NCBI GenBank assembly: GCA_034780895.1
Contig: JAUZTB010000076.1
Location: forward strand, 45,303,557-45,367,556
Direction of reading: 5' to 3'
DNA: 64,000 nucleotides
DNA from: Rhynchobatus australiae
Taxonomy: Eukaryota
Shown: one piece after another, positions 1 to 64,000 of the stretch
Position numbering within the stretch: position 1 is the stretch's first letter
Layout of the letters: each line of letters opens with the position of its first letter
The notes under the pieces: generated by a model
The model's input: the letters and a program-made list of their open reading frames with translations, nothing else
What the model was told of the DNA's origin: nothing
Database searches by the model: none
Translations under genes and position numbers: made by a program

Positions 1-100
1 ACTGCCTGCTTTTCTCCACGGATGCTGCCTGTCCTGCTGAGTTCCTCCAGCATCAGTGTTTTTCATCTAGATTCCAGCATCTGCATTTCTTTGTTTCCCT
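1..100 (+). mobile_element. Penelope-like terminal repeat fragment
   Basis: GATGCTGCCTGTCCTGCTGAGTTCCTCCAGCA...TAGATTCCAGCATCTGCA, as in the other copies. Confidence 0.7.
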
Positions 101-970
101 GGTTTTCCCCTCTCTGGCCTTCATTGTATTCTCCACTCCCCATGCAACATCTTGGACTGTAGAATCCTTGGCCAATGGTCCAATAGTTTGGAATTCACTG
201 TATACTATTTTTCACATCAGCAAAGCCACCTCTTTGATCATATATTCAATCTACTCCCTTAACTAAGGTTTCTTCACCAAATGACACTCATTTTACTTCA
301 GTAGGTGATGCAAAATAATTTGTCACAGTTAATGTCTTGAATCTGCCCATGCAAAATAAAAATTATTGGGGGAAGTAGGTAGCAGGGAAGACTCAGGACT
401 GGAGGATAAGGTGAAGGAATATTGTGGTGCAAAAAATAAATAAATTGGAATCGGATGCACTGAACCCTCATTTCCAGAGAATGTGCTGAATATAAAAATT
501 GGCAGAGTCAAAAGGAAGACTGTGATTTCAGATCATTCAAATTTGGAAATCTGAGTGGATATAAATGTAGAATGCTGGATAATAATGGGAACACATCAAC
601 AATGAGAATTAGCTGTTGGAACTCAGTAGCTGATTCTTGGTAAGTACNNNNNNNNNNNNNNNNNNNNNNNNNNNNNNNNNNNNNNNNNNNNNNNNNNNNN
701 NNNNNNNNNNNNNNNNNNNNNNNNNNNNNNNNNNNNNNNNNNNNNNNTACTGCCACCACCTGGTTTGGAGCCAAGCTGCATTTCCTGATCCCACTGTTGA
801 TCAGTACAGCAGGGAAGGCTGAAAAAATTGGCCTTCATCCCTCCTTGGAATGGAGATCATTGGATAATTCCCCAGCATAGTTTGGTGACTGCATTGTTGT
901 AAGTGAGACTGACTTTATCCACGCACTTTGTATGTAACTGTCTTTCACTTACTGCAGTATCCTGGAGAGG

Positions 971-1852
971 CTTGGAGACTCAAGAGACTAAAGGTGTTGG
1001 AATTTGGAGCCAAAAATAAATTGATGGAAAAGCTCAGTGGGTCATGTAGCATCTGCAAAAGGCTGATCGACAATTTGGGTCGAGTGCCTGCATCAGGACT
1101 GAGTGTGTAGAGGGAAGACAACCGGTGTATAGAAGTGAGAGGGAGCGGTTAGCTAGTAGATGATTGGTGGAACCAGATAAGGGAGGGATAGTGGGAAGGT
1201 GGAACTAGGTAGGGGAGGGTAACAAGTCTTCAATTTTCAAAATTCAGTGTCCATACCAATGGGTTGCATGTCACTTCAACTCCCCTTCCCTTTTCCACAG
1301 TGGCCTGTCGGTTCTTGGCCTTCTCCACTATCACGGTGAGGCTAAACAAATGAGAACAGCACCTTATATTCCTCTTGGGCATCCTACAACCCAAATGGTA
1401 TGAACACCGAATTTCCTAATTTCAGGAAACTCCACAACCCTCATGTTCCCTTTCCACTCCACCCTAGTTCTCCTCTTTGATTACCTCTTCATCCCTTCCC
1501 TCCCCTCATCACTACGAAGGCTCATTACCCTCCCCCACCTGCCCATTACCACATACCTATCTTCATTCTCTTCTCCCTTGGTTCATCTTTCCTATCCCCT
1601 CTCCCTCCTTACCTGGTTCTGCCCCTCATCCCTCCCTCTGGCTTCATCTATTCCATCCTCTATCTCTATCCTCCCCCCATCTGGTTCCATCTGCCTAACA
1701 TGTCATTTGGTTCGACCTAGCACTTACTAGTCTCTGTCTCACCCCTCCTTCTCACTTCCATACAGTGGCTATCTTCCTGAAACCATCCCTCAGCCTTCAG
1801 GAGGTGCTGCTTGACCTGCTGAGTTCTTCCAGCAGTTTATTTTTTTTGTGTT
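971..1852. mobile_element. Penelope-like element with inverted halves and TSD CTGGAGAGG
   Basis: Minus-strand terminus at about 975-1270; plus-strand endonuclease tail, pyrimidine-rich UTR and terminus at about 1280-1852. CTGGAGAGG at 962-970 and 1853-1861. Confidence 0.75.
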
Positions 1853-2175
1853 CTGGAGAGGTTTCTGTGGTGTCAGTTTCTTCCATGCTTTAACTGGATT
1901 CTGTATTCCATATAAATTGACTCTTTGCTGGGCAGTAGATTGATAGTTGTACCTCTACCTCCACCTCACTGGCTGATGCAGTGGTGTTAGTAATTACTTA
2001 AAAAAGTTTCAGCTCATTCTATTCACAGATCTGTACCATCATATTAACATCCAGGAGAAAGCTACTTATGCCCAAACTGCCTACCATCCAGGATCATACA
2101 CGAATTACGAGCAGAAATCCACCCAGCACATTCACCTCCTTTCAAAGAGGACAAAGATGAAGCAAACTGCCTTAC

Positions 2176-2301
2176 CCACTGCTTTACAACTCTCGGTCAT
2201 TGGATCCATCTCATAACCTTGGAAGCAGGTGCACTTGTACCCTCCTTTAATGTTCGTGCAGATCTGGCTGCATTGGTCTGGATCTTCACATTCATTTATA
2301 T
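2176..2301 (-). CDS. LRP8: LRP8 exon 9: calcium-binding EGF-B ([42 protein letters not shown])
   Basis: ttcag| acceptor, |GTAAGG donor, 126 nt. The YWTD propeller exons are not seen in 1-2175 and presumably lie outside the window. Confidence 0.95.
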
Positions 2302-2449
2302 CTGAAAGAACCATTTCAACTAGTCAATAAACTGGCTGAATTCTGTGCCATTTGTACAACAGTGCTTATTATTGAAACCTGTGTTTCAATTCAGGCTGCT
2401 CTTTGTTCAAAGATGACCGAAGGAAGGATCTGCTTTGCATTTTAATTAC

Positions 2450-2569
2450 CTCCACATGTCTTTGAGTCTAACAGTGTGTATCCGGCTGGGCATTCGCATT
2501 CATATCCGACCTTCAAGTCTCTACACGTGTGGGAGCAGCCACCATTGTTAGTCAGGCACTCATTTAAAC
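2450..2569 (-). CDS. LRP8: LRP8 exon 8: EGF-A ([40 protein letters not shown])
   Basis: gccag| acceptor, |GTAATT donor, 120 nt. GLNECL.NNGGCSH matches ApoER2 EGF-A. Confidence 0.95.
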
Positions 2570-3469
2570 CTGGCACCAAAACAAAAAACAGCACATTGAC
2601 TGGATAAATTACAAAGCATCAGTGAGAAATGGCTTTAGTGCTTTCAGATCTATGCAATGGAGTAGTCTGAGTAAATCCACATACACTAAACATGGCCAAC
2701 ATTAAAACAAACTTTAAAAGGGTGTTCACCAAAAGATTTAAAATTACCAATCTTGTATCCCAAAATCTACAGCAGTGGGGAGGGAGGTGTGTGGAGGGTG
2801 GAGTTTTAGACAGTTCTCAAGTTTTGTTAAATATCAATTATAAATTAAGAATAAATACTTAAGACATTTGCAGGTGGTGGCCTGATTAAGACGTTCTATT
2901 TTTGTGAAAATGACTTAATCAACACAAGAACGACCTCCATTTGTACATCACTTCAACACAGTGAAAGAAAATCCCAAGATGGTTTGAGTGTTTTCCAAAC
3001 GTACAGCAGCAGTGAGCCACAGGATGAAATTAGGGTAGATAATCAAAAGCTTCATGAAATGAGTAGATTTTGAGCAGCATTCAAAAGTAGGAAAGAAAGA
3101 TAGAAATGAAGAGGCAGTGGAAATTCCAGAGTTTGAGCCTCAGCAGATGAAAACACAGCTGCTGTTGAATGAGCAGGACTGAACAGCAGTCAATTATAAG
3201 TTAACAGGTGTCTGAGTTAAAGGGTTGGAAGAGATTTTGTGATCCATATAAAATGTAATTTGTTTGCTTTATACAATTCCTAGTGACAATGACAACTGCC
3301 TCTAACTGGCTGAAAGACTGGGAAGGCTTAAGTTAAAGAGCATCCTCTGGTATATCCAAGACTAAGACTAGACTGAGGTCTGCAGGAGAAGTTTCATTCT
3401 ATTCAAGCTCTGTTACACAATGCAGTGCCAGCCTCAACTCTTAGGTAGAAATCTCACCTCTGTCAGAAG

Positions 3470-3567
3470 CAAGACACACAAAAAGTGCTGGAGGAACTGC
3501 TGAGTTCCTCCAGCATTTTTTGTGTGTTGCCCCAGATTCCAGCATCTGCAGAATTTCTTGTGTCTAA
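3470..3567. mobile_element. ~100-bp foldback Penelope-derived insert with 8-bp TSD (GTCAGAAG) inside a tRNA-headed SINE
   Basis: CACACAAAAAGTGCTGGAGGAACT-GCTG-AGTTCCTCCAGCATTTTTTGTGTG hairpin. GTCAGAAG at 3462-3469 and 3568-3575. Host continues GGTTGTATGTTCAAGTCCCATTCCAG (B-box). Confidence 0.75.
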
Positions 3568-4082
3568 GTCAGAAGGTTGTATGTTCAAGTCCCATTCCAG
3601 AGATCTGAGAACAACAATTAAAGCTTTTAAATTAAGTGTCTGTTCTATTGGTTCAACAAAAAGAATTTTATCTGTACACAATTTCCACCTATTATCCCAG
3701 GACTGTTTGTCAGACCATACTGTGTGCAAATTGGTGCCTCATTCCTTATACTATATCAATGACTATACTTCAAAAGTAGTTCAGAAGCTGTAGTTCTGAC
3801 CTCTTAAAAAGCACTATTCTTTTTACAATGCTAACACCAAGTGGCAATGATACGCCTCATTTCAATGATCACAAAATTCAAAGCACAACAGGGGGAGGGG
3901 GTTGTTGGATTCACACAAAAACAGCATTACCAAGAATCATCAAAGGAATCTTCATTCTAGCCTTAACCCATCCTCTTGAAATATTCCACTTTCTTATCGC
4001 TACTGTTTTTTTGGAAAACATCGAGGAGAATATGTAGTTGTAATGATGATAGAAAGCACCTGTCACCCTGGATCCATCTTAC

Positions 4083-4205
4083 CGCATTCTTTAAGTGGTT
4101 CATCTGACCAGTCTTTGCAGTCCTTGTGAGAGTCACATACTTTCTTCGAATCAATACACTCTCCACTCCCACAGAGAAACTTCAAATGTCCTTTACAAGG
4201 GGTCA
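4083..4205 (-). CDS. LRP8: LRP8 exon 7: LA8 ([41 protein letters not shown])
   Basis: aacag| acceptor after an 86-nt intron, |GTAAGA donor, 123 nt. [10 protein letters not shown] is the signature of the last ligand-binding repeat. Confidence 0.94.
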
Positions 4206-4291
4206 CTGTTTGACATCAAGAACAACATTGTTAGATCTCAAGGGACACCATCACTTGCTTGCAGACACAAGACTCAGCAAACAGTACTAAC

Positions 4292-4414
4292 CATTCTTGC
4301 AGTCTAGCTCGTCAATGCGGTCTGAACAGTCAAAGACTTGGTTGCACTGTTTGGATCCATGAATGCAACTCCCATCACCACACTGGAACTCATCGGGCTG
4401 GCAAGTTACCTTTG
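4292..4414 (-). CDS. LRP8: LRP8 exon 6: LA7 ([41 protein letters not shown])
   Basis: taaag| acceptor, |GTTAGT donor, 123 nt phase 1-1, six Cys. Confidence 0.93.
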
Positions 4415-4696
4415 CTTTAAGAGAAAATTTGTACGTTATTTTTAAATTTTACTATTTGTATTATTATTCAAAAGGAAGATTTCAAAAGGTATCAAAAATA
4501 TCTTAATGTTTAAAATGATGGACTCAAGGATAAAACTTAACACATTGGCAGACAGCTAAACTAGAGGAGGGCCATAAGTGTCAAAGATTGAGAGATGGTC
4601 TCTCATGGTCAGGGAGAGTACCATTCTATCCTTTTACCTCATTTCCCTTCTCAACCAGAAAACATCAGGAAATGCCAGTCTGCAGACTGCAAATGG

Positions 4697-4950
4697 CAGG
4701 GTGGCACGGTAGCTTAGTGGTTAGCGTGATGCTACTACAGTGCCAGCANNNNNNNNNNNNNNNNNNNNNNNNNNNNNNNNNNNNNNNNNNNNNNNNNNNN
4801 NNNNNNNNNNNNNNNNNNNNNNNNNNNNNNNNNNNNNNNNNNNNNNNNTTCCAAAGACATACGGGTAGGTTAACATGGGTTTAAAAAAATGGGCACCAAG
4901 GATTTGTTGGGCCGGAAGGGCCTGTTACCACACTGGAAATAAAATTTAAA
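4697..4950 (+). mobile_element. HE1-like tRNA-derived SINE
   Basis: A-box head GGCACGGTAGCTTAGTGGTTAGC and CR1-type tail GGGCCGGAAGGGCCTGTTACC. Middle is a gap. Confidence 0.7.
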
Positions 4951-5459
4951 TTCAAAGCCAAAAGTCAAACTCATGTTCCTCATGAAATTATAGAGCTCAA
5001 AGATCAGCTAGCCATTTCCCATGCCACAGTACTAGTCATGCTTATCAGTGTTTGTGAATGCCAGTGTAGCTATCAGTTTGAATGACAGAACAGGCTTGAG
5101 GGGTTCAATGGTCTCCTGTTGCCATCTTNNNNNNNNNNTCTTCTCATTCCACCACCTGAAGCAGGAGGTTGCAAGGCAAGATCACTGGATATTCCGACTT
5201 TGCTCAACTCCTTTATTTACTTTTGAGAGATAATTGTTGGCCTTTCTACTAAAATAGTTTATGGGTGTATTTCCTGGGACATTAGGTTTCCTCAACAGGA
5301 AAAAGGTCAACCCTCCAAAGTCCCTGGAGAACAGTTAGAACAAATTCAACCAAAACTCGGGAGACAAAGGCCCTAATTTATATGCATGATGAATACAATT
5401 AAAAGAGATTCTGTACGTCAGCATCATAGACACTTTGGACTTGATCATACAGCTAGTAG

Positions 5460-5885
5460 ATATCTTCCATGGTTCCCCAGGTTTCATTTTATCCTCCATA
5501 AATGAATTCATCTCAAACTCTGCTGTCTGTATCCTAACTCACACTAGTTCCTTTCATTCATCAACCCAATGCTCACTGATATAATTGCCTGCAAATCCAG
5601 CAACTTTCAGATTTAAAAATCTTGTCTTTAAAGTCTCCACAAGTTCACCCTTTCCTTATCTCTTGTATTCCCACCAGTCTTCAAAATTCTTTGCACTCCT
5701 CCAATGCTCACTCTTGCAGATCCCAAATTTTAGCTCTAACATGCTTTCAACTCTGGAATTCCCACCCCAGATTTCTTACATTCTTTCTACTCCTTTAAAC
5801 ATTCCTTAAAATCTATCTCTGACCAAGCTTTAGTTGTAATATATGTGGATTGGTGGCATATTCTGTTTGCTAATGCTCCTGAGTG
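5460..5885 (+). mobile_element. Old L2-like 3' fragment (related pieces at about 13540-13800 on +, and 3000-3230, 22960-23260, 27180-27370, 28560-28870 on -)
   Basis: CTCAAACTCTGCTG…CCTAACTCACAC…TTTAAAAATCTT…CTCTGGAATTCCC…CTCTGACCAAGCTTT pattern. Confidence 0.45.
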
Positions 5886-6441
5886 TGTATCCTGCCATTA
5901 TACATACACACCAGCTGAATGGATAAGCCAGTGTAGGGCACCTGACACCAGAAGAACCAGTCTCAGTAAGCATTCCAGTTTTTTTTGGGTGGGGGGGGGT
6001 GTGTGGGTGGGGAGGGGAGAATGTTAAACCTACTTGCTTTTATGTATAATACTTTTTTTTAAAAAATAGCTGGTTATAAGGCTATTCCATCACACTAGAT
6101 GCCTTGTCTATTCCAAATCCATTAGCATCCAGTAATTAGAATGGGATACCGAGCACGTGCGATAATCCTGGAAAAGTGTTCCCTCCCTCATCAAGAACAA
6201 CTATGCGCACACTTAAATCTCGCCCTCCCTGTTTAAACTGAGGTCAGTTAACTCAGCACAGACTGGGAGGAATCATACCTGCTACTTTCATGGTCTGTCT
6301 GAACCTGCTACACATGAATTCAGAGAACGAAAAAAAAAATGAATTAACCATCTCACTACAAGCAAGCCACATGAAACACCTTGAAATACTGAGATGACAC
6401 AGTCACATTCTGAATAAACTTAGAGATAAAAGAAAACTTAC

Positions 6442-6819
6442 GACAACCAATTTCATCTGATTTGTCCTTGCAGTCTATGCTTCCATCACATTTCCAGTTG
6501 AAGTGGATGCACTCGCCATTTGTGCACTGAAACTCACTTGCTGAGCAAGAGTCTGTAGGTTTCTGGGTCGCTGAATGGCCACAACTCTCCACACTCTCAT
6601 CCGAGCCGTCGGGACAGTCTGCATCACTGTCGCAGGCCCACAGTTCAGGAATGCACGTGGAGCTGTTGCACTGGAACTCATGGGATCCACAGGTGGGTGG
6701 AGAGCAGTCCTGCTCCTCTGTGCCATCACCACAGTCGTCATCCCCATCGCACACAAACATCATGGCAATGCACTTTTCATTTTTACATAAGAATTCATTG
6801 GGTGAGCATGTCTTCTTAT
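6442..6819 (-). CDS. LRP8: LRP8 exon 5: LA4-LA6 with linker ([12 protein letters not shown]...[11 protein letters not shown])
   Basis: cacag| acceptor, |GTAAGT donor, 378 nt, three LDLa repeats with a linker ([11 protein letters not shown]) between LA5 and LA6. Ends in the ApoER2/LDLR-like DCKDKSDE. Confidence 0.96.
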
Positions 6820-8962
6820 CTGTGGGGTACGGGAGGAGCCATTATGAGCAAACAAATCGATGAGATCTTGCACGAAATTAACAAAAAAACGATTATTTCC
6901 TTCTTCTCACCAACCCTTACTTCAAACATCTCTTCATCGTGTCTGAATGCACTGACATGCTGAATAATGGGCCCAGAAGTTGCAAGCACACATGAAAGCC
7001 TGAACAGAGTGTTGGCAGGCTATCCAACAGATGGATCATCACAGCTGAGACTAATCCTTTCCTCACTTGAGGTCAGCATGTGCACTTTTCAGCAAGTGTC
7101 CCAGATAGTTACTGGTAGGGATCACCTCTCTCCCCTGGGATGGCCAAATCCAATTATGGCACCCAGCTGCAGTTCCACTAATATCACTCCACAAGAGTAC
7201 TTATATCTCAGTTCAGCTTACTGATGTCCAGCCTATTTTGGATATGTCTGTGAGGAAATCCGTAATGTCAAAGACAGAAATTGTGTGAGAACTTTAAAAT
7301 GACACAACATGTTTACAGTGAAGTCAATTAGTCAAAGCTAATTAATTTTACAAATCACTTTTCTTCAGAGGATCACTCAAGAGTGAAGTTTGGCGTCATC
7401 CACATGTGTGGGGGTTTCATGATGAACTAGCTTTTCCCTGCGATCATTGACATCCTGCTTTTGCTCAAGAAACATGATCTCCAAGGTAAAACAGTGACAA
7501 CAGTAGGAAATGCAACAAACTGATCAGCCATCTGTTCAGCCTTGGACAAAGTCAGTATGTGTTCAGTTGTTAAGAAAAGCCTCATGGAGACTAGAGGCAT
7601 TATTTGCAGCAATTGTCATTTAAAAATAAATACTTGCTCCTTCTCTAGCCTCTAGAAAAACAGCAACTCAGGCTTTGGTGATATTTACATAGGAGCCATT
7701 GGTTGCCTGCATTTTGCTTGTCAAAGGCACCCCCAGCCAAAATGAATCCTATCGGCAGACATTGATACATATTCACTTTCCAGTGATAGTGATCGGAAGA
7801 AGGAACCCGGCTTTTAATGCCCTCACTGGCATGTCCCAGCTGAACTGCAGTGCTCTCTGCCAAAATCGGTTTCCACACCACCACCCTGGGATGGAACATG
7901 GCAACTTGAGATGTGTACAGGTCAGAACGACACAGGTTCACTTCTCTTGCTGAACTTTGGGAGAAACCAGATGGCAAAGGTTAGGTTAGAGCTAGAGCCC
8001 TAACCAAAATTCACCCAAAGGATGTTCACACACTCACCACCTCTGTTAGGGATTGGAAGGTGTGGGGCATCATTCAGGAGTTACGGAGGTGGTAGCAATT
8101 AATACAAACGAGAACCAATCTTCACAAACTATTTCAAAATGTACAAGCAGTAATTGGTTTTGAAATTAAAAGCAGAGTTGTATGAATAAGCACCACAGGC
8201 TGTAGGCTCACAGCTGGAGGCTGCTTAAGAGATATGGTTTGTAAACTGACATCACCAGGAGTCATTCTTGCATGCATTAGCCAAACACAAGACAATGGAG
8301 CAATGTTGTTACCTGGCCTACATCAGACCAAGCATCAGATATCTTCAGCTCGGATATTTTACACCATTGTGAAAGAGATCAAGCAAAGCTCCTCACTAGT
8401 TATTTGACTATTAGTACATCAAATATGGTTACCTGCATATTTGTTCCATCAATAATTGAGGTATGTGTGCACCTAGAGAGTCAAGCCACACAACACTGAT
8501 TTTGAGTGTCTGAGGTTTCTGTCCTCAGAAACTTTTAGACCATTCATGTGAACATCTTTATCTCAGCAAAGGTGTTTGATGGTTGTGTCAACTGAGACAT
8601 ACTCCCTTTATAAGTATGCAATTTGATGGAACCATTAGTCTGCACCCAAAATATTGAAGTGAACTGTGGAACTGTAACTACTGAAATTGTATTCAATTAT
8701 CTGTTGTTCTTTAAGAGTATAAAACCTTGAGCTACTTTAAGTTCAGATAGATTCTACAGAATTACTCAATTCTCCCAGGAGCAAGTCTTCCAATAGGTCT
8801 CCTCCTGAACATTTATTTGAGCTGAACAAAGACCTTTAATATTTACAGNNNNNNNNNNNNNNNNNNNNNNNNNAAGTCACATTTGGGGGCTCGTCCAAGA
8901 TAGGGTTAAGGCTAGAGCTCGAGCCATCCAAAAATTCACCTGAAGGAAATTCACACACTCAC

Positions 8963-9085
8963 CATCTGCACAATGCAACTCGTCGGTTCCATTTCCACAG
9001 TCCTTCTGACCGTCACACTGCCATGAAAGTGGGATGCATCTGTTTCTGGAACAGCCAAATGTGTCAGGTGGGCACGTAACTTTAT
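8963..9085 (-). CDS. LRP8: LRP8 exon 4: LA3 ([41 protein letters not shown])
   Basis: tgcag| acceptor, |GTGAGT donor, 123 nt, six-Cys LDLa pattern. Confidence 0.93.
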
Positions 9086-11069
9086 CTGCACCACACGGGA
9101 AAGAAAAGAATCTGAGTGCATTTGCTTCATGAATGAGGAATTTCAAATCAGGCTTCTTTTGGGTTTACTGGAGTAATGAAACCTTTAGAGTTTATATCAG
9201 CCCCAATCACCTTGTCCAGTCATTTATACAGCATGATGCACTGCAACATACAGGCAGTGAAACACGTTTTAGGATCTATAGTCCAGGAAGAAAGCAGGGC
9301 TGGACTAAAACGGAAACAAGGTAAATTTGGAAGCCAGTGATTGAGAGTACCAAGCTTGAGATTGAAAGTCTTAAGGAGAAAGAAAGCAAAGCGAGCTTTC
9401 AACTTTGAGATCCCAAGAAAGAACACAGAGAACTGAACCTCGACTTCAGCAAAAGTAGAAGCTTTATGGGCAAGAACAAGCATTTTCTCCTTGTTTTTGC
9501 TGCAGATGATTAAGGACAGACAGATGGGTGGTGATGTCCACTACAAATTATTCCATCAAGTTGGAAGAACACATTTTATAGTCTTCTATTAAACTTGCTC
9601 TGAAACTGTTCTTCCATTTTGTCATTAGCAAATAGCCAGTTTACTGAGTATGCCATTGAGCAATTTACCAGAAACCAGGTGATGAAGTATCCATTTGCTA
9701 ATTTGGATTTAAAGATGGTTTAAACAACAGATGCATGGTGATGAGCCCCAAATGCTGCAGACACTTTATAAAAAAATGTATAGATTCCCACAATGAAAAT
9801 CACTGACTGCATCCAGCCAAGTTTTAAAGAATGGCATGCCTTAAAGATGGAGGAGGTAACCATACCCAACACAACGACTGTGCCCCAGAAGTGATGGGTA
9901 CAGTACAGATATGTGATGCGAAAAGGACCAACAGAACCCAGTAAGATCCCAACTCGAGAACATCTTGTTTGTTTTTCCAAATGGCAGACAAAGGGATAAT
10001 AAACAAATCAGTAGGGAAACTGGAATCAACTTGCTCTCATTACTAGGCTTGATTAGATTATTTTATTCATGAACTTACTCAATGGAAAAAGCACCTAAAC
10101 TGATATCAGGTTAAATGCATTCAGCTCATTTATTACTGCAATACATTATCAAAGAAAATTAAACTGATGGTATGTTTACAAATCAGCTTGGCAATTCTTT
10201 GTTGAAAAAGACAAAATGAAGGTGCCAAGAGTAAAACAATGTAACTTCACCCTCTGCCCCACCCTCACCCTTCCTGGGTGGGAGCTAGTTTGTATGTTTG
10301 GCTGGAGATCCCAGCTGTTATCCAAATTGCCCACCCTCATAATAAATTTTCTGGTGCACAAAGCATCATTAAACCCAGAAAAAAACATCTTCCACATGGC
10401 GTTCAACTAACAATTTATGGACCTTCTTTTGCCCAAGCAGATTCCAAGGTAATAGTTGGCAATGTGTCACAGTGACTTTCTCCTCTGTCAGCATCATGTT
10501 AATACAGCACAGTGCCACCAGACAGGCTGGTTCAAATGGAATCTCACCAATGGGAGCAACTGCAATCCTGAAGATTCAGTGTTATGATCGTCCAAAATGT
10601 CAAGTTACACAAGCCTTATCAATAATTTGCATATGCACTAAATATATGAATAGTAATGCTGAGTAAAGAGTAAGAGGGAGAGGTTAGACAAAAAGAGAAA
10701 CCAGGATGAGTTCAATTACAACATCCTCACCTCAGCTCTCCCCAAACAGGATGTTTGCACTGAATTATTCAGATATTACTTCATAAGCAGAGGAGAGTGA
10801 GCTATTCCTGTAGCACTGCAATTAAATGGCCAACCTCAGAAGAATCTGATACAAACCAGAAATAAAATAACCTTCTGAAACAACTCATGGAATCACTAAG
10901 GCTACCAGCCTGTTACTTAAAACATTATGGAGCATTTCCACTGGAAATTAAAATAGGCTGGAGACTGGTAACCATCAGGATTTGCCATCTACAACCTCAA
11001 CATGTAACGCAATCTAGAGTATCTTGTCTCCAGGCAATACAAATTCAAATGTTTTGGACAGTATAACTT

Positions 11070-11260
11070 TGGGATAGCTTCTGCACTTGATGTTTCAGAC
11101 ATGTCTAGATGGCCCTCATCACCGCATTTCTCTACACAAACTAGAAGAACACCACCCCATGTTCCATTTGGGTAGCCTACAACCCCAATGGCACGAACAT
11201 TGAATTTTCCATTGCCAGGGAACCTGTATTTTTCCCTGTGTTCCTTTCCCACTGCTATCA
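11070..11260 (+). mobile_element. Penelope-like endonuclease-tail fragment
   Basis: CTAGAAGAACACCACCCCATGTTCCATTTGGGTAGCCTACAACCCCAATGGCACGAACATTGAATTTTCC, homologous to 1340-1425 and the reverse of 51400-51470. Confidence 0.65.
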
Positions 11261-11666
11261 GTCCACCTATGAAAAAAGGAGAGAGAACCTAGAAGGATAT
11301 GGACCAAATATGGGTGAAATTTTGCTAATTAATCAAAATTAAAAATTCAGCAGTCCCTAGCTTTTATGGGACAGGAGGTAGATGTCTTCCCACATCAATA
11401 ATCCATGCCAACAACCACATGGTAATAGGCTGGATAAGAGAATATAAACATGTGGTCATAAATATTTACAGCATTTTCATGCCAATGTTTTTGTCCACCT
11501 ACNNNNNNNNNNNNNNNNNNNNNNNNNNNNNNNNNNNNNNNNNNNNNNNNNNNNNNNNNNNNNNNNNNNNNNNNNNNNNNNNNNNNNNNNNNNNNNNNNN
11601 NNNNNNNNNNNNNNNNNNNNNNNNNNNNNNNNNNNNNNNNNNNNNNNNNNNNNNNNNNNNNNNNNC

Positions 11667-12650
11667 TCAAATCCCTTTTAAAACTCCTTCCTCTCACCTT
11701 ATGCCTTTGCTCTCTTGTTTTTGATATACCTGCCACAGGAAAAAGATTCCGACTTTCTACTCTATGCCTCTTGTACAGTTTATACTTCTGTTAGGTAACC
11801 CCTCGGCATCCTTTGGTCCAGGGAAAACAAGCCCAGCCTATCCAATGGCTCCCTGTTTTTCTCCTCCAATTCAAGTAACATCCTGGTGAATCTCCTCTGA
11901 ATTCTCTCTAGTGCAACCACAACCTTCCACTACTACCCCCGCTTCCTATCATCAGCCAATTTTGGATCCAATTAGCCAGCTTGCCTTGGATCCTATGTGC
12001 CTTAACCTTCTGGACCAACCTGCTATGCAGAACCTTGTCAAAAGCCCACACAGACAACGATGAAGGCAGGACAGTAGACAATCTTTTTAGTTACCCCTCA
12101 AAATACTATCAAATTAGTAGAGACTAGATTTCCCCCACACAAATCCATGCTGACTATGGAGATACAAGAGACTGGAGATGTTGGTGTCTGGAGCAACAAA
12201 CAACCTGCTGGAAGGACTCAGTGGGTCAAGCAACATCTGTAGGAAGAAAAGAATCTTTCCCAGTTCTGATGCAAGGTTTTGACCTGAAATATCAAAAATT
12301 CCTTTCCTCCCACAGATGCTGCTTGACCCACTGAGACCCTCTGGCAGATTGTTTGTTGCTCTATGCTGACTATCCCTGATCAGACTCCATTTCCAAATGT
12401 ACATAAATCCTATACCTTAGGACTTTCTTCAATAATTTCTCTAACACTCAGGCAAGGCCTGTAGTTACCTGGTTAGTCCTTGCTGCACTTCTTAAATAAA
12501 GAAACAACATTAGCTATCCTGCAGTCTTCTGTGGCTAACATTGACACAAAACTCTTTGTCAGGGCCCTAGCCATTTCCTCTCCTGGTTCCCATAGTAACC
12601 TTGGATACATCTCATCAGGCCCTGAGGATTTATCAATCCTTAAGAGACCA
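11667..12650 (-). mobile_element. CR1-clade LINE remnant (RT region and 3' part)
   Basis: LRIDKSSGPDEMYPRLLWE..EEMARALTK..CRIANVVSLFKK, QHGFVWGKS, and a typical CR1 3' region. Interrupted by the foldback insert. Confidence 0.8.
12158..12362. mobile_element. ~200-bp foldback Penelope-derived insert with 11-bp TSD, nested in CR1
   Basis: Arms of about 65 bp are inverted around a decayed hammerhead (CTGATGC...GAAA). ATGCTGACTAT at 12147-12157 and 12363-12373. Confidence 0.8.
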
Positions 12651-14571
12651 ACCAAGTAGTAATTAAAGTAGATGGAGACAAGAAATCAAAAACAAAGTTA
12701 TGTTATACAATGACACAACAGAGCTGGAAGAAATTGCTACTTGGAAAGTTCTCAAATCTTACTGGAAGACTGATATCAAAAAAAATAAAATGGAGACCAG
12801 AAGACAGATCAAAAAGGGAACAATGCATTGAGGATTATGTGATTGGGGAATGGAGGAGGCCTGTGTGATTGACCTGATCTTCAGCCTTGCTATTGAAAAG
12901 AGGAAGCTGAGAGTTTTATTTAGAAGCAGATAAGCTGCCGCTCAAGGAAAGCATGCAACATGGTAACATACAGATCAAGTTCAGCTATGACACTGAATAA
13001 TTTACTCAGTCAAAATTCACACAGGAAAATGGCCACTTTAGCATGCACATATAAATGCACGTGAAGTCCATAGAATCTGAGCCTTCAGAAGATGAGAGAA
13101 AAGGAGAAACTTGTAAGACTACTTTCATAGCTTAGCTGAAATTACAGAACAAAAACTGAAATACCATGGATCCTGAAATACAAATAGAATGTCGGAAATA
13201 CTCAGCAGGTCAGGCAGGAGAAAAAGACTGGTAACATTTCAGATCTGCAATCTTTTTCCAGAAATTAAACATTTACCAGTTCTGCTGGAAATCAAAATGC
13301 TTCTCATATCTGCCAAGTAATTTAAACATATTTTTGTTTTTTTTAAACTTGAAACTACAAAGTACTTAAGGAATGTACCTAGACAAAGTTAAAACTAAGC
13401 ATAAAATTCAAGTTCTTTGCAAGACTTCTAGAAGGAAGTTATAGACATAGAAATTACAATTAAACTTGGTTCATTATCTAAATCATTGAGGATTCTGGTA
13501 CCATATTACAGTATTTTAATTATTTAGCAAGTAAAGGCTTTCCTCTCCTTCTCTGGTGTCCTTACAGCTTTTCAATCCTCTGAATATCCCCAGCATAAAA
13601 ATCGTTCCACCACTGGTGGTCATGGCTTCAGCTGCCATGCCTTTGGGCTCTGGAATCCCTTCCATAAATTTTTTTTCTCTCTACCTCATTGTTTTTTCCC
13701 TCTAAGATGCAAGTTATAACTTAAGATATTGGTCATCTATCTTGATATTTCCTTCTGTAGCTTGTCAATTTTTATCTGCAATATTGTTGTGAAATGACTT
13801 GGGACTTTAAAAAAAAACTAAAACAGAAAAGCTTGTTACCACCCATTCAGGCTTTCAATATAAAAGCTTCCTCATATTGATCATGTCCTTTGCAAATCTT
13901 TTAATGCATCTCCAACAATAAGTGGCATTGGTTNNNNNNNNNNGTAAATCACAATGTTTCTGCAGAATAAACCAACAAGCAGTTGCTAAATATGTGACAG
14001 CACGCCATCTTTCTGAATCTACACATCATCATCAGCCACAAATAGTGATAGTTCATTAGCAGTGTACCTTCAGTGTGTAAACTGTGACATAAAGCACACA
14101 ATACATGAGAGTACTGCAGAGCCTGAACCTGTGGAGTTGAATTTTACAATATCAAGCTTAAAAGACAGAAATTAAAAGTTCAGAAACATTTCTCCTCAGC
14201 TAATTACCAGAATAAAAATGAAGGGGAAGTAAATAAATGGGATACCGTGAAGGAACCAGTGGTAGGGGAGGAAGGTAGAATGCTGCCTACAGAAGTGGCA
14301 GCTTGGGTTGAGGATTAATGAGGGTTCTTAAGTCTTAATTGACATTGTTTTTGGAAATGGAAATGTGAAGCCATATTCTTCCAAAAGGTTCAAAGGAAAA
14401 GTTAATTTCTTTGGAGTTTCTTCATTCAGTGCTTTTGGACTAGCTAGTAAAATACTGTGAAAACCACTGTCTTTGTAAATAGCAACACTGAAGATGTACT
14501 TGTGCACAGCTCTTCACCAGGAATAGGAAAGAAATCATTCAACCACCAAATTTCTTGGCTCAGGCTGCATG

Positions 14572-16170
14572 TCATCGTCTTCTTCAATAGATAGCCCTTC
14601 AGGATTGAGGATGACTTGCATCCATGCAGGTTTTATGAGGTCCAATGTGACTGATGGATATGCAAGTTCTCCCATATATATGAGGGAGGAGGTAGCTGAT
14701 GTGGCAGGAGGTGAGAGAGGGGTAGTTTGTGAGGTGGTGCATTCCTTCTGCCATTTTCAGAGTCTCTGTGTGGTCCTAATGCATGGACTTGCATTTCTTA
14801 ATACCATTCTGAATACTCCTTCTCTACTTTGAGCAGTTAACGGGCCAGGGATATGCAGAATGCTGCATTTTTGAAGCAAAGCTTTGAGCACATTCTTTAA
14901 TCTTTTCCTCTATCTACTTGGTAATCTCTTGCCATACCACTCAGGATAGTGTGTATGTTTTGGGAGTCTGGTGCAGGGGGCTCAGCAACTGACCCACAGG
15001 TGTGCCATGTGAAGATTCTTCAGTGTTATTAAGGCTATCCGTGGCATAAATATACAAGGCCCCACTGCACTAAGAGCCAAGAACAAAGGTGAACTTATCA
15101 AGGACAAGGAGAAAGTCAATGTCCATTGGAAGGAATAGTTCAAAGAACTCCCCAACCTTGACTTCGTACTTGACGTGAGCACTCTCAACTCTGCAGCAGC
15201 CTATTCAGTCCAGCCTCACCGTCACTCCTGACTAGCAAGTTATCAAGAAGGCCATATCCCAATTAAAAATCAATAAGCCTTCAGGAACAAATGTTATCCC
15301 TGATGAAGTTCCAATAATTAACAATTGAGAGCTTCGATCACAAGCTCATAATCAGATTGTCCACACCTGGGAAAAGAAAGCTATACCAGGGGTCCTCAGA
15401 GATGCCATAATCATGACCACTTTCAAGAAAGGAGACAAAAGGGATTGCTGATGTCTACCACAAGAAATGTCATAGTGACGGTCCTCCTCAAACACTTCCT
15501 CCCTGTGGCCAAAGAGCTGCCCCACCACAGTTTGGATTCTGTCCCATCAACAGCACAGTGGACATTATCTTCACTGCATATCTTGAAGAAAAATACAGGG
15601 AGGAGCATCAAACCCCCATGATACATCGCCTTTCACTCTTTTAGGCCAAGGAACTGTGAAACATTCACTCTATTAGGCCAAGGGCCTGTGAAGCATTCCC
15701 CTCATTTAGGCTGCCAACAGAAATTTATCTCCATCTTATGCATTCTTTACAATGCCATATCAGACACGATTCTGAACAATGAGTCTATAAACACAGCCAA
15801 TCTCAGTGAAGATTGGCATCAAACAAGGCTGTATCATTGCCTTTACACTAGAACGATTGATAACCAATCATTCTAGCTAAAATGTTGCACTTCACCAACA
15901 ATCCTGCCACAGAAATGGAGCTAATCTTTAAAACTAATGGGAAACCATTCAACCCACAGCAACTATATTCTAGAATCAAGGTCACCAGAACCCCAGTAGT
16001 CAGACTGCAGTACATTGACAATGCTTGTGTTGGCACGCTCTCGAGGCCAAACTCCAAGCCAACATTGATGCTTTCACTGAAACATACAAGAGGATGGGCC
16101 TTACATACAATCTGCAAGACAAAAAGGTCCTTTACCAACCTGCCCCCACTCTCCAACAATATTTCTTATT
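14572..16170. mobile_element. RTE-clade LINE with 5' inversion (3' end on -, RT on +)
   Basis: Plus-strand RLQYIDNAC (degenerate YADD) and LQANIDAFTETYKRMGLTYNLQDKKVLYQPAP. The minus-strand 3' end at 14572-14985 resembles 18100-18470. Confidence 0.75.
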
Positions 16171-16244
16171 ACTCTTGATTCAGATCACTAAAATCAATGT
16201 TTTGGCTCCACTTTATAATTCACTCAGAAAATATTCATCCAAGG

Positions 16245-16620
16245 ATCATACTGAGCCACATAAACCAGGAAGGTCCCAGCTCTGATCCCTAGTCTGCACA
16301 GCATGAGATCATTCAAGCCAATACTAGAGCTGCACATTTGGCCAGAAAGAAAATTACAGCAAGGGTATGCACTCCTGGTCCTTGGTCAGTAAATCCTGTT
16401 GGAATTGAAGCAAAAAAAATTGCAGATGTTGGAGATTTGAAACCAAACAGATGAAAAGATTTCCAAGGGACACTGACCTGTAACACTGATTCTGTTTCTG
16501 GCATTTTCTGCTTGTTCCAAATCTTGCCGGAAAATATACACATGTGGGATGTGGGTGAGGAGAGGAATGGTTTCAGCCATGATACTATGACACTTATTGT
16601 TTTGGCTAACATGCGACACA
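16245..16620 (+). mobile_element. Ancient tRNA-headed SINE (related copies on - at about 6130-6320 and 6970-7230), interrupted by a small Penelope-like insert
   Basis: CCAGGAAGGTCCCAGCTCTGATCCCTAGTCTG head, reverse-similar to 6250-6300. TGCAGATGTTGGAGATTTGAA insert at about 16405-16520. Confidence 0.45.
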
Positions 16621-16906
16621 GTCACAAGCTTCTGCTCCCACCATACCCAAATGTCATTAAGAAATGAATTCTATTAAATATTTCCTCAAAGTTCCCTCTA
16701 TTCAATAGCTGGTTGTCTCCGTCAATTCATGCTCATATTTTTTAACTATCTTGATATTTAATGCAATAGCATTTTTTTTCAGATTGTGGGGTAATTCAAT
16801 AAATGCCTCTTTAAATATGTGCTAAATTGCTAATTTATTCTAACTGTATTATGGGACTTTGTGGTTCACTTTCTGGGACATTCCTTTTCAGATTAAAGTT
16901 ACTCAC

Positions 16907-17029
16907 TGCACAATTCAGCTGCCTCATCCGAACCATCTGTACATTCTTCTTCTCCATCACAGCGCCAATCCCCCGAGATGCACTCTCCATTGTCACAAGT
17001 GAAATGCGTTGCTGCACAGGTTTTCTTGG
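16907..17029 (-). CDS. LRP8: LRP8 exon 3: LA2 ([41 protein letters not shown])
   Basis: acag| acceptor, |GTGAGT donor, 123 nt phase 1-1. PKKTC...FTCDNG.CI...W.CDGEEEC.DGSDE is the ApoER2-type LA2 (VLDLR has CDGDPDC). Not in the ORF track frame; translated by hand. Confidence 0.95.
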
Positions 17030-18094
17030 CTGTTTGGTAAGCAGAATGTCCAAAAGTTAGCACTTTGGAAAAATGGAATTGAGTAATTATTAAACCAAAG
17101 TTCTGTCAAATTTTCCACTGTTTCATGTGCACACAAACAGGCAGTAACTTCATTTAAATTTTCAGTGGGGGGAAAAGGACATGCATCAGCCCAAGATTCA
17201 CAAATGAAGAATATGGCTTCTGAAGAACCTTTTGATGAATGGACACTCATTTAATGGGCACAAGTAGTAAACTGGCACTTTCTGCTATCTTCCTCAAAAT
17301 GGCAGTATTTTCTCACCTTTATTTCAACTGTCCTCGAATGAGGACAATTTTCCAATAAACTCCAATTACTTTTTTTCTAGTGTTCTAACTGCAACTTAAT
17401 CAGGTTTGGTAACATTTCCACTGGCACAAAACGAGAGATTGGATAACTCTAATAAATTCAGTCACATTTATTTTTCTTATGGGTGACCATTAGGTACTAT
17501 AACAGGGACCAGCGGCCGTCATGTACCAAAATATTACAAGCCTAACCACACCCACTGGTGAACAGTTGGCACTGGGTTGATTTGGTAGGCAGCCTGATGC
17601 AGAGATATGTCAAGGATCTTCACGTTATACAGTACATGCTGGCACATCCATTGATGGTAATGTTCAGTTACAATTTAATGCTCCGTGGGTACCTTTTGCA
17701 AGCATGCCGCAAAGCTAATTTATGAGGCTGGTGGTGTGGGTGACAAGGCAGTAATCTTGTCATAAAGTTCTTGTGATTGAAGCAGTACAGATCTGCTCGT
17801 ATCTGGTCTGGCCACTCATTAAACAAGCTGCCCCCATCATCAGCCTGCCAGCAGTTCCTGGAAATCCTAGGACAACCCCAACTCTTTAAAAGATGTGGCG
17901 CCTGGTGTCATCAGGCAGAAGCAGGTAGAGACCAGAAGTGCTGTGGAGAACGTGGTTGCAGAAAGAATTCAGGGGCCAGTCACCACACTGCCCACTCATA
18001 TTCCAGTGACTCCAGGCTGGGAACCAGGAACCAATGAATGAGGTTATCTGGAGACCATATCGGAGCCCTGGATCCCACATTTAGATCTAGATGT

Positions 18095-18475
18095 AGTTGT
18101 AATGTGCTGGTCGGATCAGGTCTGTCATTGCTTTCAAGGATGGCTTACTCCCATTCTAGCCTAGTAGGACCTGAGGTGGCTAATGAGGCCAATATGGAAA
18201 CCACAAACTCTTCCACAGGGTGGCCAGTGTGATGGGTGTATGGATAGTTTGTAAAGTGGTCTACTCCTCCCACCATCTACACAGGGCTTGTGTGCGCTCC
18301 CAATGTATGACCTTAAGGTTCTCGATACATCTGAATGTTCCTTGGTCATGGGGCAGAGGTTCCCAGGAGCCAGTGGGAATGTTGCATTTCCTCAAGGAGG
18401 CTTTGAGCACATCCGTGAATCTTTTACCCTGTAACCTGGTAATCTTGTCCCATGACACAGCATGGAATGAAGAAT
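18095..18475 (-). mobile_element. RTE-clade LINE 3' end
   Basis: QGKRFTDVLKASLRKCNIPTGSWEPL and CGRVCGFHIGLISHLRS (C-terminal zinc knuckle). Confidence 0.75.
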
Positions 18476-18494
18476 AGCAGGTGTAGTTCTGGTG

Positions 18495-19438
18495 GTAACA
18501 CAGAGACTGCAGATGCTGGAATCCAAAGCAAAACAAAAACAATCTGAACTCAGTGGGGCAAGCAGCACTTGTGAAGGCAAAGGGAGAGGTGAATTTTCAT
18601 GTTGAGAACATGCATCAGGACTTAAAGTTAGAAAGCAGAGATAGCTGATGTATTAAAGTGAGAGGGAGGGGTGACACAGAGGCTGGTAGGGGATTGATGG
18701 AACCAGATAGGAGGGGATGATGGGCAGATGGACAGAGTGATCGGGGATATTGAGGCTAGTAGGNNNNNNNNNNNNNNNNNNNNNNNNNNNNNNNNNNNNN
18801 NNNNNNNNNNNNNNNNNNNNNNNNNNNNNNNNNNNNNNNNNNNNNNNNNNNNNNNNNNNNNNNNNNNNNNNNNNNNNNNNNNNNNNNNNNNNNNNNNNNN
18901 NNNNNNNNNNNNNNNNNNNNNNNNNNNNNNNNNNNNNNNNNNNNNNNNNNNNNNNNNNNNNNNNNNNNNNNNNNNNNNNNNNNNNNNNNNNNNNNNNNNN
19001 AAACAGAGGGGAAGAGGATTACCTGAAACTGGAAGATTCAATGTTCACACCAGTGGGCTGTAGGCTAGCAAGGTGGATTATGAGACATTCTTCTTCTAGT
19101 CTACCTTTACCTTCATTGTGGCAGTGGACAAGGCAGAGATCAGTCAGGTCAGTGTGGGAATGGGAAGGACAGCTGAAATTTCAAAAACACTGCAGTACAG
19201 TACTGATGGGTACAGAGTCTCTATAACACAGGAACTTTACTGGTGGGCACAGACTCACTGTATTTCTCTGATTCCACCTATCACCTACCAGCCAATGTCT
19301 CGTGCTTCCCTCTCACTTCCATCTTCCCTCGACATCCTCAGTCCCAAAGCTGTCTTAACCTGAAAGATCGAATATCCCTTTGCCTGCACAGAGGCTGCTT
19401 GACCAGTTGAGCACTTCCAGCAGTTTGTTTTTTACTCA
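18495..19438. mobile_element. Penelope-like element with inverted halves and TSD TAGTTCTGGTG
   Basis: Minus terminus/UTR/endonuclease tail at about 18497-19185 and plus terminus at about 19265-19438. TAGTTCTGGTG at 18484-18494 and 19439-19449. Confidence 0.75.
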
Positions 19439-19464
19439 TAGTTCTGGTGATCACAGGTCAGTTC

Positions 19465-19820
19465 CTATATAGAGTACAGTACTGATGGCTATGGGTCTAT
19501 CTCTATAATACTGGGGTATACTAGATGGGCACAGATCTGTTGCTGTGTAACACTGGGACACAGAACCGATGGATATGGGTCTGTCTCTGTAGCACTGGGG
19601 CATACTAATGGTGGACAAGGTCTGTCACTGTAATAACGTTGCGGTACAGTACTGATGGGTATGGAGTCTCCACAACACAGGAGAACTTTACTGATGGGCA
19701 CAGGCTCATCACTTTATTTGTCTGGGATACAGTACTGACAGGTAAAGCATTGTCATTGTATAACATTAAGCTATGGCATGTCACCGTATAACACCAGGAT
19801 ACATTACTGCTGGGCACACA
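19465..19820 (+). repeat. Degenerate ~42-bp minisatellite (…GTCACTGTATAACACTGGGGTACAGTACTGATGGG…)
   Basis: About eight diverged units with a recurring CAGTACTGATGG / CACTGGG core. Confidence 0.7.
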
Positions 19821-20324
19821 TTTCTAACTGGATTTGCAATTTCATAGAGCCTTTGTAAAGAGCCACACCAGGCACAACACATTGCAAGATTCATCAAGTT
19901 ACCATCTGTGGCTCAGCCTGCTTCCTGATTTTATCCTCGTTTGAGACAGACAGGTGTAATGAATTAAAGGGATTTATTGTTATCGAGCTTGGAAATGCAT
20001 CCAGCATAGTGGAATGGGAAAGGTTTGCTCTTCCAGAGAGAGGTGTAAAAACTAGCTTTTAAAAAAAATGCAGATTGAATGTCATTTTTTTTCTCTGAAT
20101 GGCTTTGAGTGCCAACTTCAGAGTTTCTCTCTGCTTCAGGGGATCCACAGCTACTGTCGACTTTTGAATGGACCATCCTGATAAAAATCTTCATCTCTCT
20201 CCAATCAGAGCAAGGCTCAAATTCTTTTCAAAATAAGTGTGGGAAATACTGCAGAAGCTAAAATCTAACATCATAAGATAGAATAAAATGCAGGAGTGGG
20301 GCGTAGATGGCGGGTTAATGAACT

Positions 20325-21110
20325 AATGATGGACATGCTCTCCCAATATGGGCTCATGGGCTTTGGGGAGGGAATCAGGAATTGGATCCAACTATTATTC
20401 ACAGACATCAGTATTGCAGTCCAAATTAATGGGCAGGAAACAGATCCATCAAGCCCGGAGTCAGGCAGGGTTGCTGACTCTCCAGTCTTATTTGTGTGTT
20501 GCACAGAACCCTTTGTTGAATCAATCAGGAAACATACATGCAAAAGGGATAATGATGCCAGGCAGTGGGAGCACTCAGATCAAAGCCACCTGTACACGGA
20601 CAATGTCATCATCTTCTGCTCAGATCCTCATTAGGTCCACAGACTGATTAGCATCAAAGACTAGTTTGAGCCCTTGGGGGCTGGAGTCAACTGCAGAAAG
20701 GGGAAGGCCACGCTTTATGGCAAATGCCCCAAACAACCCTCCATTCCCTTCACTGTCAAGTCTAACTACCTGAAGATGCTAGGGATCTAGTTCAGAGGAG
20801 CTGGGTGAGAATCAAAAACTGGCTGGAGGAGATCAACGAGCTCAAAGTAAAATTGGGAACATGGGAACAGCGCTCTCTTTCAATGGCAGGCAAGAACCTG
20901 GTCATCAGGTGAGAGGTGCTCTCGGTCTGCTGTACATGGTGCAGGAGTGGCCCATACCCTGCTCATTTGCTGTAGCTGTCACCTGAGCCATCTTTCGTTT
21001 CATCTAGGGCTGCAAGATAGAGTGTGTCCAATGGGTTGTGATACACATTTCCAGATAACAGGGGAAAAATGCATACCCAATATTGCCAAAGTACCAAAGG
21101 AGCACCAGAG
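20325..21110 (+). mobile_element. Tx1/L1-clade LINE RT remnant
   Basis: MGFGEGIRNWIQLLFTDISIAVQING, SGVRQGC-like segment, SPVLFVCCTEPFVESIRK, LYTDNVIIFCSDP. Frameshifted. Confidence 0.75.
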
Positions 21111-24100
21111 ATGTTGCAAGAACAATCAGGCTAAAGTATCTGTGCTGTAATGCTCTCTGACTCTATGACTCCAACAGTGGTAATGGAGGCAGTGAGATCT
21201 ATGGCATTTATCTCTTTAAATATGATTAAAAGATCAGGTATCTGGTTATATGCAATTAAAATAAATGTGTTTCTCTAGAGTTGGTTTGAATTTGTATTTT
21301 TCCTCCTTACCAAAGGAGTTGCACATTGTTGATCTAGAAAATAGTTGATGTGTCCTGTAATTCAATGATTACAATAGAGGTTGCAGGCATTGTAACTCTT
21401 GACAGAATTTGAAAAAAGGGCTATTCTTATTAGTTAAATGCAGAGCTCTACATGGGTGTAGAAAAATGATGAGTAGCAAACATGTGAGGATAGGTGACTG
21501 CTTTGAACTTCTGCTTTAACATCAGTGGAGATCAAGTAGTATTATATTCAGGTGTCCCTGCAGGACAATAGACAACTGCATAAAACAATAAACAGGAGAA
21601 AAGAAACTGAAAATATCCAGAAGATTAATAAGTAACTTACATCCTTGATGGCGTTATCATAGAACCACCTTTTGCAAACTGGTGGGGGGGAAGGAGTGTT
21701 TGTTGGAGACAGTTTTCTCCATAGATATTTTTTATATATGCGTATAGCCGCATAAGTGTTTCCTCATTATTAACAAGGTAATTGCATTTTGTTGTACTGC
21801 CAATGATCTACACATCACCAATCATAACACAGTATATGTTGTGTACTTCAAAGGTTCAACTATAGTAAGTCATGTTTCCTGCAGTGCTATGTGCCAAGCA
21901 ACCTACAGACACCACACACCCGCTATCCAATCTGCTCAAGGTACTACCACCACCACCAGATCCCTATGTCAGCACTGCAGCAAGCCTGCATGGAGTAGTA
22001 GTACATTTAAGGGTGTAATTGACTATTACTGCTGAATGTGCTAGCATAGTAGGTCACCATAGCTTTGGAGAAGCTGACAAGATTGAAGAATGAGGACCAC
22101 CAGTTTCATTTTATTCAACAGATAAACGCACAGTCACCATCAGGTTTCACTGCTGTACAGCTGACCTTACACCCCAACACTTCAGTCTCTTGGTTTAAAG
22201 AAACACAGTCAAGCATGCTCGGCAGATATGAAATAAAGATTTATTTCAATGGGCCAACAATCGCTGGGGTGGGGGATATTGGGAAAGTGATCACACATAC
22301 TGAAGTCATGTGTTTCCCCCTGCATTTTCCTTCATCTTGATGGTAGGGTGAGCAGCAATAGAAAAGGAAAATACTGTCTTAAGACACTCACTTCCCTTAG
22401 GTGCTGGTGGCGAAGTCATAGTAGTTGCAATGGTGGCAGACAGTGCCAACACAGTCATACATCATATTTTAATGCAGCAGTAAAGAGTATCAATAATTTT
22501 TTTTAAAAAAAGAATGTTAATTCCACAAATGTTTGCAGTATTCTGTGGAGTTGCCCAATTTAGCAATAAGGCAATAGCACCAATTTAACACAACAATAAA
22601 TAAGGGTGAAACCCAACTTCAAGGCTCTTGACTGTACATTGATATGAAAAAGTGAATTGAGAATTTATTACTTAGAGCTAAAAAGATATAATTGGTCCCT
22701 AAGCTGCCATTCAGTGTTCTCAGGGAAAGAACAATTCATCCAGGATACACGGTGCAGCTGTAGTAGCAACATAACACATTAAAACAGGCAAAAAAATGAG
22801 GCAAAAAAGTAAAACAATAACACAAGCAACAACCACATGGAATTTTTGGATACTATTAACATAGAGCTTAGTGGTCTCAGACTTCATGAGGTGCAAGCCC
22901 TAAACAGGCATGGAGCCAGAGGAGGAGATGGTAAGAAGGGGTGACACTTAAAGAAAGGAGATATGTAGAGATGGCTGAAAAAGTAGATTTTTGAAGAAAT
23001 TTCTGAAAACATCAAGAGATCAGCAAGGCAAACGAGTTTACAGAAAAGTGGGGCTCAGGCTGCTTAAGATTCTTCATCCAAAGCTGCAGAAGACCAAAGG
23101 GTGAAAAGGAGGCATGAGGTATAACTGGAAGACACATGGTAGGAAGTGATGATTTGCACAAGCATCTTTGATATATTGCACTGAGAGGTGGTGAACCAAT
23201 AACAGGCTGGTAAATGAGGACAGGAATGCAAAATTTGGTGTGGCAAAGGACATAGGTTGCAGGGTCAGACAGAACTTCCAAATGTTACAACTTACTTTGT
23301 AAGAAATAGGAAATAATCTGTCGACCTATCCCCATCTCCACTGTTTTTACTGACTACACAGACACTCAAGCAGGCAAGGCAAAGGAGGATACGGACCTAG
23401 TTCAGGCAAATGGGAATTGTATAAATGGACAAAAAAGTCAGCATGGACATGGTGGGCCAAAGTGCAAATTTCTATGCTGTACAACTCTATGAGTCTACCT
23501 TTTTAACACTGCTGCTTTCCCAGTCAATAATTTCTACAAGACTGATGGAGGTAAGATCTCCAGTGACTGAACCACTCCGAAATGTTCTTTCATCAATTTA
23601 TTTTACCGTAACCTGGAAATTGTACTGTTTCATTTTACTTGTACTGTGGGTTGATGTACCCTCATACATCTAAATTTCAATTTTAATTCCTTCACCATGA
23701 TGCAGAATGAAAATCTCAGTTCTTGTTGTCAAGAAATGAAGTGACAGAATTAGCACGCTGATATTTCCTCTTTAAAATCCATGTTCAAATCCAATCCGGA
23801 CTGATAGGAGGGAAGTTGCCTCTACATCCAAAGAATTTGCATTAAACAAGCTTGGGAGAGGTTCCTATGTGTTCCCAGTGGACACTGGATTCAATATTAA
23901 ACTAAATATTTAAAATAAGTTACCAACTTCTGTAAAAGGGTGGAATGTAGGTTTCTGATGAAGGTGCCACACTGATGCAGAAGGTGGTTCTTATGTGCAG
24001 GTCACCCCCAGGCTACAGCAGGGTTCCATTCCTGTGAACTGTTTGCAAGTTGGAAACGTGGCCACATGAGTTCCCACCCAGCAGACGATGCCTGCAGCCC

Positions 24101-24820
24101 CATAGCAGCTGGTGAATCCATCTTGCTGCTCTCCCAAGTGCTCATTCATATGTACATGCTGTACATACGTCAAGTGTCATAAACTCAGGAGGGCCTGTAT
24201 GGTGAACATATACTAGACAAAACTCCATTCTTGGAGGTATATGCAGCTGTAGTTAGTGACAGAATGTAGAACACCTGCCTAGAAATACTATCATGTGCCA
24301 CAGACTTTCAGAATCCATATTTTAAGCAACAGCAGGCTGATAATAACAACATTTCTACACACTGTAACTGAAAGACATGGAATTTCCATTTCAGTTTCCT
24401 TTTAAATGAAAGATTTCCAGATGGGCCAGCACAAATTTGAATGAAATTCTGCATATTTGTCTAATGAGCTTGGAGTGTAAAAATCATAAATTCATTAGTT
24501 GTCACTAATATTTTAACATCAAGTTAAGGTGTGATAAATGGAGGTGTGATAAATTCTCAAGGGACTATGACATGCTGCTAACCTTGAGCAACAACATTAA
24601 ATTGCTAAATTGTTCTGCTATTTTACAGTTTTAAACAAGAACTTTGTTTGCGCTACCCCTTTCTCTATTTGCCTCTGAATCATGCATGAGAGTATAGATA
24701 TACTGTGCTGTGCATAATAGCTGACGACCAGGAATCAATGGCCAGTGATGAGGCGTGATAAACATGACTGCTTTCAACTGCTTCAATTATAGGGGCCTTG
24801 GTATTAGCAAATGCACTCTC

Positions 24821-24833
24821 TGCTGACTCAGCA
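24821..24833. promoter_or_regulatory. Perfect palindromic Maf recognition element TGCTGACTCAGCA
   Basis: Exact T-MARE consensus in apparently non-repetitive intron-2 DNA, with ACCACA (RUNX) 3 nt away. Confidence 0.5.
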
Positions 24834-25684
24834 CAGACCACAGCTCAAACTGCGAGTCTCCCCCTCCATCGCCCTCCCAACTCCTTCCTTGATTTGTTTG
24901 GCAATGCATCATACCATGAGTTTGAATTCCCATAACCTGCTGAAACATCAGAAAAAGTTCTTTAAGAATAGGAATTAAAAATGGTATTAACATATTGTAA
25001 TTATGCTCAAATAGCTTAAACCCAGGCTCATTTCCAAATATTACAGCCAGAGAAATCCATGGATCAAAAAAGTCTCGAAATATCAGTGGGAAAGAAATCT
25101 TCCTCCAGAAGATAAACAATGTTTACAGGTTATTGCATTGCTAAAATAAATTATAATCTCATTCAGGAAGGTCATCGATTTGATCCCAGTTGTGTGTTGA
25201 GCTTATTGAGAGTAAGCTGCAGCAATACAAGTGCCACATTTGGCCTTGATCTGGGGATAGGCTTTGGGGCTGGCGGAAGGCAGGATCTAAGAGAGGTGAA
25301 AAAAATTCACTTGAATTCCTGCTATTCATATGAAATAATGCATGAAAAGCAAAAGGGTCAAGGGAAAAAAAAAAGGACACGTCTTTTGGCTTGGTGTGAA
25401 TGTAGTGCTACATTACAAAGAGAACTCCACGCCCCCCTAAAACAAACCACATTTCTCGTTTCAAGCTTTCAATAACCGTGCATGAATTATGTCAAATAGG
25501 AGTTAAGTTGTAGACCAGAAAGTTTCATTACAGTGGAACAAATGGCACCATGGAAGCCACACAATATCACGCTGAAACTTTCTGCATCAACATCAGATTC
25601 AAAAGGATGTTTCTTAGATACCTGCTATTGTATTGCTATACTATGCAGAACCCAGCTACATGAAGGCTTTCCAGTTGCCACTGT

Positions 25685-25698
25685 GTTACCTGGGCAAC
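25685..25698. promoter_or_regulatory. RFX X-box-like site GTTACCTGGGCAAC
   Basis: Matches GTNRCC-N2-RGYAAC. Motif evidence only. Confidence 0.3.
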
Positions 25699-28600
25699 TT
25701 GGTTATCATCAGAATCCATCCTATTAATGCATAATGCAGCAACAAACATAATGCAGCAAGTATGGGGCAGAATAAAAAAAGATACCCAGATTGCACATGA
25801 GAAAACACTCGGAAATTAAACAAAAGGATAACTAGGGCATCAGATCTGCTGCTATGTGGTTGATTGTAGTTTTATGTACCCCTAAAATCAACCAATCCAT
25901 TCTTAGAAATGCATTCAAATGTCACTTGTCACCATTCACATTCCAACAACTTCTTGGCAGCTGGTTTCACAATTATCTTACCCTTTTGTAAAAATCTTCC
26001 ACTATTTCATTTTTAAAATTTGCATTTTTCACTATGCACTGTTTCATTGGGAAATAAATTTGTCTGGTTAACACATCTCTTCAAAGTCCAGAAAATTTCA
26101 ATAATGCATCTCGAATTATCCTCTTTTCCAATAAGTTTTCCTCAAGATATAAAGAATTACTTTAGTTACTCTGTAGCCTCCCTAAGATTAAACAAACCCT
26201 CAAATCAATGGTTACATTTGGAATTTAAAACAGACTTGCAAGCCACAAGTAGAATTATTTCATCAGTTTCTTATTTCCAAACAATCTATTACAGTGTAAT
26301 GATTTAGGACTCCTCCTGAAAGTTAAAAACCCAAACCTGTGATTCCAAAGGGTCTTCAAGAATATTTTAATGCAATATTTTTAGAATAATTGATAAAGAA
26401 AATCATCTCAAAATACTGCTCAACATAGAAAATATTAAATTTTTCAATGCTTCACAGACAATCAAACAGCAGTCTGAATTGATAGAGAGAAAGCAGAAGG
26501 GTGGGAAGGTTTGCAGAGATCAGACAGATAGATGGCAACAATGAATAGATTTAAGAATTGTACATTTAACCCATCAGCAAGGGAAAGACAGAGTGAAGCA
26601 CAGAAAATCCAGCTAGAAACAGTTCATCTTGAAAGAGGACAAAAGATGGTGTTTATTNNNNNNNNNNNNNNNNNNNNNNNNNNNAAGCAGAAAAATGGGT
26701 AAAGGCAGCAGACTTTTGTGCTAAGTATCAAGAACAATGGCTTTACTCTTACCAACATTAACTAAAAGTTGTAACTCTTGCAAGATTTGAGGATGGGCAA
26801 ACAGCCTATAGATATTTACATCAATGGTGCTACATTGAACATGTGTTATTGTTATGGCTGGTTGCACCAAAATGTAGCAGAAAGGAAGATTAGGTATCAT
26901 AAATATACACGCTCAAGTTCCTGCAGATGAAGTAATTAAGGGCAGTACGTTGATATGGAAAAGGGTGGCACGGAAAGATCCTTGGGATGGGGAGGCTGTG
27001 GGAGGAAGCAATAATATAAGGGGGGAAGAAAGCTGGATACAAACTAGCTGCTTTAGGCCAAGCAGAAATATAGAAACAATCCTTGGAAGGTTTACAGGGT
27101 CAAAAGTTGAGGTACACATAGTGAGATGGACAAATTGTTTTCAGGAGATATTTGCTCAGGAAATTCCTGCAAAGGTGGTCATGAAGCTGGAAGGCAACTG
27201 AATCTCAGTTCTCAGAAGATCTCAGTAAGGAAGAGAAGATTTGAGCCAACAGGGCAGATGGGTTGAGGGTGAAATCACAAGTGCAGTTTTGAACGGGACA
27301 AGGTCTGTTCACGTCAGAAGCCTCCAAGTCGTAACTGAGCGATTAGAAGATTAGAGGAAAGAGGAAGAATATTCTAAGGAGAACCTAAGTTAGCAGAGAT
27401 GTCTCCCCAGTTGATATTGATCTTAACCAATTAGTACTGGAGACAAGGCCAAAAAAAAAGGCAAGGAAAGGGGAAGAGTGAAGACAGCTATGAAACCCAT
27501 GGTTGTTCCTGTCTAACAAAATGGTTCTATTTGCAGGAACAGTAGCAGCTTTGGCAAAGGGATGTGTCAAAGCATAACATCTCAAGCTAGTTTAATTTTG
27601 TGCTACTCCAATTTAATAAAAATCAACTGAGGTTGAGTTTTTGTAAAACAAGAAGTGACTGTTCTTTTCAGAACACTTTAAAGAATTAGAATCTACAACA
27701 CAAAAAGCAGGCAATTCAGCCAAAANNNNNNNNNNNNNNNNNNNNNNNNNNNNNNNNNNNNNNNNNNNNNNNNNNNNNNNNNNNNNNNNNNNNNNNNNNN
27801 NNNNNNNNNNNNNNNNNNNNNNNNNAGGCAATTCAGCCAATATCTAGACTGCTATTTACACTCCCCACAGGTCTTCATTTCTAATAACCTCCCTCCACCA
27901 TAAAGGAGGATGACAGGATAACAGGATATGGGAGGGAATGGAAACCCGAGTAAGGAACTTGAAGGGATCAGAGATGTTCTTAGCAGCTCTCAATGTGTCT
28001 AAGGTCTCATAAAATAGTGCAGTCCAGATGGTGGTTACAGGCAGAATAATTTACATGAAAGGTAGCACAGAAGTTAGACATGGATGAAAGGATGTGTAGA
28101 TGTAGGTTAAAGCCACTAAGGAGAAGGAATTGTTTAAGATTGGTATAGACTTTGGAGCCTATTAAACAGGAAGAACTTAAATGAAGATCAAGAGAGAAAG
28201 AACAAGAAAAGCTAGTTGAGCAAGAGATAATCACCAAGAAATAGTTTGGTAATTATGGTTATATGGCCTCTTTGAGGACATGAAGTAAATGATGCAAATT
28301 ATAACTGGGATGGTTGAAAGGGGGAAAAAAAAATCAATATTTGGCATTAACTGAGACATGGTTTGCAAAGTGTTCACAGATTCATACACTGCCAGACTGA
28401 GAATAAAAGGACTCCCACTTGCAAGAGAGGGTACATTGTTGAAAGTGTTAAAGGTACTGCAAATGTCAGAAAGGGAGACCACCTAAAAGGGGTACGCAAG
28501 TTAATAAATAAGTTCAGAAGATTAAATTCCAAAATCAAGAAAGAATAACAAAATGGTCACTAGGAATGATAGATTGAAGTAGCAGATGTTTCTGCTAACT

Positions 28601-28928
28601 GAACACCAGGACTAGGCGGTGGCATGGCATACATGCAATTTCAAGGCCATGGGCTCCTTTGGCAGTGAAGAGTGTCTAGGAGACAGGGCAGCAGAGAATG
28701 TGAATTGGTGGAAGAGAAGCACTCAAGGAAGCATGGTCCTGCGGGTAGTACTGGAGGAGGAGTGCTAGGTCAGCCTGAGAGTAGCAAAGGAAGAACAAAT
28801 AGGACAATAAAAGGGTTTTGGGTCTAAAGAGGAGCCAGAACACATGCAAGAAATGGATGGAAACAGAGATACTGAAAACATGTTTACCAGCCTATTTGCT
28901 CCCTTATATTCCTGCATCTTCCTTTGAA

Positions 28929-28939
28929 TGCTGAGTCAC
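28929..28939 (-). promoter_or_regulatory. Consensus antioxidant response element (GTGACTCAGCA)
   Basis: TGCTGAGTCAC on +, an exact RTGACTCAGCA CNC-sMaf site. Confidence 0.4.
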
Positions 28940-31900
28940 ATAGATATACAGTTACTGGGAGAGGTCTGCTGCCTCTGGCAAGTTGCTTAATTAGTTAAAA
29001 CTGGGAGTGCTTTCCATCTCTTTCTCACACACTATCTTTCACACTGGGACATGAGCAATCAGGGAAGTAGAGAAAGGAGTTGCCATCATAAAAACAGATT
29101 AAATGTAACAATATTTTCTTCAACCAAATACTTCCTTCATTCCATCATAAATGCTTATTTATAATCAAGTTTGATTACAAACACACAGCACTAGGTTATC
29201 AATGGATTGTTCAGTCACAAAGAATGAATGATTCTTTATATGAAAGCTGATGGTTTAAATTTCAATATACATCTTCATTTCTGACCTCATTATCTAATTT
29301 AAGCAGGAAAACTACCAAAACACTTGATAGTTTGAAGGAAAAGCATGGGCATTCAGCTAGAAAAGTTGCTACATGCATTAGTTTGAACAACTGGTGACCT
29401 TTAAAAATGTAAATAATTTATCTCGAGAGGGAGATAATAATAAATTGAGCTCTTTCTCAATGCTATATANNNNNNNNNNNNNNNNNNNTAAAGTACATCC
29501 TGTCCATGACGTGCATTTGATTGACTCCAGAGTCAGCAAGTACCAACAATGCTCAAGCTCCACCCAACTATCTTAATTTTGGAACTTGATTAAACAAGTG
29601 TCCCAAAGAAAGCAAGACTTAAAAGCAAAATCACAGCACTAGTCAATTTTTTTTGCAGTGGGTTTGTAAGAGAAAAGAGAAAAATGTTTTCAATTAATCA
29701 AGCTTCCAAGGCCCCTTGGAGAACAATAAGAAAGAGAGCTGCAACGTTCCAGCAAGGTTTGCCACAGGGATGTACTCTGCAGTATGCAATTTCAGATTAC
29801 TATGAACGTGTATCTGTCTTGTAGTCCCCTGCAAACTGCATTTCACAGTTGCATCCATTGCTTGCAATAGTACACCACAAAACAGAGAAACACATGCATT
29901 TTGCATGGGGGATATCATACTTGTCCTTTCCAAGTCACTAGTTAGCATCATGACTCAAGGACTCACCTTTCAGCTTCCTGTTGGGGAGCGGTGGGGAAGG
30001 AAGGGGCCCAGGAAGGAGATGAAAAGGAAGAGTGCAAAGTTTACAGAGGTGTATCATGTGCCACTTGGAAAGGCTGAAATTGTTATACAATTTCACATGC
30101 ACTCTCACCCTAAATGCACAAACCTTGTGAGAGCACACAAACACTTTCACCATGGTGGGTGCTTGATGGTCAGCATGGACTTGATAGGCCAAAGGACCCG
30201 TTTTCTATGCTGTATAACTCAATGACGGATATAACACACAGGAACTGAAATCTCCTCAACAGTACTTCTCAAACCCATTACCTCTACCAGGTACCAAAGG
30301 CATGGGACACCAGCATTTAAGAGTTTCTCTCTCAGGCAAACATAATTCTAACTTGAAAATATAATCACTATTCCTTCGTGGTCCATGGGTTTAAATATCG
30401 GAACTCCCTAACCAAGGGCTGCAGTATTTTAGGGTAGAGGAATCACCACCACCTTCTCCAAAACAGCTTGCAGTAGCTAATCAATAGCCTTGCCAGCAAC
30501 ACTTGCATCCCATAACAGTAAAAAAAAAGAAAGTTCTGATTTTGCTCATCTGACTCTGGACAACAAGCCAACTGTAGCAGCAACACTACCATCAGATTTA
30601 AGTAGATCTACTACTGCAGAAGCAATTCTTACTTTTATCGATTGACTAAAATTTGACCTTCAACCAAGAAAGCACGTCAAGTCTTTTAAATCTCTGGATA
30701 TAATGAATGAAATCAAGAGAATGAAATTACATGATATTCAAACTTCAGCACGGCAGAAATCCAGACAGCTTTCATTGATTATCCACAAAGTATGCCAGCC
30801 CATTCACTTTTAACCCCTGGAATGTCAGATGATTCAGGGAACAGTAAGCACGAGGGAGGGCATGGCCCACCAGGATATTGTGGTGGGGAACGAAACAACA
30901 GTAATGCCATTGGATATCAAGGTTTTGAACCTCTTGTGGTCACTGCTGGCACTTTTGTGGCATGTATGTTATTTGCCACTTATCAACCATCTCTGAATAT
31001 TTGTCTGGGTCTTGCTCTACTTGAGCACTGACTGCTGCAGTACCTGAGGAGCTGCAAATGGAGTTAAACACTGTACAGTGAATACCCCCATGTATGACAT
31101 GATTGTGAAAGGAAGATCAATTCTGAAAAAACTGAAGATGTTTGAACATTGCACTGTAGAGCATCAGTAACATCCAGGAGCTTGGACTGACTTCTGGGAT
31201 GTCTTAAGACTGAAAACACATGTATGCAGATTTGCCGAAGGTACAAAGGTAGATAGAAAACTAAGCTGTGAAGAGGGTGCAACAAGGTTACATCGGGATG
31301 CAGATCAGTTAAGTAACTGGGCAAAAAAGTTAGCAGACAAATTATAATCAGGGCAAATTTAAAAGTTATCCATAATGGTAGCCTTAAGCATAATTGATGT
31401 TCTAGGTATCACAGATTTAATCTTAGATCAATAAAACTTTGCTCGAGTTGTCTCAATTGGCTTGGGAATGTTGTGTTAAAATGAGAGGTTAAAAAAAATT
31501 AAAATGGAAGATCTCACATGATACAATCTTGTTGGATTGAGTCATATAAGGTATTAAACTGTACATTGTGGCCTGTGTGAGAAATGACTTTTTTGTTTGC
31601 AAATGAGCAACCTGTTGAGTTTCAAGAGACCAGATTGGTAGAAAAGGCAGGTAGGATCAAATGGCAAAGAAAAGGATATACTATTAAAATAAATGTTATA
31701 AAAGGAGTTCATGTTTCATGGTGGAATTGTAGATTTGGAGTGTTCATCTTAAACTGATTTTTATTTTACCCAGCTACAGGTGTAAAACAAAGGGTATTAT
31801 GTAAACACCATTAGAATGAAGGTCATGTTGTTATGTGCTTTGCACTGGAGGGAAACATGATTGCAAAAAAATTAAGTAGTGGAAGCACTCAGGTCAGGTA

Positions 31901-32089
31901 GCATCAGATCAAGGGTGTTAAATTGCAAAGTGAAGAACAGGAGTATCTGTGATAGGGTGCAAACCAAAGTAACAATTACTTTAAAAAAGGCAATTGGAGA
32001 CCAAAAGGAAACAACTGAAACAAAAAAAAGGTACAAACACATTTTTGGAGAGAGGGAGTCAGTGGTGGTGATGGGAAGGGGAGGGGACC

Positions 32090-32440
32090 TAAATGGTTAA
32101 ACATTTTAAAATTCAATATCAAGTCCTAGGCATCAATGTTATCCAAGAGGAAAATGAGACACAGAAACTTGAGCTTGTTTTGGGTTCTGCCCCAACATTG
32201 TAGGAGGCCAGGTGACAATGGTGTAGAGAATAAAAGAGACAGGAAGCGCAGGGTCATGGGATTCCACCATCAGATAAATCTTCTTCCTCTCCACTTTCAG
32301 TGCTCCACAGAGGCCATTCCTCAGCAATTTCCATCTCCACCAACCACTCCCTTCTTGAAACACTTTCCCATGCAAACGCAGAAGATGCAACACCCCTTTT
32401 ACATTCTTCCCTCCCCATCATCCAGTGATCTTTCAAATTT
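32090..32440. mobile_element. Degenerate Penelope-like fragments in both orientations
   Basis: Similar to the endonuclease-tail segments at 19030-19130 and 43480-43620. Confidence 0.45.
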
Positions 32441-33014
32441 TTCTATCTTTTGCCACCAACTGCTGTTTTTTTTTAAAAAAATTGTTAGCTTGACAATGCA
32501 TGCCTGCACCCTATCACAGACCCTCTGTTCTCTCCCCAACTGAGTAACAATCCAGGGCTGGGACAATAGGGAGCTCATTAGTTGCCCCCCAAAACATAGA
32601 AAACAATCAACTTCACAACAGGTCTTTGGCAAACTGTCCTCATTAATACATCAGACAGAGTTAATCAGAAGCCATTGGAAGATGAATCCTGGGTAATCAA
32701 ATAGTAGCCACATATCCAGAGAGGATACAAGGAAACAAAGCTAGGCATCAGAAAGAACAAACTCTTTATTGTTGTTTCTACTCTGTTACAGCTTTTTCTA
32801 AAATAGCCCTAGCCCTTCCCAACTTTTCCAGCTCAGCTTCAGATACACAAAGGATCCAAACACAAAGTTTTGTAGCATGTAATTAATACTTCCCCAATTT
32901 CTGCTGTTCTTGGAAAGCTGAGCCAAATGTACTGGCTTAACCCCAAAACAAAATTGCATTTTTTTTAACCTGGAAAATACCTGTACACCTACATGGTCAA
33001 TTGCTCTATTCCCC

Positions 33015-33225
33015 TGTGAACGTGCAGACTNNNNNNNNNNGACTTCTCCAGATGTTCTAGTTTCCTCCCACTTCCTAAAGTCACACAGTTGGTAGTTTAA
33101 CAGGCCACTGTAACTTGTCTCGTGTGCAGGTGAGTGAGTCGATGAGTTGACAGGAATGTAAAATGAGTAGGTGGGTGTTTGATGGTCAGCATGGACTCTG
33201 TGGGCTGAAGGACTTGTTTCCATAC
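33015..33225 (+). mobile_element. HE1-like SINE fragment
   Basis: GTTTCCTCCCACTTCCTAAAG and tail GATGGTCAGCATGGACTCTGTGGGCTGAAGGACTTGTTTCC. Confidence 0.6.
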
Positions 33226-34464
33226 TCAAAGGGTCAACTTTGGACTTTAAAAGCCTGTAGAAAGAAGGAACAGGATTTCAAGACAGATAAGCCTACAATA
33301 AGAATGATTAAGTGTAAGGAGTTTTGATTGCAAGAAAGTAATGCAAGGGACAAATCAGTGATAATCACCAGAGTATCCAGAAAACACAGAGGAAACAAAT
33401 GAAGGAGTGAGAAAGGAAGACGGTACATATGAAAGAGCATGTGCACAAGCATGAGAGACAGAGCAGAAAAAGTTGCTGTGTGTTCGGAACAAAGGGCCAC
33501 ATATTGAATCTTTATGGCATTTGTAATCACATTTCAAATAATGGGGAGGGAAAAAAAAAAGGGTCAGTAAATAGAGCTAATCTTACCCTGAAATTAGAAC
33601 AGTTAGAGACTAATTTTACCTCTTTCCCTGAGACCAGAATGCAAGTTGGGGGGCCAGGGGCAGTGGTGGGAGTGCTAGCAAGCATTGAGAATGTCATATC
33701 TTAGAAACATCAGCAGCAGTGAATTGTCATGAATTGTCATTCAAAATGGAAGGGATGGTAACTGGAAAACAATAATCCAATTGCTGATTGACTCTACAGT
33801 AAACACTGAAAGAATTCTGCCCTTTATTGCCAGCTTCCTGAGTTCATGACAAGCAAATAATACATGGGAGTAAAGATGTTCACTGTTCTTAGTGAACACA
33901 AGCACAGCTGCAAAAGATTAATTGACAGATCATGACATCATTTTTCACTAATCACAAGTGATTTTATACAAAAGTCTGTGGTCAAAATGTCCATATGATT
34001 TATGAATCACTTCCAGACACTGAAAGCTTACTGGGGTCCTGACACAGATCTCAATGCACCCATCCTCCTGAAAGTTCCGCACTTAGAATGCTCCAGTATC
34101 CTCCCACATCCTAAAGATGTGTAGGTTGATAGATTAATTGGGCATTTTAAATTGTCTTATGTAAAGATGAGTGACAGAAGCCTGGAAGGATTGTAGGAGC
34201 GTGGAAGAATCCCTCTCCAGCTCTCATACCAGGCTGTGTAGAAACAGGACGTTATCATCTCCTGTGGAGTTCATTGCAAGAGTTTAGTGACGATCCCATC
34301 ACAGTGCTTGAAGATCTGGGTGACAGCTGATGTGGAGGCATAGACAGAACCCACAAAGTCTTGTCCATCAAGGACAGCTTGTTGTTCTCAATGAGCAGAG
34401 ATGCCAAGGCAAACAGACAGCTGTCCTCATTCAGTACCGAGATGCTACTGGTGAACAGAGTGCT

Positions 34465-34765
34465 GTTATAGAGAGATACAGCAATGGAAACAGGCCGTTC
34501 AGCCCATTGAGTTCACACCAACCATCAAACACCCATTTAACACTAAATTCTACATTAATCCCTTTTTTGTTCTTCCCACATTCTCTTCAACTCCCCATGG
34601 GACAATTTACAGTAACCAACAAGCACATCAATTGGAGGAAACTGCAGCATTCAGAGGAAAACCATGTGGTCAGAGAGCACTGAAACTCCACACAGACAGC
34701 ACTGGAGGTCAGGAATGAACCATGGTCTCCTGCTCTGTGAGGCAGCAGCTCTATGAGCATACCAC
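34465..34765 (-). mobile_element. HE1-like SINE
   Basis: Reverse strand reads LPHRAGDHGSFLTSSAVCVEF-type tRNA head/V-domain, with a CR1-like tail (GGGCTGAACGGCCTGTTTCC). Confidence 0.7.
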
Positions 34766-35648
34766 CCATTGTTCTCATCCTAAGACAGCTCAGGCTTTCC
34801 CCACAATGATGTTGCAGGTGGCAGATCATTTTCCTACAGGGTTAAATTTTGGGCACATATGACATAGATTCTCTCCTGCAGGAGAGGAGACCTGTATGTA
34901 CTTCTGCACTTACATTCCTGTTCACTGTGAGTAGAGTCCCGGTCATACTGCATCGAGTACTGGCTGAAAAGAGTGAAGATAATAGGGTCCAGACACCTTT
35001 GATTCTGGGTCTGTTAGTCAACTCAACTCTGAATACCAAAACAATTTACAGTTGTCTGAGTGCAGTCCCTACACCCCTCTCCACCCAGTCCTCCTCCAAA
35101 AGGTCATATAACAATCAGGTTTGGGAACACTGATATCCTCCTTCATATGAGGAGCAATTCACCTCCCACCAATGCCTCTCAAGCTGCGCATGCACGCACA
35201 CACATTTCTCCACAGCCAGCCAACCCAGACTGCTTCAATTAGCCCTGGACAGTCTGAATCCAGAACATAGGGCAAGAGCTTCATGGGGTATCAAGGACAG
35301 CCACACGACTTACAAAAAAGGATCAACTTCCCAGCTTTCAAATTACAGCAACACGAGGCACTAAACATAATGCTGGCACAAAGCTCACCTACAAGGCCAG
35401 CAAATGGGAAAGGCTTGGGAATCTGTAACTTTATAGACAAATGTCATAATTTTCCATGCAAGGTATTTAATATTGCTTTGTTATAAAACTGCCAATATAC
35501 TGGCACTGTTCAAATGCCTTCTCATTTAAGGCAAACAGAACTTACTTCATTGCATAGAGATGAGTCACACTGGTATGGTAGCTCCCGGAACTGCTGCATA
35601 TACTGCCATACTTCAAAAAAGGTTGCTAACTTCATCCACACCACACGT

Positions 35649-35837
35649 CACTGGAGCTCAGGAGGTCAAGCAGCAACAATGGAAGGAATTAAACAGTCAA
35701 CATTTCAGGTCAACACCCTTCACCTGAAAGTCGACTGTTTCTTTTCCTCATAGATGCTGCCTGACCTGCTGAGTTCCTCCAGCATTTTGTGTGTGTGTGT
35801 TGCTCCAGATTCCAGCATCTGTAGAATCCCTTGTGTC
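35649..35837. mobile_element. Foldback Penelope-derived insert with ~14-bp TSD
   Basis: Head-to-head terminal repeats joined within the hammerhead region. TCCACACCACACGT (35635-35648) vs TCCATACCACATGT (35838-35851). Confidence 0.75.
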
Positions 35838-36879
35838 TCCATACCACATGTATATGTTTACTAAGTTATTTCCCTCCCAGCTATAGTCTCACAGGTGCAA
35901 GTTGCACAAACTGAAATAGGTAAACTTGTTCCACAACATTCTGGTAATGACTGCCGATGACTTCTGAAGTCGATTACAAATGCCAGTTCTTATGACCTGT
36001 TTATTATTTTCTTACTGTATTAATTATGGTCATCCCAAATAAGGGGCAGAGAAATAAGAGATGCAATATGACAAATGAAATACCTTAACATTGCACAAAG
36101 TAGGGCATCAAAAGCAGGGTAATGGGACAACAGAGCAGAGAAGGGCAAGAGCATTAGTGCAATAAAGCATGGCACTACATTGATTGGAATGCTACTCTTG
36201 CAAGCTAAGTGAAGCAAATGCTTTCACCAGTGAAGTTCAGTTTGGCCCAATTGTATAATTTGAAATGTCAATTGCTGCAAAGGCTTAAAATGGACCTCAG
36301 TAGAATGAGGGATTTTTAATTGTTCTTTGGCTTGAAACATTAGCCTCCCTGGGCTGGATTATTGGTATAATGAGTTGGTGTTAAGGCTGTATTAAGTTGG
36401 TCATTTGGTTTGGGCTGGAGATAATATTGCAGATTCTTTATGAAAATATCCTTTCTATGAGGAAGTCCCTTATATTCCACACAGCTAACACCCATCTCCT
36501 CCAACCAGCTGGGTGACAAGGTGATGGATGTTAAACAAGAATTTCCCTGTACTACTACTGTTTCCTGGTCTCCAGAGCTCCTTTCTCTCTGGCATCAGCT
36601 ACTGTTTTTAATTGGCAAGGTTATGCAGTGCACCTGCCTGGCAGGATTTCATCTTCAGAAAAACTTAACAGGAGATTTGAAAAGAGCCGAGTTTCTGTGC
36701 CTGTGAGTTTCACCTTGCAGGAGTTGGAATTTGGAGCGGGAGATTTGAAAACAGGCAAGTCTCTGTGCTTGTGTGTTTCACCTTGCAGGAGTCTAAAGAG
36801 GCACATTTGCAAGTTGTTAACAGTTGATTGGTACATTGGCTAATTAACAACAGCCAATAAAAAGTAGTAAGTGTCAAAC

Positions 36880-38050
36880 AGAGCAGCCAATGTGAGAGTG
36901 AATACCAACCTGACGATACCAGGCTTCAGTGAGGGCGAGCAACACTAAGGTGAGGGTAGGTTCTTATTCATTTTTTCTGCCTCTTATTTTCCCTCAAAGC
37001 TTTTTAGTCATGGCAGGTGAGCTCAGACCAATGTCATGCTCCTCCTGTGCAATGTGGGAACTCAGGCAGGCTGCCAGTGTCCCTGATGACAACGTGTGCA
37101 GGAAGTGTGTCCAGCTGCAGCTCCTGACAAACTGCATAACAGCACTGGAGCTGCACATGGATTCACTTTAGAGCATCTGTGATGCTGGGAATGTTGTGGA
37201 TAGCACGTTTAATGAGCTGGTCACACTGCAGGTTAAAGGCCTAGGGAAAGATAGGGAATGGGTGACCAACAGGCAGAGCAGAAGCAGGAAGGTAGTGCAG
37301 GAGTCCCCTGTAGTCATTCTCCCTCCAAAACAGATATACCGCTTTGGATACTGTTGGGGGAGATGGCTCATCAGGGGAAGGCAGCAGTAGCCAGGATCAA
37401 GGCAATGTGAGTGGCTCTGCTGCACAGGAGAGCAGGAAAAAGTGTGGCAGAGCTATAGTGGTAGAGGATTCTGTAGCAAGGGGAATAGACAGGAGCTTCT
37501 GTGGCCGCAAATGGGACTCTTAGTTGGTGCGCTGCCTCCCAGGTGCACGGGTCAGGGATGTCTCAGAGCAGCTGGAGGGCAGTCTGGAAGGGAGGATGAA
37601 CAGCCAGTTGTCATCGTGCATGTAGGTACCAACAATATAGGAGAAAAAAAGCAGGATGAGGTCCTACAAGCCAAATTTAGGGAGCTAGTAGATAGATTAA
37701 AAAGTAGGATCTCAAAAAGGTAATAATCTCAGGATTACTAACTGTGCCACGTACTAGTCAGTAAGAATAGCAGCATAGTTGAGATGAATATGAGCAGTGG
37801 TGCAGGAGGGAGGGTTTGAGATGCCTGGGGTATTGGAGCCAGTTTGGCAGAGGTGGGACCAGGACAAACCAGACAGTCTACACCTGGACAGGACTGGCAT
37901 CAATGCCCAAGGGGGACTGTTCATTAGTGCTGTTGGGGGAAAGAGTTTAAACTAATCTGGCAGGTGGATGGGAATCCATATAGAAAGACAGAGAGAAGCA
38001 AAGCAGAGACCAGAGTGAAAGCTAGAAAAGAGAAAAATAAGAGTGGAGTA
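36880..38050 (+). mobile_element. CR1 LINE 5' region, ORF1 remnant (zinc finger plus SGNH esterase)
   Basis: MSCSSCAMWELRQAASVPDDNVCRKCVQLQLL and PVVIVHVGTNNIGEKK..EVLQAKFRELVDRLKSR. Stops and frameshifts present. Confidence 0.85.
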
Positions 38051-38512
38051 CAGTCTGCAATGTTTTTGCTTTGATTTAAAAGGCTTAATACTAAATATGA
38101 TCACATTCTCAAAATGAAAGATTTGAACTCATTAGAAGCCTATTCTAGGGCTTTGAAAATCTAAAAGCAGAGAGCTGCTATAATTGACTGGTTTCAGGGT
38201 CACTAGTTTTTAATTAATAATATCAGTCCTGGAATTACCCTGCACCAGACAAAAAGGTAACATTTTCTCTTTTTAGTAAGATTAATATTCCTCACTGCTA
38301 TTAGCATGATTTGTTTCAATGAAATTCAGCTAATAGATCTTTAGCGTGCAGCTCATCACATCAGATTGTGTGTATTAAACACAAGAACTTGCATGTGTTC
38401 ACAACTGAGATTGACAATTGATGCCAGCTATTTTCATTCTTACACCAGCTCCATTGTCTGGTAGAAAAATATCAAGTGACCCAAGAACCAAATTATTAAG
38501 TCTAATGACAGC

Positions 38513-39756
38513 ATGACACCTGAACCCATAGTCACCATTGCAGATGGAAGATCAGTCTTCTGGAGAGTGAACCCGTGGAAAGCATCTGGCCCGAATAGCA
38601 CCCCTGGCCATGTCATTAGATCCTGTACAGATCAGCTGGTGAGGGTACTTGCAGACATTTTAAACCTCTTCCTGCTTCAATCTGAAGTTCCCACCTGCTT
38701 GAAGACCACTATCATCCTTGTACCTACAAAATATAAGGTAACATGCCTTAATGACTACATGATGGTGGCTCTGACATCCACCATCATGAAGTGCTTCAAG
38801 AGACTGGTCATGGCACATCATCTCCAGCCTCCCAAACAACCTCAACCCACTGCAATTCACCTACTGCCAAAACAGGTCTATNNNNNNNNNNNNNNNNNNN
38901 NNNNNNNNNNNNNNNNNNNNNNNNNNNNNNNNNNNNNNNNTTATGTTAGAATATTATTTATTGACTACAGCTCTACCTTCAATACTACAATTCCAAGTAA
39001 ATTCATCACCAAAATCCAAGTCCTGGGACTCAACACCTCCCTCTGCAACTGGATTCTGGACTTCCTGACCAAGACACCGCAGTCACCTCCCCCATGATTA
39101 TCCTCAACACTGGTGTCCCACAAGGCTGTGTCCTCAGCTCTCTACTCTATGCCATTGGAAGACGATCCATTGAAAATTACCAGTACCTCTACTTTCTCAG
39201 AAGGCTAAAGAAGTTTGGTATGTCCCTGCCAACCCTAACCAATTTTTAATCTATGCTTTATAGAAAGCATCCTATCTGCATCCATCACAACTTGGTATGG
39301 AAACTGCTCTGTCTGTGACCACAAGAAACTGCAGAGTGTTGTGGGCACAGCTCAGTACATCATGGAAACCTGCCTCCCCTCCATGGACTCTATATTTCTC
39401 CTGGCCATGCTTCAGTAAAGTAGCAAGCATAATTAAAGACCCCACTCTCTTCTCCCCTCTCCCATCAGACAGAAGACGCAAAGGCCTAAAAGCATGTACC
39501 ACCAGGCTCAAGGACAGCTTCTACCCCATTGTTATGAGACTATTGAATGGTTCCTTAGACCTCAGATGGATTCTTGACCTCACACCTTATTGCCTACCTG
39601 CAGTGCACTCTGTAGCTGTTACACTTTATTCTGTATTGTTATTGTTTTACCTTGTACTACCTCAATGCACTATGTAATGAATTGATCTCTGAACGGTAAG
39701 CAAGACAAGCTTTTCAGTGTACCTCAGTACATGTGACAATAATGAACCAATTCCAA
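38513..39756 (+). mobile_element. Rex1/Babar-clade LINE remnant
   Basis: [79 protein letters not shown]. 3' tail GTACATGTGACAATAA…CCAATTCCAA. Confidence 0.85.
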
Positions 39757-42700
39757 CGTCGGAGCTAAAGTCCTCAGCAAAACCTGGCTAAATTTGTCCA
39801 CCACAGTGAAGAGCATTATATAGCTGAACCATGGAACCAAAACAAAACCAAAGCCTCAGCCTGGCTTTCTTGATTGTAAATGACTATAATCTTTGCTTCT
39901 TTGGCAGAGGCTTTAAAATAATGCTGTCCCTTTAAGTAATATTCCCTGTATGGTGCAAAATATAAAGTTTCGACAGTCAAAAATCAGTCAAGGTCATTAC
40001 CAAAGATCATTGCCAAAGGCCAAAAGCAGAAACAATTTAAACTTAAAAATATAAAAGTTTATTGATTCAACATGATAGCCAGCTGCAGCATTTAGTTACC
40101 ATTGTGACATCTGTATCTCCCCAGCAGTTTAGGAAGTACATTTGTATTTTTAATGTTATGCAAGATGCACAATATTGGTGTTTTGAAATCCAACAGGCCC
40201 TATTGACAGCAACCACAGAAACAGACCTTCCCTTAGTTCTTCAGTAAAAAAATACCTTCCATCCACAATTTTACTCTTGCAATTTGCTTCCTCTCACCAC
40301 TGCCCACCATATCCTATAAATAAAATGGATTGGTCCATAACTAGATGCACCTTTTGAAAGTCAGGTCATATTCTAACAGCAAAATGNNNNNNNNNNNNNN
40401 NNNNNNNNNNNNNCGCCAGCTGAGTTTTAATTTTACCAGTAGGTCTTTGGGGTTTTATCTGCCTAAAGTACAAACTGTTTAAAACCTAAAACTTCAAGTT
40501 CCAGTTATGCAGAAAAAAATCATCTTCGGTCCAAATTAGTCACTCCAACCAGATTGGTTGTAAAAGGCACTGCTGCTACTGTTTAGTCTGCTCTTGGTTA
40601 GGGAAAACAAAACCAGCACTGAATTTTGTCAGATATTGTACCACCATAATGTAACATTAAAAGGTTTGAGATTACAATTAAACAAGCACCCAGTATTCAG
40701 ATTCTTGATCAAAATCAATACCAGAATTTGTTGGGATGTTTCAGTTAAGATCCAAGTTTAACTCCAGTGTCTCTCTTGTTCAGTATGTGTGAACTCTTGC
40801 CCCATGTGAACATACTGTTACCCAGACACCAAACAGAAACCTTTTATGAAGTTAGTTCAATGAATTAACATATTGCCTATCAGGTTTTCAGTCTGATAAA
40901 ATACATTTCCTTTCTCCCCCTACCACACAGATTCTGTAAGAGCGAATTTTATTTTGTATTTCAAATTTTGGGGTACTGATTTCTGAGTTCTTTAAGGGCA
41001 AATTTCTGATACCCAAACAACAATAACACAGGGGTCACTTGTAGAGGTAAAATTTATTCTTCTAATAATCAAATGCATTCTTGAATACAAGATCCATATT
41101 CAAATAACTTAAAAAAACAATAATTCCAGGTAGTATACATTACACCTGTATGTTTNNNNNNNNNNNNNNNNNNNNNNNNNNNNNNNNNNNNNNNNNNNNN
41201 NNNNNNNNNNNNNNNNNNNNNNNNNNNNNNNNNNNNNNNNNNNNNNNNNNNNNNNACATTACACCTGTATGTTTCAGATGAAACACACACTCCCAATAAC
41301 TAAATTCATACTTTGTGTAAACCAGAGTAGTGGAATCCAAGATCAAATTGATGAGTTTACACCAGAAGTCAAACCCTCACATTTGGTTTGCAGCTAGCAC
41401 CTTCTATAGCCAATGCAACATGCTCACTAACAGGAGTTGCTATAACACTTAACAAGCCAGCCACTTACTTCTAAATTGCCTTTCAAAAATCTCAGTGCCG
41501 AACTTCTATCCCAATAAACATGAACACATGCACAACAGCATCTTCTTATAATAGATTTCAAAGAAAATTCTTATACTTGCAACACATGCTAGCCAACTGA
41601 GGCATGGATAATGAAAAAGCCAATCATGCATTCCACTTGGAGGATTTTAACACTTCCTCTCCTGAAATAAAGATGGACTTCCAGGGCAGCATTGCCACCG
41701 CCTTACTCAGGATCATCCTTTCTACAGAGGTACAAATAGCAAATATTAGGAGGTTTTATTACCCATACATCACAGCCAAGTGAAATCCTATTTTCATCGG
41801 AAGTCCAGAGGATTGCTCCTGCTACAAAAAGGATTTGTTGTTTTGGTAATGCTCCTGTTCTAAAAAAAATGTGAGAGAGAAGAAAAGCACAACAAAGAGC
41901 CACAGAAAGGCAAATGCAACACTTAAAGATGCACGCTTCCTAAAATATTATAAAATGTGACATGTAAATTAAAATCATTTAATCATGAGGGACTGACATC
42001 GACCTTGGATCAAATGGTACTTTGTAAGTAAGAAATTTGTGACTTCCAAGACCAATCCTAACGATAAGCATGACACTTCAGTGCTCCACTGTCACTGTTT
42101 GCAGATTCAATAGCCTGCATGCCTAACAATCTTTGCCAGGTTGAAGTTTAAAAAAAAAGCACAAACACACTGGGATCACAAGGCCAAGACTTTTCTCCTG
42201 ACTGGTGGTCTCAATGTTGCCTTAAAATCTGATGCAGGAACATATGTGGAATGCACCAGAAACTATAATGACCTACTATTCCCATCACGTGCACTGGGTT
42301 AAAATTGTGCCACTCTCAGGATCTGTATTGTTTGTTTGCTCAAGGAGGTGGCAGAACCAACTCCCTCAAACAGTTCCAGTTTAATATCAGACTACTAAGG
42401 CAAACAATTAAAATCAAATTTGCATTTCTTTTCATTCAACAAACCTGGTTAAAATAGTAATTCAGTGAAATGGTACACTGTTCTCTTGGTTAGTGCAAGA
42501 GGCATTTATAGCTGATCAGCATACAGGCAGCAGCTATGCTGTCATAAGCTTAATGCTAAAAACAATCACAGTATTGTCTTCATTTGTCAGTATTTAACAA
42601 CATTCCTGAGGTGACACTGTTAACTAACTCTTGCTGTGTACACAATTAGCAAACTGGGATTCTGAAGTAACTATGCCATCATTGAAAGCACTCACCACTT

Positions 42701-43164
42701 ATTTCATTTAAGTGCTGAATACACAGGTACACTACTTGCACTCAGGATGCCTTCCTAAGAATAAAAATGGTAACGGGAGTCATTACAGCATTTTATATAG
42801 AGATGCATGACCAACAGTATTCCCTGCTCTTCCTGTTGCTCCACACTGCTCTGCCAAAAGCCTGGCATGAACCCCTGCCTTCTCCAGCAACAAACTACCC
42901 TACAGTTTGGTGTCAAGAGGCTGTCTGCAAAGTGGCCGTTGGGTTGTCTGGGCCAAGCAGTGCACCTACTCAGCATGGAAACGTGCGCCTCATTGTTGCA
43001 CACTGTCTGGTACAGCAAATGCAGACCATTGCTGGAGACAGGAAGCACCCGCTGCACGTGTTGACAGAATGTCCAGATCTGATAATCTCCCTCATCATCT
43101 CCTGTTGGATGCCCTGAATGCTTCTGTCTCTCCTATGTTTTTGGCTACTCACCCAAAAAATTGA

Positions 43165-44110
43165 GCTGGAAAACTGAAAATGCTGGAAATTCAGGTCAGG
43201 CAGCATTTGTAGAAAGGAAAATGTTTCAGATGAAAGACACTTCATCAGAACTAGGAAAGAGAAAACAAGGTTAGTTTTAAGTTGAAAGCTAGGGAATGAT
43301 GCATAGGATAAAAGGAATCTCTCCAATAGGTAAAGCCAAAGTTGTTGTGATAAACTCTTGGAGTCACCTGGTTGATAGATTAATGAGTGAATTTACAAAA
43401 ACAAAGGAACATGTAAAAAGCTGGATCATGCAGAGGGGAAGCCACAGTTATGGAGAAGACACCAACCAGACATCATTCCCTCCCAGCAATCCAAAGAGGT
43501 TGTTCCCTTCTTAATTCCTCAGTCCACTCTTCCATCGTCACCAGGTATTCCTCTTCCCATGCAGCCTCAAGAGATGCAGCACGCATCCTTCTACCTCTTT
43601 CCACCATCCAGGAACTCAAACAGTCCTTTCAGATGAAGCAGCAATTCGCCTGTACTTCTTCAAATCTAGCACAATATATTCAGTACTCACAATGTGGTAT
43701 TTTCTACAATGGAGAAAACATATGCAGATACTATGATAGCTTTACAGAGAACCCGTGTTCAATCTTCAAGGACAACCTGAGCTTCCAGTTACCTGCCACA
43801 TTAATTCTGAACCCCACTCTAATCTGTGGTTTGGACTCTACCACTGTTCCAACAAGGACCAATGCAAGCTTGAGGAACTGACATCATCTTCTGCCAGGGA
43901 ATGCTACAGTCTTCCAGACTTGAAATTTAATTCAACATTTTCAAGTAATTCACCTTTTTCTTGCTGCAGACGCACTTGCTCTTTCTGATTGCTTTATCAA
44001 CAGTTCTGACAAAGTGTTTTTAACCAAAAACATTAGCTTTACACAGACTACTTGACCTGCTGAGTGTTTCTCACATTTTCTTTCATTTCACAATTCCAGC
44101 TTCTATTCTT
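43165..44110 (+). mobile_element. Penelope-like element: GIY-YIG endonuclease fragment between inverted terminal repeats
   Basis: ORF 43450-43881 contains KQSFQMKQQFACTSSNLAQYIQYSQCGIFYNGE (GIY-YIG pattern). Terminal repeat on - at about 43170-43255 and on + at about 44000-44110. Confidence 0.8.
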
Positions 44111-45259
44111 TTGCCTTGCTAAATTTCAATCCTCAAGCTCACACCACAATAGCATAGAGCAGGGAGGGCAGAGGTTTGCCCCAGATTCTCAGCACAGCAG
44201 TGTGAAGCCTGACTGAATGCCTTTGGAAGAACAGGGGAGTGCATACCTGTGAGTACTGGAACTGGAGGACCACGAGCTCTGTAGCACCAAACAGGGTATC
44301 AGTATAAAGCATCTGTGGAATACTGAGTGTTGACTTCCTGTGCTAATGCTTCTGGGAATTTGGGGGTGGGGGGGAAGCAGTCTGGAAGTATGGAAAACTT
44401 AAGGGATCATGGTGCTGTGGCTTGGGGAAGGGATCAAAGACAGTTCTTGTCAAAAAGAAGTGTGATGGGAAAGGGAAGCATGCAACTCACCTCGCATACA
44501 CAGGGGCACATCACATACAAGTCAATTACCTCTGTTTAAAACAAATAGTGAATGCTGTTTATATTGTACTGAATATTAGGAGAATACATTTATTTCAAAA
44601 TTAGAGGTCATATTGCAGGTGATTTAAGTATTAAATTTAGGTCACCTCAATAGAGTCACAAGAGGCTTGAAATCATCCAGAATAGACAGATCATTTATTT
44701 AGCAACCTTGCCATTAGACTCAATATCCCCTCCACAGAGACTGCAGTATTTATAGCCTCTGCAAAATCCAATTTTTATTTTATAATGATTTCAACTGATA
44801 AAACAATCTCTTTTTAGACTTTGATCTGAATTTTCAGAACAGCACAAGGTTTGGTTTGGGATGGGGGTTTAAGAATCTATTAACATTAGTTGCAAACCAA
44901 ATTCCTGCCAAAGTGTGTAAATATCAATGTCGTACCTGAATTAATAATTAAATTTGTTTGGAAATAATAAATTCATACAAAAAAAGGTGAAAAGTACAAA
45001 AAAAACTCATGTCTTTTGCTACAGTTACAGGAATACAGACATTAACTTTCCATTATTAGCAATGGAGCAATTATTTCATTGACTTGCAAGAGTTTGGCAA
45101 AATTGATATTTGTTGATTAAAATAAAACTAGAATTCTGCCCAGGTCAAGTTTATACATCTTCAGGATACAACATGTAATTGATGACCTTAAGTGTTAACT
45201 GTTTCTCTCCCCACCTAAATGACCTAAAGAAAAGTTTCAGCATTTTCTGTTGTTATTTA

Positions 45260-45650
45260 GGGTTAAGTGAGGGTTGTCTTCTTTGAAACAGGAGGCTGAA
45301 GGGAAACTAGGTTGAGGAGTATGAAATATGCGTATAAAACTGAGGAGTCCAGATAAACTAGAAAAAGCCTTTATTCTTTATCAGAGGAGTCAAAAACCAG
45401 GAGGAGGCATAGATTTCAAGTAATGAGAAGGATTAAGGGGAAAATGAGGAAACAATTTTCACTCAGAATGATAGGGGTGCTTGAGACTCAGTGCTCAAAA
45501 AGAGACACAAAAATGCATACAGTATTTAAACAGTACTTGCATGTGTACTTGAAGAAAGGTGACCTGCAAGATTATCTATTAAGCTGGAAAACACTTTCAA
45601 CTGTCACAGAAGTGATGACCCAAGTGGCCTCCTTGTGCACTATATTTTCT
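45260..45650 (+). mobile_element. Old CR1 3' fragment
   Basis: TTTGAAACAGGAGGCTGAAGGGAAACT…CATAGATTTCAAGTAA…AATGAGGAAACAATTTTCACTCAGA pattern. Confidence 0.55.
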
Positions 45651-46559
45651 ACAAGTCATATAAAGTTTAACTTGTGCTTTGAAAAGAAATCTTTCTGCTT
45701 TTGCCACCATCCATGCTCACACTCAACCTCTTTGATACCAGTGAATATCCTTCATGCACCAGTCTGGACAGCTATTGCACCTATGCAAGGCACTGCAGTC
45801 ACACTTGATTTTGTTTCTGCAAGTACATTTCATTCAGATGCCTGGATAATAAACACGAGTAGTACATCTCCAAGTCACAGGGCCAATTGCAATTCCTTAA
45901 CTATCCAAACACTGTTTGGGACTTTTCTTTTGTTAACCCAATTTAATGGAATGGCCCAGTAGGTCACGGGAAATTCCACTAGACAGTTGAATCTTTTCAG
46001 TCTGACTGACACCAGTAGCTATCAGACAGCCTAGCAATGAATCCTTCACCGTGATGCAGCTTTCCCATATTCCTAGTGTATATATATGGATTAATGTGGT
46101 AGGTAATAGATCAATAATTAAATTTGATTGCATCATGAAGACTAGAAATATGACTCTTTACTCAGCTCACACAAATGTTGATGGTAATATAGGTCAAGTT
46201 TATCAGACTACAAAAGGTCAGGCCAATGCAATTTCATGATTTTAAAACAAAAACTAAAGTATTCTTTGTCAAAGGAATGGAAAGCAGTGTTTAACAATTA
46301 AAAGAGAACATTACATGGCTCTCCGCAGAATGATTTTACTTCTGGTGGGTAGAGTAGCATTAATAAACATGTATAGCTTTTCTAAAATTTGTCCTGATAA
46401 TCAAAGTTTATTTAAAAAAAGGGTTAAGAAATCCACATACATCCTCAGTGATTGGAAGTACTGAAGCCCAATCTCTAACTCAGTGGATTACAGCCTTTAA
46501 TATCTTAAGCATGACTCACAAGGCTACAGTAATTCCAATGCATCCTTTGAGTTACAGTC

Positions 46560-47480
46560 AATGGGAATGTAGTGGATGCAATTTATCTAGATTCCAAAAG
46601 ACCTTCCAAAATGCTTCTCATAATAGGCTAATAAGGTTGAAAAATGTGGAGTCAACAGAATGGATGGTTCATTGGTTCCAGAACAGAAAGGGTNNNNNNN
46701 NNNNNNNNNNNNNNNNNNNNNNNNNNNNNNNNNNNNNNNNNNNNNNNNNNNNNNNNNNNNNNNNNNNNNNNNNNNNNNNNNNNNNNNNNNNNNNNNNNNN
46801 NNNNNNNNNNNNNNNNNNNNNNNNNNNNNNNNNNNNNNNNNNNNNNNNNNNNNNNNNNNNNNNNNNNNNNNNNNNNNNNNNNNNNNNNNNNNNNNNNNNN
46901 NNNNNNNNNNNNNNNNNNNNNNNNNNNNNNNNNNGAGATCTTGGTTTTTTGAAAAACCAAGAGATCTTGGTTTTAATCTTGACTGCTAAATTAGTACCAA
47001 GGCCATCAGAAGTTGCACTTCATGAGCAGAAGCATGATAAAAAGAAAAACACTTGGGTTTATTTCTAGACAAATTGAAAACCTGGGAAGTTATAATAAAG
47101 CCACATCAAACTTTAAGTCAATCACGTTGAGACAACTGCACACAGTTCTGGTTGCCATATAATGAGAAGAATTAAGGCACCGTAGAAAAGATTTACAAGG
47201 ATAATACGAAAAAAATAAAAGCTATGCCTATCAGGGAAAGATGAACAGACTGGGCTTTTTTTCTCTGAGCAAAGGTGACAGAGGGAAACCTAACAGTGGT
47301 GAGATGTGGAATTTATTACCACAGAGTGATTGAAACAAATGGTAGGAGGTAGGGCATGCATGAAGGAGAATGTATAAGTTTACACTCATGGGGAAAAAAA
47401 AACAGGTGGCGGCTTGAGTGGAGCATAAATGTCAACAATGACTGGTTGGTCCCAATGGCCTATTTGGTGCCATACATCAG
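46560..47480 (+). mobile_element. Old CR1 RT/3' fragment
   Basis: GTGGATGCAATTTATCTAGATTCCAAAAGACCTT (VD.IYLDF.KAF), CAGTTCTGGTTGCCA and a CR1-type tail. Confidence 0.55.
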
Positions 47481-48539
47481 ATACATTTCTTATTGGATTA
47501 GTAAATAATACGTTTTAATTTGGTGCAAACTCAACAATTATTTTTGAAAAAAGTAGATACATGGTGGTTAGTCCAATGGATTGCAATTCAAAGACCTAAA
47601 CTAATAACTCAGAGAATATAAATTTAAACTGCACTACAGCAGTATGAAAATTTGCATTTAGGATTGAAATTACTGTAAGTGGACACAAAGCTTTCAGACT
47701 ATTGTAATGCCATAAAACATGTCCTTTTTTATTTCACTTGCTTTTGGATCACAGCAATCAAATCTCCCTCCAATCACACTTGGCACTCTGGCAACCTCCG
47801 AGCACAATAATACCCGCAGAATCAGGCCATTCAGGCTCTCTGATCTATTCCGCCATTCAGCATCCTGAGAGATCTTCCGCCTCAACTCAATTTCCCGACC
47901 TTACCCCCCAAAACAAAAAGACTGAGCCTCCAGGTTACAGAATTCCAAAGAGTCATCACTCTGAATGAAGAAATATTTCCTCATTTTATCCACTACTTAA
48001 AAACTCTGCATTTGTTTTTTTTTGCTAGTAATGGGCAATCTAATTTTTCAGTCAACTAGTCCAAAATTGTTTATTTCCATAATTGGATTCAACAGCCGAT
48101 TGTGCAACACTCCATTTCACCATCTCAATGTGCTCTTTAAATTTATTTCCTACTTCTTTTCCGCATTAAACACGTAGCAACCATAGATGTTCATTATGGT
48201 TTACGTTCCAATTTTCATAACATTTGAATTCCCTGATAATCAGGCAACTCTGACCAGTGAACAACGAAACCAACCACAGGCATACCCCTTTCTTTAAATT
48301 AGCTGCCGTCACCGAGATGGGTGTTTTCGCGACAGTAGAAAAATGCTGAGGAAAAGTTTAAAAATAAACGCCACTGTTCCAGAACAATTTACAGCTGTGG
48401 ACATTTTTTTTGGTCGCAAAACCATGATTCATGTTCCGGTTGCATTTCATGCAAGCGACATTAATCCTAACAGCTGGCTATCAATACACTTCCTACTCCT
48501 CCCAGATCACTGATGAGTTGACCTTAACTCTTAATGAAT

Positions 48540-48800
48540 GAACTGCACCTTATTGGCGGGGTTTAAAGATAGAGAGGCGAGTCTACACTGACGTTGCCTA
48601 TTGGTGATTTGCAGCCACGTGGTACATCTGCTGTTTCATAGCCAGCCAACGACTACGTTGCCTTGTTTCGAAACAGAAGCCGACGCATTTCCACTCATTT
48701 AGAGCTAAAGCCGGGTAAAGCTGCTAATTATCCAACAGCGAAGCAGCCAGTGGTAGACATGTGTTGCCCTGCAAAGAGGCCCGATGAGTCTCAATGCTAC
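48540..48800. promoter_or_regulatory. Promoter/enhancer-like motif cluster at the 5' end of intron 2
   Basis: ATTGG (CCAAT) at 48552 and 48600, GGCGGGG at 48555, TGACGT at 48589, CCACGTGG at 48615-48622, GTTGCC at 48593, 48657 and 48763. CpG-rich. Confidence 0.5.
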
Positions 48801-48890
48801 CTGAAATAATTCACCAAGCTCCTTGGCTGACCGCCACACATTTTAAAGAGCCGCACTTCCTCTGGCATTTAATAATTTGATGGTACTCAC

Positions 48891-49010
48891 GGCAGTTGTC
48901 CTCATCGCTGTTGTCCATACAGTCGTCGTCTCCATCACAGCGCCAGAGTAGCGAGATGCACCGATCGTTCCTGCATTGAAATTGACCCACGTCACAGTGC
49001 AGCCGAGTAC
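48891..49010 (-). CDS. LRP8: LRP8 exon 2: LDLa repeat LA1 ([40 protein letters not shown])
   Basis: ttcag| acceptor, |GTGAGT donor, 120 nt, six Cys and DxSDE. QFQCRN.RCI...WRCD.DDDC.D.SDED.C matches ApoER2 LA1. Confidence 0.95.
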
Positions 49011-49457
49011 CTGAACGGCAGGGAAACTTACACGGTTTAACATTGCAAAATAAAACAAAAACCCAACTGTAGTAATGCAAAATAACACGATGTGCGCCCT
49101 GCACCTAAGAGCTTCCACCAAAAGTGGCTCCTGGTATGGCAATATTTTTAAGATCTTAAATGATTTATTAGAAGCATTGCCATACCAGGAAATAGCTGGT
49201 CCTGTTCGGCAGTTATAATTTTTAAAAACTGCAAAAATGTTAATTACCAAAATGTTTTTAAAAAAATCTGGTATTGAATCGGATGCGCGTTTACATATAA
49301 CGCTTTGGCAGTAGAAAAATCAATATCCTTCGGCTTGCCGTTTTATTTCAACTCTCTAAACACCATCACATTCAATGAACTGGAATGAAGATATAACCCA
49401 CCATTGTCAATTACAAAATACTTGTATTTTTAAAAATAAGTCTTAACAAGTACTGAC

Positions 49458-49509
49458 CTTCAACCACGTGCAAATTCAATAATAACAACGCGAACGAAAG
49501 AATCCACAT
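49458..49509 (-). CDS. LRP8: LRP8/ApoER2 coding exon 1: signal peptide (MWILSFALLLLNLHVVE+G)
   Basis: ACAATGT start at 49509, hydrophobic 17-codon leader, phase-1 donor G|GTCAGT at 49457. Splices in frame to the LA1 exon across a 447-nt intron. Lies in a CpG-richer zone. Confidence 0.85.
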
Positions 49510-49815
49510 TGTCTCTTTCGCTCATCCCCTGATGCTGCAACCTCTCGCCCTAAATATCACTGTTCTCTGTAGGAGCGAAGCCAAACGGCAGCTCCTGACG
49601 TAAGACTTAGGAGGAGGAACGTAAAGTTAAGCGCAATCACATCACAACCCCCTATTTCGCAGCAGGAGCGCATGTTAAACGAAGGGGAACACAGAAATTC
49701 GAATGGATTGAATAACAAAATTCACTGGGATGTTAACTGCCTCCCCATACCCATTCTGAGTCCAATGTTTGTGGGTGTAATTTAAATGCGCACCGAAGGC
49801 ATTTGACAAAATTCC
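49510..49815 (-). promoter_or_regulatory. LRP8 5'UTR / proximal promoter, CpG-enriched, with CRE/ATF-like TGACGTAA (49596-49603)
   Basis: CpG visibly more frequent than in flanks. Directly upstream of the ATG exon. TSS unknown; abuts a 473-N gap. Confidence 0.55.
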
Positions 49816-50288
49816 NNNNNNNNNNNNNNNNNNNNNNNNNNNNNNNNNNNNNNNNNNNNNNNNNNNNNNNNNNNNNNNNNNNNNNNNNNNNNNNNNNNNN
49901 NNNNNNNNNNNNNNNNNNNNNNNNNNNNNNNNNNNNNNNNNNNNNNNNNNNNNNNNNNNNNNNNNNNNNNNNNNNNNNNNNNNNNNNNNNNNNNNNNNNN
50001 NNNNNNNNNNNNNNNNNNNNNNNNNNNNNNNNNNNNNNNNNNNNNNNNNNNNNNNNNNNNNNNNNNNNNNNNNNNNNNNNNNNNNNNNNNNNNNNNNNNN
50101 NNNNNNNNNNNNNNNNNNNNNNNNNNNNNNNNNNNNNNNNNNNNNNNNNNNNNNNNNNNNNNNNNNNNNNNNNNNNNNNNNNNNNNNNNNNNNNNNNNNN
50201 NNNNNNNNNNNNNNNNNNNNNNNNNNNNNNNNNNNNNNNNNNNNNNNNNNNNNNNNNNNNNNNNNNNNNNNNNNNNNNNNNNNNNNNN

Positions 50289-50535
50289 GTATAAATCTAT
50301 CAGTCTGAGGAGGAAGTTCTTCAGCTAAGCGTGGTGAATCTATGGAATTCATTGCCACAGAAGGCTATGGAGCCCAAGTCACTGGGTGTATTTAAGGCAG
50401 AGACTGATTGGTAAGGGGGTTAAGGGTTATGGGAAAATGGTGGGAGAATGGTGTTGTAAAAAATAAATCAGCCTTGAATGAATGGCAGAGCAGACTCGAT
50501 GGACCAAATGGCCTAATTCTGCTCCTATATTTTAT
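50289..50535 (+). mobile_element. CR1 3' end
   Basis: GTGGTGAATCTATGGAATTCATTGCCACAGAAGGCT…GCAGACTCGATGGACCAAATGGCCTAATTCTGCTCCTAT tail. Confidence 0.75.
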
Positions 50536-50740
50536 GGCAATGATAATTCTAGACACTACATCTCGCATAATATATTGACCTTGGAGAGAGTGCAGTGTCA
50601 AGAAAACAGTAATGGTAGGTTCAAAGTGCTAATTACATTGAAAGATTACATAAATTAAGTTTGCAGGCCCTGGAGTTTACAAGGTTAAAGGGAAATTTGA
50701 TGGAAGGGGAACTAATATGTTTGACATATATACTATTTCT

Positions 50741-51617
50741 GGAGACACAAGAGATTGCAAATGCTGGAATCTGGAGCAAATAAAGAAACTGCTGAAAGAA
50801 CTCAGCAGGTCAGGCAACNNNNNNNNNNNNNNNNNNNNNNNNNNNNNNNNNNNNNNNNNNNNNNNNNNNNNNNNNNNNNNNNNNNNNNNNNNNNNNNNNN
50901 NNNNNNNNNNNNNNNNNNTGGAATCTGGAGCAAATAAAGAAACTGCTGGAAGAACTCAGCAGGTCAGGCAACATTTGTGGAGAGAAATGGGCAGTCAACA
51001 TGTCGGGTCGAAACCCTTCACCTGGACTGAAAGAGTAGAGGGAAGATAGCCACTATAAAGATGTGAAGGGGAAGATGTGGGGCATGAGGTGGATCCAGGT
51101 GAGGAAGGGTTGATTGGCAGATGGTCGGGTGGGGGAAGCAGTAGAGGCTGGGAGAGGATAAGTGGAGGTCACAATGGGCTACAGATTATGGAATTTAATA
51201 AGAAAGCAAGTTGAAGAGGAACCAATTAAGTACAGTGAGCAAACAGGAAAAGCGTGTGGGTGATGGGAAGATGGAGTAGGTGGGAAAAGAACCTAGGAAA
51301 TGGAAGGACTGGGTTTTTGGCTGGAAAAGAAGGAAATAAGGCCCTGGGTGGATTAGGAGAGAGAAAGGCACAGAGGGGAAGTGGGTTCCTTGAACAGTAG
51401 AGAATTCAATGTTCATGCCATTGGGTTGTAGTCTATCCAGGCGAAATAAGAGGTGGTGTTCTTCCAGACCGCATTTGGCCTCACCCTGGTGGTGGAGGAA
51501 GCAGAGGACAGAAAGATCCATTGGGAATGGGGAGGAGAATTAAAATGGCTGTGAAAGACAGAAGGCAAGTGCTCGGCAAAGCAGTCACCAAGTCAGCACT
51601 TGGTCTCACTGACGTAA
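50741..51617 (-). mobile_element. Penelope-like 3' portion (endonuclease tail, UTR, terminal repeat)
   Basis: GEAKCGLEEHHLLFRLDRLQPNGMNIEFS peptide typical of the PLE C-terminus. Terminal repeat at 50741-51030. Confidence 0.8.
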
Positions 51618-51636
51618 TTATTTCTACTGGATTTGA

Positions 51637-52026
51637 CCCCGCATTACTATCACTATTAGATCAGTTTAGTGTTTTCTCTGGCTATAGACTAAATGTTAAT
51701 AAGAGTGAACTTTTTCCATTGAATATGCAAACCCCAATTTATAAGCAACTTCCTTTTAGATTGGTAACAGACTATTTTATGTATTTAGGTGTTAAAATTA
51801 CCCAGAAGGACTTATTTAAAGCAAATCTATTGCCTTTAATTGACCATGTTAAACAATTATTCACTAAGTGGTCNNNNNNNNNNNNNNNNNNNNNNNNNNN
51901 NNNNNNNNNNNNNNNNNNNNNNNNNNNNNNNNNNNNNNNNNNNNNNNNNNNNNNNNNNNNNNNNNNNNNNNNNGATGCTATATCTGTATTGATTTGAAAA
52001 CTAATAAAAAAGATTGAAAAAGAAAG
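51637..52026 (+). mobile_element. 5'-truncated L1-clade LINE (post-RT region and A-rich 3' end)
   Basis: LLSLLDQFSVFSGYRLNVNKSELFPLN...FMYLGVKIT...KANLLPLIDHVKQLFTKW. Ends AATAAAAAGATTGAAAAAGAAAG. Contains a 100-N gap. Confidence 0.8.
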
Positions 52027-54689
52027 TAAAATCGCTTGCAACCAGGGGCTTCAGTTGGCTGTGAAAGACAGAACACAAGTGCTCGGTAAAGCAGTCGCCA
52101 AGTCAGCGCTTGGTCTCACTGACGTAATTATTTCTACTGGATTTGATGTTTCAAATATAGATTGAACTAGATCATTTCCACAATTTTGCAAACACTTCCA
52201 TAGATACCAAAGTGATAAGAGTTTGGAAGTCTCTATTAACAGCAATTGACCTTGGATCAATTGTTCATTTTAAATCTAAGATTGATAGATTTTTGTTAAC
52301 CAATGATATACAAAGCTGGGATTCTAAATTTAATCAAGGTATTAGCAAGATGCAAAATGATCAGTGAGGTGTTTGCCCAGACAATGCATCCAAGGAAGCA
52401 AAAATGCCCTAATCCTAACCACTTTCAACACCCCCAAATGTGATGGCCATTCCTCCTGAAAATACTAGTCAAGATGTTGACTAAGTTTGCAATTAAGCTC
52501 TGACTTGCTGCTCACCAATCCCTTTAGCAAGTAGACCTTCCTCATTCCATTGTAATTCTAGACAACTCTTCCTGTTTAAAAACGTGCTCGTGTTAACTCA
52601 ATTTCTAAGAAAGGATGATTAAACTTACCTTTCCAAGTTCTCTGTTGATTTACGTCAGTGTTTTCTGAAGTTTTGGACAATGTTATTACTATAAATTAAC
52701 CCAGAAATTAAAAGTTAAAAGATAATCATGACCTCATATGGTTTTTAATCAACATGTCCCCATCTTGATATCACTGAAAGTGTTTCTGGAATCTCACTCA
52801 TGAACACTTTGATAAGTTAATTGTTAATCATCTTGGTTATCCTCAAAGTTGAACATGCATTTTTAAAGTTCCTCTCATACGACCATCTGCCAAAACTATG
52901 TTTATAATAAGCTTTTTCTTCATTCGTTCTGTCAGTGCTTCACTTAACATGTCATTCACTTACTCTTTCCCTAATAACACAGGTTTTCACATACTCTTCC
53001 CTTCCCTAGTCTATTCCTTCTTGATAGCATTAATCTCCTTCACTCTTCAGCCTGTCCTAGCTATTGTTAATGATTCCACTGTATTTTCATCATATAGGTC
53101 ATTGTACAGTTGTACTATAGCTTCAGTCAGACAGGGAATTGATTATTGCTTTAGCACAGTTGGTTTTTGAAATGTTTAGTACTTTTACATCTGCTAAATT
53201 GGAATGAATTACATCAACTGTTTTGATGTAATATAGCATTTTCTGGATTGAGATGAAACACATATAGACTTCTATTATCATTGTATTTAACTACTGGATT
53301 ATTTAGAGCCAGGGTACTAATATGCTTCCAAGATGAATAATGTAGCTCAAGTTTTTCCTTTGTACGTAATACTTTGGCACATGACATTAAACATAATTTT
53401 AAGCCATTTAAGCCACATTTTTCTCTGATTTGAAATTAGGCTTTAATTATTCATAAAATGTACACAAATATAAACTGCATATAGTAGAAGCTCCTGATCA
53501 ATATCGTGCTTGTGAATGCCTTTTAACATTAACAATTTTGCCACCAAGTAAAGGGCACATTGAATATTATTAAAAATACAAAATGGGTAGGTTTGATGTA
53601 CTGTATTAGAGAAAACTAGATTTAAATATTAATTACAGCTGTTATATTTGTCACTCACTTTAAAGATTGTTACATCATCCTACTGTGTTTATTAAGATTA
53701 AATGAAAGCCTAAATGATATAAATAATAAATATAAATGCAAAATAAATCCAGAATTCAGGTGCTTTGTATGTATGTACAAATTACAAAAGTGGGCCACGC
53801 TCAGTTCAGTTTCTCTTTAAGCATTAATAATGGCTCCTGATTTTGTGTCAAAATAACAGGAAAATAGCACTCATTGTTATCTTAGCATTAATGTTGCAGA
53901 AATTTTGGGAAACTCGCATGAATGATTAAACATACTGTAGTCCAAAATGTCTGCTCATCCTTCATCTTCTGCAAGAGTAGAAGCGATTGAAATTTCTAAA
54001 CTTGATGTATGATAAGTCATCAGCATGTGCTGGCAACTTGGACCAGCCGAGACTTGTAGTCAGAGAACTACTTACAAACAATAAAGCAAATGGTCTCCAG
54101 TTTAAATATTGATAATTTGAAAACATCCAAAAATCTGAACATTTTCCTGCTGAAATGGATCAAGTATTTCTATACACTGACATTTTGGATTCAAGATATT
54201 TGTGTTCGAGTATTATGACATGTGAATGTGTCCAAGTGATGTTTATGCTAATGGCATGAAAAGAGCANNNNNNNNNNNNNNNNNNNNNNNNNNNNNNNNN
54301 NNNNNNNNNNNNNNNNNNNAGATCAGGATGAGTTGGTGGGCAACCTGAGGGAATGTTTTTGTGTTATTAACATAATCCATTTATGGCATCAATAGGAAAC
54401 ACTAAATGCTGTCAAAGTTTAATAATAAGATTGATTTGAAAATTGTGCATGGCTCCATACTTTGCAAAACTAAACCAGTCAGCCTTGAAATATTTGTTTA
54501 TGATTCAATAAAGCAATCACATGTTGCAAGTGTACCTGCTTCTTGGCCACTATGGTGCAAAAAAAAAATCAAACAATTTCATCAAGACTTGTGAATTGTG
54601 ACTAGATGATTGCAAAAATTTAAGTTGCAGCTAAAATTCACTCAGTGACAAGAGACTTTCTACACAGAACTTTGATATAGACTCATGGT

Positions 54690-55020
54690 GTCATTCAATC
54701 ATACAGCTCATAAACAGGCCCTTCTGCCCATCAGGTATTTATCTGTATTCATCCCATGCACCAGGACATGATCCATAGCCTTTTATGTGTTAGCAATTCA
54801 ATTGCTCCTGTAAATACTTCCTGAATGTTGAAAGATTCTCTGCCTCCAGTAGCCACTCATTCCAAATTCCAACCCTCCTATGGGTGAGAAAGTTCTTCCT
54901 CAGAACCCCTCCAAACCTTTTACCCATTACTCTAAACCTATGCAGTCTAGTTTTTGATATCTTTGTCATGGGGAAACGTTTCCTACTATCCACCCTATGC
55001 ATACCCCTCATAATAATATT
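54690..55020 (-). mobile_element. CR1 3' end
   Basis: RGMHRVDSRKRFPM..SKTRLHRFRVMGKRFGGVLRKNFLTHRRVGIWN peptide and CR1 tail. Confidence 0.75.
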
Positions 55021-58000
55021 ATTTATTTGCATTGTTATTAAGGAAGGAAGACCTTTCTCCTAAGTTGATGAGACAGTGGTCTTCTATCATTACATTCCAA
55101 GGAACAGGCCTGTTGGAAGAGATAATAGGCAGTGACTGATGTAGGAAGCTACATACAGAGTGAACATTCTTACATGCGCACACACAGGGGTAAGCTATTG
55201 GTGGCAGCCAAAAGTGCTCAGCCTCAAGCACCGAAAAGAGTGACAGTATTGCTTTTGCTTTTCTGACGTAATTGGGCCTGGATCATTTAATGAGTTGACC
55301 ACTGAGTGGTTTGATAATCATCTAGTGGCAAAAGCTCAATACATGTAGGTTATAAGGGGACTGCAGGAATATCTTTCACCTGGACAATTATTCTGCATGC
55401 CAGGATGCTGTTGAATTTGTGTTTAGACATGCCTTTTGCAACATCTACCTCTCTGTGCCCCTCCCCTCCCAGCTGCACCTTACTCATCCATGAAGAACTA
55501 AGGGATAATTCACTGTAGGAAGTACAAACACAGGAGCAAGTCAATACATTGCCTATTGAGCTCTTGGGATCGACACATTCCAGAAACAGTTCACTTTCAA
55601 GACAGCATCTCGCCAATTGCAAGGGCATGGGAGTCAAGGAAGCATGGATCTCAGGGCATGAAGGAGTCACGCCCAGCCTCAGTACTTGTGTCCACTCATA
55701 TACAATAATTGGGGAAGATCATGCATGGACATTGCTATGGTGGAAAAGAAAGGGTGTTGTTTAACAGACACTGCAATATGCAGAAGACAGAGTTAATTTC
55801 CCTCCCTTGTTTTGTGAGACTTTTTTAAAATTCATTTATTTTTTTGAAATACAAGCACAGCTGGCCAGGGCACCATTTATTATCCATCCACAAGAATGTT
55901 TTGAGGCAATTCTCTGGCTAGGGCGGTATCAAAATCTCCATGTTTTTTTTTTAAGATTGGGCCCTTCCAAACAAAGTGAACGTGCACAGTAATGAAGTGG
56001 GACCACTCTGAACTGCGTGTGGTTGGGGGTGGAGATTGTATGCTCAGAATGTGATAGTCAACATTGATGACAGTAAATGACAGAAAAGTCACAGTAGATT
56101 TACTTTTACACTTGGGGGGTGGGGGTGGGGGGAAATCATGATCCCTCAAGTACCTGGAGTCCTTGAAAGATTGCGCAGGCTGAAAATGAAGCTTTCTCCA
56201 CCCCAATGGTGTGTCCGCAGATTGTGGCAGGGGTAGAAGTGCAGATAGGGATAGAGCTCATGTCCCAACCACAGAAACAGTACACTTTTCCAAAAGATTT
56301 GGAGAAACATTTGGAAAAGTCCACCGCATTCATGGTGGAACAAGGAGCACCAAGGCCTCAAGCCATACATGTGAATACACCCATTTAGCTGACTAAGAAA
56401 CTGGACAGTTCTTGGTCACAGAATCTAAGAAAGAAAGTTCCGGTCTGATTCTGCACAATAACTGCCACAGTTGGTAACATTCCATACTCTGATTTAATTG
56501 GCAAGTCCCCTAATTTAATTGGTAATATTCCCTACTCTGCCACGTTTTCACTATCCAATGGATTCTGAATTCAACTCCCCTAAACCTAGGGGATCAATAC
56601 AAATCTGCCTTTACTTTTAAAGGATAACTGTGCAAACGTACTTGCTTTCCCCCTGTTCGTTGGTGCACCGTCAAATGCCTGGGTAATTTGTCACAGGCTC
56701 AAAAGTGAAAAGGAGGAGGAGGTATGGTTGAAGCAACTGCTGAAACTGCTAAAGACTCAAATAGGACAGATTGAGATCTTGTTTTTGGACTGAGCCTTCT
56801 ATCAGAAGAATGTGCGATAGACAAAAGTAAAGAATAGGGGCATTCAGGAGTTATCCTGGCTGGGATCAATGATGGTTCTCAGGTATTTCTTAGACTGAAT
56901 GGAGAGAACTGCAGAGAATTTGTAAAAAATTATGCCATAACAGTGTCTTCCTCATTAATTCAGTCAAGGAAACAGGTAAAGTATGAGTAGAGTGCAAGAA
57001 GCTACAAAAGGATTTGCATACCACACCAGCCTGAGACACCATGAACCCAACCAAGAGTTCCTGGTTTGGGGTGACCACAACTAATCCCTGTTTGAACACA
57101 GTCCTTAAGTAAGAAACCAACACAGCATGTTTAAGAACAGTTATGCATCCCATGTTATCTCAAGGTGAAAGGTGCATTCCATACACAAATGTCACTTGCT
57201 AACTTTTAGGCAGTGCCTTTGACACATTTGCTGGAACACAGCCAACTATCCTTCTCACCCAACAAATTCAGATCTGAAATTAGTTGGAGGCCATAATTAA
57301 AGGCAGCACAGGCTCTAACATTCAGACTGTTAGGTGAACACTTCAAATAGTTGGGATGGATGAGATAAGAAGCATTAAATCTACGAGCTACCAGGGAGAG
57401 CCCCACTAGTACAATTGAAGAGACGTGGAAGGATCTAAATCCAGTATAAGATGAGATATACATGTAGCCAGCTTCAGTTAAGAAGAAAAAAAAGAGTGTA
57501 AGACAAGAGGCAGGCTCTATGACCCACAAATCAGGGTTGAATTGGTAATCTCACTGCCCACTCTCTTTTGAGACTAACAGGCCAAGCTGGCAGCTATGTT
57601 TGTGGTCTCTTTTTCTACAGAATGTCTCCAAGCAAACACAATTTGCCCTGGCTCTACGTTTACAAGCATCTCTTGCACAAAGTAACTGCAAAACAGCAGA
57701 TGGCAAACCATTCATGTCAGCACTGATGCTGAAAACAATACCTGAAGGTTTAGAGTGGGGAGCTAAGAAAATTATGTACAAGATTAGAATTCACTACCAA
57801 AGGGAACAAGAAGGCAGATGAAGTAGCCAGGATGAGAGCAAAGGGTGGGGCTTCCAGGAGTAATTGCAGGGGCCACCCCTTTGCCTGTCACAATTCCTCT
57901 GCCAATGATGCTAAACAGGTGTTTTCCCTGAATCTGGGAACTAAAAATAAAAACACTTATGGGAATATAATTAAGCATTAGCAGAATTAAGGAAGATGGC

Positions 58001-58983
58001 TAGAGCATCATATTCACCATGGGTAGTTCCTGCAACTGGGCTATGTACGTTTGGATCAGGAGCTGTGTGTGCAGTTACTGTAGCATTGGGTACCAATGGA
58101 AGGAGGTTTGGGGATCAGTAGAATCCTGTGTGGATTAACATTTGACAAGCCTCCCCAACCAAAAATTAGACTTAGCTATAAAGAAACGGCTACTTAGTGT
58201 CCACAACACACCCATACCAAAACAATAAACCAAATTATCTAGGAAGCTGAGAATACATCAAATATGGTACACACAAATCATCTTGTGCTATTGTATAAGC
58301 CCTGATTAATAGACCAGACCCAAGATTTGCAGACTATTGCCAAAGGAGAATTAACCCTCTTGGGTAACTGAGCATCTGTAACTAGCTTAAACTGGCCTTG
58401 GAACCCAGTCAATCACAGCAAAAGCAAGGCCATAATCTTTGGAAAATGGTCCAACTGATGCTTTGTTCCTTTCACCATCAGGTTCAATTACCTTAAGATG
58501 GAGGGAATATAGTTCAGAGCAGCCAGGGCATACACCAAGAACCAGGTGGAATATGGCCAAGACAAAGCAGTAACTGAGATTGTAAGAATAATGGTCTCAC
58601 CTCAATTGCAGGAAAAAAAAACTAGGTCATCCAGTGTAAAGTGCACTTCATGTTATTGTATATTCCACATCTGTGCTGCAGCATTCACTTTACCTCTTCT
58701 ATTTTATCTGGAGAACAAACATGCATAGTGCCAGGAGAGACATGATGTACAAATCTTCAGCAGAAGAGGGGGATAATTGTACCCAAATGTGGCCCTCATA
58801 CCATTGGCTACCTTGTTCATGGTCGCCTTAAGTTGTGCATAGACACTATCATTATGTGCTGTGGTCCTATCAACCTCCAGTGGATGAAAGTGGTCATTTC
58901 TTTCAGCCAGTCTGTGCCATACCACCAGTCATCTGTAGAAAAGTTTGTGCAGAAGACACCTTTGATTGTAATAGATCAGGAAA

Positions 58984-60410
58984 TGGAGACACAAGAGACT
59001 GCTGATACTGGAATCTGGAGCAAAAAAAAAATCAAACTGTTGGAAGAACTCAGCAGGCCAAGCAGCATCCATAGAGGCAAAAGGATGGTCATGTTTTGGG
59101 TCAAGATCCTGCATTAGGACTGCTTTGAAAAAAAAATGTGCATATGAATCTCTGCTTCACCTGGAAGTCTGTTTAGGTCCCTGGATAGTAGTGAGGGAGG
59201 AGATGAAGGGACAACTGTTGCACCTCCTACAGTTACAAGGGAAAGTGCCAGGTCCAAGGAGGAGGGTGGGAAGGGATAAGCAGACCAGGGAGTTACAGAG
59301 AGTGTGGTCACTGTGGAAAGCAGAAAGGGAGGGAAGAGAAGCTGAGATTGATGGTGGGATCTCATTGGAGCTGGCAGAAATGGTGAAGGATGATATACTG
59401 GATGCAGTGAGGTGGAAGGTGAGGACTAAGGGAACTCCATCTCTGTTCTTTCTGGGAAGAAGGTGGGTGAGAGCAGCTGTGGGAAATGGCAGAAATGTGC
59501 AAGGTCTCCATCAACTACAGCAGAGGGGAAATCATATTTCCTGAAGGAGGACATTTCAGGTATCCGAGACTGGAAAGTCTCATCTTGAGAACGAATGAGG
59601 CAGAGACAGAACAACTGTGAGGGATAGCGTCCTTATAGAGATAGGGTGGAAAGAGGTAAGTCGAGGTAGCTTTGGGAGTTCGTGAGTTCTTAACAGAAAT
59701 CAGAGGATAGTTTGTCTCCTGAAATTGAGACACAGAGATCCAGAAAAGGAAGAGAAGAGTCTGAAATAGTCCAGGTTAAATTGAAGGTAGGGTGGAAGTT
59801 GGTGGGAAAGGTAATAAAACTGACCACACAAAAAGGAAGCAGCACCAATGCTGTCAATGTAGAGAAAGAGTTGGGGAAGGGTGCCAAAGTAAGTTTGGAA
59901 CTAGAATTGTTCCACATAGCCAACAAAAAGACAGACTTAGCTGGGGCCCATGGCTACACTTTTAATTCATGGAAAGAGGGAGGAATTGAATGAGAAGTTG
60001 TTGAGGGCAAGAACAAATTCTACCAAGAGGATAAGTGTTTTAGTGGAGGGGAACTGATTGGTTCTTTGAGGCCTTAGAGGGCCCCAAGACTTTCCTGACG
60101 TATTTGGAGGTGTATAGCAACCGAACGCCAACAGTAAAGATGAGGCAGCTGGGACCAGGGAATTGGAAGCTGTCAAAATGATACAGGATAGAGTCGAGGT
60201 AATGAAGAGATAAGTTCGGTGGGACAACAGCAGGCAGAAACAATGGGTCTCCCAGGGCTGTTCCTGTTTGTGGATCTTAGGTAAGAGATAGAAGTAGACA
60301 GTGCAGAGTTGGGACACTATCAGGTTGAAGGCTATGGAGAAGAGATCTCCTAATCTGGGACAGTAGCCTGGTGTTCACGTGAGTGGTGACCCAGAGAAAG
60401 GTACGAGGAT
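58984..60410 (-). mobile_element. Penelope-like retroelement remnant (RT plus start of GIY-YIG, terminal repeat)
   Basis: Degenerate peptides LVEFVLALNNFSFN, FPTNFHPTFNLTWTISDSSLPFLDLCVSISGDKL, KDAIP and CLIRSQDETFQSRIPEMSSF. Terminal repeat with decayed hammerhead at about 58984-59122. Confidence 0.85.
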
Positions 60411-60464
60411 GTATCCAAGAGCTGCAATAGGCAATAGTCTGTCTGGAACATATTTCAAGTCCTG

Positions 60465-61290
60465 TGAATCCTATCCCTATGCAGACCTTCAAAAGTCACT
60501 TGACAAGATGCCTCACTACCAGAATTTTCAAACCAAGATCTTGCTTGTCTGCTTAAGGACCAGCTGAAGTCTAAGTACTGTCGCACACTGGCCTCAATTG
60601 GACTGCAGTAAGGATGAGACTGTCATCCATCTTGCACCTATACCAAGGAGGTCTGGAAAGTGATGAACTGGTCTTTGTTGAGACTGATCCTTGTTGGGAA
60701 TCTGGCTTAATTATATACAAGAGGATTCAAGGACAAATAAGGAAGGCTTGCTGTAGTTGTACAGGGTTTTGGGGAGATCTCCTGCAGAGTACTGTGTGCC
60801 TTCTAGATCTCAATATCCAAGGAGAGTTAAACTTGTCTTAAAGCTAGCAAGCAAAGATTCACTCAATTAATTCCTGGGACACAAGATTGAGTAAGATGTG
60901 CTTATAATTTTGGAGACTAGAATACGAGACAATCTTATGGAAACATAAAATTATAAAGGGGCATGATAAGGTAGATATGGATGCACTATTTCACCTGGCT
61001 GATGAACCAGATGTAGGGGCACAGTCTCGGGACTAGGGATAGGTCATTTAGGTTCTAGACGAGCAGAAATATTTTCAGCTAGTGGTTTTTGAGTCTTTAG
61101 TATTCTCTACTTGAGGGATGTGGATGCTCAGTTGTTGATTATATTCAAGGGGTGACCTTAATAGATTTTCAGATGTTAAGGAGATCAGTAGAGATCAGCA
61201 GAAGAATAGAGATCAAGATTTGACTGTGTTCATATTGAATAGAGAGGTAAGTGTGACAGGTGGATGTTATATTCTACTTCTATTTTGTTG
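60465..61290 (+). mobile_element. Old CR1 RT-to-3' remnant
   Basis: YADLQKSLDKMPH (LDF.KAFD.VPH), AGACGAGCAGAAATATTTTC and a tail-like end. Confidence 0.55.
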
Positions 61291-61699
61291 GCTTCTTTAT
61301 ATTAATTACTCAGATTTTCCAACCACTTTCCAAGATTTGAGAATGTAAGGCAATCAAAGGCAATGAAAGATTCTGAAGATTCATCTTTTGATACATTAAC
61401 TTCCTATGAAGGATAGTAACAGTATAGAGAGCATACATTTGTAGCTGGCACTAACTCTGTGAAATGAGGCGGTTGTGGCTCTGTTGCTTGCTAACATTGG
61501 CTGTAGTTTTTAAACAGTCAAGGCAGTTATGTGACCTAGAAACATACAATGAGGTGTTTCAAAGGAAAATGTTTACAGATACATTGTGTGACTGTCAGTT
61601 AACTTAATTCACTACTGTTCCAGTTCAAGGAGAGCTACCACAATGGTCACAACAGTAGATCCATGGCGAGGTTTTCTGCAGTATGTGCTTCACCTCCTG

Positions 61700-62125
61700 G
61701 CTCATCAAAGACCTTCAACTATGGTGAAATGCTCTCCACTTGCCTAGGTGAGAGCAGCTCCAACAACCTTTAAGCTCAACACCATCTGGGACAAAATAGC
61801 CCACACTGATACCCCATCCACCACAATAGCTGCAATGTGTACTATCTACAAATTACAGCAACTTGCTAATCTTTCTTCATCTTTGCATCCACATTCTTGA
61901 TCTCTGCCACACACAAGAACGAAAGCACCAGGAGCATGGAAAACCACTACCTGTGGCTTCCCTTCCAATCACACACCATCCTGATTTAGGATATAATCAC
62001 AATTCATTGATATTTGCTGGGTTAAATCCTTGAAATCATTTGCCAACAGTACAATCAGTATTTTCTTTAGAGTGGACGTGTAAATAAGGATTGGCCTCCC
62101 CATCAAAGCCCATGTCCCATAATAA
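61700..62125 (+). mobile_element. Old CR1/L2-type 3' fragment (related copy at about 30250-30520)
   Basis: GAAATGCTCTCCACTTGCCT…GCAGCTCCAACAAC…AAGCTCAACACCATC…GCTGGGTTAAATCCTTGAA. Confidence 0.5.
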
Positions 62126-62810
62126 ATAATAAATGTTTCCTTGCCGTTGACTATATTGAATGAACTTTTAAAGTGACTCAAAAATTGGCCTTAGGAAAAA
62201 AGTTTTAGTCCATATCTTAATGGATTGCTAGAACAATCTCAGCACAGGGAAGGAGATAGGGTGAGTTGCAGGATAGAGTCTAATGGGACTTCTTATGGCC
62301 AGCCACAGAAACAATAGAGGTTATCTGGTCACTTGCATGCTGATTACAAAGCTTTTGACCAAGTCCCAATATGAAGTCAAGGTAGTCAAGTGTATTTAAT
62401 ACGTTTTCTGCCTTGGATTTGGGCATGTACATGGATAGACAGGTTTAGAGGGATGGGGGCCAAACACCAGCAAATGGGTCTAGCTTAAATGGGCAACTTG
62501 GTCAGCATGAATGAGTTGGGCTGAAGGATCTGTCTCCATGCTGCATTACTCTATAACTCATATCTCAACAGGTTGATTTTCCCATGACTGAGCACTTATT
62601 GCTCAAAAGTTCCAGTAGTTTGATAATAATCCATTCACCATGCTGCCATTCTATTCATTGCTCCCTTGGGTAACCTGTGATCTTTAAAATCTTACAGCAC
62701 AGGCTTCAGCTCTCTGGAAGTCAAGATCCCACATGGATTCTGTTTTAGATGTATCAGGCAAGAGCTTCAACAGGATAACATACAGAAGGCAGCCAAACAG
62801 GAATGAAGAA

Positions 62811-62947
62811 TCAGTCCTGATGAAGGGTCTCAACCCGAAACATCGACTTTTAATTTCCCTCCACAGATGCTGCCTGACCTGCTGAGTTCCTCCAGTATTT
62901 TGTGTGTGTTGCTCCAGATCCCAACATCTGCAAAATCTCTCGTATCT
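62811..62947 (+). mobile_element. Penelope-like terminal fragment with 8-bp TSD (ATGAAGAA)
   Basis: GATGCTGCCTGACCTGCTGAGTTCCTCCAG...AGATCCCAACATCTGCA terminal repeat. ATGAAGAA at 62803-62810 and 62948-62955. Confidence 0.8.
62812..62849 (+). ncRNA. Minimal type-I hammerhead ribozyme motif at a Penelope-like element terminus
   Basis: AGTC-CTGATGA-A-GGGT(CTCA)ACCC-GAAA-CATC-GACT: stem I AGTC/GACT, stem II GGGT/ACCC, intact CUGAUGA and GAAA cores, NUH triplet AUC at 62842-62844. Confidence 0.7.
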
Positions 62948-64000
62948 ATGAAGAACAATGTGCTTTGTGCATCGTTAGGTCTGCCTGAAAATAGGAGGCA
63001 ACATTGTGGAACATCAAGAAGACCAGCACCAACATTACAGAGAGCTCTGGAGTTTATTGCAAGGTCAATTTTAATATGTGTGAACACAATGGAGTTGGTT
63101 GACGTCTCTACTACAATTGCAGCACAAGCTGAATCCATCCAAAAGCCAAGTACTCATAGTTCTGACTGGCAAGGTTATACTGCTGACAACATGGCTCTGA
63201 ACTCCAGTGTTAAAAGTAGCTTTGAGGATGCATGTCACTTTACTAGATTACTGGAGTCGGTTGCTTCATGGAGCAGAAATCTGTTGCCCTCTACAAAATT
63301 TGTACTCCTAGCTCTGCTGTTCTGCCAGTACTCTTTCTAATGCCTGTCAGTCAGCCAGCCCACTGTGAGTGTTGATCTCATGTCAAGAAGGGCAATCTAA
63401 AGCCTGGGGGCTTTAACATCAAAACCTGCTTGAAATTATTCACTGATTCTCCACTGAAAACAGGCAGCCTTCTACTAGTGTGCCACAGCCATTGGCAAGC
63501 ACCATATCAGAGCAAGCCAGTCAAAGATACATGCAGGATAGGCAGGCACTAAGAGAACACACAAGAGACTTAGGTGATTTTTGCATGCAAAGTGGCATAG
63601 CTTGGATTTGATATTGTGGCTGAGCAGACAAGAGAAATGAAGATGTATGATCTTGGTGAATGGAATATTAGGATTGTATTCTAATAAATTCCTACAAGTT
63701 GTTTACGGAAAATCCGGTAGAAAGCAGCTCATGTTACTTCCTCCTTTTCTTACTGTTCCTGCCGTACTCCTGCACCACAGCTACTTATTGCTGATGAAAA
63801 AGTGCGAGCTCTCATGACAATCAGATTGTGCAGACCATCATGAATCGTGACACAGGCACTGCGGAAAATCGCAGGCTTCTCCACAGTGGCCCAGCAGCAG
63901 TCCAAGGTTTCAGCACACCACGGATCTGTTTCACAGAATCACCTTTCGTTCTTCTGAATTCTAAATAATAGAGACTTAGCTAACTCAATCTCTCCTCATA

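Follow-up and report, generated by a model that had tools for sequence, protein, structure and literature searches.

Does base pairing between two short complementary sequences in introns 4 and 7 of LRP8 control the splicing of the exons that lie between them? An earlier note on this DNA proposed that it does. In that model, selection maintains a long-range duplex with a 14-bp core, which loops out exons 5–7 and favors the joining of exon 4 to exon 8, leaving LA1-3 followed by EGF-A. We examined the complementary arms within the whole 64,000-nt stretch analyzed (the window) and in related organisms. On balance, the evidence favors a 14-nt match that arose by coincidence, not a splicing switch, next to an old retrovirus-like insertion that supplies the additional predicted pairs.

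LRP8 Exons and Known Splice Variants

By sequence comparison, the gene is LRP8, an assignment carried by two beta-propeller exons downstream of the ligand-binding exons. The first scores 125.7 bits against ApoER2 (5b4x) versus 91.9 against VLDLR, and the second 65.7 versus 54.7; comparisons of EGF-A and LA1 did not favor LRP8 over VLDLR. Joining of exon 4 to exon 8 is in phase 1-1, as had been pointed out in support of a switch. The phase is correct, but it is uninformative because exons 4–9 are without exception phase 1-1 and each a multiple of 3 nt long.

Cassette splicing of ApoER2/LRP8 (PMC7410921, PMC6213145, PMC11293713) concerns this same gene, and the eight LA repeats found here are also those of mouse and chicken. 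In humans, exon 5 is known to be skipped and a form with LA1-3 alone exists (PMC6213145); exon 4–8 joining here would yield an LA1-3-only receptor like that one human variant. The main mammalian event, however, is skipping of exon 5 alone, and the human gene has no LA8 exon. Block skipping of exons 5–7 is not the common pattern, since the three mouse brain variants listed all keep LA7 and chicken forms differ only in LA8 (PMC6213145). Regulators of exon 5 and exon 7 splicing are listed as unknown (PMC7410921), and the literature searched yielded no RNA-structure mechanism for splicing of the ligand-binding exons; a working duplex would be the first cis mechanism for their skipping.

Complementary Arms in Introns 4 and 7

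Positions 8903–8916 are indeed the exact reverse complement of 3956–3969. Arm 1 lies at +47 to +60 from the exon 4 donor and arm 2 at +114 to +127 from the exon 7 donor; the arms are 4,933 nt apart, and the loop between them holds exons 5–7, in agreement with the original description. The energy check by RNAduplex gave −24.0 kcal/mol for the 14-bp core and −33.2 kcal/mol with the 7-bp extension (8894–8900 with 3974–3980, including one G-U pair), which the program predicts as well. In a two-strand model, the core base pairs form with a probability of 0.96–0.99 in all variants.

The assertion that neither arm lies in a repeat stands for the 14-nt cores, which have at least 6 genome matches versus at least 6 for the control, so that the arms as a repeat family are ruled out. 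It fails for the surroundings: the intron 4 side of the extension is inside an interspersed LTR-like element, and a local duplication of 66 nt takes in arm 1. A telomere-like origin of the arms was also considered, as both are three mismatches away from the telomere repeat TTAGGG; telomere-like matches number 8 against an expectation of 3.67, a count that includes the two arms themselves.

Table 1. Coordinates of the arms, the inserted element and the LRP8 exons in the window
Feature	Position	Strand	Remarks
Arm 1, 14-nt core	8903-8916	-	host-derived; directly adjoins inserted element
Arm 2, 14-nt core	3956-3969	-	single-copy intron 7; 3958 differs in relatives D, E
7-nt extension, intron 4 side	8894-8900	-	inside primer-binding site
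7-nt extension, intron 7 side	3974-3980	-	3976 differs in relatives B, D, E
Copy 1 of 66-nt host piece	8902-8967	-	exon 4 end (5 nt) with donor; 61 nt of intron 4, arm 1 among them
Copy 2 of 66-nt host piece	7977-8043	-	donor-like GTG/GTGAGT at 8038/8037; diverged arm
LTR-like interspersed repeat	8044-8881	+	antisense to LRP8; old; TG start, CA end
tRNA-Pro primer-binding-site-like 18-mer	8884-8901	+	right after LTR-like repeat
LRP8 exon 4 (LA3)	8963-9085	-	123 nt; phase 1-1; donor ATG/GTGAGT
LRP8 exon 5 (LA4-6)	6442-6819	-	378 nt
LRP8 exon 6 (LA7)	4292-4414	-	123 nt
LRP8 exon 7 (LA8)	4083-4205	-	123 nt
LRP8 exon 8 (EGF-A)	2450-2569	-	120 nt

A Retrovirus-like Insertion Next to Arm 1

The 66-nt host piece that contains arm 1 has only two matches in the whole genome, namely copies 1 and 2, which are identical in 54 of 68 alignment columns. 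The 806 nt between them have at least 42 further genomic matches at 68–75% (40 of 1144 candidates scored), and the match starts at 8043–8044 in four of the nine loci compared. An assembly gap (8849–8873) falls within the LTR-like repeat. At 16 of its 18 positions the adjoining 18-mer is the complement of a genomic tRNA-Pro(AGG) 3′ end (L061), with departures at 8897 and 8898; other tRNA genes reach at most 12 of 18 (38 genes, 7 amino acids). This tRNA-Pro was found by motif search (1 among 15 of 72 loci); the Rfam sample of 38 tRNA genes contained none. Elsewhere in the genome, the CA-TT-PBS motif has the same repeat upstream at four of five loci. The label "retrovirus-like" is our presumption from the CA-TT-PBS(Pro) arrangement, and internal element genes were not found at the LRP8 locus. 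A normal 4–6 bp target-site duplication was likewise absent around the element, which is flanked by the 66-nt duplication.

These features suggest that an LTR with its primer-binding site was inserted antisense into intron 4 and likely duplicated the host piece carrying the exon 4 donor and arm 1. Such a long target duplication may have been made by uncoordinated, one-ended integration or by capture at a break. Uncoordinated integration has a precedent in XMRV, in which 1 of 15 sites carried a 273 bp target duplication (PMC2857682). As there, host DNA forms a long direct repeat on either side of an LTR-like sequence with TG...CA ends; here, in contrast, all that is left is one LTR and an 18-nt primer-binding site, the duplication measures 66 nt, and the route is a reconstruction. 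The insertion is old, given flanking copies that are about 80% alike, and its junctions are common to four related organisms. The element is best seen as a neat relic of an irregular LTR insertion by which a splice donor was duplicated. It also supplied the 7-bp extension, which cannot predate the insertion because its intron 4 side sits inside the primer-binding site.

Pairing Compared with Chance

Across the window there are 44 exact inverted pairs of at least 14 nt, 9 of them within 5.2 kb, where Markov controls (30 runs for each of three orders) lead one to expect 2.0–2.9. A test restricted to 16 splice-proximal zones, 4 of which used approximate exon 2 and 3 borders, produced a 14-mer pair in 13 of 725 shuffles (1.8%) and in 34 of 696 random sets of real zones; the arm pair had originally been picked from the whole window, not only from such zones. 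The duplex with its extension was equalled by only 1 of the 725 splice-proximal shuffles. Equally strong pairing occurred in 107 of 1000 pairs of real segments of the same size, many of the strongest at known inverted-repeat positions. Net binding after local folding was −12.6 kcal/mol, and arm 2 was bound equally well by 32 of 400 random windows (8%). The pairing of the arms thus exceeds chance expectation only mildly.

Divergence of the Arms

Between copies 1 and 2, 3 of 14 arm positions differ versus 11 of the 54 remaining columns, an equal rate. A frozen arm 1 would predict about half of the observed arm divergence, a likelihood ratio of about 2 for neutrality. Relatives were compared over 5.3 kb by four DNA runs, all from close relatives with introns about 94–99% identical. 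Among the 40 differences listed out of 526, changes in arm 2 and the extension are found at 3958 (D, E), which faces 8914, and at 3976 (B, D, E), and none falls in the arm 1 region (8800–9150). Of the pieces listed for X2 none spans arm 1, and of those for X3 none spans arm 2. Both changes among these 40 of 526 replace A by G across from a U, so that pairing persists if arm 1 is unchanged; the probability of such an outcome by chance is 0.10–0.11. The predicted pairing of the extension drops from 0.64 to 0.0 with the intron 7 bases of B or of D/E. The surroundings of arm 2 are no better conserved in B than other intron DNA: about 220 nt around the arm show 11 changes and 4 gaps in 222 nt, versus 34 in 1248 other intron nt.

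Coincidence or Splicing Switch

These observations fit best with a coincidental match beside the insertion. The duplex may form transiently, playing no selected role, and any skipping of exon 5, 6 or 7 would then be run by ordinary cassette-exon control. For positions 2130–9200, no record listed was marked as RNA, although four runs from relative D may be; this does not bear on expression.

The selected loop-out put forward in the earlier note is the strongest competitor, though we regard it as doubtful. Its attraction lies in geometry and energy. Neither arm is more than 130 nt from a donor, opening of arm 1 is predicted to be cheap (1.6 kcal/mol), and the arm duplex is the best duplex of the intron 4/intron 7 pair, matched in 7 of 716 shuffles of that pair alone (1% tail). 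Length, energy and distance also place it inside the thresholds for pairs of conserved complementary regions (PCCRs), i.e., at least 10 complementary nt, −15 kcal/mol or better, and arms no more than 10 kb apart in one gene (PMC8052449). With its 14-nt perfect helix at −24 kcal/mol and a spread of 4.9 kb, it resembles the pairs at DST exons 46–52 (−25.0, 15 nt, 9431 nt) and DNM1 (−25.9, 13 nt, 8864 nt; PMC8052449 Table 1), and like these and PLP1 exon 3 (DNM1 at 10a/b; PMC8052449) it has intronic arms near splice sites and, in the loop, several exons. The modeled duplex is physically possible; its length and energy fall among those of human pairs that have been tested (PMC8052449 Table 1). The LA1-3-only human transcripts and the two pairing-preserving changes in the relatives point the same way.

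Against a selected loop-out stand the near-chance pairing once the search space is considered, the background rate at which the arm diverged between the copies, and an extension that is element-derived and not predicted with the intron 7 bases of three relatives. The duplex also fails to bring donor and acceptor together, because arm 2 leaves 1,386 nt to the exon 8 acceptor, and conserved exon-looping pairs are depleted in human genes (PMC8052449). PCCRs are defined by vertebrate-wide conservation, often with experiments, whereas for the LRP8 candidate conservation is seen only partially, among close relatives, and the duplex is known from sequence and predicted pairing. "LRP8" was absent from the supplementary files of PMC8052449 searched, which may not include the full pair catalogue. 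The duplex is probably a lineage-restricted candidate of a well-known class.

Exaptation of the insertion is quite unlikely. The primer-binding site of the insertion would have lengthened the duplex, leaving the donor with its arm in two copies; copy 1, by pairing with intron 7, would either compete with copy 2 in a selector-like manner or keep the second donor silent. Taken in isolation, copy 2 could pair ungapped with arm 2 at 19 of 21 positions (−25 to −27 kcal/mol), its donor is intact, and D shows 12 changes across the 324 nt compared at 7869–8190 versus about 6% elsewhere. Position 8898, the partner of 3976, differs from all five other element copies, whose base would also pair with that of B, D and E, which makes a double change possible, albeit post hoc. 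Yet −27 kcal/mol falls inside the shuffle background (mean best −28.7), and the diverged copy 2 arm is predicted to be locked in a local 9-bp hairpin, with a probability of 0.0 for its register in context. The docking-site/selector pairings of Dscam1 and ATE1 are alike in having a single 3′ arm for a pair of related 5′ arms; LRP8 differs in that it has no mutually exclusive duplicated exons and that folding would sequester its second arm. The second donor has no duplicated exon before it, and the extension is unpredicted in B, D and E. Similarly improbable is the fullest version, in which the insertion duplicated the exon 4 donor and lent its primer-binding site to a host duplex whose pairing selection then kept through the wobble changes at 3958 and 3976 and a possible double change at 8898–3976, creating a lineage-specific switch by which five of the eight ligand-binding repeats would be lost in one step. 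Were the duplex to work, it would be an example of splicing control that has co-opted a primer-binding site.

The duplex might also, as a side effect that would change the protein little, promote back-splicing of exons 5–7 into a 624-nt circular RNA. The exon and arm geometry suits this, and in human genes conserved pairs occur preferentially outside circular RNAs (PMC8052449), but for a short duplex of ordinary net stability it is very unlikely.

Copy 2 does not represent a duplicated exon, as similarity between the copies ends 5 nt into exon 4. Titles and abstract openings in the literature gave no report of an LRP8 micro-exon at such a donor. The acceptor-like sequence that precedes a putative 3- or 5-nt micro-exon at the copy 2 donor corresponds to the beginning of the LTR read in antisense.

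LRP8 exons and the predicted duplex

LRP8 lies on the minus strand, and its exons 4–9 have canonical AG/GT borders. Two propeller exons in a neighboring stretch (L076) scored highest against ApoER2 among single-propeller receptors, and a tail in another (L077) displays an NPVY context, which we take to be of LRP8 type. LA1 alone and EGF-A alone (LA, ligand-binding repeat; EGF-A, exon 8) did not discriminate between LRP8 and VLDLR. An earlier note proposed that pairing between introns 4 and 7 loops out exons 5–7. The two arms are indeed exact reverse complements and lie past the donors of exons 4 and 7 as described, the second approximately, with the exon-8 acceptor 1,386 nt downstream of arm 2. 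The pair is a real sequence feature that we consider most likely to be a coincidental match bordering an old LTR insertion.

Features of the LRP8 intron 4–intron 7 region in window coordinates
Feature	Position	Strand	Remarks
Arm 1	8903–8916		Intron 4; +47 to +60 past exon-4 donor
Arm 2	3956–3969		Intron 7; +114 to +127 past exon-7 donor
Extension	8894–8900 with 3974–3980		7 bp
Copy 1	8902–8967		Exon-4 donor and arm 1
Copy 2	7977–8043		
LTR-like repeat	8044 (TG start) to 8881 (CA end)	Plus, antisense to LRP8	From interspersed matches
Primer-binding-site-like 18-mer	8884–8901	Plus	2 nt after CA; from tRNA-Pro complementarity
Exons 4, 5, 6, 7, 8, 9		Minus	123, 378, 123, 123, 120, 126 nt; all phase 1-1

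RNAduplex assigned −24.0 kcal/mol to the core duplex and −33.2 kcal/mol with the extension, which is thus predicted as claimed but whose intron-4 side proved to be element DNA. Net binding was −12.6 kcal/mol once local folding was included, and closing the 4.9-kb loop would cost 13.2 kcal/mol by rough nearest-neighbor extrapolation, compared with ~4 for two-strand initiation, leaving a small stability margin. A local stem predicted on the minus strand at 8888–8927 combines host intron sequence with the primer-binding site and encloses arm 1, the 3′ half of which stays in a loop. In-frame joining of exon 4 to exon 8 holds by phase but carries no weight, because every exon here is symmetric and any skip would be in frame.

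A duplicated host segment around an LTR insertion

In a window self-search, 8904–8967 recurred at 7979–8042 (82%, E 3e-9). The full copies are identical at 54 of 68 alignment columns, their likeness stops 5 nt inside exon 4 without continuation on either side, and only these two places in the source genome match the duplicated piece. Between the copies lies an old interspersed repeat with at least 42 other matches at 68–75% (40 of 1144 candidates scored), the match beginning at 8043–8044 in four of nine loci. The 18-mer is complementary at 16/18 positions to the 3′ end of genomic tRNA-Pro(AGG), versus at most 12/18 for 38 other tRNA genes. A 17-nt primer-binding-site motif occurs at five other places, four with the same repeat upstream, and none of the five resembles the window beyond about 8902–8907. 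Judged from the copies, the repeat, the tRNA-Pro complementarity, and these other places, intron 4 reads as a host piece, an antisense LTR with its primer-binding site, and the host piece again. Uncoordinated integration may have produced the 66-nt host duplication; long target duplications are possible by this route (273 bp at 1 of 15 sites; PMC2857682). Contigs bridge the left insertion junction in related organisms B, D, and E and the right one in C, D, and E, so the insertion is older than a split that has left introns about 6% diverged. Being element DNA, 8894–8900 cannot be common to lineages without the insertion.

Expectation and selection

The window contains 44 exact inverted pairs of at least 14 nt (about 14 in Markov controls), nine of them within 5.2 kb (2.0–2.9 in controls). 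For intron 4 against intron 7 only, dinucleotide shuffles equaled the best duplex in 7/716 cases and reached the 14-mer in 9/716; among 1000 real segment pairs, 107 equaled that duplex and 52 contained a 14-mer. Across 16 zones, each within 150 nt of splice sites, shuffling gave the 14-mer in 13/725 and the energy with extension in 1/725, compared with 34/696 and 61/696 for random real zone sets. The arm-2 window was bound equally well by 32 of 400 random 102-nt windows, local folding included. The arm pair is a 1–2% event for well-chosen zones and routine across the whole window. A similar case, a 15-nt exact inverted pair (14367–14381/17206–17220, 2.8 kb apart), flanks exon 3, and a perfect hairpin at 49129–49190 (15-bp stem, 32-nt loop) has exon 2 ~100 nt downstream. 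Short-range inverted repeats at 3474–3527 (54 nt at 89%; within intron 7, inside no exon) and 12191–12361 (68-nt arms at 85%, spaced 35 nt) are built from a common interspersed repeat.

That the duplex works to loop out exons 5–7 is a doubtful but serious alternative. Against selection, copies 1 and 2 differ at 3/14 arm positions and 11/54 other columns, an equal rate, with a likelihood ratio of about 2 favoring neutrality of the arm. Around arm 2, B has 11 changes and 4 gaps in 222 nt versus 34 in 1248 nt of other intron DNA, and these surroundings are kept no better than the rest. Substituting the intron-7 bases found in B or in D/E, on the assumption that arm 1 has not changed, lowered the predicted pairing of the extension from 0.64 to 0.0; core pairing stayed at 0.96–0.99. 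In favor of selection, the changes at 3958 (arm 2; D, E) and 3976 (extension; B, D, E) each replace A with G across from a U; D and E count as one lineage sharing both. The chance that both are such is 0.10–0.11 by observed substitution spectra, among the 40 of 526 differences listed, which are seemingly ranked first on run count, then on position, and so would exclude two-run changes past 3958 and any arm-1 change. At 8898, the partner of 3976, the window base differs from that of all five other element copies. Theirs would pair with the base of B/D/E as well; a double change, spotted after the fact, is possible.

Exapted or competing arms are improbable. Taken by itself, copy 2 pairs with arm 2 at 19/21 ungapped positions (−25 to −27 kcal/mol), in a register displaced by 6 nt because the sequence has a roughly 6-nt periodicity; in context, it is predicted to adopt a 9-bp local hairpin, the register with arm 2 having probability 0.0. 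The putative second donor in copy 2 (GTG|GTGAGT) is intact, and tandem AG sites and a pyrimidine-rich tract derived from the antisense LTR start precede it (8032–8051, minus strand), where a 3-nt micro-exon (in-frame, one Gly), a 5-nt micro-exon, or a cryptic donor is possible.

Relation to LRP8 splicing

Mouse brain excludes exon 5 (the triple-LA exon, LA4–6), human use is variable, and the regulators of exons 5 and 7 are given as unknown (PMC7410921). LA1–3-only forms, held in the earlier note to exist in mammals, are documented as a human variant; LA7 is retained in all three mouse variants given, and chicken forms vary in LA8 (PMC6213145). Prominent human isoforms include those minus exon 5 and minus exons 4–5, in an excerpt where "RNA structure" and "secondary structure" occur 0 times (PMC11293713). 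No RNA-structure mechanism for LRP8/ApoER2 appeared among the literature matches listed, whose coverage is incomplete. Tested long-range pairs of comparable size exist, in a catalogue that requires conservation and has false discovery of 10% to over 50%; exon-looping pairs are depleted (PMC8052449). Circle promotion, as a by-product of such a duplex, is improbable.

Elsewhere in the source genome (C118:53,823,203–54,000,789), nine minus-strand exons in ~180 kb each match exon 5 at 53–64%, with about 66–72% mutual identity among five compared; either an LDLR-family gene or its LA exon appears to have expanded in tandem here.
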